A DNA stretch of 64,000 bases from Salisapilia sapeloensis CBS 127946 (lineage: Eukaryota > Protista > Oomycota): positions 62,001 through 126,000 of the forward strand of contig JAADVB010000016.1 of assembly GCA_023334545.1 (NCBI GenBank). The letters run 5' to 3'. Position numbers and translations under genes: made by a program. Below the pieces are notes generated by a model. The model had not been told where the DNA came from. It did not search any database and saw nothing but the letters and a program-made list of their open reading frames with translations. Shown here piece by piece: positions 1-64,000 of this stretch (positions within the stretch are counted from its first letter, which is position 1; each line of letters begins with the position of its first letter).

Positions 1-688
1 TCAAAGATTTGACGGGCTTTAATCGATTGAATCGGCATTGTTGCGGAAGTTTCTTTTGGATCTGGCTTGTGCTCTTCGTGGCAGAATCAAAAATGATCGC
101 TTTGATCCGAGATCCGTTTTGAGACCGCAGGTTGGACTGGGCGTTGTCATAGATCTCAAAAGGTTTATCCGGATACGATTGGTTGAAAATCTAATTCCAC
201 CGTGGAATTAGCCTCGTATGCTAAAATTTTTGGTGCTTGGATCTTGTCACATGAGAAACGGCGATCGATCTTGTGCAGCTGCATGTTTTTGTCCAAGAGG
301 GGCGTTTCCCGCTAGAGTATCGTTATGCATGAAACTACATGCAGTGTTACTTGGATCGGATGCTACTACGTCAATATGCAAAAGCTCGTTCAATTTGCTC
401 CTCGCTCCATATTGCAGTATACGCTTCAAACTGCTTTTCTAAGTGCGCTATCCAGAGCCTACACAGTTGCAGCACTGCAATAGACTCTTTCTTCTCCTCG
501 CCTGTTATCTGCAACCTGCTTTTATGAGAATCACTTCCAGATAAAACGTAGCTCCTCGTCTTCAAAGTAACTTCAATACCGTGCAATCACTTTTGTGTAT
601 TACTTGTCTCACACCCCCTGTTTCCTACTGCGCTCGATGACTGATTCGCATCACGAACGACTGGTTCCAGCCATTCTCGTACTTCACG

Positions 689-1774
689 ATGGGCAAGAAG
701 AAGAACCAGGCAGCGGCTAAAGGCAAGGCGAACGAGGCGGACAAGATCCAGAAACCTCCGAAGGAAATCGACAATGAAGCAGGTTTCTTCGGTCATGCCA
801 TTGCGCCCGGTCGATCCCTCCTATGGCCTAACATCGACGAAGACTTTTGCCTCCAATTGAACTCGGCAGCTCTAGGCGCCGATGCCAAGCCTGGTCGATC
901 CACGCTCTACGTCACGTACAAGAAGACCAAGATTGCACTGTGCTCGCTTACGCCTGGTGCCACGGATCAATTTACGTTGACGCACATCTTCACGCCGGGT
1001 GAACCGGTCGAATTCAAGTGCGAAGGCACCAACTCCATCCACCTCACTGGTCTCATCGAAATCCAGGACGAGGAAACGGGCGATAACGACGGGTATGACG
1101 GCTACGGTGCTGGTGGTGAAGGCTCTGACGTGGATGACGATGACATCGACTATGCTGCGTTCGCTGCTGGTGACAGTGACGAAGAAGAGGAGACTGCTAG
1201 CGACGATACTGCCGATGATAAGGAGGATGAGAACGAAGAAGACCGATTTGAAGTCTTGGAAGAACGTATGCACAATGAAGAGCCGGAAGACGCCAAGACG
1301 AAGGCTGAGAAAGCGGCCGAGAAAATCATCGAAGAGGGAAAGAAGGCCGAGTCCAAGAAGCGTGCCAAGGCCGAGGAAGAGGCTGCCAAGCCTGCCAAGA
1401 AGGCCAAGACCGAGGAGGCTGCTAAGCCTGCCAAGAAGGCCAAAGCCACTCGTGTCAACAAGGGCGTGACCATCGATGAGAAGGCTGAGGGCAAAGGCAA
1501 GCCTATCGCGAAGGGAGCCGCAGTGAGACTCTTGTACACTGGCAAGCTGGAAAATGGGAAGGTCTTTGACTCGAACCAGAACCGTAAGGACCCGTTGAAG
1601 TTCCGTCACGGTTCCGGCGAAGTCGTGAAAGGCATGGACTTCGGCATTGAAGGCATGAAGAAGGGTGGCAAGCGAACTATCACGATCCCAGCCAAGCTCG
1701 GATACGGCAAGCGCGGAGCTCCTCCGGCCATTCCTGGCAACGCGACGCTCATCTTTGACGTTGAACTCATTTAG
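689..1774 (+). CDS. Nucleoplasmin-like/FKBP-type peptidyl-prolyl isomerase (FKBP39/Fpr3/Fpr4-type histone chaperone)
   Basis: Intronless 361-aa ORF: N-terminal nucleoplasmin-like fold (LQLNSAAL...GTNSIHLTG), long acidic tract, Lys-rich linker and C-terminal FKBP domain (YTGKLENGKVFDSN...GMKKGGKRTITIPAKLGYG...IPGNATLIFDVEL). Confidence 0.93.
   Translation: MGKKKNQAAAKGKANEADKIQKPPKEIDNEAGFFGHAIAPGRSLLWPNIDEDFCLQLNSAALGADAKPGRSTLYVTYKKTKIALCSLTPGATDQFTLTHIFTPGEPVEFKCEGTNSIHLTGLIEIQDEETGDNDGYDGYGAGGEGSDVDDDDIDYAAFAAGDSDEEEETASDDTADDKEDENEEDRFEVLEERMHNEEPEDAKTKAEKAAEKIIEEGKKAESKKRAKAEEEAAKPAKKAKTEEAAKPAKKAKATRVNKGVTIDEKAEGKGKPIAKGAAVRLLYTGKLENGKVFDSNQNRKDPLKFRHGSGEVVKGMDFGIEGMKKGGKRTITIPAKLGYGKRGAPPAIPGNATLIFDVELI
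1376..1447 (+). repeat. Two-copy 36-nt coding tandem repeat (EEAAKPAKKAK[T/A]) in the FKBP linker
   Basis: GAAGAGGCTGCCAAGCCTGCCAAGAAGGCCAAGACC is followed directly by GAGGAGGCTGCTAAGCCTGCCAAGAAGGCCAAAGCC. Confidence 0.9.
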
Positions 1775-1955
1775 ATGCAGAGAAATAGATTTCTTGTTTT
1801 TTTCATAATGATCTACTTGATGATAGCTGATATAATACATGCGTCGACGTTATTGGCGACGCGGCGATCTCGTTGGGCTCTGTACGCTTGTGCGCGGTGG
1901 AGGAAGAAGGAGCGGAGAGTAGACTCACTTTCGATTTCACTGGCTGACGACGCAC

Positions 1956-3067
1956 ATGACGTCTCTCGTGGTGAAAGCATCGACGTTAGGAACGATGGCA
2001 TGGTGGAGCTTGACGGGTGTGGGTAAAATGCTCGAATGGGTGCCAGAGAGGCGTTTGCTCCTCGTCGCACGATGCGTTGGATTTTTCTTCTACCAAGGTG
2101 CCTTTGTCGCATGGTTGGTCTCATCGTCGTCTTATCTTGCATGTTTATACGTACAGTCCTGAGGTATCGGAGGAAGATAGTGCTTGGCAATGTCGCGACA
2201 GCCTTCCCTACACTCACGTCGGAACAACAGCATGACATCGCTCGAGATTCCTATACGAATCTCGCTCTAACTATTTTATGGTTCCTTCGCCTGCCAAAGC
2301 TTCGACAGCAAGATGCGATCGAATACTTTGAAGTAGATGACGACATTACGTTGGACTCCAATTCGATCGTCTTATCGGGTCACTTGGGTATATGAATAGA
2401 TTCGATGTATTGGATAAAACCGTCTCATGTCGTTCTAGGTGCATGGGAGATGCTTCCGTGGTGGCTATCTACCTCTTTCCCACATCCCCAAGCTATCGTC
2501 TATCGACCTCTCCATCAACCGACAGTCAATGCCTTTGTACAGGAGCTTCGACAACACCCTCGTATCGAATGGATTCCAGTACGTAGGAGCTGTCTTTGCA
2601 TCTGTACATATCTTATCTCCATGCCCTAGGATAAAAACTGCTTTCAACGGCTACAAGACAAGCTATTGCACGAGCACTCGCAGCTCGTCGGTCTGGTATC
2701 CGATCAACGCAGTAGCAACTTCCGCACCCGCACACTGGCCACATTCCTCGGTCAGCCGACGTATCTACCGACAGGAGCTGCTCGTCTCCACTCGAAAACA
2801 TCCGCATCTATTTACTTGATCGTAGTCGTGCACAACCGAGGTTTCTACCATACGAGCGATACGAAACCATTCAAGCTACACTTGCACCCAGTACCTACCT
2901 CCTGCCTCCATCCTTTATCCAGGAAACTAATCTTTCCATAGATCAGAGCTTCTACTATCGCATCTACCGTCCAAGACTATGCCAACGTCCTGTCCAACAT
3001 CATCCACACCTACCCAAGTCAATACCTCTGGACACATCGATTATGGCAATCCAATCTTTCATTATAG
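1956..3067 (+). CDS. Lipid A biosynthesis lauroyl/myristoyl acyltransferase-like protein (LpxL/HtrB family LPLAT), 5 exons
   Basis: Splicing four short GT-AG introns joins the ORF pieces into YRRKIVLGNVATAFP...SGHLGAWE...YRPLHQP...GLVSDQR...TFLGQPTYLPTGAARL...YPSQYLWTHRLW*. These match the HxxxxE, DQ, FFG-like and PxQYLWxHRRW motifs of the bacterial family. Confidence 0.8.
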
Positions 3068-4494
3068 CTCATCCTTATCGTTTCCAAGGATTTCGCTCAA
3101 AATATCATCTTCTTCCTCCTCCTCCTCTTCCACCTGAACGTCCTCTCCGTCCCACGGCTCCACAGTCTTCAACGCTGGCATCGCATCAAATCCAATCGTC
3201 TTCTCCTTGCCTTGTAAAATGTCTTGCAAGAACGTTCCGATCGAATCGGCGTTAAACGCACCACGCTGTACGACATAGCGCTTCCGGTCCACATTCACTG
3301 CCACGATCGAAGGGTATCCAAACGTCAGCTCAAACGTTTGCTCCAACGCAGGCTGGTCGCCACCCTGCATCCAGGCGAACTTGAATGGCTTCCCACGCAC
3401 CTTCTTCGCTGCTTCCGCCATCGTATCCAAGTACTGTTCTCGTCCAGCCTTCCCACTCTCGGTGATATGCGGTAGCAAGGCAATCACGCAGCTCGCTTTG
3501 CCTTCACAAAAGTCTTGGAGCGACTCGGAGGATGTAAGTTCACGGATCTGAAGACCGCCACCGAGTCGATCCACTGTTTCCAGTGCGTAGGAGGAGATTC
3601 CAGAGGCTGTACGCGGTCCTTGGTAGTCTTCTGCATCCGACGCGGACGAAGCGCCAGGTCCAAAGACCTTGATCGTCGGGAAGCCTTGAATGCCGTACTC
3701 CTGTGCCTTCTGTTCGTTTGCAGTGGCGTCGATAGCACCCATCTTGACCGTTCCTTTCAGCTCTGAAGCGGCTTGCTCCCACTCAGGAGCGAGAGCCTTG
3801 CAGTGACCACACCACGGAGCGTAGAACTCGACAAGCCAGACGTCGCCACTGTTCAGGACAGAGCTGTCAAAGTTACCATCCGTTAGTGTCACGACATCCG
3901 AAGTAGGCTTCTGCTTTTGCTTTGAGCTGGAAGATTTGGAGCTCTTAGACGGACCGGCGAGTCGGTCTTTCACGACTTTACGAGCTTCCGACATGCCAGC
4001 ATCGACGATGCCCTTGGCAGTGCGCTCGCCCTGGTAGTCTTTCGGATGCTTCTTGTCTGCACCAAAGATCTTGATTGTTGGAAAGCCTTGGACACCGTAC
4101 TGTGCAGCAAGGTCTTTGCTCTCATCACAGTCCACTGCGCTCATAGCGATTAGATGTAGGAATCGACTACAAATGGCATATGCATGTACCTGCAGCGACG
4201 TTAACTACACCGTCAAGGGCTTTAGCAGCTTTTTTCCATTCCGGAGCTAAGTTCTTGCAATGGCCACACCATGGCGCGTAGAACTCGACGAGCCAGACGC
4301 CAGAATCTTTCTATAAGATCGTGAATACGATGCGAAAAGGTCGATAAAACAAGATGTAAACGTACTTGGACTTGATCTCTAAAGTTTTTCGAGTCGAGCA
4401 AGGTCACAGCACCTTTGCTAGTATAAAATGCTTGTGTCGAAGCGATAAACAAGAGCGCACAGAGCGCAAAGCTAGTACGAGTAGCTCGAGACAT
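3062..4494 (-). CDS. PDIA6: Protein disulfide-isomerase, PDIA6/P5 type, 3 exons
   Basis: Signal peptide [22 protein letters not shown], two [14 protein letters not shown] thioredoxin sites after splicing, a b-type domain, an acidic tail and C-terminal KDEL. Confidence 0.95.
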
Positions 4495-4697
4495 GCTGGT
4501 CGATATAAAAGTGAAGTCTTTTCGAACTTCGATAAAGTATGCTCCACGTAAACGTGTGTGATTGGCTGAAATAAACTTCAAGAATATCTTGAAGAGGACT
4601 ATGAACTTCAATGTCACAGTCAGCGAGGCAGGTGTCCGTTTCATGGGGAAATCGATTGACTTAGAGCACAAATTAAGTATTAGTCGCTAGTTTTCTT

Positions 4698-7600
4698 ATG
4701 AGCAGTCGACGTTCGCCGCAGAGAGCGGGTTCTATTGAAAGTGATAGCTCGAAATTGCGTCGTCGAGTTCAGGATGGACGGCAGTGTGGTGAACCAAAGA
4801 CTCGACTCGAAGGACATAAGAACCTTAACAAAATCCAAGACATAATTAATAGAGCGGTATCCGTTGCATGCATAGATATTAGTGGCATAAAATACTAATC
4901 TTGAGCTTGACTTTCTAGCCTGGATGCTACGCTAATGACGATGGCTCGGACGACATTCGAGAGCGGTACAACTTCTACGTGCATGGTCGCCGTTTTTTGG
5001 TACTTTATATCCACCAATATGCATGCATGCAGTTCTAGTGTCTAAGGCAGAAATGCTCATATGCATAGTTCGCTCCATGTGCACTTGGTATATTCACTGA
5101 GAGCAACCAATTTCGTCAATTGATGGTCCGAATCGTGACTTCAAAAGAGTTTGACAATTTTATTCTTCTGCTGATTGTCTTGAACTCGGTCATCCTTGCT
5201 TTGGCAGACTATAGTATCGTCGATAGCGATGGAAATTTAGATCCAACGAGGTCCATTTACAATGCCATCGTCCTCAACGCAGACCACATTTTTACAACAC
5301 TTTTCGCAATCGAGTGTTCTATGAAGATTATAGCGATGGGATTATTTGGTGAACAGGGTGCATACTTGATGGATCCATGGAATTGGCTCGACTTTGTCGT
5401 CGTTTTCATTGGGTAAGCTTTTCATCATTGAGCTTAGTGTCGGAGTGCACAAACCAACTCATTCATCTTTCTCTATTGCTCGAACATACTAGTATCCTTG
5501 CAGTCATCCCGAACATACAAAGTGTCTCTGTACTTCGTACATTTCGAGTTTTGCGTCCTTTACGAAGTTTAAATGCAATTGCTGGTGATGTTCCTCTATT
5601 TACATGATTTTGTTCACTGTCTAATGCAAGATTTTGTCAATAGGCATGAAGAAGCTAGTCTCTGCATTGCTCCAATCCATTCCAGAGCTGCTTACCGTCG
5701 TGGCTTTCCTATCGTTTCTCTTCTTTTTATATGGAGTGATTGGTATACAACTTTGGAGTGGTATGCTTTCCGGGCGATGCCGAATGACTCCATTTCCACT
5801 TCAGCTCAATCCAAATATCACGTATAGTGAATTTGACGCGTATAAGAGTAAAGCACTTGCAAATGTGTCTTCATATCGCTGCCTAGATGACAATGGATTG
5901 CCATTAGAGCTCTTTGATGATTCTTGGGAACTCTGGACATCTCCGTGGAAAGAGGCACGAGTGTGCTTTTGGCCGATTGCACATGAACTGAAACCGCAGA
6001 CTTGTGACCTGGATGGAGGCAACTACCGCCAGTGTCCAGTTGGACAAACATGCGGGTCGGACTATGATACTTTCGGAAATTTTCGCTTTACTCATCCAGA
6101 TCCTCTCATCGAGCGAAACATACTTCGTTCGGCGGTGTTTAATTCAGCTATGGGATATGGACTTGTGAGCTTTGACAACATTGCATTGGCATCGTTAACG
6201 ATTTTCCAATGCATTACCCGAGATGGATGGTAAGTTAGTTAAGTTAAACACCATAATGCTGCTTTTATTGTCCATGTATAGGAGCGATATTATGTACATG
6301 CTTCAGGACGCTGGATATGACTTCGTGGCAGTTGGCTATTTCGTTTCATTTATCATCCTTGGTTCCTATTTTATGCTCAACTTGACTCTCGCTGTCATTT
6401 GGGAAAACTTTTCTGAAGTTTCATCCATCGAGGCCGAGGAGAAGGAGGTTAACTTGCGTCGAAATCTAGGGCAACTGACACGAGACAGAAAGAAATCTCT
6501 CATACCGTTCTTACCAACTTCACCCATTCGTATATTTGTTGGTAAGGTGGTTACACATCGGGTATTTCATGGGATCAGCTATACGTTGGTGCTACTCAAC
6601 ACGATCATTCTCTCTCTCGACAAGTATCCCGTCGATGATCTGCTTAACGAACGTATTGAAGCAATTAACTTCTGTCTCGCATGTCTTTTTTTAACGGAAC
6701 TCATATTGAAACTCTTTGGTCTTGGCTGGCATGCGTGGAAGGCTGATGTTTACAATGCAATCGATGCAGTGGTGGTGCTTGTGGCTGCAATAGAGGCTGC
6801 CTTGTCACCTCCTCCATTTCTCCATTTCGGAGATGTAACCTATACATCGACCGTAAATTTTTCCGGTCTTCGGTCGCTCCGCATATTTGCGCTTTTCAAA
6901 GTGGCTCGGTATAATCTCTTTCCATCCAAGATGTTTATATTGGTATGGAAACCTAATAAATGGTGATAGGTTCTGGCCATCCCTGGGCAAATTGCTCAGT
7001 ACCATGTATAGCACGATCAAGGAGATAGGGAACTTCAGCGTGCTCTTGCTCCTTTTCATGTATATCTACGCATTAATTGGCATGCAAACATTTGCATTTC
7101 AATTTCGCTTTGACAAGCATGGATATTCAGTAGGTCGAGAAGAGGAAGCCTATCACACTCCAAGGTCAACCTTTGATGGCATCCTTTGGTCCATGGTTAC
7201 CGTTTTCCAGGTATGTATTTTTACTTTATTCCGATACCTTTACTTTGCTTTGGCTGATATGAATGTTTTATAAAGATTTTGACTGGACAAAACTGGACTA
7301 CTGTTATGCTGGATGGATATCGCGCTTCGAATTGGTCTGCCATTTTGTATTTTGTATCCCTCGTAGTCCTAGGCGACTTCATCGTTCTCAACCTCTTCCT
7401 TGCCATTTTGCTTGGTAACTTTGAGGAATCGAGTGAAGATGAAGCTACAGGGGTTGAACGGCAAGAATTACGTCGACGAGCACGTATCGCTCCGTCTATG
7501 ACAAACTTTTCTATCATAGAAGACCGAACAGACACAAACATAGTATGCGAAAGAGGATCCTTTGACCGCTCAGCGAGTAAATTGACACTTATTTCAAATC

Positions 7601-10449
7601 GTGGTCGGCGAGAGGCGAAGGGTATCTTGTTTCGTCAGAACTCGACCAATTCTGCTTTCCTGCAACAGCGTGCGAAAGCTGACGCGATGACGTCCAAAAT
7701 TACGAAACGATCTTTATTTATCTTCTCGATGGAGAATCCGATACGAGTCAAAGTGATCCACCTGATCACTCACCCTCAATTTGACAACATAACGCTCTTA
7801 CTCATCGGTGTGAGTACTCTTGCTGTCGCGTTGGACAACCCACTAGATGATCCCGATGGACTTTTAGCTATCACGCTTCAATACTTGGATATCGTTCTCA
7901 CCTCCTTGTTTATACTGGAAGCGGTGATTAAGATAATTGGCCTAGGCTTTATCATGGACAAACATACTTATCTACGAGATGAGTGGAACGTCATGGACTT
8001 TGTGATTACCGTCCTTGCTACTCTTTCATTCCAAAACGGAAACCAGTTTAAATTCATCAAGACTATCCGAACGTTCCGTGCGTTGCGACCACTACGGATG
8101 ATCAGCCGTAATCCAGGACTTAAACTCGTGGTTAGTTCTTTACTCGCATCGATACCTCAAATCCTTAACGTTTTGTTTGTCTGCCTCCTCATCTTTACCA
8201 TTTTTAGTATCATCGCTGTGAACAATTTTAAGGGATCCTTCGACGCTTGTCAAGGTGATGCCTTTGACACATTCAGCAATGCTCAGCAAAACTTAATAGC
8301 AAACCCACGTATTTGGGCGAACTTGACTAGTGTCGAGCAGTCATGGTTTAACGACACGATTGCAACTGTGTACAAGAACTATGAGGACAGCAGTCAGGTT
8401 ACTTCAAAGCTAGTGTGTGGATGGATGGGAGCAACTTGGATGAAGAGTCAACCGCAGCATTTTGATAATGTTATAAGTGGCCTGCAGGCATTTTTCGAGA
8501 TGAGCACGACTGAAAGCTGGGTTAATATTATGCTAGCTGGCGTAGATGCTGCTGGCATGGATATGCAACCAAAGTTAAACAATAGGCCGTTGTGGAGCCT
8601 CTTCTTTATTACTTTCGTTCTGATAGGAGCTTTCTTCCTGATGCAGCTTTTTGTCGGTGTTGTCATCGACAACTTTAATCGACTGAAGCAAAAGTTGGAT
8701 GGCACTTCTAAACTTTCAACATCGCAAAGAGAGTGGTTGTTGGTGAATGAGTCGATGCTGAATTTACGGCCAGTGAGACGATTGCGAATCCCACGCGACC
8801 CACTTCGTCGGTATTTTTTCAAATGGGCTCGAGATCCCAACCTTGAACTTATCATTATGAGCTGTATTATATTAAACACGGTCGTCATGTCTGCTCATTA
8901 CTTTGGAGAAGAAGATCTCTACCGCTCAGCTTTGGACTATACCAATTATGTTTTTGCAGGTATCTTTACGATGGAGGCAATTGTGAAAATAATTGGACTG
9001 GGAAGGTATTACTGGAAAGATGCCTGGAACATTTTTGACTTTGTTATCGTTATAGGTACCTTGCTCGGTATCGTATATACTTGGTATGGTGGAAAGTCGG
9101 TTGGTACAGTGGCGACTGTAGTTCGAAGCTTTCGAGTCGGACGACTCTTTCGACTCGTTCAATCAGCACCATCGCTTCGGCAGCTTTTTAATACTCTTTT
9201 AGTTACGCTTCCGTCACTTGCAAACATTGGAGCGTTGCTGTCACTAGTGTTCTTTATCTACGCTGTGATGGGCGTACAGCTATTTGCCAAAGTGAAGTTT
9301 GGAAACTTGATAACATCTACTAGTAACTTTCGTACGATTTGGAGAGCCCTGCTGACACTGGTACATACAAATAAAATACTGTGTTTGTGAATATTAATAA
9401 TCTGGACACTGCCATAGATTCGCTGCGCAACTGGAGAGAAATGGAATTTGGTCATGTACGAACTGTCGAATGAGCACGGATGCAATCCAGATCCAGATTA
9501 CAATACGACATACTGTGGCTTTAGTAACCATGAAGGCTGCATTCCTCTCAACGGATGTGGTGCCACGAATGGAGCCTACATCTATTTCTATAGCTTCACA
9601 CTCATATTTTCTTTCATCATGCTCAACATCTTCATTGCTGTGATTTTGGAAGGCTTTGCTATTGAAAAAGATAAAAGTGAAGGGATACTGTTGCCGTCTC
9701 ATGTATGTCTGTAGCTACATGATGTCTTATTTTAGGCTGACAGTATATTGTGAAAGCGTAGTATGACAACTTCACTACAGTTTGGTCAAAATTTGATCAA
9801 GAAGCGACAGGATTTATGGAGTGGCATTTTCTCCCGAACTTCATTATGGATCTCGCACCCCCAATGGGATACGGAGGTATACATCGACCACCAACAAAGG
9901 AGGTTGCGATTATCATTGGTAAGCTGGAAGTTCTGCTCACTAGAGAGCTGTACTTATTTGCTACCTAGAACATTTGGATATCCCCATTTATCGAGGCAAC
10001 AAAGTATTTCTTAATGACGTAGCAAGACGGATAGGAAAGCTCGTCGTTGAAGAGGTACTTCCTCTCGCGCTATGAATTTAAAACACCTGTGACAACTAAT
10101 GTATTGCTAGTTGTGTGATGAGCCTTTAGGGAAATTACCGTCAGCACTGAAGATAGAGCAACGATGGCTAAAATATCTGGCAACGCGCAAGATTCGCAGA
10201 AACGACCTCTCAGTGTATCGAGTAAACCAGTTCAATGCAGCTCTTCTCCTTCATGGTGCTGTTAAAGGGCAATTTTTTCGAGAGGACCTCCAGGAGAAGA
10301 TTGAGGCATTCAAAAATCACGAGAAGAATGTGGTACAGCTACCAAAGCGCAAGCAGGCGGTGGTCATGCGTAGTGATAGTATATCTGAAGATATCTCATT
10401 TTCTAGCAGCGACGACAGCCTTAGCCTGAGTAGACTCCTAGAAAGTTGA
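4698..10449 (+). CDS. Four-domain voltage-gated Ca2+/Na+-type channel alpha subunit, multi-exon
   Basis: Four 6-TM repeats with S4 segments (LRTFRVLRPLRSL; LRSLRIFALFKVAR; IRTFRALRPLRMISR; VRSFRVGRLFRLV), pore loops FQCITRDGW, FQILTGQNW, FEMSTTESW and RCATGEKW, S6 segments (FMLNLTLAVI, VLNLFLAIL, LFVGVVIDNF, MLNIFIAVILE) and an IQ-like C-terminal segment. The 5-prime exons are approximate. Confidence 0.93.
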
Positions 10450-10618
10450 AATCTTTATCGGTTACTTTGAGAGTTTAGCAAGGACACTACCTTTATAGTA
10501 TACGCGTATTTGACATTATCATGAAGTTTGAGCAGTTACATCTTTGACTTCAGCTACCAAGAAGATGTCGTTACAAGAGATCCTTCGCTCAGTTGTACAA
10601 ATTTAAATTGATATTCGC

Positions 10619-12850
10619 ATGAAGCTTCCCAAGGTACTTTGCGACATTAGAATCTTAAACACTCACAGTGTATGCTCTCCACTACTACTTTTCTCATCGT
10701 ACATGCTGCCTTTATAGAACAAAGAAAAAGAGGAATGTCAGTACAGCGAAGAAAAGGATGAAGCAATATTTTATTTAAGACGCTTTTCGAATCGCATCAA
10801 TCATTACTTTCGAGGGACTTCACTCAAATCTCTCTTGTCAAAATCTGCATCTCCTCGCTTCCTGGAAAGAGAAGATAGACTTGCACGAATTGGACCGCTT
10901 AAGAACAGTAAACGAGTTGGCAAGACTTCTACTAGCTGGTCCGGTTTTATCTACCGCTTTCTTCAAGTCCAGCATTACAGGTCGATTAAAGAGACTTTCC
11001 ACGATGGGAAGGAGCTAAATAGCGACCTCATTGTCACCATGATAGAGTTTCTTATCATTGCGGTTTCTGCAGTGCAATTAGAAATGGCTTTCCGATCATC
11101 GTATTGGGTACGATACACTCTATTTTCTACTAGGAAGTACTTATCACTGTGTTCGCTTGACTTTAGCAAGATATGAAAATCTGCAAGAGCCTAGGCGTGT
11201 GTCCAAACTCAAATAGCCTTGAACGCTACGACGATCTCTTAGCTACCAATTGCCTTCGCACCGTCATCGTAGTGCTATCTCTTGTTAGGCTCTTTATACG
11301 AGCTCACTTTCTTTACTACCATTATGGAAGATATCCGAGTCAGAGCAAGAAACTCAGAGCTGTAAGCATTTCGAACACTTTCTTATAGCTGATAGTTTGT
11401 AGGTCTTACAATGTCTGCCTTGAGTAGAAAAGAATAGGCGCTTGGGTATTTGAAGTAGTGGGAACACTCATCCTGCCAATACCATGTATTGAGCACATGC
11501 TTACCAAATTCGACACTCTACTCTGGCTAAGTGCAGCAACTGTCTTTCGAATCTTGTGCTGGAAATACGTCTTATCTGCGCCATATCCACTCCGCCAAAG
11601 AGATAACGTAACCTGTCTAAGTGTCCATTTAGGTATGCCCTCAGCTATACCTTTATATACTGTATATTAAATTCTTTGATAATATAATTGTAAACGCTAG
11701 ATTTTAAATACCACGATTTCGTGGTCAAGAAAGTTATGGATGAGCAGCCATTCCGCAAGATCCTGACGTTAAACATATTTGTAGTTGTGATTTCATCATA
11801 CCTCATTCATCTTCAAGAAACGATGCATCGTGACTGTATCTTAGTCGGTCCTTCTCACGATAACCAGTCACTCTGTGGACCGAGCAATATTGTTTGTGAT
11901 GAAGTTCGGTCGAGTGACGTACTGTGGCTAACGACGACATCATTTCTTAAAATCGGGTTCGTCGGCATAGTTTTTCTGTACAAGGATCTGACTTGTAATG
12001 ATTTTACTCGTGTCTAGCTTTGGTCGATATGCTCCTCAATCACCTGGAGGTCGTATCATCATCTCGGTTGCTATCTGCCTTGTGGTTTTCATCAACGCGC
12101 TCTTGTTTTCGATTGTAATAAAGAAATTATGCTTCTCGTCGATGGAGTACCGAGTCCATGCTTTCCTCTTTCGTATGGGTCTGAACCATCACAAAGAACA
12201 AAGCGCGATTTTGGCTGTCCAAGCTACCGTTCGATACGTGAAGTCGTACAGAGAGTCTCTGATTTGGCATCAGAAACAAGGCAATGAGCTCTTCTTTCGA
12301 CCGCTTTCAGCCGTACGAATCTATATGGCATATGATATATTCGTGGACTGACGATTGTGTGATGCTGTAGCGGCTACCGAATGAAGTCAAGAAGAAGTTA
12401 TACCTTGCAAACTTCCAAAATGTATTGAAGGACATAACGAAATACAACACCGACGGAGATCCTGTGAACGGGTTTTCTCGGCACATTGAAGTGATCACTG
12501 CTGCATTAGGCATGACATTTTACGAAATCACACACTTAAAACGCACGTACTACCGACGAAGTCGTGTTCTCGAGGATCGACGTAAGCGCGCAAATGAACC
12601 TGTAGCAGCGCCAAATAAAATGCAAGAGGTACAACATGAAAGCATCAGCGACGATAGAACGAATACAGGTGACCTACCACTTCGAGCAATTGAAGAGATA
12701 ATAGCAGGTACTGTGCCAAAGAAACATACACAGACAGCAGTGTCAGAAGAGCCTCCAGCGTGGGCTATGGAAATGATGACAATGTGCCAACAGACAGCCG
12801 AGATCTTGCAAAAGATGCAGGTAGACATCAAGAGCATCTCCAGCGATTAA
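10619..12850 (+). CDS. SK/KCa2-like Ca2+-activated K+ channel homologue, multi-exon
   Basis: 6-TM architecture. The spliced pore reads VLWLTTTSFLKIGFGRYAPQSPGGR, followed by S6 (INALLFSIVIKKLCFSSMEYRVHAFL) and a calmodulin-binding-domain-like helix (HHKEQSAILAVQATVRY). The start exon (10619-10669) is inferred from GT/AG sites. Confidence 0.75.
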
Positions 12851-12952
12851 GTAAAGATTCAGACTAGGTGACATTGAAAAGATCAACCAATAGTACACAA
12901 GTTGCTTTAAAATCAAATATGATCATTTTCATTGTTAAGTTTTAGATGCTCT

Positions 12953-14622
12953 TTACTGAGGGCACTTCCAGCTTTCTTCTAGCAATTGGGTAAAGTGTTC
13001 ATCGTTTAGGACCACGGCGGAAATGTCTGCATAGACTTCAAGAAACTCCGCCAATGTAATCTGACGACCTCCCTGTTTAAAGATATTAACGAAAAAGAAA
13101 TTTGCAAACAAATGTGATTGCAACACTTACAGAGTTTGAATTTGACCATAGCTCACGATACTCCTTCATTGCTTGGTCATGGCTAATAGTACCGTCGTGC
13201 ATACGAACATCAATCCTCGGGTCGTAGCTGGCGCAGAGTGCATCTAGACTTACGCCTTCCATCCAACTTGACAATCGATCATAGGCCTGTGTCATCATTC
13301 TCTCTCGTGTCGACGAAGGAGCAATACGCAAGGCAGCTACGAGGTTCTGCAGAGGAAAATGTCCATTTTGCCTCTATACATCCAAAAATAAGTAGTGTTA
13401 ATGTCAGTACCCATAGAGTGTGAAAACTATAAGGAAGTATATCTACCATGTCGAACGCGTTGAATAAAATGTCGAAGTGGCCATCCCGTAGAGGCAAATT
13501 GAACTTCTTAAGGAACCACATGCATTCATCCCGGTCGATGCTGCTCGATCCTTTCACTTCATATTGTGCTAGTGCTGCCATGAATGCACGATATGAATAG
13601 AGACTTGGTGCTGCGATGCACTTCTGTATAACTGAGATGACCGAGTCAGGGTTTGGAAACGCTGGTAGCAGTCGGTTATCAATCGCATCTTCTGGTCGGG
13701 AAGCCAGCATCATGCTCCATGTATTTGGTGGTAGACTTGCCATACCAATTGTATCGGCAGTACGAGTACCAGCCACTTCACCTGCCAAGTTGTGCCGCTT
13801 TCCTGTACTCCTTGCAGCACACCCACAAACTTCCAGCTCCAATCCAAAGTCAGTGGGTTGCTTGTTTCCCGCCTCAGTGAAAAGAGGTTTGCCCGTCATC
13901 TTATGAACTATCGATATACGGTCTCCTGCACAAACTTCTTCTCCAGAGGATAACATCTTTTCCCGACCAGCAAGATCAGCGCGAACGCATGTCCAAAGCG
14001 CACTACTATCAGCTATCGGTGCCATATAGATGCGTTGATTATACGTTATTGGGCTCATTGACCTCTCGTTTTTGACACTCGTCTTAAGGAAGAGTGGTTC
14101 ACGCATCAGGACACTTTTCTCATCCACTAGTAGCGCTTCATTTGCCATCAGCATAAATGGTTCCCCATAGTGCAAAACGGATCCAGCAGTTTCTAAAAAG
14201 TTAGCCGGGACGCCAGACTTGACGGACTTGAACTCGGTAGGAGATATGATGCGGAAGGTGTTTCGAGCACAGGAAGCCGTAGCTCCGGAAGTTGCGATAG
14301 CAGTCACGACATATTCGCCTGATCCGATGCAAGGTGTTTCCTCAAACACATTGCAAGCCAAAGCACTCCCGGTTTCGACATGCTTAATGCCAATGGCTAG
14401 ATTAAAGTGAAGGTTTCCGGAGGACTCGAATGACCGAGGCGCTGGTTGATGCAAAAAGTCATTTTTCAGCTTGTGCGTCGCCAGCAGAGAGCCTTGCGTC
14501 TTACGAAGTTCGAACTCTTTCATACGCGCTTCCTCTAGCATCAAGTCTTCATTCCAATTTCCTAGACGGGTGCATGGCGCGTATCGGCCGGCACCCATTA
14601 GTTGCTGAGGCGTGAATTGCAT
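12953..14622 (-). CDS. CFAP161-like flagellar protein fused to a C-terminal calcyphosin-like EF-hand region
   Basis: N-terminus RYAPCTRLGNWNEDLMLEEARMKEF matches the CFAP161/C15orf26 pattern RIGNWNEDxYLEE. Spliced C-terminal exons end GGRQITLAEFLEVYADISAVVLNDEHFTQLLEESWKCPQ* (stop 12953-12955), like calcyphosin GQVTLAEFxDYYxxVSAS. Confidence 0.75.
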
Positions 14623-14950
14623 CTTGATGGTATACTACAAGCTACGGTTCTTGCTTTGTAAGGCTTTAATTTTGTTCTGCGCTCTACATTTAGATCGAGC
14701 GTAAAGATCACTTTTGTGTCCGTTTCATTGCCCAGGTTTCCACATCCAAAGTAAATAGTGATGCGTTTTAACTAGTACGTAGGATATTGTACTTAGTTTC
14801 ATTCCAATCGCAGGGAAATGATATGCCATTTAAGAGCATAAGACTTCACTTGTCGATTAGAAGCGATGCACATTTGCCGTCGTTAGCAACCGTTATTTCC
14901 ATCATTGAGGCGCGCCTCCTCATCCAACTTCTTAACGTCCGAAAGATACG

Positions 14951-15307
14951 ATGAGCGTCTATACTTTACTGTCATGCTTTCTGCTTTTAGTACGCATAGC
15001 CTCGGCAGATCCGAGTCTCATTCAATGTGTCTGCAATTCTACGATTGCCGGAGTGAACGTCGGAAACTCAGTTACCACGACAGATACGTCCCAAATATCC
15101 AAATTAAAACTTCCTAGCTGCACGAACGATGTATTTTCCACGACTGGCATTCGCTGGTATATCGATGGACCGATTCAGAGCGACGTGACATACTGGCAAA
15201 AGAACGAATCTGACTATAGTGACGGCCGAGCTGCTCAACGACTTATTCGCCTCGGATATCGCTGCTCACGTACGCAACTCTACATCCCAAAGATCATTTA
15301 CACGTAG
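14951..15307 (+). CDS. Small putative secreted protein (118 aa)
   Basis: ATG-initiated ORF with a hydrophobic signal peptide (MSVYTLLSCFLLLVRIASA) and four Cys in the mature part. No recognisable family. Confidence 0.5.
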   Translation: MSVYTLLSCFLLLVRIASADPSLIQCVCNSTIAGVNVGNSVTTTDTSQISKLKLPSCTNDVFSTTGIRWYIDGPIQSDVTYWQKNESDYSDGRAAQRLIRLGYRCSRTQLYIPKIIYT

Positions 15308-15395
15308 ACTAGAGCTATTTTCAAAAAATCAAATGTATTCGACGCGAAGTCCTAAACGTGCGAGGCTAAATACAGCATTCTTCGTCACTGATCGC

Positions 15396-17403
15396 TTAAA
15401 GATGTGCCTTCTTGTACTTAATAAAGCGGCCAAGGTTCGACAACATCTCGGATACGTGCGTCGCAAGAGCACGGTCCAGCTGCTTTCTCTCCGCTCGGAG
15501 TTTGCTGCGCACAGCCGATCGCGTCTGTTCTAGCACTGGCAAGAAGTTTAAGTTCTTGAAATTGCCATCAAAGTCCTCTCCGCCATACACGTCAAAGACT
15601 GCGTTCAAGGCTTCAGCCACGACCTCTAGACTCTGGTCTCCTAACGCAGACAACAGACAGCGGCCAATGATTTCGTTTTCACTCATGGTCTTCGTGCTAC
15701 TGCCAACACATCCTAAGAGTCCAACCGTATTGACACGAGCCTCTCTCGATTGAGACTGCAGTGCATTGTTCATAAGCATACGCGCTTCGTCGGATGTGAT
15801 CGGAAGCGTCTGCTTCTCTGCTGCCGCTCGTCGATGGGCAGACCACATAGCTGCCGTCGCGGCCGCTTCAAAGTTTTCGCTGTCATCACTCTCCAAATCG
15901 AATGAGAATGTCGAAGCGGGTGCTTCCAATCGCACATTGGCATACAACATGCAAAGATTACGAAAGACTTGAGCAACGGTTTCACTCCCCATCTTGTCCC
16001 ACGCCTCCGTCTGCATCAAGTTATTCAATGCATTGCAGACACGAATGCGCATACCCATGAAGTCCCGAGCAACGACTTTGTTGGATAATGTCGGGACGGT
16101 CACGAGGCCTTGGAGGATCGTCACACATTGGTGGAACACTCCAGTCTTGGCCAGCGCCTTTGCTGCTGCAGACGTATTGAATGGGATGCTAGATGAGTCT
16201 GAGTCCATCTGCGAATTGGCATACTCTTCCATCGCGTCTTCGTCATCACTTGCCCACTCCTCTTCTTCAATCTCATCTTCATCATATGCCGTCGCCATGT
16301 CCGTCACGAGTTCCATGGCGAGGTTCAGAGTCTGGACGTTGTCTTTCCAAATACGCACTTTCATCTGTGCAGACGCGATGGATGCTCGTTTCTCTTCGGC
16401 AGCAACGTCATCCTCCGCATCATTTTCTAAATCAACTTCATGGGCCAAATCCCAGTTCTCGACAGCCTGTTGGGCCGACTGTATGACTGTCACAGCGTCA
16501 TACGCGAGCGCAGCTTCGACAGTCGGTAAGAGACGAGCAACATTTTCCGCAGTTTCATTGATTTCCTTCACATTCATCGCAATGCCGACCGCTAGGAGGC
16601 GGACGTGGAGCGTCAAAGACGTTGACTGGATGAGTTCGCCTAAAATAGTCTGGTACTCGGCGCTAGCACCGATCGTGCGGCTCAATTGGTCATTGCCTTC
16701 TGTCACAAGAAGCAACAGTTTTAACGTTTCCATGTGCAAACCCAAGTGGCTTGTGGCGCGTTGAGCAATGCGCATGACCGGGTCGAAGAGCTGTGCTTGG
16801 GTGAGCTCATTGATGGCCGATTGGCAGCTTTCACAAAGGTTGGATAGCAAAGCAATACACTGCTCTAGGAGCTGAATCGTCTGCACGTTCTTCTCTTCCA
16901 GTGAAGCTTCAGACGATGCGTCCGAGATCAATTTAACGAGCGGCGTGATCGCATTCGCTTTAATCAATTGATCACACACGTCTGCTCCACCTGTCACACT
17001 GATGTTCCGAAGAGCGCCAACAGCATGTAGACGGACCATGGGTAAAGCATCGACCATCCGAGGAATGAGTTTTTGGAATAAACCGTTGGCAATCATCTTG
17101 TGCAGTTTCTCCCGCTGTCTTCTCTCCTTATCCGGATCAACGTCATCGCCAAACATATTCGCCAGCATGACACATGTCGCTTCTCGAACAGAGCCTTGGA
17201 GGTCTACCAACTACGCATATCGTTACCATCATAACGACTCAAAAATGTATTCAAGAGCATACCCCTTGGAAGAGCTGTTGCTCATCCTGTTGCAACGACA
17301 CCATTTCGTTCCCTGCCATACTAACATCAGCAGCGGAAGGAGCTCCATTCGGCTGCTGTTGCTTCTTATGGCTAATCGACCGTAACTTCTTCGCTTTGCC
17401 CAT
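15396..17403 (-). CDS. HEATR3: HEAT repeat-containing protein 3 / Syo1 (uL5-uL18 import adaptor), 2 exons
   Basis: Basic N-terminus MGKAKKLRS, ARM/HEAT repeats (VRLHAVGALRNISVTGGADVC), an acidic insertion, and C-terminal EVVAEALNAVFDVYG. One GT-AG intron at about 17210-17265. Confidence 0.85.
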
Positions 17404-17569
17404 GGTTGTTCCGATACTAAAGGTCCTCGAGGCCAATGAAAGGTGTAGCCATTCCTTTGACAGATCACGCAATCACCTCCTTCTATCCTAAAAATATGTG
17501 GCGCACATTAACCCAGGCTTCAAGCTCACGCAATCGCTTGTCCATTATCCGTCCGATCCCTTCTCGATT

Positions 17570-18953
17570 ATGCTCCGTCAATCTGCTCAGACGCTGCTGC
17601 GTCTTCCGAATCAACGGCTTTTCTCCTCTGCCTCCAAAGGCTCGCGCAACGGCCTTGTCGATCGTCTTCGTGACGAACTTGCAGATATCGAAGCTGCAGG
17701 CACGTACAAACACGAGCGTGTCTTAACCACCGCCCAAGGTGCTTCGATCGGCGTCAAGCAACAAACACTTGGAGAAGCCAACGTTCTGAATTTCTGTGCC
17801 AACAACTACTTGGGACTAAGCAATCACCCTCGTGTCGTAAACGCTGCCAAAGCAACGTTGGACACGCACGGCTTTGGTCTCAGCTCCGTTCGATTCATCG
17901 TCGGTACGCAAGATATTCACAAGCGTCTCGAGCGTGTCATCTCTGAATTCCACGGCACGGAAGATACAATCCTGTACCCGTCCTGTTTCGACGCGAACGC
18001 CGGTATTTTTGAGTGTCTCCTTGGACCAGAAGATGCGATCCTCACGGACGAGCTCAACCACGCATCCATCATCGATGGCGTTCGTCTGAGTAAAGCCGAG
18101 CGTCATCGTTTCACGCATATGGATATGAACGATTTAGAAACGAAATTGAAAAACACACAGCACTGCCGTACTCGTTTCATTGTCACCGACGGTGTCTTTA
18201 GTATGGACGGAGATGTCGCGCCGCTGGACAAGATCTGCGATCTAGCAGACGCCTACGACGCTCAAGTGTTCGTGGATGAATGTCACGCGACGGGATTCTT
18301 CGGCGCCACTGGTAGAGGCAGTGACGAATACTGTGGTGTCCAAGGACGCGTAGACGTGATCAACTCGACGCTCGGCAAAGCGCTTGGAGGCAGCACGGGT
18401 GGGTACACTACTGGTCGACAGGAAGTCGTCGACATGTTGCGTCAACGCAGTCGTCCGTACCTCTTTTCCAACTCGCTTGGTCCACCTGTCGTTGGAGCCT
18501 CGTTGGAAGTGTTTAACATGCTGTCCGAGTCGTCCGAGTACACAGACAAGATCAAGGAGAACACGCACCGATTCCGCGACCGTATGACGGAAGCTGGCTT
18601 CACCCTCGGAGGTGCTAGGTACGTAACTAATCGAATCTTTATCGTTGCAATTGGACTAAATATGTATGCGTAGGGACCATCCGATTGCTCCCGTGATGAT
18701 CGGAGACGCGAGACTGGCGTCGCAATTGGCAGACGAGATGCTCAAGTGCAGCATCTACGTCATCGGATTCAGCTACCCCGTACATACACTCCAGATACTC
18801 TTACGTAGATAGAAACTAATCATGCATGCCTAGGTCGTGCCTAAGGACAAGGCTCGTGTGCGTGTCCAATTGAGTGCCGCCCACAGTCTCGAAGACGTGG
18901 ACAAGGCTGTGGATGCCTTCATTAAGTGTGGCAAGGATCTCAAGATCATCTAA
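17570..18953 (+). CDS. GCAT: Mitochondrial 2-amino-3-ketobutyrate CoA ligase (glycine C-acetyltransferase), 3 exons
   Basis: Mitochondrial-type presequence, [37 protein letters not shown] and the PLP lysine in STLGKALGG. Two introns restore [10 protein letters not shown]...[17 protein letters not shown]. Confidence 0.95.
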
Positions 18954-18973
18954 AAGAAAAGAAAAAGAATCGA

Positions 18974-19534
18974 TCAAAGCATGATGCTGACTTTATCTTT
19001 GGAAGAAGATGGTAGTAGTCGATGGTGTTTCATCAGCGCCACTTGGCTTTTCGAATCCATAAAAGCTTTCCTATACCCTTCTAGCGTCGTCTGGTGCGCG
19101 CGTTGGAGATAGTCCTTTTGCTCTCGAACGACGCGTGTACGATTGCCATCGCCATCCGAAATACACACCATGATCGTGTTATCAGGTACTTGTTCTTTTG
19201 CAGCGATCACGACGCCAGTCCCGATGGTGCAATTGTCACCTACGACAGAGCCGTCCTGGAGCTCGACATTCGGCTCAATCCAGTTGGCATTCCCCATACG
19301 GACGCAGCGAAGGACACTACCACTCTCGATCATGTTATCAGATCCAATGATCATATCCGCAGAAGCATGGACTAGAACGCGGTCCTCGAGGACGCAGCGT
19401 TCGCCGACACGAATGCTGGCCGTGTGGGCATTCATATGGCAACCTGGATGAACGATAGTGCCGGTGGAAATGGAGATCTCCCCCTCCAGCTTCGCCTCCT
19501 CGCACACGGCAGCGCCATACTCGATCTCGATCAT
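18974..19534 (-). CDS. DCTN6: Dynactin subunit 6 (p27), left-handed beta-helix
   Basis: GAAVCEEAKLEGEISISTGTIVHP...IRVGERCVLED...MIIGSDNMIESG hexapeptide repeats. Confidence 0.85.
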   Translation of the reverse strand: MIEIEYGAAVCEEAKLEGEISISTGTIVHPGCHMNAHTASIRVGERCVLEDRVLVHASADMIIGSDNMIESGSVLRCVRMGNANWIEPNVELQDGSVVGDNCTIGTGVVIAAKEQVPDNTIMVCISDGDGNRTRVVREQKDYLQRAHQTTLEGYRKAFMDSKSQVALMKHHRLLPSSSKDKVSIML

Positions 19535-19588
19535 GGCGTGGAGAATGTTGACTGAGATAAAGTATGGAAAAAACAACAAAACACACAA

Positions 19589-20698
19589 ATGGCTCGATTG
19601 ATTGATGGCAAGGCAGTGGCCAAGGCTTTAAGGTCATCGCTGAAACGAGAAGTGCAGGACCTGACGCAACGACATGGCAGAGTGAGTCGGACATCGATGG
19701 CGTCTACTGCTATCAGTTTTAAAGTAGTCAAGAGCTTACACGAGCCATTCAAATGATGTCGTAGCCGCCTGCATTAGGCTTGATCATGGTCGGTGATCGA
19801 AAGGACTCGGCCATGTATGTCAAGACAAAGCATACTGCTTGTAAAAAAACTGGCATCCGATCATTGGACTATGTTTTCGACGAAAATATCAGCGAAGTAG
19901 GTTTTCGTAGATAGTTCCAAGCGTCGTTTATTCTCACTGAAATGGCAAGAGTAGACGACTGTCCTGAACCAAATCAAAGAGCTAAATGAGGACCCGACGA
20001 TTGATGGCATCCTTCTCCAAGTACATGCTACTAGCAGCGCTATTGTAAACTAGAAGAACATACTTATTTCATGCAATTAGCTGCCACTACCGGATCAAAT
20101 GGACCCACAAGCCATGCTGGACGAAATCAGACCATCCAAAGATGTCGATGGTCTCCATCCTTTCAACGTCGGCGAACTGACGATGCGAGGAAGGTATCCG
20201 TACCTCCTTCCATGCACAGCTCAAGGCATCCTCGCGCTGCTGGATCACGCAGAGGTAGAATTAGAAGGCAAAACTGCCGTCGTGATCGGTCGCAGCAACC
20301 TCGTGGGCACACCTGTGACAATGCTCCTCCAGAAACGGAATGCGACTGTCATCCAATGCCACAAGAAATCAGACGATATCGCTCAATACACTCGTCAAGC
20401 CGACGTTGTCGTCGCGGCGTGTGGCCAGCCATATTTAGTAAAAGGTGACTGGATAAAGCCAGGAGCAACTGTCATTGACGTTGGTATCAACTTTGTCACA
20501 GACGACCCTCAGCAAGACTTGCTTTACCATGGTCAAGTCAATCGAGATGGATACAAACTCGTCGGAGACGTGCATTTCGACCAAGTCAAGCAAATCGCCG
20601 GTGCTCTCACACCCGTTCCAGGTGGCGTCGGCCCCATGACAATCGCCATGCTCCTCCGAAACGTCGTCGAAGCTTATAAGCGCCATACCAAGGCATAG
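19589..20698 (+). CDS. folD: Bifunctional methylenetetrahydrofolate dehydrogenase/cyclohydrolase, multi-exon
   Basis: MARLIDGKAVA, YVKTKHTAC, LNEDPTIDGILLQLPLP, KDVDGLHP, PCTAQG, GRSNLVG, VIDVGIN and TPVPGGVGPMT motifs. Confidence 0.95.
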
Positions 20699-20833
20699 AA
20701 AATCCTAGAGAGTCGTCCTCCTTTGCACTTCTTTCCACTATACTCTTACGTTGTTCCAGTCAAGAAAGGCGGTACAATCCACTTACAAAAGTCAAGTGAG
20801 TTTACCTCTGTGACTAACGCAAGTGTCCGATTG

Positions 20834-20860
20834 CCAATCAGCGGTCATTCTTCCATTTCT
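20834..20860 (+). promoter_or_regulatory. Oomycete-type core promoter: CCAAT box plus Inr/FPR-like element
   Basis: CCAAT at 20834-20838 and TCATTCTTCCATTTCT at 20845-20860 resemble the oomycete YCATTYY-NCAWTTTNC consensus, about 50-70 nt upstream of the elicitin-like ATG. Confidence 0.55.
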
Positions 20861-20911
20861 TTCTCCACGTCTCTCGATCCGTTCCTACGTCGGTCCGTGC
20901 CTTTGAAGATC

Positions 20912-21631
20912 ATGAAGGTCTATGCTTCGATCCTCGCTGTTGCAGTCTGCACTGGATATGTATCTGCAGAAGCCCAAGCCAGTAGATGCACCAAGGATGA
21001 AATCCATGAAATTAACGACACCAATAATGTTGACAAGCAGCCTGCGTCTGCTTGCTCCTTACGTCTGGACGAACAGGACTTGTCCTCGCTGCCTTCGAGT
21101 CGACTCTGCACAGTAAACGAGTGCGTCGATTGGCTCAAGGTCGCGAGTAAGCTGCCCGACTGCGTCTACGACGGTGTCAACTACGGCAGCAGCTATGCAT
21201 ACAAACTATCAGACTGCATCGATGTCCCCTCTGGTAGTCGCGATGCCAGCGAATCTGCGGCGTCTGCCGGACTGATAGACAGCTCTGAAGACGGCTCCGA
21301 AGTCAACAGCTCTGATTCGAAAGCTGAAGCATCGGCCGGGTCGGACGTCGCTTCCGACGCTGACTCTATTTCTGCTTCCTCGTCCTTGACCGGTACGGCG
21401 AGCGGATCGGACGATGACAGTGGCAGTGAGCCAGAGGTCGGTGACGACAGCGGTAGCAGCACGTTTTCGATCGACCCGCTACCGACCGCTTCGAGCTCTG
21501 GCTCCGACTCGGAATCCGAGTCCGCCACTTCGTCTGACTCGAAAGCGAGTGGCTCGGACGCTGCTTCGATGCAGTCTGTCGCCATGACTATGACTTGTGT
21601 TGCTATGGCTGCTGCTGTCTACCTTGCCTAA
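20912..21631 (+). CDS. Elicitin-like protein (ELL) with Ser-rich stalk and probable GPI signal
   Basis: Signal peptide, six Cys spaced C-21-C-17-C-4-C-12-C-17-C, an S/D/G-rich tail and a hydrophobic C-terminus (SVAMTMTCVAMAAAVYLA). Confidence 0.85.
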   Translation: MKVYASILAVAVCTGYVSAEAQASRCTKDEIHEINDTNNVDKQPASACSLRLDEQDLSSLPSSRLCTVNECVDWLKVASKLPDCVYDGVNYGSSYAYKLSDCIDVPSGSRDASESAASAGLIDSSEDGSEVNSSDSKAEASAGSDVASDADSISASSSLTGTASGSDDDSGSEPEVGDDSGSSTFSIDPLPTASSSGSDSESESATSSDSKASGSDAASMQSVAMTMTCVAMAAAVYLA

Positions 21632-21751
21632 GCATCTATGTCTAGTACAGGCAGCTTTGTTTTTCTTTTTTGACTTTTGGACATACATGAAGAGCATGCT
21701 TTCAATACGAAACGACTTTCCTAGTGCTTTCAACGCCATGTGGTTATAGAT

Positions 21752-22495
21752 TTATTTGCTCTGTACTTGCTGCTTCCACACTTCTGCACAGCGTAAGAGG
21801 AGACGCTGATTTTCGTCCAAGAACGACGCATTCTTATCTCGTGTCGCCTTCACTTCGTTCATCGGAACGACGTCGACTGCGACATACTCCCGTCCTAACT
21901 GATCCAATGCAGGTGGTGTACTCTGTTTCGCGACTTTCAATGGACTTTTATCGCTTGAGAATGCTGTTGACGCTGGACGCTTCTTCTTAGAAGCAAATCG
22001 CCTGGGCTTGGAGCTTGGAGCTGCTTTGACAGGCTCATCGACAATCAATTCGGTCGATGCTTTCTCGTCCTTTTCGACTAAAAGGTCCGAGAAGATGTCC
22101 ATATTTCCATCCCAACTCCACTTTGTCTTCCCTTTCTTACCTAAAGCTATCGTCCAATCTCAATCTCTACATTGAACATGTAGGAGACATTAATACGTAC
22201 GAACGTGCTCTCCATGAGCAGCAATGGAGATCGTGTCTGTCCATATATCATGTCTATCCGTGTACCCTATAAAGTGGACTCGGATCTTCTGGGTCGTACG
22301 ATCACATTTGATGATCTTTGCCTCGGCCCAAAGCATCTTGGCATCCTACTTGCATACTTATAAACACCATGTCGATTGTCGAGAACAAGATGATGGTACG
22401 AGAGCATCCAGCCTATACCCGACGCACTTGGCTTTAGTTGTCACTCCATTCTGTATTCGTTTCGAAGAATTCGATCCAGCTTTCTGCTTGCTCAT
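21752..22495 (-). CDS. Small Tudor-knot/chromo-barrel domain protein, 3 exons
   Basis: Removing two 54-nt GT-AG introns (22346-22399 and 22147-22200) gives MSKQKAG...GYRLDALDAKMLWAEAKIIKCDRTTQKIRVHFIGYTDRHDIW...HVPLGKKGKTKWSWDGN, in frame with ORF 21752-22102. Confidence 0.75.
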
Positions 22496-22723
22496 CTTGT
22501 CAAGTAGCGAGTACTTACGCCGACCAGATCACAATAGGGCGTTCCTGACCTAAATATATCGCAGGGTGTCTCGATTGGACATGCACTGACTTTCAGTATA
22601 ATCATACTTTATCAAAGTCTTATATTTGCTCATCTCGGCGGGAATTTGTACCTGATCGATAAGTACTCGCTTCTTCATCTTCTCTCCCGGGAATACTAGT
22701 GTTCATATTGTTCATACTAGAGT

Positions 22724-24260
22724 ATGAGTGGCAAGGTCTCGTCCTCTGGACCAGGTTCCATGTCCGCAGTGTCGAATGCAGACAGCAAAAGCACAGAACA
22801 GAAGGCTGATCAGAAACCTTTGGCGCCTATTTTTTCCATGAAGACACGGTCGAGGAGCGTCCGGCGAGCGCCACAGCGCATGGACCCGGATGACTACGAT
22901 GGGCCTCGAAGGAAGAAAGCTACACCACCTACAAAGGTGTCGAAACCAAAAGCCAGTCCGCGTAAGAAGCCAAAAGCTCCTCCGTCCAAATTAAAACAGC
23001 AGAAAATCACTTCTAGAGCGTCCGCAAGACCTCGTCGAAATGCAAAAGCAGGTCAAAATGGGAAGGAGCAAGGTCCGAAAGACATTACTGTGAAGGAAAA
23101 GACCGAGGGAATTGAAAATAGCAATCCAAACGATGAAAAATCAGTTGTAAAAGTCACTCCAGAGAAACCTACAGACGGGGTCCCTTCTCCTAAAGCCAAG
23201 AGACCAATATTAACTCGAGCTGCTTCCAAGGAAAAGGCTATTATTTCGCCATCTACCTCTGAAACAGCGAAAGACGAGTCGAAATCGACGCCGGAATCAT
23301 CGCAAAAGACGAAAACGCAGTCTGCTGCGCCTAAAAGTGCTCTTTCCAACCGTAAAAAAGCGTTGTGGAAAGCTGCTAGTGCATCAGCTGCTCCTACGCC
23401 GAAACCAAAGGCGGCATTAAAGCCGACACCAGCTGCACCGACCATCTACAAGTCACCAACAATCGCCAGTTCTCCTTTAAAACGCAAGGACGATCGACCG
23501 AAGAAGTCGTCTCCTGCGCCGATAACGCCACCAGCCAAACCGCTTAAGCCTCGGTCGAAAAAGTCATCTCCGAATCCGGATGGACCACTCGCAGGTGTCG
23601 TCGCGGTCGTGGAAGTTCATGCAGGTAGTTTCAACGCTCAATTCGACTGCAGCGATGTCGTTGCAAAGAAGATGGAGACACTAGGTGCAGTTGTGATCAG
23701 TCGGTTAATGGACAGCGTCACGCATGTCGTGATTAGCCACTTGACACCTAAGTGGCGAGATAAGTTAGCCAAGTACCAATCGTCGTTCAAGTATCTTGTA
23801 CGCAAGCGAGTGGATGAACGAGCAGATATTCAAGTGGTGAACGAACTGTGGGTACATAACTGTAGTCTTCAGAATAAGTGGCTAGATGAGAAACTCTTCT
23901 TCCCATTAAGCCAAGAGGAGATTGAGAAAAATAATCATCTCCGGATGACACCACCCAAGGTCGAGGCCACGACAGCAGAGATGGAGAAGAAGAGTAGTAT
24001 AAGTCCAGTGAATGATTCTGTCGAAAAAAGTAAAGATAAGGGAACGCCAAGAGGAGATAGGAAGAGGAGGAGGTCGCTCCAGAATGATCCTGCTGCAACC
24101 TTTATCCAGAGCAAACTCCCGACGAAAGACTTTGCAAAGTCGACAGAGGTACCTTTCTATTATTATTCGAGGGGCTGTAAAAGTACTAATTGTCGTATAG
24201 AAAGCCAAGTTGGAAGCGACATCGCCATTTAAACGGAGGAAGACTGCCCATGACTTATAA
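22724..24260 (+). CDS. BRCT-domain protein, microcephalin N-terminal BRCT-like, with Lys/Pro/Ser-rich disordered N-terminus
   Basis: VVAVVEVH...METLGAVVISRLMDSVTHVVI...VVNELWVHNCSLQNKWLDEKLFFP is a BRCT pattern. One terminal intron gives ...FKRRKTAHDL*. Confidence 0.75.
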
Positions 24261-24475
24261 TTTGATTGCATTTGGAGATAGAAATGATATGCAACTCCTG
24301 TTATTTGAATCTCTTGTCTTTTTATCCAGTCTAAGGGTCGTCGTACGGCATTTCTTCCAATCAAAACATCCGAAGCACACGTCCGTTAAGACTGACGTCA
24401 GTATCTCGTGAAGAGGCATAGATCACTGCAGTAGCCATTCGAATCTCGATTAGCTTCCTGGACGTTGAGCCCATC

Positions 24476-25937
24476 ATGCATCTATACTTGCTACCACTGA
24501 TCTTGCTATCGCTTTTATCCACGGATACTATTGCAACGAAAAGGTATTAGATACTTTCATCCTATTCCGATATCAGTCGTATATGAACTTGGTTGGGATG
24601 CTAGTGAACTGCGTCGACTCATCACGCTCTCGAGACATGGTAGCCGAGCTCCGAATGATGTCACGGAAACGATATGTCCTGGGAATCGAGCGAATCTAGA
24701 GTCTTACCAAGTTCCATTTGCCCAACTGACTGAAGTCGGCATGGCCCAGATGCATGACGTTGGAAGGCATATCCGAGAATACTACGTGGCGGATCGTCCA
24801 GATCTGACTTCGGATAAACTCCTACCGCCAACGTTCGATGGTCCTAACCATACCCACTTTGAGGCGTATTTCCGATCCGATGCAGAGGATAGGTGTGCCC
24901 AAAGTGCTGCTGCCTGCGGACATGGGCTGTATCCGGATGGAGCCGGGCCCCCTGGCTTCCCCAGTGTCCCTGTTCCTGTCACGATGCAGTTACTACAGAA
25001 TGAGCATGACTTTGCTGCTCCGAAAGGACCGTGTATGGCTACTCGAGACGCTGATCTCGAGGTCTATGCTAAGACGAGAGGAGAGGAGCTGTTGAAAGAG
25101 TATTCGGACGTGATTGATCGAGTTATGGCCCACTGTGGTGTGGACTTGGATGCTGTTCCGAAGCTCGATCCCACCGAAGACAAAGTCCTGGCGATTAAGG
25201 ACATTGCCGACATGTTCATCTTTGACGAAGATGAAGGTCTACCTCTCATGCCAGGTCTCACCTCGTCCGATCGAGACGACATTATCCAATTGGCATTCAC
25301 GAACCTCATGGAGAGATACTACTCGACGGATCGTATGGTCACGTACTGGGCAGGAGGCTTCCCGACGCTGCTTCTAGCTGGTTTGAACGGTGCAGCGACC
25401 CCGGATTCTCCCTCGGATCTAGACTACCGCTACCTGTCATACCACGGTCATCGTGAGATTATCCATGCCATTGGGAAGATGATCGGGATTGAGTTTGACT
25501 TTGATCATCAGCCATCGGCTTTAAACACTTCTTCACTACATCCCGGAACAACTGTCTTCTTTGAGCTACATGCTACTGAGAAGGAAGAGAACTACTTTGT
25601 CCGAACATTTGTCTGGTCTCCTCGATCTGAAAGAGAACAGGTGCATCTGTCCAAGTGTTCCGAATTGGACTGTCCGTTGGAAGAGTTTAACAGTATCATC
25701 ACGAACCACATCCAACGTACTGGAACGTGGCAACAGATCTGCAAATACAACAGCGAAGAAGATCACCAGAAAACCACGGTCGAAGGTGTAGATGTCACAT
25801 CTAGTGCATCATCTAACGCTATTATGCACTATGTTCTCATCACCATCGCTGCTGTGGTTGTCATCGTCGCTCTCATCTACGCGCTGATGTGGAAGAGAGC
25901 TCGTGACATGCGACGCCACTCATACAATTCCATCTAG
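24476..25937 (+). CDS. Membrane-anchored histidine acid phosphatase (lysosomal acid phosphatase-like), 2 exons
   Basis: Signal peptide MHLYLLPLILLSLLSTDTIA, RHGSRAP catalytic motif, RCAQSA, a C-terminal TM helix and a cytosolic tail ending in YNSI. Confidence 0.9.
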
Positions 25938-26008
25938 CACTTGTTCGCTACGATGACGACTAAATGGACATGAATGAACTGCTCGTGACCAAGGTTTCCA
26001 TTTTCGTT

Positions 26009-27370
26009 TTACGCTTGTAGTTTCCCAATCGTCTCCTTGATCTTACTTAAGTCCATCGCTTTTCCTTGCATGACTCCATTCTTCGCCTTCCCGCTCTTGG
26101 CCTTGATAGGTTCCAACGCCACCGCGCCGTGATCTTGGATGAAGGAAGACGGACCAGCCAAGACGAAGACACCGTCGCTCTTCAAGTTACCAGCAGTCAA
26201 GACATATGTCTTGCTGTCTTTAGCGTCTCCTACGCTCTTTAATACAGCTTGGAGGAACGCCGGGTCTCCGTCTGAACGGTGGTAATGCACCACTTGTTCG
26301 TCCTTAAGACGCAAATCTTTCCCGATGAACTCTGCAAGCTCCTTTTGCAATTGCTTGATGGCTTTTTGAGAAGCTTTCTGCGTCTGGAGTAGCTTGTCGA
26401 CGCGATTCGCATGTTCCGAGGGGCCAGACGTTAGTAGCTTTGTCATGCGCTGCTCTTGGTTAAACATACGAGCGAACTCGTTGTTCACACGGTTGCCGAC
26501 CACGAACCAGACACGTGAAGCACCTCGAGCAAACTCCACGTTCAAGATACGTAGAGACTAGAGTGCATATAGTTAGTATCAAATAGAAATAGATGAAAGG
26601 AAGGGATGAGAGTACCTGTAGCTGACCTAGGTTTTGCACGTGTGTACCACAGCAAGGATTCATGTCGATACCGTCGATGCAGACTACACGCATGACTGCC
26701 GGTCGTTCATTCTCGTCGAACTTGGCAGCAATCGCGTCCCATTCTGGCGTATCAGGAACGGCGAATTGAGGTTGCATGGAAGCACCAGAGACAATAGCTT
26801 CGTTAACATCGCTTTCGATCTTTTTCAACGTCTCAGACGGAATGATTTTCTTGGCTCCTGTGGTCGACACGAGCTCCACGTTGCATCGTTCGTCCCCGAA
26901 TGCCCAAGTCGAAGTATTGTACCCGTATTTATCAGCAATGGCACTGAGCAAGTGCTGGCCAGAGTGCTGCTGCATGTGATCGAATCGACGATCCCAATCG
27001 ACCGTTGCTGTCACACGTTGGCCGGTAGCAAAGGGAGACTCACCATTCCCAGCTACACGATGCAAACAGCGCCCGTCTTTCACATAGGCAGATTGAACGA
27101 CTTGATCGTCGATTTTGCCAGTATCACTCGGCTGTCCACCTCCTTCGGGGAAGATGACTATGACAAGGATGGAATTAGTACACTCGAACACCAGCTACTC
27201 CTTCCCAAAGTCCTACTCGTATCGGCTAATTCGACTTCATACTGCGGTCCCTCCGCCACAGCCGTGCAGCTAACGACTGTCGTTTCTATAGTCTTGATCG
27301 ATGAGTCCTTTTGGCATTGCAATGCCCCAGGAGGCGCCACATCTCCTTCCAACGGATACCTCGGTGCCAT
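26009..27370 (-). CDS. Free-standing alanyl-tRNA editing protein (AlaXp/AARSD1-like), 3 exons
   Basis: FPEGGGQPSDTG, Zn ligands HMQQHSGQH and CCGTH, and a C-terminal C-Ala/DHHA1-like region. Confidence 0.88.
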
Positions 27371-27559
27371 GAGATGTGTCCGTAAGAATTGAAACCTCGA
27401 AATGGGTACAAGCAATGACGCGTCCCTCGTCCGCACTTTTCTTTTGTATACTGAATTCAAGTAGGGGTTTCTATTGGACAGCATGTTTATGCCCCAAGCA
27501 GACCATTATCGAATCCATTCCTTCATATCCACATCTACCTTCGTTCAAAGACCACAACT

Positions 27560-29077
27560 ATGAGCAACCAAGGCGACGAAAACACTGTGAAAGAGTATCA
27601 GAAGAAGCACAAGAATGCTCCCTTCTTTAGTAAGCATCCACAAGGTTTTGGTGAAATGCAGTACATGGAACAGATCAAGATCGAGCGGACGTACGTCCTG
27701 CCAGTGCCGAACATTAACGATTGGCTTCCGGAAGAGCATTCGAATGCTAAAAACCAACGTACGATCGACGTCCAGGCAAACGATCCGGTCGAACGTAAAG
27801 CGACGTACAACAAGATCATGGGTGAAACGGATGTGATCATTGGGGACGTCCGTCGCCAAGCCGGACAAGAGCCCGTCTCTCGCGCTTACGTCCGTGCTGG
27901 GCCTCGCAAGTCACTCTTCTTTAACCCATTGAAAGTGAAAGCTGCCATCGTCACGTGTGGTGGCCTGTGTCCAGGCCTGAATAATGTCATTCGAGACATC
28001 ACGACGACGCTATGGAACATGTATGGTGTCCGAGAGATCTACGGTATCCGCATGGGTTTCGCTGGTTTCTACAACTGGGAGACGATGGACCAAAAGGAAG
28101 CTCCTTTGATGCTAACACCAGCATCCACTGCCAACATCCACCACTCTGGTGGTACCATCCTCGGCTCTAATCGTGGTGGCTTTGACCTGGACAAGATCAT
28201 CAAGTTCATGACCGACCGAGGTGTTAACCAGTTGTACGTCATTGGTGGAGACGGTACGCACCGAGCGGCAAATAAAATATCGGAAGAGTGCCGTAACCGA
28301 AAGCTACCGATCGCTGTCGCTGGTGTCCCTAAGACCATCGACAATGACGTCGATCTACTAGACCGTAGCTTTGGCTTTAACACTGCTGTTGAAGAAGCGC
28401 AGCGAGCCATTCGATCGGCCATGACGGAAGCCAAGGGTGTTCCGAATGGCATTGGTGTCGTGAAACTCATGGGCCGTAGTGCTGGGTTCATTGCCGCCCA
28501 CGCCACACTGTCCAGTGGTGACGTGAACCTGTGTTTGATTCCTGAGATTCCGATCGAGTTAGAAGGAAAAGGTAGTTGTCTTAGTCATTTGGAACGTGTA
28601 GTGGACGAGATGGGCCATGCAGTTGTGGTTGTGGCAGAAGGAGCTGGAGAGGAGTTGATGGGTTCGTCCACGATCGTGGATGCAGGTGGCAACAAGAAGC
28701 TGCCTGCGATCGGAGAGTTTATGAAAGTGAAGATCAAGGAGCACTTTGACTCGAAGCAAAAGGAGTGCACGGTCAAGTACATTGACCCGTCCTATATGAT
28801 CCGAAGTGTTCCGGCGAATGCTGGTGACAGTCTGTACTGTATGCTGCTAGGCCAGAATGCCGTGCATGGCGCCATGGCTGGGTACACGGGCTTTACGGTC
28901 GGACTAAGTGCGAATCGTGTCGTCTACTTCCCTATTACAGCTATTACGCAGAACTCGCCTCGTTGCATGGATCCGTTCGGACGTACGTGGGAACGTGTGC
29001 TGTGCCAGACGCGCCAGCCGAACACTGCTACGATCCCAGACTCCAAGGATGACACTCGTGCCAAGAGCTCGGACTAG
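27560..29077 (+). CDS. PFK: 6-phosphofructokinase, plant/trypanosomatid group-X type, probably ATP-dependent
   Basis: Intronless. TCGGLCPGLN, GGTILGSNRGG, GGDGT, PKTIDND, MGRSAGFIA and IDPSYMIRS motifs. Confidence 0.95.
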   Translation: MSNQGDENTVKEYQKKHKNAPFFSKHPQGFGEMQYMEQIKIERTYVLPVPNINDWLPEEHSNAKNQRTIDVQANDPVERKATYNKIMGETDVIIGDVRRQAGQEPVSRAYVRAGPRKSLFFNPLKVKAAIVTCGGLCPGLNNVIRDITTTLWNMYGVREIYGIRMGFAGFYNWETMDQKEAPLMLTPASTANIHHSGGTILGSNRGGFDLDKIIKFMTDRGVNQLYVIGGDGTHRAANKISEECRNRKLPIAVAGVPKTIDNDVDLLDRSFGFNTAVEEAQRAIRSAMTEAKGVPNGIGVVKLMGRSAGFIAAHATLSSGDVNLCLIPEIPIELEGKGSCLSHLERVVDEMGHAVVVVAEGAGEELMGSSTIVDAGGNKKLPAIGEFMKVKIKEHFDSKQKECTVKYIDPSYMIRSVPANAGDSLYCMLLGQNAVHGAMAGYTGFTVGLSANRVVYFPITAITQNSPRCMDPFGRTWERVLCQTRQPNTATIPDSKDDTRAKSSD

Positions 29078-29579
29078 GAGAATGCAAGAAATACATTGCT
29101 TCGATATAATTCTCCCATCCACTTCCTTCGTATCTTTCTCTTTCGTATTATTGTCTGAGGTATCACTCGTATGCGAATATCACAAATGGACGTATGATGA
29201 TCTACCATGACGATGAATCCTACTCGACTGCCAAGTTACCATGAACTACGAGAAAGATACTTTTCATAGCTATCGTCTAGTACGATTCAAACTATCTGAC
29301 GATCATGCAAGTGTCTACTAGATCCCTTGAATGACTCTTCAATATCTACAAGTGCATATTAACGCATGTAAGAAGCTCCAGTTCTGTCATCAGCAAGCTT
29401 GAAGATCTTATTCTCGTCTTCCTCCAGAAGGCTCTGCCACCCACATCTGATTGGTAGAAATCTTCCATATACATTTTCTAGTGCCCATGAGATAAGAGAC
29501 GACACGCCATAGAATCACTCGTCCGATTGATTGCATACACCCTCGGCACGTCACTTTCCCATCGACTTCAACGAGAGAC

Positions 29580-31079
29580 ATGTTCACCATGCAAACGCTA
29601 CGACGCATTTCCCAACGCTCGGCCGCACTATCACGTGGTATGGCAAATCTGACGGAAGAAACGTTCAATCCGAATGTCCTCCAAGCGCAGTACGCTGTTC
29701 GTGGACCACTCGTCCTACGTTCCGTCGACTACACGCGTCGATTGAATGAAGGAGACACCTCCCTTCCTTTCGATAAAGTCATCCCGTGCAACATTGGCAA
29801 CCCGCTCATCCTCAAGCAGCCTCCGATCGAGTTCCATCGACAGGTTCTCGCGCTGGTCAACTACCCGCAGCTGCTGGATCAGCCAGAGGTGACCAAACTC
29901 TTCCCACAGGACGCGATTGACCGTGCCAAGCACTATGTCGATAACATCCCTGGTGGCACTGGCGCCTATGGACATAGTAAGGGCGCCGAATGCATCCGCA
30001 AGGAGGTAGCAGACTTCCTCTACCGTCGTGACGGCCACGTCGCGGATCCGGAGAACATCTACTTGACGGACGGAGCCAGCCAAGGTGTCCACAACACCCT
30101 CCTGTCTCTCATTCGAGGTCCGGATGATGCGATTCTCGTTCCCATCCCGCAGTACCCTCTCTACTCGGCCGCCATTGCCTTGAACGGCGGCACGATGACC
30201 GGATATTACCTGGATGAGAGCAACAATTGGGGAATGGATATGAATGAACTAGCGAAATCCGTGAAAGAAGCTCGAGACCAGGGCAAGATGGTGCGTGCGC
30301 TAGCTGTTATCAACCCTGGCAACCCGACGGGACAGTGTCTCTCGGTCGATAACATGCAAGAGATCATTCGATTCTGCCAACGCGAGAACATTCTCATCAT
30401 GGCGGATGAAGTGTACCAAGAAAACGTGTATGCACAAGGCAAAGAGTTCGTCTCTTTCCGTAAGGTGCTGAAAGACATGGGATCCGAGTTTGAAGACGTG
30501 GAACTCATCTCCTTCCACTCTGTCTCGAAAGGATTCACGGGTGAATGTGGACGTCGTGGAGGGTACATGGAGCTTGTGCACATTAGCGATTGTGCCCGAG
30601 ACCAGTTCTACAAGCTCTTGAGTATCAACTTGTGCTCGAACGTTGACGGTCAGATCATGACAGCGCTTATGACGAACCCTCCAAAGGAAGGAGACGCGTC
30701 TTACGGTCGATACAAGGAACAAAAGGACAGTATCCTATCGTCTCTCAAACGCCGCGCAGTCAAGCTTGTGCAAGCGTTCAACGAACTCGAAGGCGTTACG
30801 TGCAACGAGACGGAAGGCGCCATGTACACGTTCCCTCAGATCACACTCCCACCCAAGGCCGTCGCGGCTGCCAAGGACGCAGGCATGGCCCCAGACGAGT
30901 TCTACTGCTCGGAGATGCTCGACACGACTGGTATCATCGTCGTCCCTGGCTCTGGCTTTGGTCAGCAAGAAGGTACGTACCACTTCCGATCGACCATCTT
31001 GCCGCCAGAGGAAGATGTGGACAACGTCATTGAAAAGACTGCGACGTTCCACGCGTCCTTCATGGACAAGTACAGATAA
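29580..31079 (+). CDS. GPT: Alanine aminotransferase (GPT/AlaAT), probably mitochondrial
   Basis: QYAVRG, CNIGNP, GAYGHSKG, PIPQYPLYSA, INPGNPTGQ, DEVYQENVY and SVSKGFTGECGRRGGY (PLP Lys) motifs. Intronless. Confidence 0.95.
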   Translation: MFTMQTLRRISQRSAALSRGMANLTEETFNPNVLQAQYAVRGPLVLRSVDYTRRLNEGDTSLPFDKVIPCNIGNPLILKQPPIEFHRQVLALVNYPQLLDQPEVTKLFPQDAIDRAKHYVDNIPGGTGAYGHSKGAECIRKEVADFLYRRDGHVADPENIYLTDGASQGVHNTLLSLIRGPDDAILVPIPQYPLYSAAIALNGGTMTGYYLDESNNWGMDMNELAKSVKEARDQGKMVRALAVINPGNPTGQCLSVDNMQEIIRFCQRENILIMADEVYQENVYAQGKEFVSFRKVLKDMGSEFEDVELISFHSVSKGFTGECGRRGGYMELVHISDCARDQFYKLLSINLCSNVDGQIMTALMTNPPKEGDASYGRYKEQKDSILSSLKRRAVKLVQAFNELEGVTCNETEGAMYTFPQITLPPKAVAAAKDAGMAPDEFYCSEMLDTTGIIVVPGSGFGQQEGTYHFRSTILPPEEDVDNVIEKTATFHASFMDKYR

Positions 31080-31129
31080 TTCCAACATGCGTACGAGCTT
31101 GACATCGTTCCATTCGTTCCTATAAATAC

Positions 31130-32970
31130 CTATCTCTTCCAATGCTTGGAGTGTTCTGCTAGCCACACGAGACCATGACAGAGCAGCGTTAAAACAAACG
31201 CCACGTCCGATCGAGACGTGCCTTCTGCACCTTGATGGAACATCCGCAGGAGACTCGCAGCGTACGACGGGAACGCCGGAATTTGATACACTGTTGCTAG
31301 CTGCGATCGGAAGGCTCTAGCTCGTTCAGCTCGCTCTAGTTCGCTCTGGACACTCTCTCGTCCTAGTTGTCGCAGCTCTTCAATCCGACACGCTGGCATC
31401 CGCTTGGCTTCGTCCAGTGCAATCGACAGGAGCAAGTCTGGATCGAACATGCAATTCTCAGCGTTCTTAATAGCCGCCAAGACGCTTTGAAAGTCATCTT
31501 GAGCGATTAAGACAGGCTCTAGGAGACGTAGGTGTGCCATGATAACCGGGAAGATGATGGAGGGACCTTGTGTCAAGAGCCAATCGAAGATACGGAACGT
31601 CGTGTCGCTCGGGAATGTCGTCGTGAATAGACAGAGGAGCCACTAGACATGTTGTTAGGATCGATTAAGTAGAAAATAGAGAGAGAAGGTACTTGTGAGC
31701 CTAAGAGTTCTAGAGGTACTTCTACTTCCGAGGTGAAAGTATCAAGTACAGGCAGATCTTCCGCAATAAGTTGTTTCAATACGAACAAATCGGTCTGTGT
31801 TTCGGACATGGAAGGAGCATAGTACCCAGGCACAAGGTCTTCGCAAACGACTGCTAAGAGCCAAAACGTCTGCTCTTCATCCATGAGGAGCAGTAGAAAA
31901 CCGACGATAAAGTTTAAGCCTTGACAGTACCCGATGCTCGGATTACGAAGTGAGTAGGCACGCAGGATGCGACGGAGCATAACACGTCCGTCCTGAGAGC
32001 AGATACGCGTGCCAGAGTGACCAAATGTACGATCTATGTCGAGTTCGATCTGTTTAAACAAGGAGGAATCCATCGCGTCGCATTGTTGCACGAGGTGGTG
32101 GTAGCTCCCAGTCTCCCCGACCTCTTTCCTCTTGTTCTCGGCACCAGACACGTGCATGTATATCCTCTGACGCCAGTGCATCGGTACACCACCTCTTGCT
32201 AGCTTCTTCACGAGCGACAGATTCGCCTGAAGATCTTCTGGTGTAGCGGAGGGAAAAGCAGCTTCCCACTGATCGATCCGACGCTGTTCTCGACAGTCAT
32301 AGTACGAACGCAAGTGTGCCCACTGTGTCTTTGCTGCTTCAGGGACGTTAAATCCAAACTGATCCGTCATGGGGACGTTGTAAATATTCTGCTGAAAGAG
32401 GTCTTCGATAGTAGCTTGATCGTCAAATGACTGCCATGCCTCCATCCATGCAGTCCGGATGCGAATTTCACCTGTAAAACAGTTCGGAAGGAGATACCAT
32501 TCGTCCGTGGCTGGACGAGATCTTTGCTTCAGTTTCGGTAGACTAATGACTAGAGTAGACAGGAGCTCATCGGAAGTGGAGGATGTAGGTGATGGCATGG
32601 TAGGAGGATGGATGGACTTGGCGTTCTGGACGACATTGTCGACGGGCAGCTCCTCTTCCACTTCACTCGATGATCGGTCTTTCGCGTCTGGAAACATGTC
32701 AAAGAAGAAGAATTTCTCGGAGTAGACTTGGATGTACAAGCTGCAATCATCTCCTTTCGTAGCAACGTCCAAGTGGACGGTATGTCGCCATGTAGGATCA
32801 CTCGTCGTGCTCACGGTGGCTGATCTAGATCTTCCATGATCTCCCTTTTCACCACCGATCACACTGGATAGAGATACTGTGCAGTAGGTATCTATGTTCT
32901 TCCGGCTACTCAAGTTTCTTGCGCCAACGACGTCTACGAACAACTGACGCCGTGCTACCATCTCTGGCAT
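31130..32970 (-). CDS. C2-domain plus TBC (Rab-GAP) protein, multi-exon
   Basis: N-terminal C2 domain (VDVVGARNL...DPTW...WYLL) and a TBC domain with IELDIDRTF (Arg finger) and GYCQGLNF (Gln finger). The C-terminal exon has a hydrophobic segment. Confidence 0.88.
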
Positions 32971-32988
32971 TATCAGATGTGGATTGTT

Positions 32989-35776
32989 TCAAGAATACGA
33001 GTCCAATAGGTCGACAACTATACCGAATTGCGTCGTGAGATTCGCGTCAGAGATAGACACGTGACTTGGCTTGCTACTGCACAAAAGCGTACTTGTAGAA
33101 CGATGTGATGCAAGCACTACACTCGAGCCTCGAAGACGTTCCTCAGAGGCGGTTTTGGCGTGGGACGAGAAAGACAAATACCGTAGTATCTATTAAAACT
33201 AATCAGTCTTGGATGACGTCAACACGGATAAAAACACCTCCCGAAGCCATTCCCAAAGTGATGAAAGACGAAGTACTCCGAGCACTCGCTCGCGTCGCAG
33301 AGATGCTCGTGGGCAACTTTACCGTCTCCTTTCAAAATGAGCTACGTATTATGGTATTCTTTGATATATAAAACTACTTGTATATCACACTTAATGGACA
33401 TTCCATTAGGCGGAAGTGTCTGGATCGCAAGCAGCACGTGTCATGCGAGAGCAAGGTATACCGATGCAACAGGCAGTCCGTCATACTGCTGGCGCAGTTG
33501 CAAAGCTCTAGTGAATTGATAAAACGAATCGTTTAGTTCATACGCAAACGTATACTTGTGTTACTCGTGTCTCCACGCTCGCAACGCTTCATGCCCAGCT
33601 GCATCCTCCTTAGCTGCCTTTACTTGCTCCTGCCAATGCTCTACTAGTCTTTCAAATCTGTCCTTTGCCTCTCGAATCAACGCTCGATCCTGATGGCAAT
33701 GGATTAGCTCAAACAACACTTGCACCTCCACGACTACATTCTCCTGCTCTGTTGCCATCCCGAGTGCTTTCTCTAGCATACCGACGCTCTCGGACAAGTC
33801 ACCATCCTCTTCCTCTCCATCGTGTTGTAACTTAATACTCATCAAGAGCAAGATTTCCATCATGTGATCTGTCGAGCAGACACTTGTCTGGACACGATCA
33901 AAGGCCGCATAGAGCAAATCTACTTCCTTCGACTCGAGTTCTGCCACCATCGGGTACGTCCGGCTGGAGGATTCCGATACTGCCCACAGGAACTTGCACA
34001 CCGTTACTTCATACTAGACAATAGTTAGTATATCGGAACATGACAAGCGTCGTATATATAGTACTTTAGCTCGTAGCTCTTCCGACGGACTGTTCGAGAC
34101 GACAGTAGACAAAGGTCCTTCCATGCCCAAGATGAAGGAAGTGCATTCAAGCAACATTTCATGCGGATAGATCTGCTGTAAACTAGTGAACGTATCGTCA
34201 GACACGGTATTACAGAACGTCGTCACATCCAGCATATCGATCCAGACAGCGAGATAGACGTCAGGATACGACTCGGATGTAATAGCTGGTACAATCTCGA
34301 TCACCAGTCCGAGACGCGTTGCAGCCACTTCATTCTCTCCGATACAAGCAGCGTACTTGGCAATAACCACGTGGGTTCGAGCAAGAAGTGCCAAGTACAG
34401 TTTCGACTGGGATAGATGCGCTTGATTGGCATCAAAAACAGAGAGGAGCTGTTTTAAGAGCACACGAGTTTCGACTAAACGTCCTCTACTCATCAACAGC
34501 TTGGCACGTGTGATCATCATCTCTAGGAGTCCTATGAGTAAAGGCAGCCGAGCTGAATGGCTCGAGTCATAGCTTTGTAAGCTCGTCTGAGCTTTCGGAA
34601 TGCACTCTTTCGATAGCTTCAGTGCACTTAATGGAGCTCGATAGCTCTCGACGTACAGATCAAAGTTATACACTACTGCTTCTAGATAAGACTGGCCTAA
34701 AATGCCATTCTCTGGCGTGTCGTCGAGCTTGTCCATGGCATGCAGCTCTTTCAAGACGCCTTGTAGTGCTTTATAATGACCGAATCTAACCTCGAATATG
34801 AACGTGATGCAACAAAGTGGAGCAAGGTATACGTTACCTGTAGTTTGCAAACGCTTGAATGAGAAGTTGATACTTCCTTATGTGGATCAACTCTTCTTTT
34901 GACGCATGGTTATCCAGTTTTCCATGAACGACTTCCAGCAATTCAGAAAGCGCATAGACATTATCCGAATGAAAGGACGCAGCAGTGGCGTGGCATATCA
35001 CTGCCAACAACCAGATCTATCCAAGCATTAGTACGACGACTACTATTGAATGACTTGCTCATGTACTTTAAAAGACATGCTACGAAAATGCTTTGTATGA
35101 GATTGGACGAGCTGTAGCTGTTGAATAAAATGCGTCTCGGTCTCTACGTCCATCGCGTCCGACTGTAAGCTCTTGGCGTACATTTGAGCAATCAAGAGCT
35201 TTAGTTCGTCGCAAAAGTAATCACGTAAAGGATCAATGTAAGGCTCCTCTTCCTTTTGTCCGTGCTGACATAGACGAATGCCATGGCACAGGAACTCGAT
35301 GAGCTTGTCATCGTCGTCTTGGATGGAGATTTTTGCTAAGAGGTACTTGGATCGAGCAAGTCGTACCTGCCAATGGATCTATAATATACAATTGGATACA
35401 GAAGATGAAACTCGTATTCGTGTAGAGCATACATCGACGCAATAGCTGTCTTCACTTAGTTTAGTCTGCACGACTTCGACACTTTCCTGAGCTCTTGTAA
35501 ATCGCTTTCTAAGCATTGCTTTGGAAAGGTGTCGTTCCGATGCCAAACAAGTCACTGCACACACTTCAGCAAGTAGAATGTGTCCACAAGTCAAGATCGG
35601 CGTGCTTTCTTCGTCCGTGCACTCAGATGCCAATAATGCCTATATGCAGTGCTAAAATCCTCTTTCTACCAGCATAACTACAGCATATATACTTCTATCG
35701 TCACTATTGCTTGGTCATAATGCTCTTGCTCTGCTAGTGAGCAGGCCATGCGCCAAAGTCCTGTCACTTGGTCCAT
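32989..35776 (-). CDS. MAU2: Probable MAU2/Scc4 cohesin-loader subunit (TPR-like), multi-exon; 3-prime end uncertain
   Basis: The spliced N-terminus MDQVTGLWRMACSLAEQEHYDQAIVTIEALL...ILLAE...HLSKA resembles plant SCC4 (GLWxLA...IKCLEA...HLERS). Helical repeat ORFs follow. The stop lies between 33117 and 32989 depending on the last intron. Confidence 0.6.
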
Positions 35777-35858
35777 TTCCATTCTTCTTGGTCGGAATCG
35801 TGTAAACCCTACATAAACCCTACAACCTCCATTTATCTCCTGATAAACTGGAACCGAG

Positions 35859-37038
35859 ATGAGTGCATCTTCACATGGCTCGATCGACTACGAGGAGCAT
35901 CGTGGAGTCCAAGCAGCCTTTATCTCCGATGGGAGTGCCTACGTTATCATTGCTATCATCTCGCTCGTGCAATTGATACGGATTATACGGCGGTACAAGC
36001 CATGGACGGTGCAGAAGATGGTGCACATGCTATTATTCATCGCAGCCTGCTTACGAGCTTTTTTCCTCATGCTTGTTGGAACAGACTGGTGCCATGCACT
36101 CTCTGGTCAGATCAGTGTATCCGAGTGCTCCACTGGCGAGCGAGAAGTCTTTTACATTTTGGATCAAACACCTATCGTCTTCTTCTTCGTCGCCTATGCA
36201 CTACTAGTGCAGTTCTGGGCTGAAGTTTACTACAATGCTGTCGATGAGATTGCCGTCTACCAGTCTTTCTTTAAGCCTGCTTTGCACATCTTTATCGGTG
36301 TAAGATTCGACAATAGCATAATCAAAGAGCATAACTAAAGATACTCTGTAGCTCGTCATGTGCGTCCAAGTACTCTTCTGGATCTTCTACGCATCCGCTT
36401 GGCGAGGCGAACGTATGTCTCTCTACCTTTCCTACCTTGTAGCATGCTCTGACCATAGTCTTGGCTGCATGCAGGTGCGTTTTTCACAAAAAGCCAAGCA
36501 GTGCTCAATATGGAAATGTACTTACTCGCCACCGCTCTCTTCCTTTTCTACGGACGACGAGCTTATGTACAGCTCAGGTACTAAGACAGCACCTATCTAT
36601 CCGATCCTTCTATCTTATATATATGCATTAGAAATGTTCCGATTGAACTCGGTCTTCGATCGCGAAAGATGAAAGAAGTACACGTCTATTGCTTATATTC
36701 CTTTCCGATCCTGTATCTAACCTCTTACGTAGCTGACAAGTATATCAATCGTCTGCTCGACATGTTTCATTCTTCGATGCGGCTTGGAAATCATGTTTTC
36801 CAGGGAGAAACAACAACTTCACGACAAAGCGACGTGGCTACTCGTGCTCATCTACTATGCTTTCCTAGAACTCGCACCATCTATCGCCATTCTCTACTTT
36901 AACCGTCGTCTCCCACTTCCACCTCGTACAGCTTCTACCCCGAAACGATCTCGTGTCAATCTCGCGTCTCGTCTAAAGAAGCGGACGAAACCTCGGGACG
37001 ATGAAATGCTCGCGTCGTTACTTGAGAATGAAGAGTAG
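35859..37038 (+). CDS. THH1/TOM1/TOM3 (GPR137-like) multipass membrane protein, multi-exon
   Basis: SLVQLIRI...WTVQKMVHMLLF...LRAFF...ILDQTPIVFFFVAYALLVQFWAEVYY and ELAPSIAILYFNRRLP match the TOM1-family pattern. Confidence 0.8.
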
Positions 37039-37069
37039 AAACAAGAAACGATTATCTTTCTTTCCTAGT

Positions 37070-38296
37070 TTACTCTCCGAATCTTTGCGTCACGTCATTT
37101 AGTAGCTGGAGCATACTGTCATTCTCTTCTCGACTACCGATCGTCGCTCGAAGACAGTCCGTTAGAAGTAACTGATTGCCTCGATAACGAATCACGACAC
37201 CTTTGTCTGCCATTTCACGATACACTTCTTCTGCATGCGGCACTTGGAAAAGAACGAAGTTCGAGTCCGACGCGTAGATGCACTTGACAAGCGATAGTTT
37301 GCGTAGTTCTTGCACAACTCTCTCCTTTTCCGATTTGATTAGAGCGATCTTGGACTCTACTTGCGCGACATTCGCCATGGCTTCCAATCCCACTTTGGAA
37401 GTCAATTTGCTGATGTTATAAGGAGCTTTGACGTTGTTGAGGATCTGGATCAAACGAGGGTGGCCAATGGCGCTGCCGAGACGGACACCAGCGAGACCGA
37501 ACGCCTTAGAGAGTGTCTGTAAGACCACGAGGCGAGGGTACTGCTGGACGAGACCAATCAAACTCGGTTCGTCGCTAAAGTCGACGTACGCTTCGTCCAC
37601 GACTACTAGACCCTTATAAGCAGAGCTCTCGAGGATTGTGCGGACGTCCGAGGCTCGAAGCATGTTGGCGGTCGGGTTACCAGGACTGCATAGGAACATG
37701 ATCTTCGTCGTGTCTTTGACTTGAGATAGGATCTCTTGTGGATCAATGTGGAAGGACGGAAGTTCGCCTTTGTCGTTGAGTCCCTTAGGATTGCTCTCGT
37801 CACGTTCGATGTGGAGAGGGCAGGAGATGATGTCGACGTCGTGGATGTTGGCACAAACCTTGTACATGCCGTAGGTTGGTGGTGTGATCAAAATCGAGTC
37901 TTTCGAAGGTGTGCAAGCAACGCGAACGACTAGATCGATTGCTTCGTCACTGCCAACACCGAGGAAGATGTTGTCTGGGCGGACGTGGCCGTGCTCGGAC
38001 GTCTCATTACGATAGTCGGCAATCGCTTTTTTCAGCTCCACCTGATATGGAGACGGGTATCTCTCCAACTGCATCTGCTGCAAGTCCTCAGCAGCAAGGG
38101 ATGAGCCCAAACTGTTCTCATTCGCATCAAGCAAAATGCCTATGCATAAAAGATAAGCCTCTTCTGACAAGCTTCAGCTTTAAATGCACAGAATTGAAAT
38201 ACCTTGGTCATAGTCATCACGTGCACACCGGTAGGGTGACAGAGCCAATATGTTTGGTCTTATAATTGCGTCAATCTCCTTTGCTCCTGCGTCCAT
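37070..38296 (-). CDS. HIS5: Histidinol-phosphate aminotransferase, 2 exons
   Basis: Exon 1 MDAGAKEIDAIIRPNILALSPYRCARDDYDQG is joined across intron 38140-38202 to ILLDANEN. Also GVGSDEAID, CSPGNPT, DEAY, TLSKAFGLAGVRLG and PYN. Confidence 0.95.
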
Positions 38297-39299
38297 GATG
38301 TCAGATTCAGTTGTGGATGGAAGCAGAGTTTCAACGGCCGATTATGTAATCACCATAGTCTGATTCTTGTGGCGAGTATCTTTCTCGGGGAGATACACGT
38401 CATGCTAACCACCTCCGTACGATTGCAAGTAAATGCATGAACGACAAAAAACTAGGTTAGTGCAATTGAGCGATAGTGCTTGTATACATTCCCAAGCAAC
38501 TTTATTGCTTAAGTATAGCTTGTCATTCTGGAAAGATAGAGACTTTTTAGAGTATTTTTTAAAATTAAAAGAGCATTTGTGTCATTTTGAAATAAATAGG
38601 AAATGACAACAAACCAAACAACGAATTTTGTCTACAACAAAAAGACAGCATATACTAACTTTTACATTTAAATTTGTGCTCCAGGTGCCAGCATCGCTTC
38701 TGGTCGATTAGCAAGACTCCTTAAGCTTCTGCAATATCGTCCTAGCCATGATCTTTTAATTCATGCACAGCCTCTGAGTGGCTCTCGGCAACGGCAGCAT
38801 CAAGCATGAAAGTGTTATTACAGCAGATGCTTCACGACTACAGTACGACCGAAGATTCGGGCATTTAGCAAACCTCAGATGGTTTAGTCCATTTATTAAG
38901 GCCTACCGAGAGCGTCCGTATAGGTTCACAGGTAACCTTAGATATGTAGTACTGTACAAAAACTATGCCAAATGTCCTTCCTAATTTTCAAGCTTAATTT
39001 GTTCTCATTTCTTTTAGTATCAGTGTATATTTACCTTAATAAAGCTGGGATCGTACATGATCGTCGGTCATGATTTTACAATAATACTGCGTGGAGAAGG
39101 CTATGTACAATCCAGCGTATCTTTATATTGCGCGCATTCGATTGGTGTCGTTTTCGTCAGGCGATGGGCATAACATTTGCATTTGATAGTCGAATCGTAG
39201 AGATCGGACATGAAATTATCCATTCATGTTGTAGGGGGTTCATAGACGTTGTGTCGAAATTTGGTCATTCCAACCTATCCGATTGATTGACTCTTTGAG

Positions 39300-41675
39300 A
39301 TCAATGAGGTGTTGTGGGTTATATCCGCCCACGAATTACTACGGCATATGCCCGATTAAGTTCTGAACGTAAGATTACCGTGGTAATCAAAGAACTTGAT
39401 TGTAGCATAAATTTTACTCGACTACCCACATATCGCACCACTTAGAGCAGATAAATCCCTTTGATGTTACGCTCTATCTTGAAAGTTATTTCCGCTCGCA
39501 GCTAATTACTCGGTTTAAAAGTTTCTTGTTAGCAGCTATCCGGTTCTGCCAGCCACAATGAAGTTCACCAGTCGCGAAATCACATATTTCTTTCTGATAC
39601 TTTAGGCATTGATTGATAAATATACGAAGGCTATCAATTCCTATAAGCTGATGCCACTAGTGTACGTGAATCGATCATCTTTGAGCAAAACACAAATGTA
39701 ATCATTTACGTTTTGTAGTGACCTGACCGGAGTTTACGTGAAAAAGCTCGATGGAGCTATCTTTCCAATCGGCCGAAAGATGTCAAACAATTTGTATCAT
39801 TTACTTAATATTCAATCTTGACCTCATGTGTGGATGCAGTTGGTTGCATGATAATCCGACCAAAGAAATAATGGGAATACTTCCAAGGCTAGAACTACTG
39901 TACTCTTGATATCACAATGTGTATGAACAAGTAACGAACCTGCTAAAACTTGTTATATGCAGCGCAATGAACGAAACCTTTGTCAAGAGTCTGGATTCAG
40001 GCAACTTTCCCAAACTTCGCAGTTTACATATATTCATGCTGAAACTGTGTATTAGCTACTTTTGCATCCATATCTTAACGCACTTCAAATACAATTGTCC
40101 ATGGCGGCAGTCTGGAGAAGATCACAAGTGTATGGAACCATCTCGACTATATGTGAGTCCTTGATTGTACACCTTTATGATATGTATTTGATCGTCTACA
40201 TTTGTAGGGAGTTGTATTACAGCCGGGTTTCCGAGATCACGGCGGAGGTGCCCATTCTCACCGAGGCGTAAGCTTTAAATAGTTCATTCTATCTTTCGAA
40301 CCACTGACGCGTCATGTATGAATGCAGCTGGGTGTATGGTAACCCGATCGAAGTTATATCGGGGACATTTCCAAAGCTGCAAAGGCTGTACGTGAAATAC
40401 ACTGGATACTACTATTAAAAAATCTGACTCGAGTTTAAAATGAGCAGGTGTATGGTCAACCCACTGCTTAAGAGTTTGGATGCAGTCGAGTTTCCCAAAG
40501 TTCGCGAATTGTACGTGTTCATATCAACCCTGTAGACTTGAAGATTAGGCACCGATATTGTAACCTATAAAAACTAGACAAATCATGGCGGCATATTGGA
40601 GGAATTAACTGGTGAATGGAAGCACCTCATCTACTTGTAAGTATTTGAATATGATCAATTCAAGGTGCTCATTTTATCATTTGTGTTATGTAGACAATTG
40701 AACAACAACAGCGTATCGGATATCAAAGCGAAGATGCTCAATCTCACTACAGCGTAAGCTATTGAAAATTGGAATTCTTGCCTCTATCACTGATGCTTTA
40801 TGTGTAAACTAGCTTCGTCAATTATAATGTCCTTACCGATTTTGACTGCGCCAAGTCGAAGGTGAATTACTTGTGAGGCACGTTCACGAAGATGCTTGGA
40901 CACTAAAGTCGCGCGATAACATTTGCAGGGCTACGGCGCACAATAAATTGACAAAAGAGAGTCTGCGTGGGTGGAAGTGTAAAGACGTCCATACCATGTA
41001 TGTTTTCCGTATCGCTACTTTTAAGCGTGCAAATGGATGGTGAGAACAGCAATTTGAGTGAAAACAACATCGGATTCTTTGATGACCCACACACCAATGC
41101 TCTTGGTTCAGTGAGGAAATTGTACGTGAATTTATACGCATATATAATCTGTAATACTTAAATGCTTAATGTTGAACAGGAACATAACGGGCGGTGTGCT
41201 AGATCAGTGGGATGGCAAGTAGCCCAATCTGAAGGAAGCGTGCGTACTTCTACACTACCAACAAAGTTTTTTCTATAAGTGAATTTTAGTCCTTGTGCAG
41301 GTGCATGGGCTACAATAAGCTCCAGAGATCAACGCATACACTCCGGCGATAAAAACATTGTAAGCCACTATGCTTTATAAGACAGATTTATGCTCATAAA
41401 GAAAACTATAAATGAACAATATGGATACTATAGGGAACTCCACTATAACAATCTTAGTGCTACGGGATTCCTTGCACAACCTTCGGGAAAGAATGTATCA
41501 AATCCTACTTCTGTAGATGTAGCCAAGTACATGAGTCTTCATGCTGAGGATTTGTAAGTGATTCTAGATGTTTTCTCCATTGCGAAGTTATACTAAGTGT
41601 GGATTGATTTGTAGGAATTTAAATGGCGATCCTATAATGAAAAAACTAGGGAGTGAAGAGCTCCTTTCTAAGTAG
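39300..41675 (+). pseudogene. Micro-exon leucine-rich-repeat gene (one LRR per exon), disabled
   Basis: Fourteen consecutive 59-72 nt exons at 39719-41359, plus two more to 41675, separated by 52-67 nt introns. The exons are read in phase 2 and each encodes an LRR-like unit. Lesions: non-GT donor at 40026, AC instead of AG at 40091-40092, 59-nt exons at 40578-40636 and 41301-41359, and an in-frame TAG at 41220-41222. The 5-prime part is too decayed to model. Confidence 0.8.
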
Positions 41676-43050
41676 ATTCTTATAAGCGAATTGCCCCATG
41701 AGAATTAAACTCAAGTTTGCATTCGCTTGTAGGAGCTCTACAGATAACTATATGCCTGATGAAGCAGGAATCTAGAACTATCTTCTTCGCCAAGTCAAAT
41801 GGAATTTTTCTTTGAAGCAGAAAGACTTTAAAGAATCTAACCGCATCCAAGGCATTCCACAAAACATTGAAATCAGACGTCATTCATTTTTATGTTAGCT
41901 ACTACTTTCTTGGATGAGTACGCGTTCAACAGAAGTGAAACTATATTGCTATTATTTGATGGCACATTTCAGTTTCAATCGCTATATGCACCATACCTAC
42001 AAATATAACTTGTAGTAGTGACGTTTGCATCCGCCCAAGTTAATTGCTTAAGCAGAGCTTTAATGATAGGTTGTACGGTGGAAGTTAAAGCAGACGACAA
42101 TATCATCACAAAACTCTTTTAGACTCGAGCATTTTTGAGGACGTAAGTAAACAAATTAAGCAGCATAGATGAACGGATAAAGCTATAACTTGTCAACGTA
42201 TACATATTAAGCACAGATAGGCTCTCTACGTTTTCTCTACGGACTGTCAATTCTTTTGTATCTAATTCTAGCTACAATAGTAATGCAAAAGATTTTTATA
42301 GCTGCATACTAGTCTGAAGATAGAAATCAGTTTGTGGTATTTGACGTTATGACTACTCTTACAATCTGCATAGCGATCATTATTGCCCAACTTGCGGAAG
42401 TGGTGTACCATACAAGCACAAAAGTAGACTGTAAAGCTCAAACTCTTGTGCTGGACTTCTTGAAAGTATTATGAAGGGTTAACATCCTACACAGTCGATA
42501 GACCACTTGTTAAATGCAATCTGGTAGCTTTGGCAATCTTTCTCATGAAATACTGTCATGCTATTAAATCCACTTGACAACAGTTTTGATAGTGACCACG
42601 TAGAAACTTGATTCATATTGTCAGCGCGTGGTTGCAAAGCTTTAAAGATGAAATAAGAAGTATAACCTACTATTTTAACGTACAATTACGCTTCTTTCTT
42701 GTCATAAATAATATCTATTGCAGTATCTCCGTTATTTTTTATGCTATCAAACAAATTAACATCCAGTTAGTAAATTTGGTAAGCTAGTATGCGATTAGTG
42801 CGTGCTAGGAGGGACGTTAGACATCGTAGGCTAAGCGACGCCAATGTACCTCACTATCGAATCAAATCGTCCGCCTAAAAAGGAAAGCTTATGCAATTCA
42901 TTACTGTCATTTGTTCACAAGCTACATCTTTGCATCATAGGTACCACATTAGTTTGTTGAAGATAGGTTTCCGATGGACGAGACCCCGAAGGATTGCCGA
43001 GGCGTGTCAAGATCGAGTGTCATTATACTTTGGAGAATACGTCTTAACGC

Positions 43051-45447
43051 TTAGTGGATGCTCGTCGCTTTTGGTCTCTTGGATAGATCCATCTCGGGAC
43101 ACGCAAGTCCGAGGGTACGGATGGATATCGGGCAAGAACTTAAAAAGGATGGCTTGACGGTAATGTTCACAATATCCGATGTTAACGACAGCATCTTGGA
43201 CTGTTTTCCGTCAGCGACGACGGTATCTGAGTATGGAAGTATGTGCGTATCCAACTCGATTAGAATAGTTCCAAAGGAAAAATTGTCACTGCTTTCATCA
43301 TAGCCAGTCTCTTCGCGTAAGATTTCAGGCGCCAGCCATCGGATGGTGTGTATACCTTTGGCCGTTAGAGTATTGTCCGCATCGAGCGTCCTAGCATTTT
43401 CAAAGTCTCCATTCTTGGCGATCAGTTCTTCAGACAGCAACACGTTCCGTGGCTTGAGATCTCGGTGAATGTAAGCTGGCGAAAATTAGTGCATGTAGAT
43501 GAGTGCATCTATAACATCAATCACATTTTGTAGCTTCTCGTTATTCCAATGGTGATCGACTCTTGATTCCGTCAGATAAGATCTGAGGTCTCCTCTCTCC
43601 ATGTACTCGTATAAAGCTTGAAAGTCCGCTTTTTTGATATAAGCTGTTCCGATAAACTTCAGAATGTGTGGATGACTAAGCTTCGCCGCAGTTTCGTTTT
43701 TTTAATAAAATTATGGTTGTCCTCGCTGTCTGTTTTGCTTTCGATCAACCGTTTGGATGCGAACTGCTCTCCAAAGTATTCTACGAGCCAGACTTCACCA
43801 AAGGCACCAGCGCCCAGTTGTCGTATTGGATGGATTTTGTTCGGCAACAGCTCATTCTTTCGCAAGACGCTATCATTCCAGATAGAGCTCATTACATCTT
43901 CAAGTGGGTGATAACTTGTGTTTGATGTACTTCCTCCTTCTGCTGTTGGCGGGCGGGAATCGCTTCCCGGAAATGTTGATTTTTTTAATTGTTAAAGTTT
44001 TGGTTAAAAAAGTGTGTAGAAATTGCTAGTATGATGCAATGGGGATAATCAGACGTAGAGGATCAAGGGAAGTGCCGTCTGTGCTGACACTGGACCCTAA
44101 TGATGTGTAAGTCTCTACAACGCAGACGAGCAATTCTGCATGACCCACAGTTTTCCATTCATCGCTCGGGCAGTAAGGGCTTTTCTTTCCGGTAACATTG
44201 GCACTCTTAAGTGCCATATCAAGCATGTTACATAGCTTAGATGATGCGAATCTTGTATTGGGTGGATCGCCATCAAGATATCTAAAGGCATACAATATAA
44301 GTCATGTATAAGGTAGGATGGAGCTCATTCGCATGTAAATATGTAGCTTACAGTTTTTCTAGACGTTTAACATTGACCAATGCTGACAGTTGGACTCGAG
44401 CTTATTATACTCCAAGTTTCTAATAAACGACATTTATGTTGAAAAGTGATGGATAGAAAAGTATTGGGCTTGTAAATAACTTGCAACTCTTCGAGCCATT
44501 TGGCATTGGCGCCAAACCAGCTCAGATTTTTAAACGACAAATCTCTATAAATCGTGATGGACAATTGGATAATGAGTACCGAGATGCATGAAACCATGAT
44601 ACGTACAACTCATAGAGGTAGTTGAAGCGAATATCGTAGGGGAACTATTGGATTGAATTGTGATCCATAGAGCTATGTATTTAGCACATATGTGACTCGT
44701 TAACGACGATGTGGCTATGCAAGGAGAAATACATATCGAGTACATACAGTTGTTTCAATGTGGCAAACCTCGAGAGATTTGCTGGCACGCTTCTGATATC
44801 GCAATTTGACAGTTTGATCGATGTTGTGTATTCATGCAGATTTGACATCAAGTCATCCGCAGATATGATTAAATTTGGTATTGATATCCGACGAAGATGG
44901 ATAGTTTTGAACATTTCGTATGCGAAACGAACATTTTGGACTCTGTGGTCGCTAAACTTACCACGAAGTTCCCTATGATGAATTGGTAGCAAATGCACAC
45001 CATTGACCCGTAAATAAAGATTTGTTTATAGTACGTCTTAAAAGAGAAGCAAACACATACCAGTTAGAAATGTTGTAAGGGGTGTTCAGATCGATTTTGT
45101 CCAAGTGTTTCAAGTCTAATTGAAACTCTTCCTTTTTGTGCTCGTTAAAGTCATCATTAATTTCAAATACATTGTACGCTTCACTTCAACGCCAGTAACA
45201 GTTCTACTGAACGGATCTTTGCATTGGCATTGGCATCCAGACTTTTCATCACCTTCCTTGCAGGTTACACCGAAAATTTTACACGGATTACGAAGGCCAT
45301 CAACCTGGTAGATAACGCATACTACATCGCAATCGTCATCGCAATCCGACATGAGAACATTCGTGCACTTATTGCGTTCTTTGGAGCTAACCCAGTCGAA
45401 AGGCACATGAGCACGATAGGCAAAAGCGAAAGTCTCAGAATCACCAT
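43051..45447 (-). pseudogene. LRR receptor-like kinase (TKL) pseudogene
   Basis: Signal peptide MVILRLSLLPIVLMCLSTGLA, Cys-rich ectodomain, phase-2 LRR exons, a degenerate TM, and kinase motifs LGAGAFGEV, IHRDLKPRNVLL, DFE (for DFG) and WLAPE. Multiple frameshifts and stops (TAG 44645-44647, TAA 43486-43488). Confidence 0.88.
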
Positions 45448-46413
45448 TGCTATGGTATAGGTTTGAGCCTTGGCGTGAAAATCTTAAAATGATCCTCTCG
45501 TTTAAGATTTAACACGTACAATCTAGCTTTGCCCACTAGCTCAAATATATGGAGTCAGCCAAATACAGAACTTTGGGCTAGCAGGTACACATAACTACAG
45601 AATCATAGGAAGTGATACCTAAGAAAGAGAGTCTAAATTATACGTACGCCTGGCTTTATCTTATCCTTCTAAACTAGTTTCTGTAGCAAACCAATTTGAT
45701 AGATACCTCGAAGTCGGATGTGGCATTCTCATTCCCATCCAAGAAAAAACGGTACGAGCAATATTCTTATTCGACAAATAGGCCGGTCTTCGATTATCGC
45801 ATACTTTTTGGAGGTATGCAAATGTTTTGCGGATTCATCTCTATCCCGATAACTATCCAATACAGGAATAGACGATTGATGACTGCTCCTTGTGAAATAC
45901 TCGTTTTCTATTTAAAAGTTAGCTCATTCACGTCTGGCATCATATGATATCAAGATATGGAAGGTCGAAAATCTGGTGTCATCGAGCACATCAATCTTCA
46001 AATTGCTGCCAGTCATCATTCGATGCACTTTCCAACGTGACGAGCGGAAACTTGCGTCATATGTAAAAGCCGTACAAATCTTTCCTTCTACCAGCTAAAC
46101 TAGGTTACCACAAAGCACATAAGCAGAAGTACATTTACTTTGTACACAATAGATAAAGGTTATAATTTTCCACACCTTAGATGCCAGCGATGGATGCTTG
46201 GGCTCATCCTACAGACTGTCAAATTCAAACCTTGATTTTGATATGTGTCTGACACATGTGGTGCAAGCATATATGCACGGGCCGTTGTGCTTCAATACTT
46301 CTATCTACCGTATTAACAGTTTCGACACCACAAATGATACAGTCAGAACAGACCCAGGTATTCACAGGACTTGGTGAGAAGGTAAAATCCAGTATAAGTC
46401 AGAAGTGGTCGTC

Positions 46414-46650
46414 TACTCCCCTGCTTTTATTAGGGGGTTCAAAGTAGTAGAATTTTGTCTTTTATTTCTTGCAGTCTGATGCAGATGCTTTGATCGTCAG
46501 ATTTTGATGTTTTTGGAGTCTGATATGTAAACATCGAATGCTAATTATTTAAGAGCGATATTTATGCAGGTTGATGATCTCGAACACAGATGACTGATAA
46601 ATTTTGTCCGATTCCAGTACTTAAAACCCCCTATTAAAGGTGATAAAGTA
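46414..46650. mobile_element. Degenerate MITE-like element with terminal inverted repeats, TA-flanked
   Basis: 46424-46453 matches the reverse complement of 46611-46640 at 24 of 30 nt. Symmetric outer TACT...AGTA ends carry TA at 46414-46415 and 46649-46650. No internal ORF. Confidence 0.45.
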
Positions 46651-47399
46651 GACAATCCATTTAAATACAAATTTCAAGTATATTGTCATTCATTTCGTTT
46701 GTCTGGGCTATCTATCCTTTCTTTGTCATCTTAAGCATTCTCACTTTCACTTTATTTTTGTGTACCTTAAGTTGAATGTTTACTTGTACTCGCCGTAGCT
46801 CCTCCGGCGTTCATCGTTCTTTATTAATGCATGACAAGAAGGCCAGCGAAAATTAGCTATGTTTTGTTTATAATATGGGTCACGATTAAAAATTATATGG
46901 ACGCAATAAGCTAATGTTTACTTTATGGTGTCCGGATCTATCACAATACATCGACTCTATTCAGGGCTTTCAAGGTAACCTGCGTTTTAGCCCGAAGGTT
47001 TATCGGAGAAGTATTGCGATTCATATATCTAATTCTTGGAATGGAAAAGATAGATTTAATAAAATTCATTGTAAGGTAAGAAGAAGATAGGTGGTCAGCA
47101 AAAAATCGTGGATTGAGCTCATGGGTAGAAGAGAATAGATAAAGATATTAAGTCTAGCCATGTATGGATCGATCACCCAACTACCCGCACTATCATCATA
47201 ACCCTTAGAGAAAATTGCAATGAGATTAAAGATACAGAATGCTAGTACCCTCAGAAAGCACCACAAATGAATGCGCCATGATGAAGGTACTTTAAGAAAG
47301 CCTACTGCTCATGAACGCAGACTCCTCTCATCTCATTATTATCAAGATGATAGCATCATTTCTCTCTCTGTCTCTCTCTTCCTTCGGTCAAGCAAATAT

Positions 47400-48912
47400 C
47401 TAATCATCCTGCCGAAGTCGCATCTCAGTCATCTTTAGCCACACTAGTTTCCGATTACTCTCCGTATCCTTCAGATTAAGATCCGAGATACTCCTCCTCC
47501 ATACATTTCCAATCGTGGTATCCAACTCATTCTCTTTTCCAATGGCTCTTGGCAAAAAGTCGCCACCTGATGCGCTTCCCCTGGACTCAAAGATCTCAGC
47601 AGCAGCAGTGGACGATGATAGCTCGGCAAGTGCGTTTAGTGAACTATCCGTCGATGGACTTTGGTGATCTGAGTCAAACTCGTACACTTCACCAAGGTAA
47701 CATTCTTTCTCAGGCCACACACTCGAGTCTTCCTCTAAACGGAGACTCTGGATGGATCAACAAGAGTGGATGCACTGCCGTCGTTTTCATACCTTCCAGC
47801 TAGAAATTCTTGTCGAGCCACTTTATATGAATTTAATTTGCCAGCGAATTTATCACAATTAATGCAGAGCCGAACCTTTTTAGTCTCAAGCTTTAACTTG
47901 GGAAACACTTTAAGTAGCTCAAGAGGAACTGTACAATTCCCACAGACTACCGAATCACATAAATTGCAGGAGTAGGTTTTCTGGACGGGACCAAAGCGTT
48001 TTTTGCACAACTGACACTTGGGCGTGCTTTCATCTTCGCTGTCCGAAACAGAGCTCATGTAACCACCACATCCCGCATTTTTCATCTGAAGAAGCCAAGA
48101 TAGTTTTCTCATTTTCGCACAGCGCGCTGATGTCCAAGTGTCTATAAGTACATTCGACAAGGTGACGATGCCAATGGAGTCGAGAATATCATTGCCAATT
48201 AATTCGTAATATCCTTTGATGAACACTTCAACCGACTGGTTTGTTACGGGCTTAAAGAGAGTACACGATGAAAGACGATATCGTATAATGCCTTGTCCAT
48301 AGAGTGGGGAAGTGTAGGGCAAGTCGACTGAATGCATAAGCGCATAACTAATCCGCTCGTGTTAACTAATTTAGAGGATTCCAGTAGCGCGAATGCAAAC
48401 ACCATCTTTGTCTTTTGAGACGCCTCGAAGTGCTGAGCTTGGACTACCGGTCTGCCATAGGAGACAAGTGGAGCGATATGGATACTCCAGAGTTGGCTTT
48501 TCGACCGTCACAAGAATTTGGCAATTCCTCATTGGTGATCCCGCGTAGCTCATACCTTGCACAAAGCCTTCTTCGTCGCCGTAGACGACACCATATAGGA
48601 TGTCATCTACATTTTGTGGGATCATTCTATTACCAACGACAGCACGAGGCATTGCCAGCCAGCACTTTCAGTAGATTTATCTTTCACTACGTGCCTTAAC
48701 GGGTTCCGCTCTCGGTACATGGTCACATTGTCTGATGCCTTTATAGGTTTCCATGGTTTGCTGTCTATTCTCCGAGGTACCGACTTGTCGAACTTTTGGT
48801 AATGTCGGAGTGCTTCGTGGACGAGTATCATTGCAATACGCTTGCAATCAGTCTTCTTTGCTTCCGAGAGCGAAAAGCCTTCGTATTCATCTGCTGTCCA
48901 CTGGGCCGTCAT
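47400..48912 (-). pseudogene. Oomycete START-like plus FYVE-like domain gene, disabled
   Basis: WKPIKASDNVTMYRER, VDDILYG, HSVDLP and CQLC...CNLCDSVVCGNC...LCINC are typical of this family. It is broken by a frameshift near 48655, two in-frame TAA codons (48371-48373 and 48362-48364) and another frame change near 47735. Confidence 0.8.
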
Positions 48913-50078
48913 AAATTTATGTTACTGTCTGCGTATAAATTTGAAAATGGCGCGAAGACAAAATGCCAATCCTATAAGTGGAGACGATTTGGCGGGAATG
49001 CATCGCTGGCGTGCTTCCTCGATATCCCTTCTGTCCGGTTTGGAATACCTTGTGGCAGGCATTGTAGCATACCTCGGACAAAAGTGCGAAAATGGATATG
49101 AACATCACAAGTTTGTGACTATTTTGCTATGATCTTATCCTGCACTTGTTATCGCATGATCGAAGAGAATGACATCGATAACTGCAGAATGCCCGAGTAC
49201 ATGTTGCTGAAAAAAGTATATCCAGGAAAATAAGTAAAAGTTGCGAGAGCTGTCCATTTCATTGTTTCTCCTTTAATCGCGAATGTCTTTGTAACCTCCG
49301 AGGGAGCAAGATCGAGTACCACCCTCCTCGAGCTCCTGATAATTGAATCAGTAACATTACCATACTGTTTGAAGTGCCGTCTTTAAGAGACCTAGCTCCC
49401 TCTGAACGACACGCTCATCAAAATGGCTGGGATAGAACGATAAAGATACACATGCAAAGCTCAAGGGAAGTCCAGGTTTTCTCAGCGATACCCACCATGA
49501 GAACTAATTGTGTTTTCAGACCGATGAACTCTTTATCTCCATCTGACGGCGAAGGTAAATCATGCTGCGATAAGGAAAAACCAGGTTCTTGGACTTGGCT
49601 ATGCCAATGCCAAGTTGGACGCGTTAGTGTCTATTTTGCTTGACATTTAGTGTCTTGAGTTTTGAATGAAGCGAATTTGTCTAACTAGCAAATTGTGAAT
49701 GTTTTCGAGAGCTCTTGACTTGAACTGAATCTTGAAAGGATCGAGTAATTGGAACCTAGCGCGTACACCTCACTCCCCCTTCATCATTTAAACCACTATC
49801 GGCATGGAATACTGGAACCACGGCGTGTGAAAAGCTCCCACCACGCACCAATTAGTCATTGATGAAACCCCCATCTTCATATATTTATTCACGTTTCCAC
49901 CATAATTCTCTTTATTCGTCATATATCGAATGTATCCTTCGATAACTCCAGCATCTATTCGTGCTTTGACAATCTCCAACCCATCCAGCAAGCTGCTAGT
50001 GCCAGAAAGATCGCCTCTGGAGATACGCCTCGTCTTTTCTGATAACTGCATATGGTAGGACTTGAAGACGCATTCTCT

Positions 50079-50093
50079 TCATTTTCGATTTCT
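50079..50093 (+). promoter_or_regulatory. Inr/FPR-like core promoter of the aldehyde dehydrogenase gene
   Basis: TCATTTTCGATTTCT lies about 65-75 nt upstream of ATG 50155 and resembles the oomycete YCATTYY-NCAWTTT consensus. Confidence 0.45.
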
Positions 50094-50154
50094 CTCCGTA
50101 AGAACTAAGTCAGTAGATCTATAAGTCGATTTGCTTTCAGCCAAACTCATTATA

Positions 50155-51648
50155 ATGGAAGATCTGCCAAAGCTATCAAAACTCTACATCAATGGTGAAT
50201 GGGTCTCGCCATTAGATGGTGGATCTATGGAAGTAGTCAATCCAGCCACGGAAGAAGTCATCCAGTCGGTTGGGAGGGGAACGAAACGTGATATCGACGT
50301 CGCTGTCCAAGCAGCTAGAGAAGCGTTTACTACGTGGGGCATCACCACAGGACATGAGCGAGCAAAATTTCTCCGCGCAATGGCTGATGCAGTCGAAAAA
50401 CGTATGGATCCTCTAGCCTTCATGGATACCATCGACTGTGGAAAGCCCCTTCCAGAGTCGAAATGGGATATTGAAGACGTTGTTGCTTGCTTTCGGTACT
50501 ATGCCGATCTAGCTGAACATCTTGACGGCCGTCAAAACGAAGAAGTCGACATACCTGATAATGAATTCACCGGGCAGCTCCGCTATGAGCCAGTCGGAGT
50601 TGTCGCTGCCATCGTCCCTTGGAATTTCCCCATGCTCATGAGCTTGTGGAAAGTAGCACCAGCACTGGCTGCCGGGTGTACGATGGTTCTTAAGCCTTCA
50701 GAGCTAACTCCACTATCTGCTCTCCAGCTTGGACACATCGCGACGGAAGTCGGACTGCCTCAAGGTGTCTTAAATGTTATCACAGGTGATGGCCCAGAAG
50801 CTGGTGCTCCATTGTCAGAGCATCCGGATGTGGATAAAGTCGCTTTCACAGGTAGTGTGCCTACTGGAAGCAAGGTTATGTCTGCAGCAGCTCAAGGTAT
50901 CAAGACCATCTCGTTGGAGTTAGGAGGCAAATCTGCTTCTATTGTGTTTGACGATAAGAACATCGAGAGAACAGTCGAATGGGTCATGTTCGGATGCTTT
51001 GGCGTGAACGGTCAGATCTGTAGTGCCACTTCTCGTCTACTTATCCATGAGGACATTGCAGACAAATTCCTGGAAAGACTGGCCGCTGAAGTAACAAAAA
51101 TGAAGGTTGGTAATCCGACGGAAGCTGACGTAAAGGTTGGTCCTCTTGTCAGTCGACCGCAGCAGCAAAAGGTTCTTGCGTACATTGATTCTGCAGTGAA
51201 GGAAGGAGCAAAAATCTTTGTACAAGCATCTCCTGATGCAATTGACAATCATGGAAAAGGGTATTACGTGCATCCGACTGTGTTGACCAGCGTCTCGGAA
51301 GACATGAAAGTCTGGAAGGAAGAGATTTTCGGGCCAGTGCTATCCGTCATGACTTTCAAGAACGAAGAGCAGGCAGTGAAAATGGCCAATGCATCTGACT
51401 ATGGTCTTGCAGCGGCTATTTTCTCATCTGACAGTGAGCAACTACGCCGTGTCACGAAGGCATTGCGTGTTGGCATCGTCTGGCACAACTGCTCCCAACC
51501 GACATTCGTGCAGTTGCCATGGGGTGGCATGAAAAAGAGCGGAGTCGGCAGAGAGCTCGGAACGTTCGGTCTTGACGCATACCTTGAGCCAAAACAAGTC
51601 TGCAGCTACGTTGCAGACAAGCCTCTTGGATGGTATCTGTCCAACTAA
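50155..51648 (+). CDS. Betaine/amino-aldehyde dehydrogenase (ALDH10/BADH type)
   Basis: IVPWNFP, KPSELTP, FTGS, LELGGKS, NGQICSATSRL, EEIFGPV and WGGMKKSGVGRELG...KQV...KPLGWY as in ALDH10. Intronless. Confidence 0.92.
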   Translation: MEDLPKLSKLYINGEWVSPLDGGSMEVVNPATEEVIQSVGRGTKRDIDVAVQAAREAFTTWGITTGHERAKFLRAMADAVEKRMDPLAFMDTIDCGKPLPESKWDIEDVVACFRYYADLAEHLDGRQNEEVDIPDNEFTGQLRYEPVGVVAAIVPWNFPMLMSLWKVAPALAAGCTMVLKPSELTPLSALQLGHIATEVGLPQGVLNVITGDGPEAGAPLSEHPDVDKVAFTGSVPTGSKVMSAAAQGIKTISLELGGKSASIVFDDKNIERTVEWVMFGCFGVNGQICSATSRLLIHEDIADKFLERLAAEVTKMKVGNPTEADVKVGPLVSRPQQQKVLAYIDSAVKEGAKIFVQASPDAIDNHGKGYYVHPTVLTSVSEDMKVWKEEIFGPVLSVMTFKNEEQAVKMANASDYGLAAAIFSSDSEQLRRVTKALRVGIVWHNCSQPTFVQLPWGGMKKSGVGRELGTFGLDAYLEPKQVCSYVADKPLGWYLSN

Positions 51649-51956
51649 GTGGAAATGTACACATCGAACAAGTTCACAACAATACTTTTACCGACAACTT
51701 GTGTCTAGTTTCGTTCCTGTATTAGGCATCATAAACACACAGAATCCCTTATACTCTCTACGCAGAGCAAAGTAGTTTCCTACGTATCGTCAATGCTGGT
51801 AGACTTCACGCTCCTGTTGTCGTCATACTCAAATCTGACAGAAACTTCAATATGTCTGTTACAAGATAGTAGTCGCAAATAACATATAGCGAACGGTACT
51901 CGCCATGCCTTCCGAACCACAAAAAGAGCCCCTCCCAAAGGAAAAAAGGAATAAAG

Positions 51957-52253
51957 ATGAGCGCTAAGGGATCCTCGTTGTGGCGTGTTGCCGGCATGTC
52001 GTACCTTCAGTACGTGAACAAGAGCGCCGGCCACTTGCGTGCGGCCGTGAAGGAGCCGAAGAAGGCCAAGATTGCTACCCGTGACTCGGTGAACTTTGCT
52101 GGATTCAAGTGGGCCAATGCTGAACGTGGCGTTCGCGGTATGTCGTGCATGCGTTCTTTTGATAAGTATATATCTGTACTAAGTGTGATATGTATTCTAG
52201 CCGACGTGAACTCGTTGGAAAAGGCAGCGGAAGTCTTTAAGACGTCGGCGTAA
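51957..52253 (+). CDS. ATP5F1E: Mitochondrial ATP synthase F1 epsilon subunit, 2 exons
   Basis: WRVAGMSYLQYVNKSAGHLRAAVKE is the epsilon signature. One 63-nt intron at 52138-52200. Confidence 0.9.
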   Translation: MSAKGSSLWRVAGMSYLQYVNKSAGHLRAAVKEPKKAKIATRDSVNFAGFKWANAERGVRGMSCMRSFDKYISVLSVICILADVNSLEKAAEVFKTSA

Positions 52254-52344
52254 ACTCTTCGAATGGAGCTTAAACAGGAATGAAAGACACTTTCGAGCGA
52301 AATACGCTTACTGCATTCTCCACTTTAACTACTCCAACTACGTT

Positions 52345-53505
52345 CTAGTATTCAACCCATTGATACCGATGGCGGCGTAAGAGTGAACGTTCCTGCTCTT
52401 GCCTTCGTTTTACAATAGCACCCTTGGTCACGTGATATAGCATCACGGGAGGCACGACGACGACGGCGAGACCGGCGCCAGCAACCACCACGACGGATCC
52501 GACTGCTACCAGCGCTGTTTTGCTCACTACCCGCAACGGCGTCCAGCAGCCGAGTCGAGGGTCTTTCGACCGGAGAAACGACAATGGCGCACAAAGAGCT
52601 TCATCATGGTTTTGCCAGCTACGAAGGCAGGACCAACAGAAAGAGTAGTCGCAGTGGAAGCACGTCATGTGTGTACACCCTCCGTTCTTCTCAATGTCAG
52701 CTCGACATCGAGGACAGCTTCGGACGTTATGTGCTTTTTTCCAATGATGATACCGTTTCTCCGTTCGTCTACAAGTCGGTAGCGCGTGAAAGTCTCGACC
52801 GCATCGCATGCAAGATTCGTGTTCGCATGCGCTGCAGTGGCCTCGACGAGTGGATGTGAATAGAGCTTCGTCGAGTATCGCGCCACATCCAGCTCGTGGG
52901 CAAAAGCGAATACCTGCTTTCTGATTCTTTAAAAAGGTTTTGTACTTGGCAAACAATTCGGGGGCAATAGATGCTTGCACTAGTCTTTCGGTTAATGGTT
53001 GCGTGCAATGAGGTGTCGGACAAACGAGTTTCTTGTCCGAGACCTCTCCTTCCATGACTTTGAACTCTATATACCATCGCATGCAGACGTTGCACACGAC
53101 ACCGCTGCAGGTGAGGCATGTCTGTGTCTGGTGTGCATCAACTTCCTCTAAACATATCTGGCACAATCGCAGCGGATGCGAGTCAACCGAGCAGTCCTCT
53201 GCTTGATGGGACGGTGTGGTGACATCCGAGTGCTCAGATGCAGATGAGAAGGGCGACTTATGCGTCTGCCACCACTGACGAAGGAGCAGATCCTGGTACG
53301 CATCAATACTCGTTTGTGGCCGCACAAGATCGCTATTGGAAGAGCGCATATTGGACGTCGACGAAGAGCGGTGGATCCGCTTGTCGCACGATGCGTACAC
53401 CTCGGAGAGTGTGGTCGGGAGCAAAGTGACGGGTGGATGCTTCGGACTCGTCGCGGTGGAGAAAGAGGAGTTCATCCTCGTCATGCTTTCTCCCGCGGTT
53501 TTCAA
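52345..53505 (-). CDS. RBR (RING1-IBR-RING2) E3 ubiquitin ligase with C-terminal hydrophobic anchor
   Basis: CQICLE...CNVCMRWYIE...CPTPHC (RING1), FCPRAGC...CSACEHESCMRC (IBR), CPRCRADIEKNGGCTHMTCFHCDYSFCWSC (RING2) and a TM-like VAVGSVVVVAGAGLAVVVVPP. Confidence 0.92.
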   Translation of the reverse strand: MKTAGESMTRMNSSFSTATSPKHPPVTLLPTTLSEVYASCDKRIHRSSSTSNMRSSNSDLVRPQTSIDAYQDLLLRQWWQTHKSPFSSASEHSDVTTPSHQAEDCSVDSHPLRLCQICLEEVDAHQTQTCLTCSGVVCNVCMRWYIEFKVMEGEVSDKKLVCPTPHCTQPLTERLVQASIAPELFAKYKTFLKNQKAGIRFCPRAGCGAILDEALFTSTRRGHCSACEHESCMRCGRDFHALPTCRRTEKRYHHWKKAHNVRSCPRCRADIEKNGGCTHMTCFHCDYSFCWSCLRSWQNHDEALCAPLSFLRSKDPRLGCWTPLRVVSKTALVAVGSVVVVAGAGLAVVVVPPVMLYHVTKGAIVKRRQEQERSLLRRHRYQWVEY

Positions 53506-53761
53506 ACAAGCGTCCGACGACGGACGTTACCGTATCGAGTGGATGGATGCCTCTTGGTTACAAAATTCGGGAGTGATCAATTCGGCTCTGCCGCTTGATC
53601 TCTTCCTTTTTCTACGTGCAATTTCTTTCTATCTCGACGCACCCACGAAGATGGGAGGGAACCGACCGCTCAGGATTGTAGCAACGGAAAATGCACGTAA
53701 CGACCTGGCAACTTCAAACACGAGTTCCTGGCTTTCCGCCAACAGACGCAAGTACATTTAT

Positions 53762-55809
53762 TTACATGACTGTTCCTGTCGTCTTGAGTGTCGGGCTCGG
53801 TCGAGTGAGCTCTGGTAGAACTGTCGAGTCGACGTCCTGGTGAAGTCGTGCTAACTTTACAGGTGGGTTTCGAGCACATGAATCCGAAGGGTGTATTTGA
53901 CTAGAATTCATCGGAGATTGCGGGTGCGATAGTAGTTTGATACTATCTTTGGCCTGTGATAACTTTAATGAATACTTTATTCTGGAAGGATGAAAAATAT
54001 GTTGATGACGTACCGGAGATGATTTTCTACTAAGTTTTGTGGAAGGATTCGACGGCTTGATCGGACTACGGATACATTCGCGTGTCAACAAGGGATTGGA
54101 ATCAGCTACTAGACTGGCCATTTGTACCTTGGCGGCTTGATTTTCGCACTTGCTTCGACTTTCAATGCCTTCGTTTCCTGGCGCTTCTGATCAACCTGTG
54201 CAAGGTACGACATGAACGATAACACATCAAATGTATCTTCATCTACACATACCTTCTCCACCATTTCCTCGAACGTGCTGCAGCTGGATCCGAAGACTGT
54301 TGTACCAAATATTGAAGCAAGCACGAGCGAGGCGCCTCGTCTATGGTACACGGTTACTCCGTCCGCACGCGTTGGACTTCCCATTTCGTCCACGCTGGAT
54401 CGCAGACTAAAACCCAACCCAATACCAAAGATATTCTTTACTCCTTCTGCTTTCCCTCCTTTCATAATCTGTAGTCTACCTTGAAGGTCCAGTTGCACGA
54501 CACCATGCTCTTGTATAAATCGTATGCGCTTTCCACTAGAGTTCGTAGCTGGTATCATGTTACTCTTGTAGCCACAGCTCCAGATGATAGCGTCTGCCGA
54601 CTCGTAGGCTCTTAGCATCAAGTTCGGACACCCTTGTGGGTTTATCTGAAAGAGACGAACACGCTGCTCTTTTCCACTACGGATCGCCTGATAAAGCCGC
54701 TTCGAGTCTGCTCGTAGACCAGTAAACGTGTTCACGCATCCACTTCTATCCGTTCGACTACCGTCTGCTCCATCTGCCTCGGCATCTTTCCTTGTAAGGT
54801 AGAAGAGTCGAATTGGGGATCGATGTAGCAACGTGATATCGCGTGGTTTAAATGTGATTTCCTTTGACGTCTTTGTGCATGAATCGAGCGATGCCGTTTG
54901 CGTCTTGCTTGACTCCGTACCAGTCTTATCATCTGTATTGTTACTAGTAATCGGCGCAAGCTTCAAAGCTTTTCTTGGTGTTGCTACAGCATCTAATTTA
55001 GGCTTCTGGATACCCAAAAGGATATTCGCAATTGAGAATGAACTGTGGGATCCACCAACAATGCATACACGACTCCCATTGCGTTTGCGTAGATGCTCCT
55101 GCAATTGCTGCATACCTTCATCTCGGAGACACCAATCTGACATGAACAGTTTGGCACTGTGCAAAGGGTTGTCTAACGTAGGCTTCTCCTGAACACCTCC
55201 GGTTGCCAGCACTAAATGCTCCGCTCGGTAGGACATTCTCCTTCCGGATCCATTCACTTTTTCCGTTTCAACTTGTATCGTCCCGTCATTCAAGACCTGG
55301 TATCCGATAGCTCGAGTATGCAATAGGCATTGACTTGTTGGACTGTATTTCTGTATCTCCGAGAGCGTACACTGCCCAACATGCCTTAAGAAATCTCCAA
55401 AGTCTTTTAAACTGGCGGTCGCAGCTCCAATATCGTCCAACTTTTTCGCTGACTCGTGTTCTCTCACTTGCTCCAAGAAGGTATTCTTAATGCTTTCAGC
55501 CGGATCCAAGTCTGGTCTTTCATCTAGTACGCTGCTCGTAACGCTTTTCGCAAACGTGTTCGAGTTATTAATGTACTCGCCAAGGTTTCCACTCCCAAAA
55601 CTCGATTCATCTCCGTTGTGAAGTACCAAAACACCGTGCTGCTTTAAATCAAGTCTTCGAGATCGCGCAATATCTTCGGCTTTACCATTGTGTGTAGGAT
55701 CCAGAAGTCGAGGTAAGTAGCCCAGCCTGGCTGCTCTAATAAGCACACCTGTACCAGCCGGCCCGCCTCCAACTATCACCAACTTATACAATGCGTCATT
55801 GCTTTCCAT
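53762..55809 (-). CDS. FAD/NAD(P)-binding oxidoreductase-like protein of unknown function, with short 3-prime introns
   Basis: N-terminal Rossmann motif LVIVGGGPAGTG, LVLATGG, a second motif VCIVGGSHS, IIWSCGY and IFGIGLG. The low-complexity C-terminus is reached through three GT-AG introns. Confidence 0.7.
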
Positions 55810-55980
55810 TCTGACAAGAGCCCCACCGTGGCTCGAATAGATGAGTCACGAAAGCGATTGATGAGGTTTAGCACTGAAGCTCGCAAATGTGATGGGGAGA
55901 TCATCCTGTGTGTCTGGATCAAGTAGATAAGAATAGATTCTGTCCTGCTGGATAAGGCTTAAAGTCTTCTGTCAATCTTT

Positions 55981-64000: not shown

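What the first reader, a model, noticed from the sequence alone, without database searches (positions are those of the whole stretch)
39719..41675. LRR gene built as one repeat per 60-72 nt phase-2 micro-exon (exon-cassette receptor architecture)
Seen: exons at 39719-39781, 39840-39899, 39963-40025, 40093-40152, 40208-40267, 40328-40387, 40448-40510, 40578-40636, 40694-40753, 40813-40872, 40929-40997, 41050-41121, 41180-41239 and 41301-41359 each start with 1 nt, end with 2 nt and encode one 20-24 aa LRR-like unit (e.g. WVYGNPIEVISGTFPKLQRL, QLNNNSVSDIKAKMLNLTTA, NLSENNIGFFDDPHTNALGSVRKL). Introns interrupt the same codon position of each repeat. No exon is long enough to appear in the ORF track. 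Known: repeat-per-exon LRR genes with exon shuffling are described for brown algal (Ectocarpus) ROCO-type candidate immune receptors and some plant LRR-RLKs, whereas oomycete genes are usually intron-poor. Inference: symmetric exons can be skipped, duplicated or swapped without frameshift, so this may be a relic of a diversifying LRR receptor family in an oomycete.
Basis: partly seen in the sequence, partly recalled or inferred. Interest (0 to 1): 0.8.

Follow-up and report, generated by a model that had tools for sequence, protein, structure and literature searches.

The report
Dead one-repeat-per-exon LRR receptor fragment
This is a real row of 16 tiny exons, 14 of them coding one leucine-rich repeat each, but it is a broken and apparently silent leftover of an oomycete receptor-kinase gene, and the exon layout is the normal one for that gene family.

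Summary
Window 39719-41675 (+) carries 16 consecutive exons. Fourteen are 59-72 nt and code one 20-24 aa LRR each. The 15 introns are 52-74 nt, 14 of them GT..AG, and they lie after the second base of a codon, apart from two 59-nt exons that have each lost a base.

The layout is not unusual for oomycetes. I mapped annotated LRR receptor-kinase genes of Thraustotheca clavata, Saprolegnia diclina, Pythium oligandrum and Phytophthora kernoviae. All have the same build: 60-72 nt exons (some double), all phase 2, each starting xLxxNxL. Four consecutive intron positions here coincide exactly with those of a P. oligandrum receptor kinase.

This copy is dead. One intron has lost both splice sites, two exons have lost one base each, and there is an in-frame TAG. 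No signal-peptide exon was recognised, and there is no membrane or kinase part. No contig from four RNA runs covers it, although they do show the weakly expressed neighbour.

Ectocarpus ROCO-type LRR exons use a different phase and boundary, so the resemblance is analogy, not homology. An old in-frame four-exon duplication is the only sign of cassette behaviour.

The scan has already noted this architecture several times elsewhere in this genome. It is ordinary: a new pseudogene member of a known family.

The parts
39719..39781 (+). LRR exon 1 (63 nt, phase 2 both ends)
   Evidence: AG before and GT after, open frame
39840..40267 (+). Four-exon block A: exons 39840-39899, 39963-40025, 40093-40152, 40208-40267. 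The intron 40026-40092 between the 2nd and 3rd has lost both splice sites (AC..AC).
40328..40753 (+). Four-exon block B, an old tandem copy of block A: exons 40328-40387, 40448-40510, 40578-40636 (59 nt, one base missing near its 5' end), 40694-40753
   Evidence: 484-nt offset repeat. Exons are 65.6% and introns 57.6% nt identical, protein 43%.
40813..41121 (+). LRR exons 10-12: 40813-40872, 40929-40997, 41050-41121 (60, 69, 72 nt), intact and phase 2
   Evidence: The junction after exon 11 coincides with a P0073 intron.
41180..41239 (+). LRR exon 13 with an in-frame TAG at 41220-41222
41301..41359 (+). LRR exon 14, 59 nt: one base lost in the middle (about 41325-41330). It starts in one frame and ends in another.
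41434..41553 (+). Exon 15 (120 nt, phase 2): last regular LRR plus a longer variable part
41615..41675 (+). Exon 16: start of the LRR C-terminal cap (NLNGDP...EELLSK), then TAG at 41673-75. In relatives this same exon runs on into the membrane helix and the kinase.
   Evidence: No kinase remnant on the + strand of 41676-43050.
39606..39661 (+). Possible further degenerate unit upstream (AG..GTACGT flanks, 56 nt); not supported statistically
   Evidence: read from the sequence. The alignment test gives z = 1.3.

Best explanation
Window 39719-41675 (+) is a decayed fragment of the ectodomain part of an oomycete LRR receptor-kinase gene, and no transcript of it was detected.

In this family each leucine-rich repeat sits on its own 60-72 nt exon. 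The exon starts at xLxxNxL and ends at the last L of the repeat. Every intron interrupts the same codon position (phase 2), so exon-plus-intron units can be duplicated by unequal recombination without breaking the frame. That process built the array, and the old four-exon tandem duplication is a trace of it.

This copy then lost its function. No 5' signal-peptide or Cys-rich exon was recognised. Its 3' part (membrane helix and kinase) is gone, with a stop inside the LRR C-cap. One intron has lost both splice sites, two exons have one-base deletions, and one exon carries a nonsense codon.

It lies tail to tail with a second, weakly transcribed and also damaged LRR-kinase gene, inside a 9.5-kb AT-rich island without intact genes. 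This fits birth-and-death turnover of a clustered receptor family.

Shown here: the exon structure, the defects, the shared architecture and intron positions with receptor kinases, and the absence of RNA contigs. Inferred: the receptor-kinase origin (rather than an LRR-only gene), and duplication by unequal crossing-over.
For: Structure and composition:
- Exon and intron anatomy, and exon versus intron GC.

Family of the neighbour:
- The kinase piece of the neighbouring gene finds relatives. All ten checked have a kinase domain, and eight also have Pfam LRR hits.

Shared architecture, mapped by exact protein-to-locus splicing:
- T. clavata P0001/L001: 25 LRR exons of 60-147 nt, all phase 2.
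- P. oligandrum P0073/L002 and P0077/L003.
- S. diclina P0066/L004.
- P. kernoviae P0095/L005.
- All show the same exon starts. Species names for the assemblies come from PMC8308905.

Link of this gene to that family:
- phmmer of the conceptual product against P0073 gives E about 2e-6, over the region where Pfam finds LRR_4 and LRR_8.
- Four successive intron positions (product residues 226, 250, 270, 290) coincide exactly with P0073 junctions 203, 225, 245 and 268, in the same phase.
- Exon 16 aligns to the start of the relatives' terminal exon.

Loss of function:
- No kinase or N-terminal remnant beside the array.
- Zero depth over 39450-42900 in four RNA runs of the same organism. The same runs hold the ALDH gene fully and show the neighbouring gene at word depth 1-6 with a spliced GT..AG joint.
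Against: - The RNA evidence is from assembled contigs of four runs from one study. It shows presence, not absence.
- The only DNA run holding the stretch is probably the source of the assembly, so the one-base deletions are not independently confirmed.
- No close relative or parent copy was found. The best match is only about 20 bits, so the receptor-kinase origin rests on intron positions and the C-cap alignment.
- Earlier scan notes report expressed LRR-only secreted genes with the same layout in this genome. This copy could descend from one of those.
Confidence: 0.8

Rival explanations
1. It is a decayed copy of an LRR-only secreted gene rather than a truncated receptor kinase. This genome seems to hold many such genes with the same exon layout. 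On this reading the stop at 41673 is close to the natural end of the protein.
For: Earlier scan notes, not checked here, describe several expressed secreted LRR genes with one repeat per phase-2 exon in the same genome. No trace of a kinase lies downstream.
Against: The last four intron positions and the final exon match a receptor kinase of P. oligandrum residue for residue. The stop falls where that relative's C-cap continues. The locus sits next to another LRR-kinase gene, and receptor-kinase genes are clustered in relatives too.
Confidence: 0.25
2. It is a live gene. The apparent defects would be assembly errors, or would be bypassed by alternative splice sites or exon skipping, and the gene would be expressed only in stages that were not sampled.
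For: Twelve of 14 single-repeat exons are intact and 14 of 15 introns keep GT..AG. Exons are symmetric, so skipping exon 13 alone would remove the TAG without a frameshift.
Against: There are five independent defects, including a substitution-type stop and a doubly mutated intron. I found no in-frame alternative sites for that intron (read). No start or signal-peptide exon was found. No RNA contig appears in four runs that do detect a neighbour at very low depth. The array lies in a 40% GC island among 50% GC genes.
Confidence: 0.06
3. It is part of an active exon-cassette diversification system, in which exons are swapped or skipped to generate receptor variants, as proposed for Ectocarpus ROCO genes.
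For: The exons are symmetric phase-2 units and a four-exon block was duplicated in frame. The family is clustered and shows birth and death.
Against: The duplication is old (43% aa identity). There is no expression and no near-identical exons within the window. The intron position and phase differ from the one Ectocarpus LRR gene mapped here. In relatives the exon order is conserved enough for intron positions to line up across orders.
Confidence: 0.04

Closest known systems
Oomycete LRR receptor kinases (LRR-RK / PsRLK family; PMC3268121, PMC8254037, PMC10390575)
   Same: The repeat type is the same: 20-24 aa, xLxxNxLxxIxxxxFPxLxxL. Each repeat sits on one phase-2 exon, and four intron positions are identical to those of P. 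oligandrum P0073. The C-cap motif matches. The gene lies next to another family member.
   Different: No signal-peptide or Cys-rich first exon was recognised, and there is no membrane helix, no kinase and no open frame. It has 14-16 single-repeat exons, against 3-12 in the relatives mapped here. None of the three papers mentions introns or exons in its main text.
Ectocarpus ROCO-type LRR genes with 72-nt LRR exons (PMC3341825, PMC11378527)
   Same: One repeat per short symmetric exon, which allows frame-neutral exon duplication. The family contains pseudogenes.
   Different: In the one Ectocarpus LRR gene mapped here the introns are phase 1, the exons start at PIPxxL and are exactly 72 nt, and the introns are 178-729 nt. 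That gene family has a ROC-COR signalling part, not a kinase. The intron position differs, so the origin is independent.
[quoted passage not shown]
   Same: Tandem arrays of equal-sized LRR exons, almost all split by phase-2 introns, explained by clonal exon duplication.
   Different: Those exons are exactly 90 bp, against 60-72 nt here. That family has thousands of young copies. It is a ciliate lineage, and no homology has been shown.
Plant LRR-RLKs of the SERK type, one 72-nt exon per LRR (from my own knowledge, not tested here)
   Same: As I recall, each LRR is on its own exon, with the boundary before xLxxNxL.
   Different: Kinase trees place the oomycete and plant families apart (PMC3268121). 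The two plant LRR genes I fetched were intronless or nearly so, so the comparison could not be made here.

Membership tests
Oomycete LRR receptor kinase (LRR-TM-kinase) | Extracellular array of 20-24 aa LRRs related to those of family members | tested here: met
   phmmer against P0073 gives E about 2e-6 over 126 residues, within its Pfam LRR_4/LRR_8 region. The unit HMM hits family members, and reversed controls do not.
Oomycete LRR receptor kinase (LRR-TM-kinase) | Gene structure: one LRR per 60-72 nt exon, phase-2 introns before xLxxNxL | tested here: met
   Window. Relatives in four species. Four intron positions coincide exactly.
Oomycete LRR receptor kinase (LRR-TM-kinase) | Transmembrane helix and protein kinase domain after the LRRs | tested here: not met
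   A stop at 41673 lies inside the C-cap. No kinase-like hit on the + strand of 41676-43050, even at E 10.
Oomycete LRR receptor kinase (LRR-TM-kinase) | First exon with signal peptide and Cys-rich N-terminal cap | tested here: not met
   No such ORF or similarity in 38200-39718. N-caps are poorly conserved, so a badly decayed one could be missed.
Oomycete LRR receptor kinase (LRR-TM-kinase) | Intact, expressed reading frame | tested here: not met
   Five defects. Zero RNA contig cover in four runs.
Pfam LRR families (LRR_1, LRR_4, LRR_8) | Score above threshold against the family HMMs | tested here: inconclusive
   Single exon peptides of 20-40 aa give no hit. The spliced product could not be handed to the tool by reference.
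Ectocarpus ROCO LRR-exon genes | 72-nt type I LRR exon (GxxPxxL...LxLxxNxLx) and a ROC-COR domain | tested here: not met
   The exon boundary and phase differ from the one Ectocarpus LRR gene mapped here (phase 2 here, phase 1 in P0209/L007). No ROC-COR is present in the window region.
Tetrahymena 90-bp exon LRR arrays | Exons of exactly 90 bp separated by phase-2 introns | tested here: not met
   Phase 2 is met, but exon length is 59-72 nt. The family definition is from PMC6564038.

The most novel reading that the evidence does not exclude
The one-LRR-per-phase-2-exon build may be ancestral to oomycete LRR receptor-kinase ectodomains, since it is shared by Saprolegniales and Peronosporales with intron positions that still line up. 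I found no paper that describes it. If exon units are also exchanged between clustered paralogues, oomycetes would have a receptor-diversifying mechanism parallel to the brown-algal one, and this locus would be one of its discarded products.
Probability: 0.15. Interest if true: 0.5.

Novelty: new member of a known kind. Interest (0 to 1): 0.22.

Why it matters
By itself the locus matters little. It is a dead copy in a gene-poor island.

The useful by-product is a rule for annotation. Oomycete LRR receptor genes are invisible to ORF-based scans because their ectodomains are strings of 60-72 nt phase-2 exons. Gene models around them are also often wrong. The T. clavata model P0001 fuses four tandem genes, and the P. 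ramorum model P0155 stops after three LRR exons.

The conserved intron positions give a simple handle for a family-wide test of whether these receptors diversify by exon duplication or exchange.

Tried and rejected
- **Tandem Repeats Finder** on 38000-43500 found nothing. The copies are too diverged.
- **Other copies in the window.** Single-unit protein HMMs and a DNA HMM found no further copies on either strand.
- **Upstream extension.** Extending the array upstream (39545-39718) is not supported, z = 1.3.
- **U12-type AT-AC intron.** I considered this for 40026-40092 because of a TCTTAAC-like box. I rejected it: no boundary choice keeps the frame, and the paralogous intron 40511-40577 is an ordinary GT..AG intron with the same TAAC box.
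- **tblastn of 150 kinase relatives** against single exons was too insensitive. It worked only with the spliced conceptual product.
- **Mixed-profile word search** (homologue LRR regions plus the window's exon peptides by reference) returned generic LRR proteins and no close relative.
- **Looking up a neighbouring ORF** to get the genome's own gene calls failed. That product is not on record.
- **Pfam on single exons** gave nothing.
- **Two plant LRR genes**, fetched to compare intron positions, were intronless or nearly so.
- **The spliced product** could not be given to the Pfam, structure or large homology tools, because it has no reference and I did not type it in.

Full report
**1. What is in the sequence**

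Twelve of the 13 introns between them start GT and end AG, and they are 52-67 nt long. Two more exons follow: 41434-41553 (120 nt) and 41615-41672, then TAG at 41673-75. The array therefore has 16 exons and 15 introns of 52-74 nt, 14 of them GT..AG. Exons have 44.7% GC and introns 34.8%.

Each single-repeat exon begins with the last base of a split codon and ends with the first two bases of the next. It codes one unit of the form xLxxNxLxxIxxxxFPxLxx(L). Exons 2-5 (39840-40267) and 6-9 (40328-40753) are an old tandem duplication at a 484-nt offset. Exons are 65.6% identical, introns 57.6%, and the proteins 43%.

**2. The copy is broken**

- Intron 40026-40092 starts AC and ends AC. Its paralogue 40511-40577 has GT..AG. 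I found no nearby in-frame alternative sites, and the intron is 67 nt, so retaining it shifts the frame.
- Exon 40578-40636 is 59 nt, one base short at its 5' end compared with its paralogue 40093-40152.
- Exon 41180-41239 has an in-frame TAG at 41220-22.
- Exon 41301-41359 is 59 nt. It starts in the expected frame and ends in another one, so a base was lost in its middle.
- No signal-peptide or Cys-rich first exon is recognisable in 38200-39718. A possible extra unit at 39606-39661 is not supported.
- After the stop at 41673 there is no trace of a membrane segment or kinase on the + strand up to 43050, even at E 10.

**3. Expression**

Four RNA runs of the same organism hold the neighbouring aldehyde dehydrogenase gene almost completely. 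Their contigs give zero depth over 39450-42900. The same runs cover the minus-strand neighbour (42936-45440) at word depth 1-6. One contig there joins 44352 to 44281, skipping 70 nt that read GT..AG on the minus strand.

The runs are therefore sensitive enough to see a weakly expressed gene 1.3 kb away, and the silent stretch speaks against DNA carry-over. Contigs show presence rather than absence, so this is good but not final evidence of silence.

**4. What family it belongs to**

The minus-strand neighbour carries a protein kinase (43051-43892) with a frameshift near 43680 and an in-frame stop at 43486-88. An RNA contig covers that stop without any difference.

A stop-free 144-aa piece of that kinase was scored against 1.84 billion representatives. 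All ten relatives checked with Pfam have a kinase domain, and eight of them also have LRR hits ahead of it. That is the oomycete LRR-RK family of PMC3268121 and PMC8254037.

I fetched the loci of five such proteins and mapped each protein exactly onto its DNA. PMC8308905 names the assemblies as Thraustotheca clavata, Saprolegnia diclina, Pythium oligandrum and Phytophthora kernoviae.

In every case the ectodomain is a string of 60-72 nt exons, or 123-138 nt where two repeats are fused. All are in phase 2, and each starts xLxxNxL. They are followed by one large terminal exon holding the last LRR, the C-cap, the membrane helix and the kinase. Intron lengths are 39-57 nt in T. clavata and 57-76 nt in P. 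oligandrum and P. kernoviae, against 52-74 nt here.

**5. Link between the window's array and that family**

The spliced conceptual product (X at each break) matches P. oligandrum P0073 over 126 residues with E about 2e-6. The match lies in the region where Pfam finds LRR_4 and LRR_8 in P0073.

In that alignment the window's junction residues 226, 250, 270 and 290 fall exactly on P0073's junction residues 203, 225, 245 and 268, in the same phase. Exon 16 (NLNGDP...EELLSK) lines up with the first part of the relatives' terminal exon (NLDG...EKLLKTY in P0073...LLSKL in T. clavata). The stop therefore falls inside the LRR C-cap, before the membrane helix.

I read this as a receptor-kinase ectodomain whose 3' part was lost. 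Earlier scan notes (not checked here) report expressed LRR-only secreted genes with the same layout in this genome, so I keep descent from such a gene as the main rival.

**6. Comparison with what is known**

- **Ectocarpus ROCO.** One LRR per 72-nt exon is described for Ectocarpus ROCO genes (PMC3341825). I mapped one Ectocarpus LRR gene, P0209/L007. Its exons are exactly 72 nt, in phase 1, start at PIPxxL, and are separated by introns of 178-729 nt. That is a different intron position, so the likeness to the oomycete genes is analogy.
- **Tetrahymena.** Its LRR genes have arrays of exactly 90-bp exons with more than 96% phase-2 introns (PMC6564038). The principle is the same, but exon size and lineage differ.
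- **Literature on the oomycete family.** The three oomycete LRR-RK papers I read never mention introns or exons in their main text. A full-text search for oomycete + LRR + intron + 'per exon' found nothing. The architecture is visible in public gene models but may not have been written up. My search covers only the open-access library.
- **This scan.** It has already noted the architecture several times on other DNA of this genome.

**7. Mechanism**

Symmetric phase-2 units allow exon-plus-intron duplication by unequal recombination without loss of frame. The four-exon duplication, whose introns have matching lengths and residual similarity, is direct evidence that this happened here.

Nothing indicates present-day shuffling or splice-based diversification. 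There are no near-identical exons and no expression, and intron positions have stayed aligned between this gene and a P. oligandrum receptor kinase.

The setting fits birth-and-death turnover of a clustered receptor family. The array lies in an AT-rich stretch (38.2-47.7 kb, about 40% GC against about 50% around it, with no ORF over 150 aa) that also holds a second damaged LRR-kinase gene. In the relatives these genes also sit in tandem.

**8. Verdict**

The thing itself is ordinary, a silent pseudogene fragment with the family's standard gene structure.

Noticed in passing
window 43051-45447 (-): This is a second LRR receptor-kinase gene, tail to tail with the array. It has a signal-peptide-like start at 45447, a Cys-rich N-terminal exon in another frame, a few LRR exons, and a large last exon with the kinase. 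The kinase has a frameshift near 43680 and an in-frame stop at 43486-88. An RNA contig covers that stop without any difference, so this looks like a weakly transcribed pseudogene. The intron 44282-44351 (70 nt, GT..AG on the minus strand, phase 2, just before YLDGDPPN) is confirmed by an RNA joint.
   Followed up: partly
window 44488 (-): An RNA contig stops exactly at 44488, the predicted 3' end of the micro-exon 44488-44544. It then runs unspliced through 44487-44352. This may be a graph branch between spliced and intron-retaining forms.
   Followed up: no
window 38200-47700: This AT-rich stretch (about 40% GC against about 50% in the flanks) has no ORF over 150 aa. It holds both damaged LRR genes and lies between densely packed housekeeping genes (aminotransferase, PFK, ALDH, ion channel).
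   Followed up: partly
L001:1001-12252 (Thraustotheca clavata, JNBS01001780.1): The annotated 2927-aa protein P0001 appears to be four tandem LRR receptor-kinase genes fused into one model. The three long 'introns' of 546, 530 and 188 nt sit where one kinase ends and the next N-terminal exon begins.
   Followed up: partly
L006:3001-4087 (Phytophthora ramorum, JAZGLQ010000007.1): The 272-aa model P0155 ends after the third LRR exon of a gene that is a full receptor kinase in P. kernoviae (P0095). It is either a truncated model or a truncated gene.
   Followed up: no
L007:501-5716 (Ectocarpus sp., CAXNAK020001001.1): This LRR gene has six exons of exactly 72 nt, all phase 1 and each starting PIPxxL, with introns of 178-729 nt. 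The intron position differs from that of the oomycete LRR exons.
   Followed up: yes
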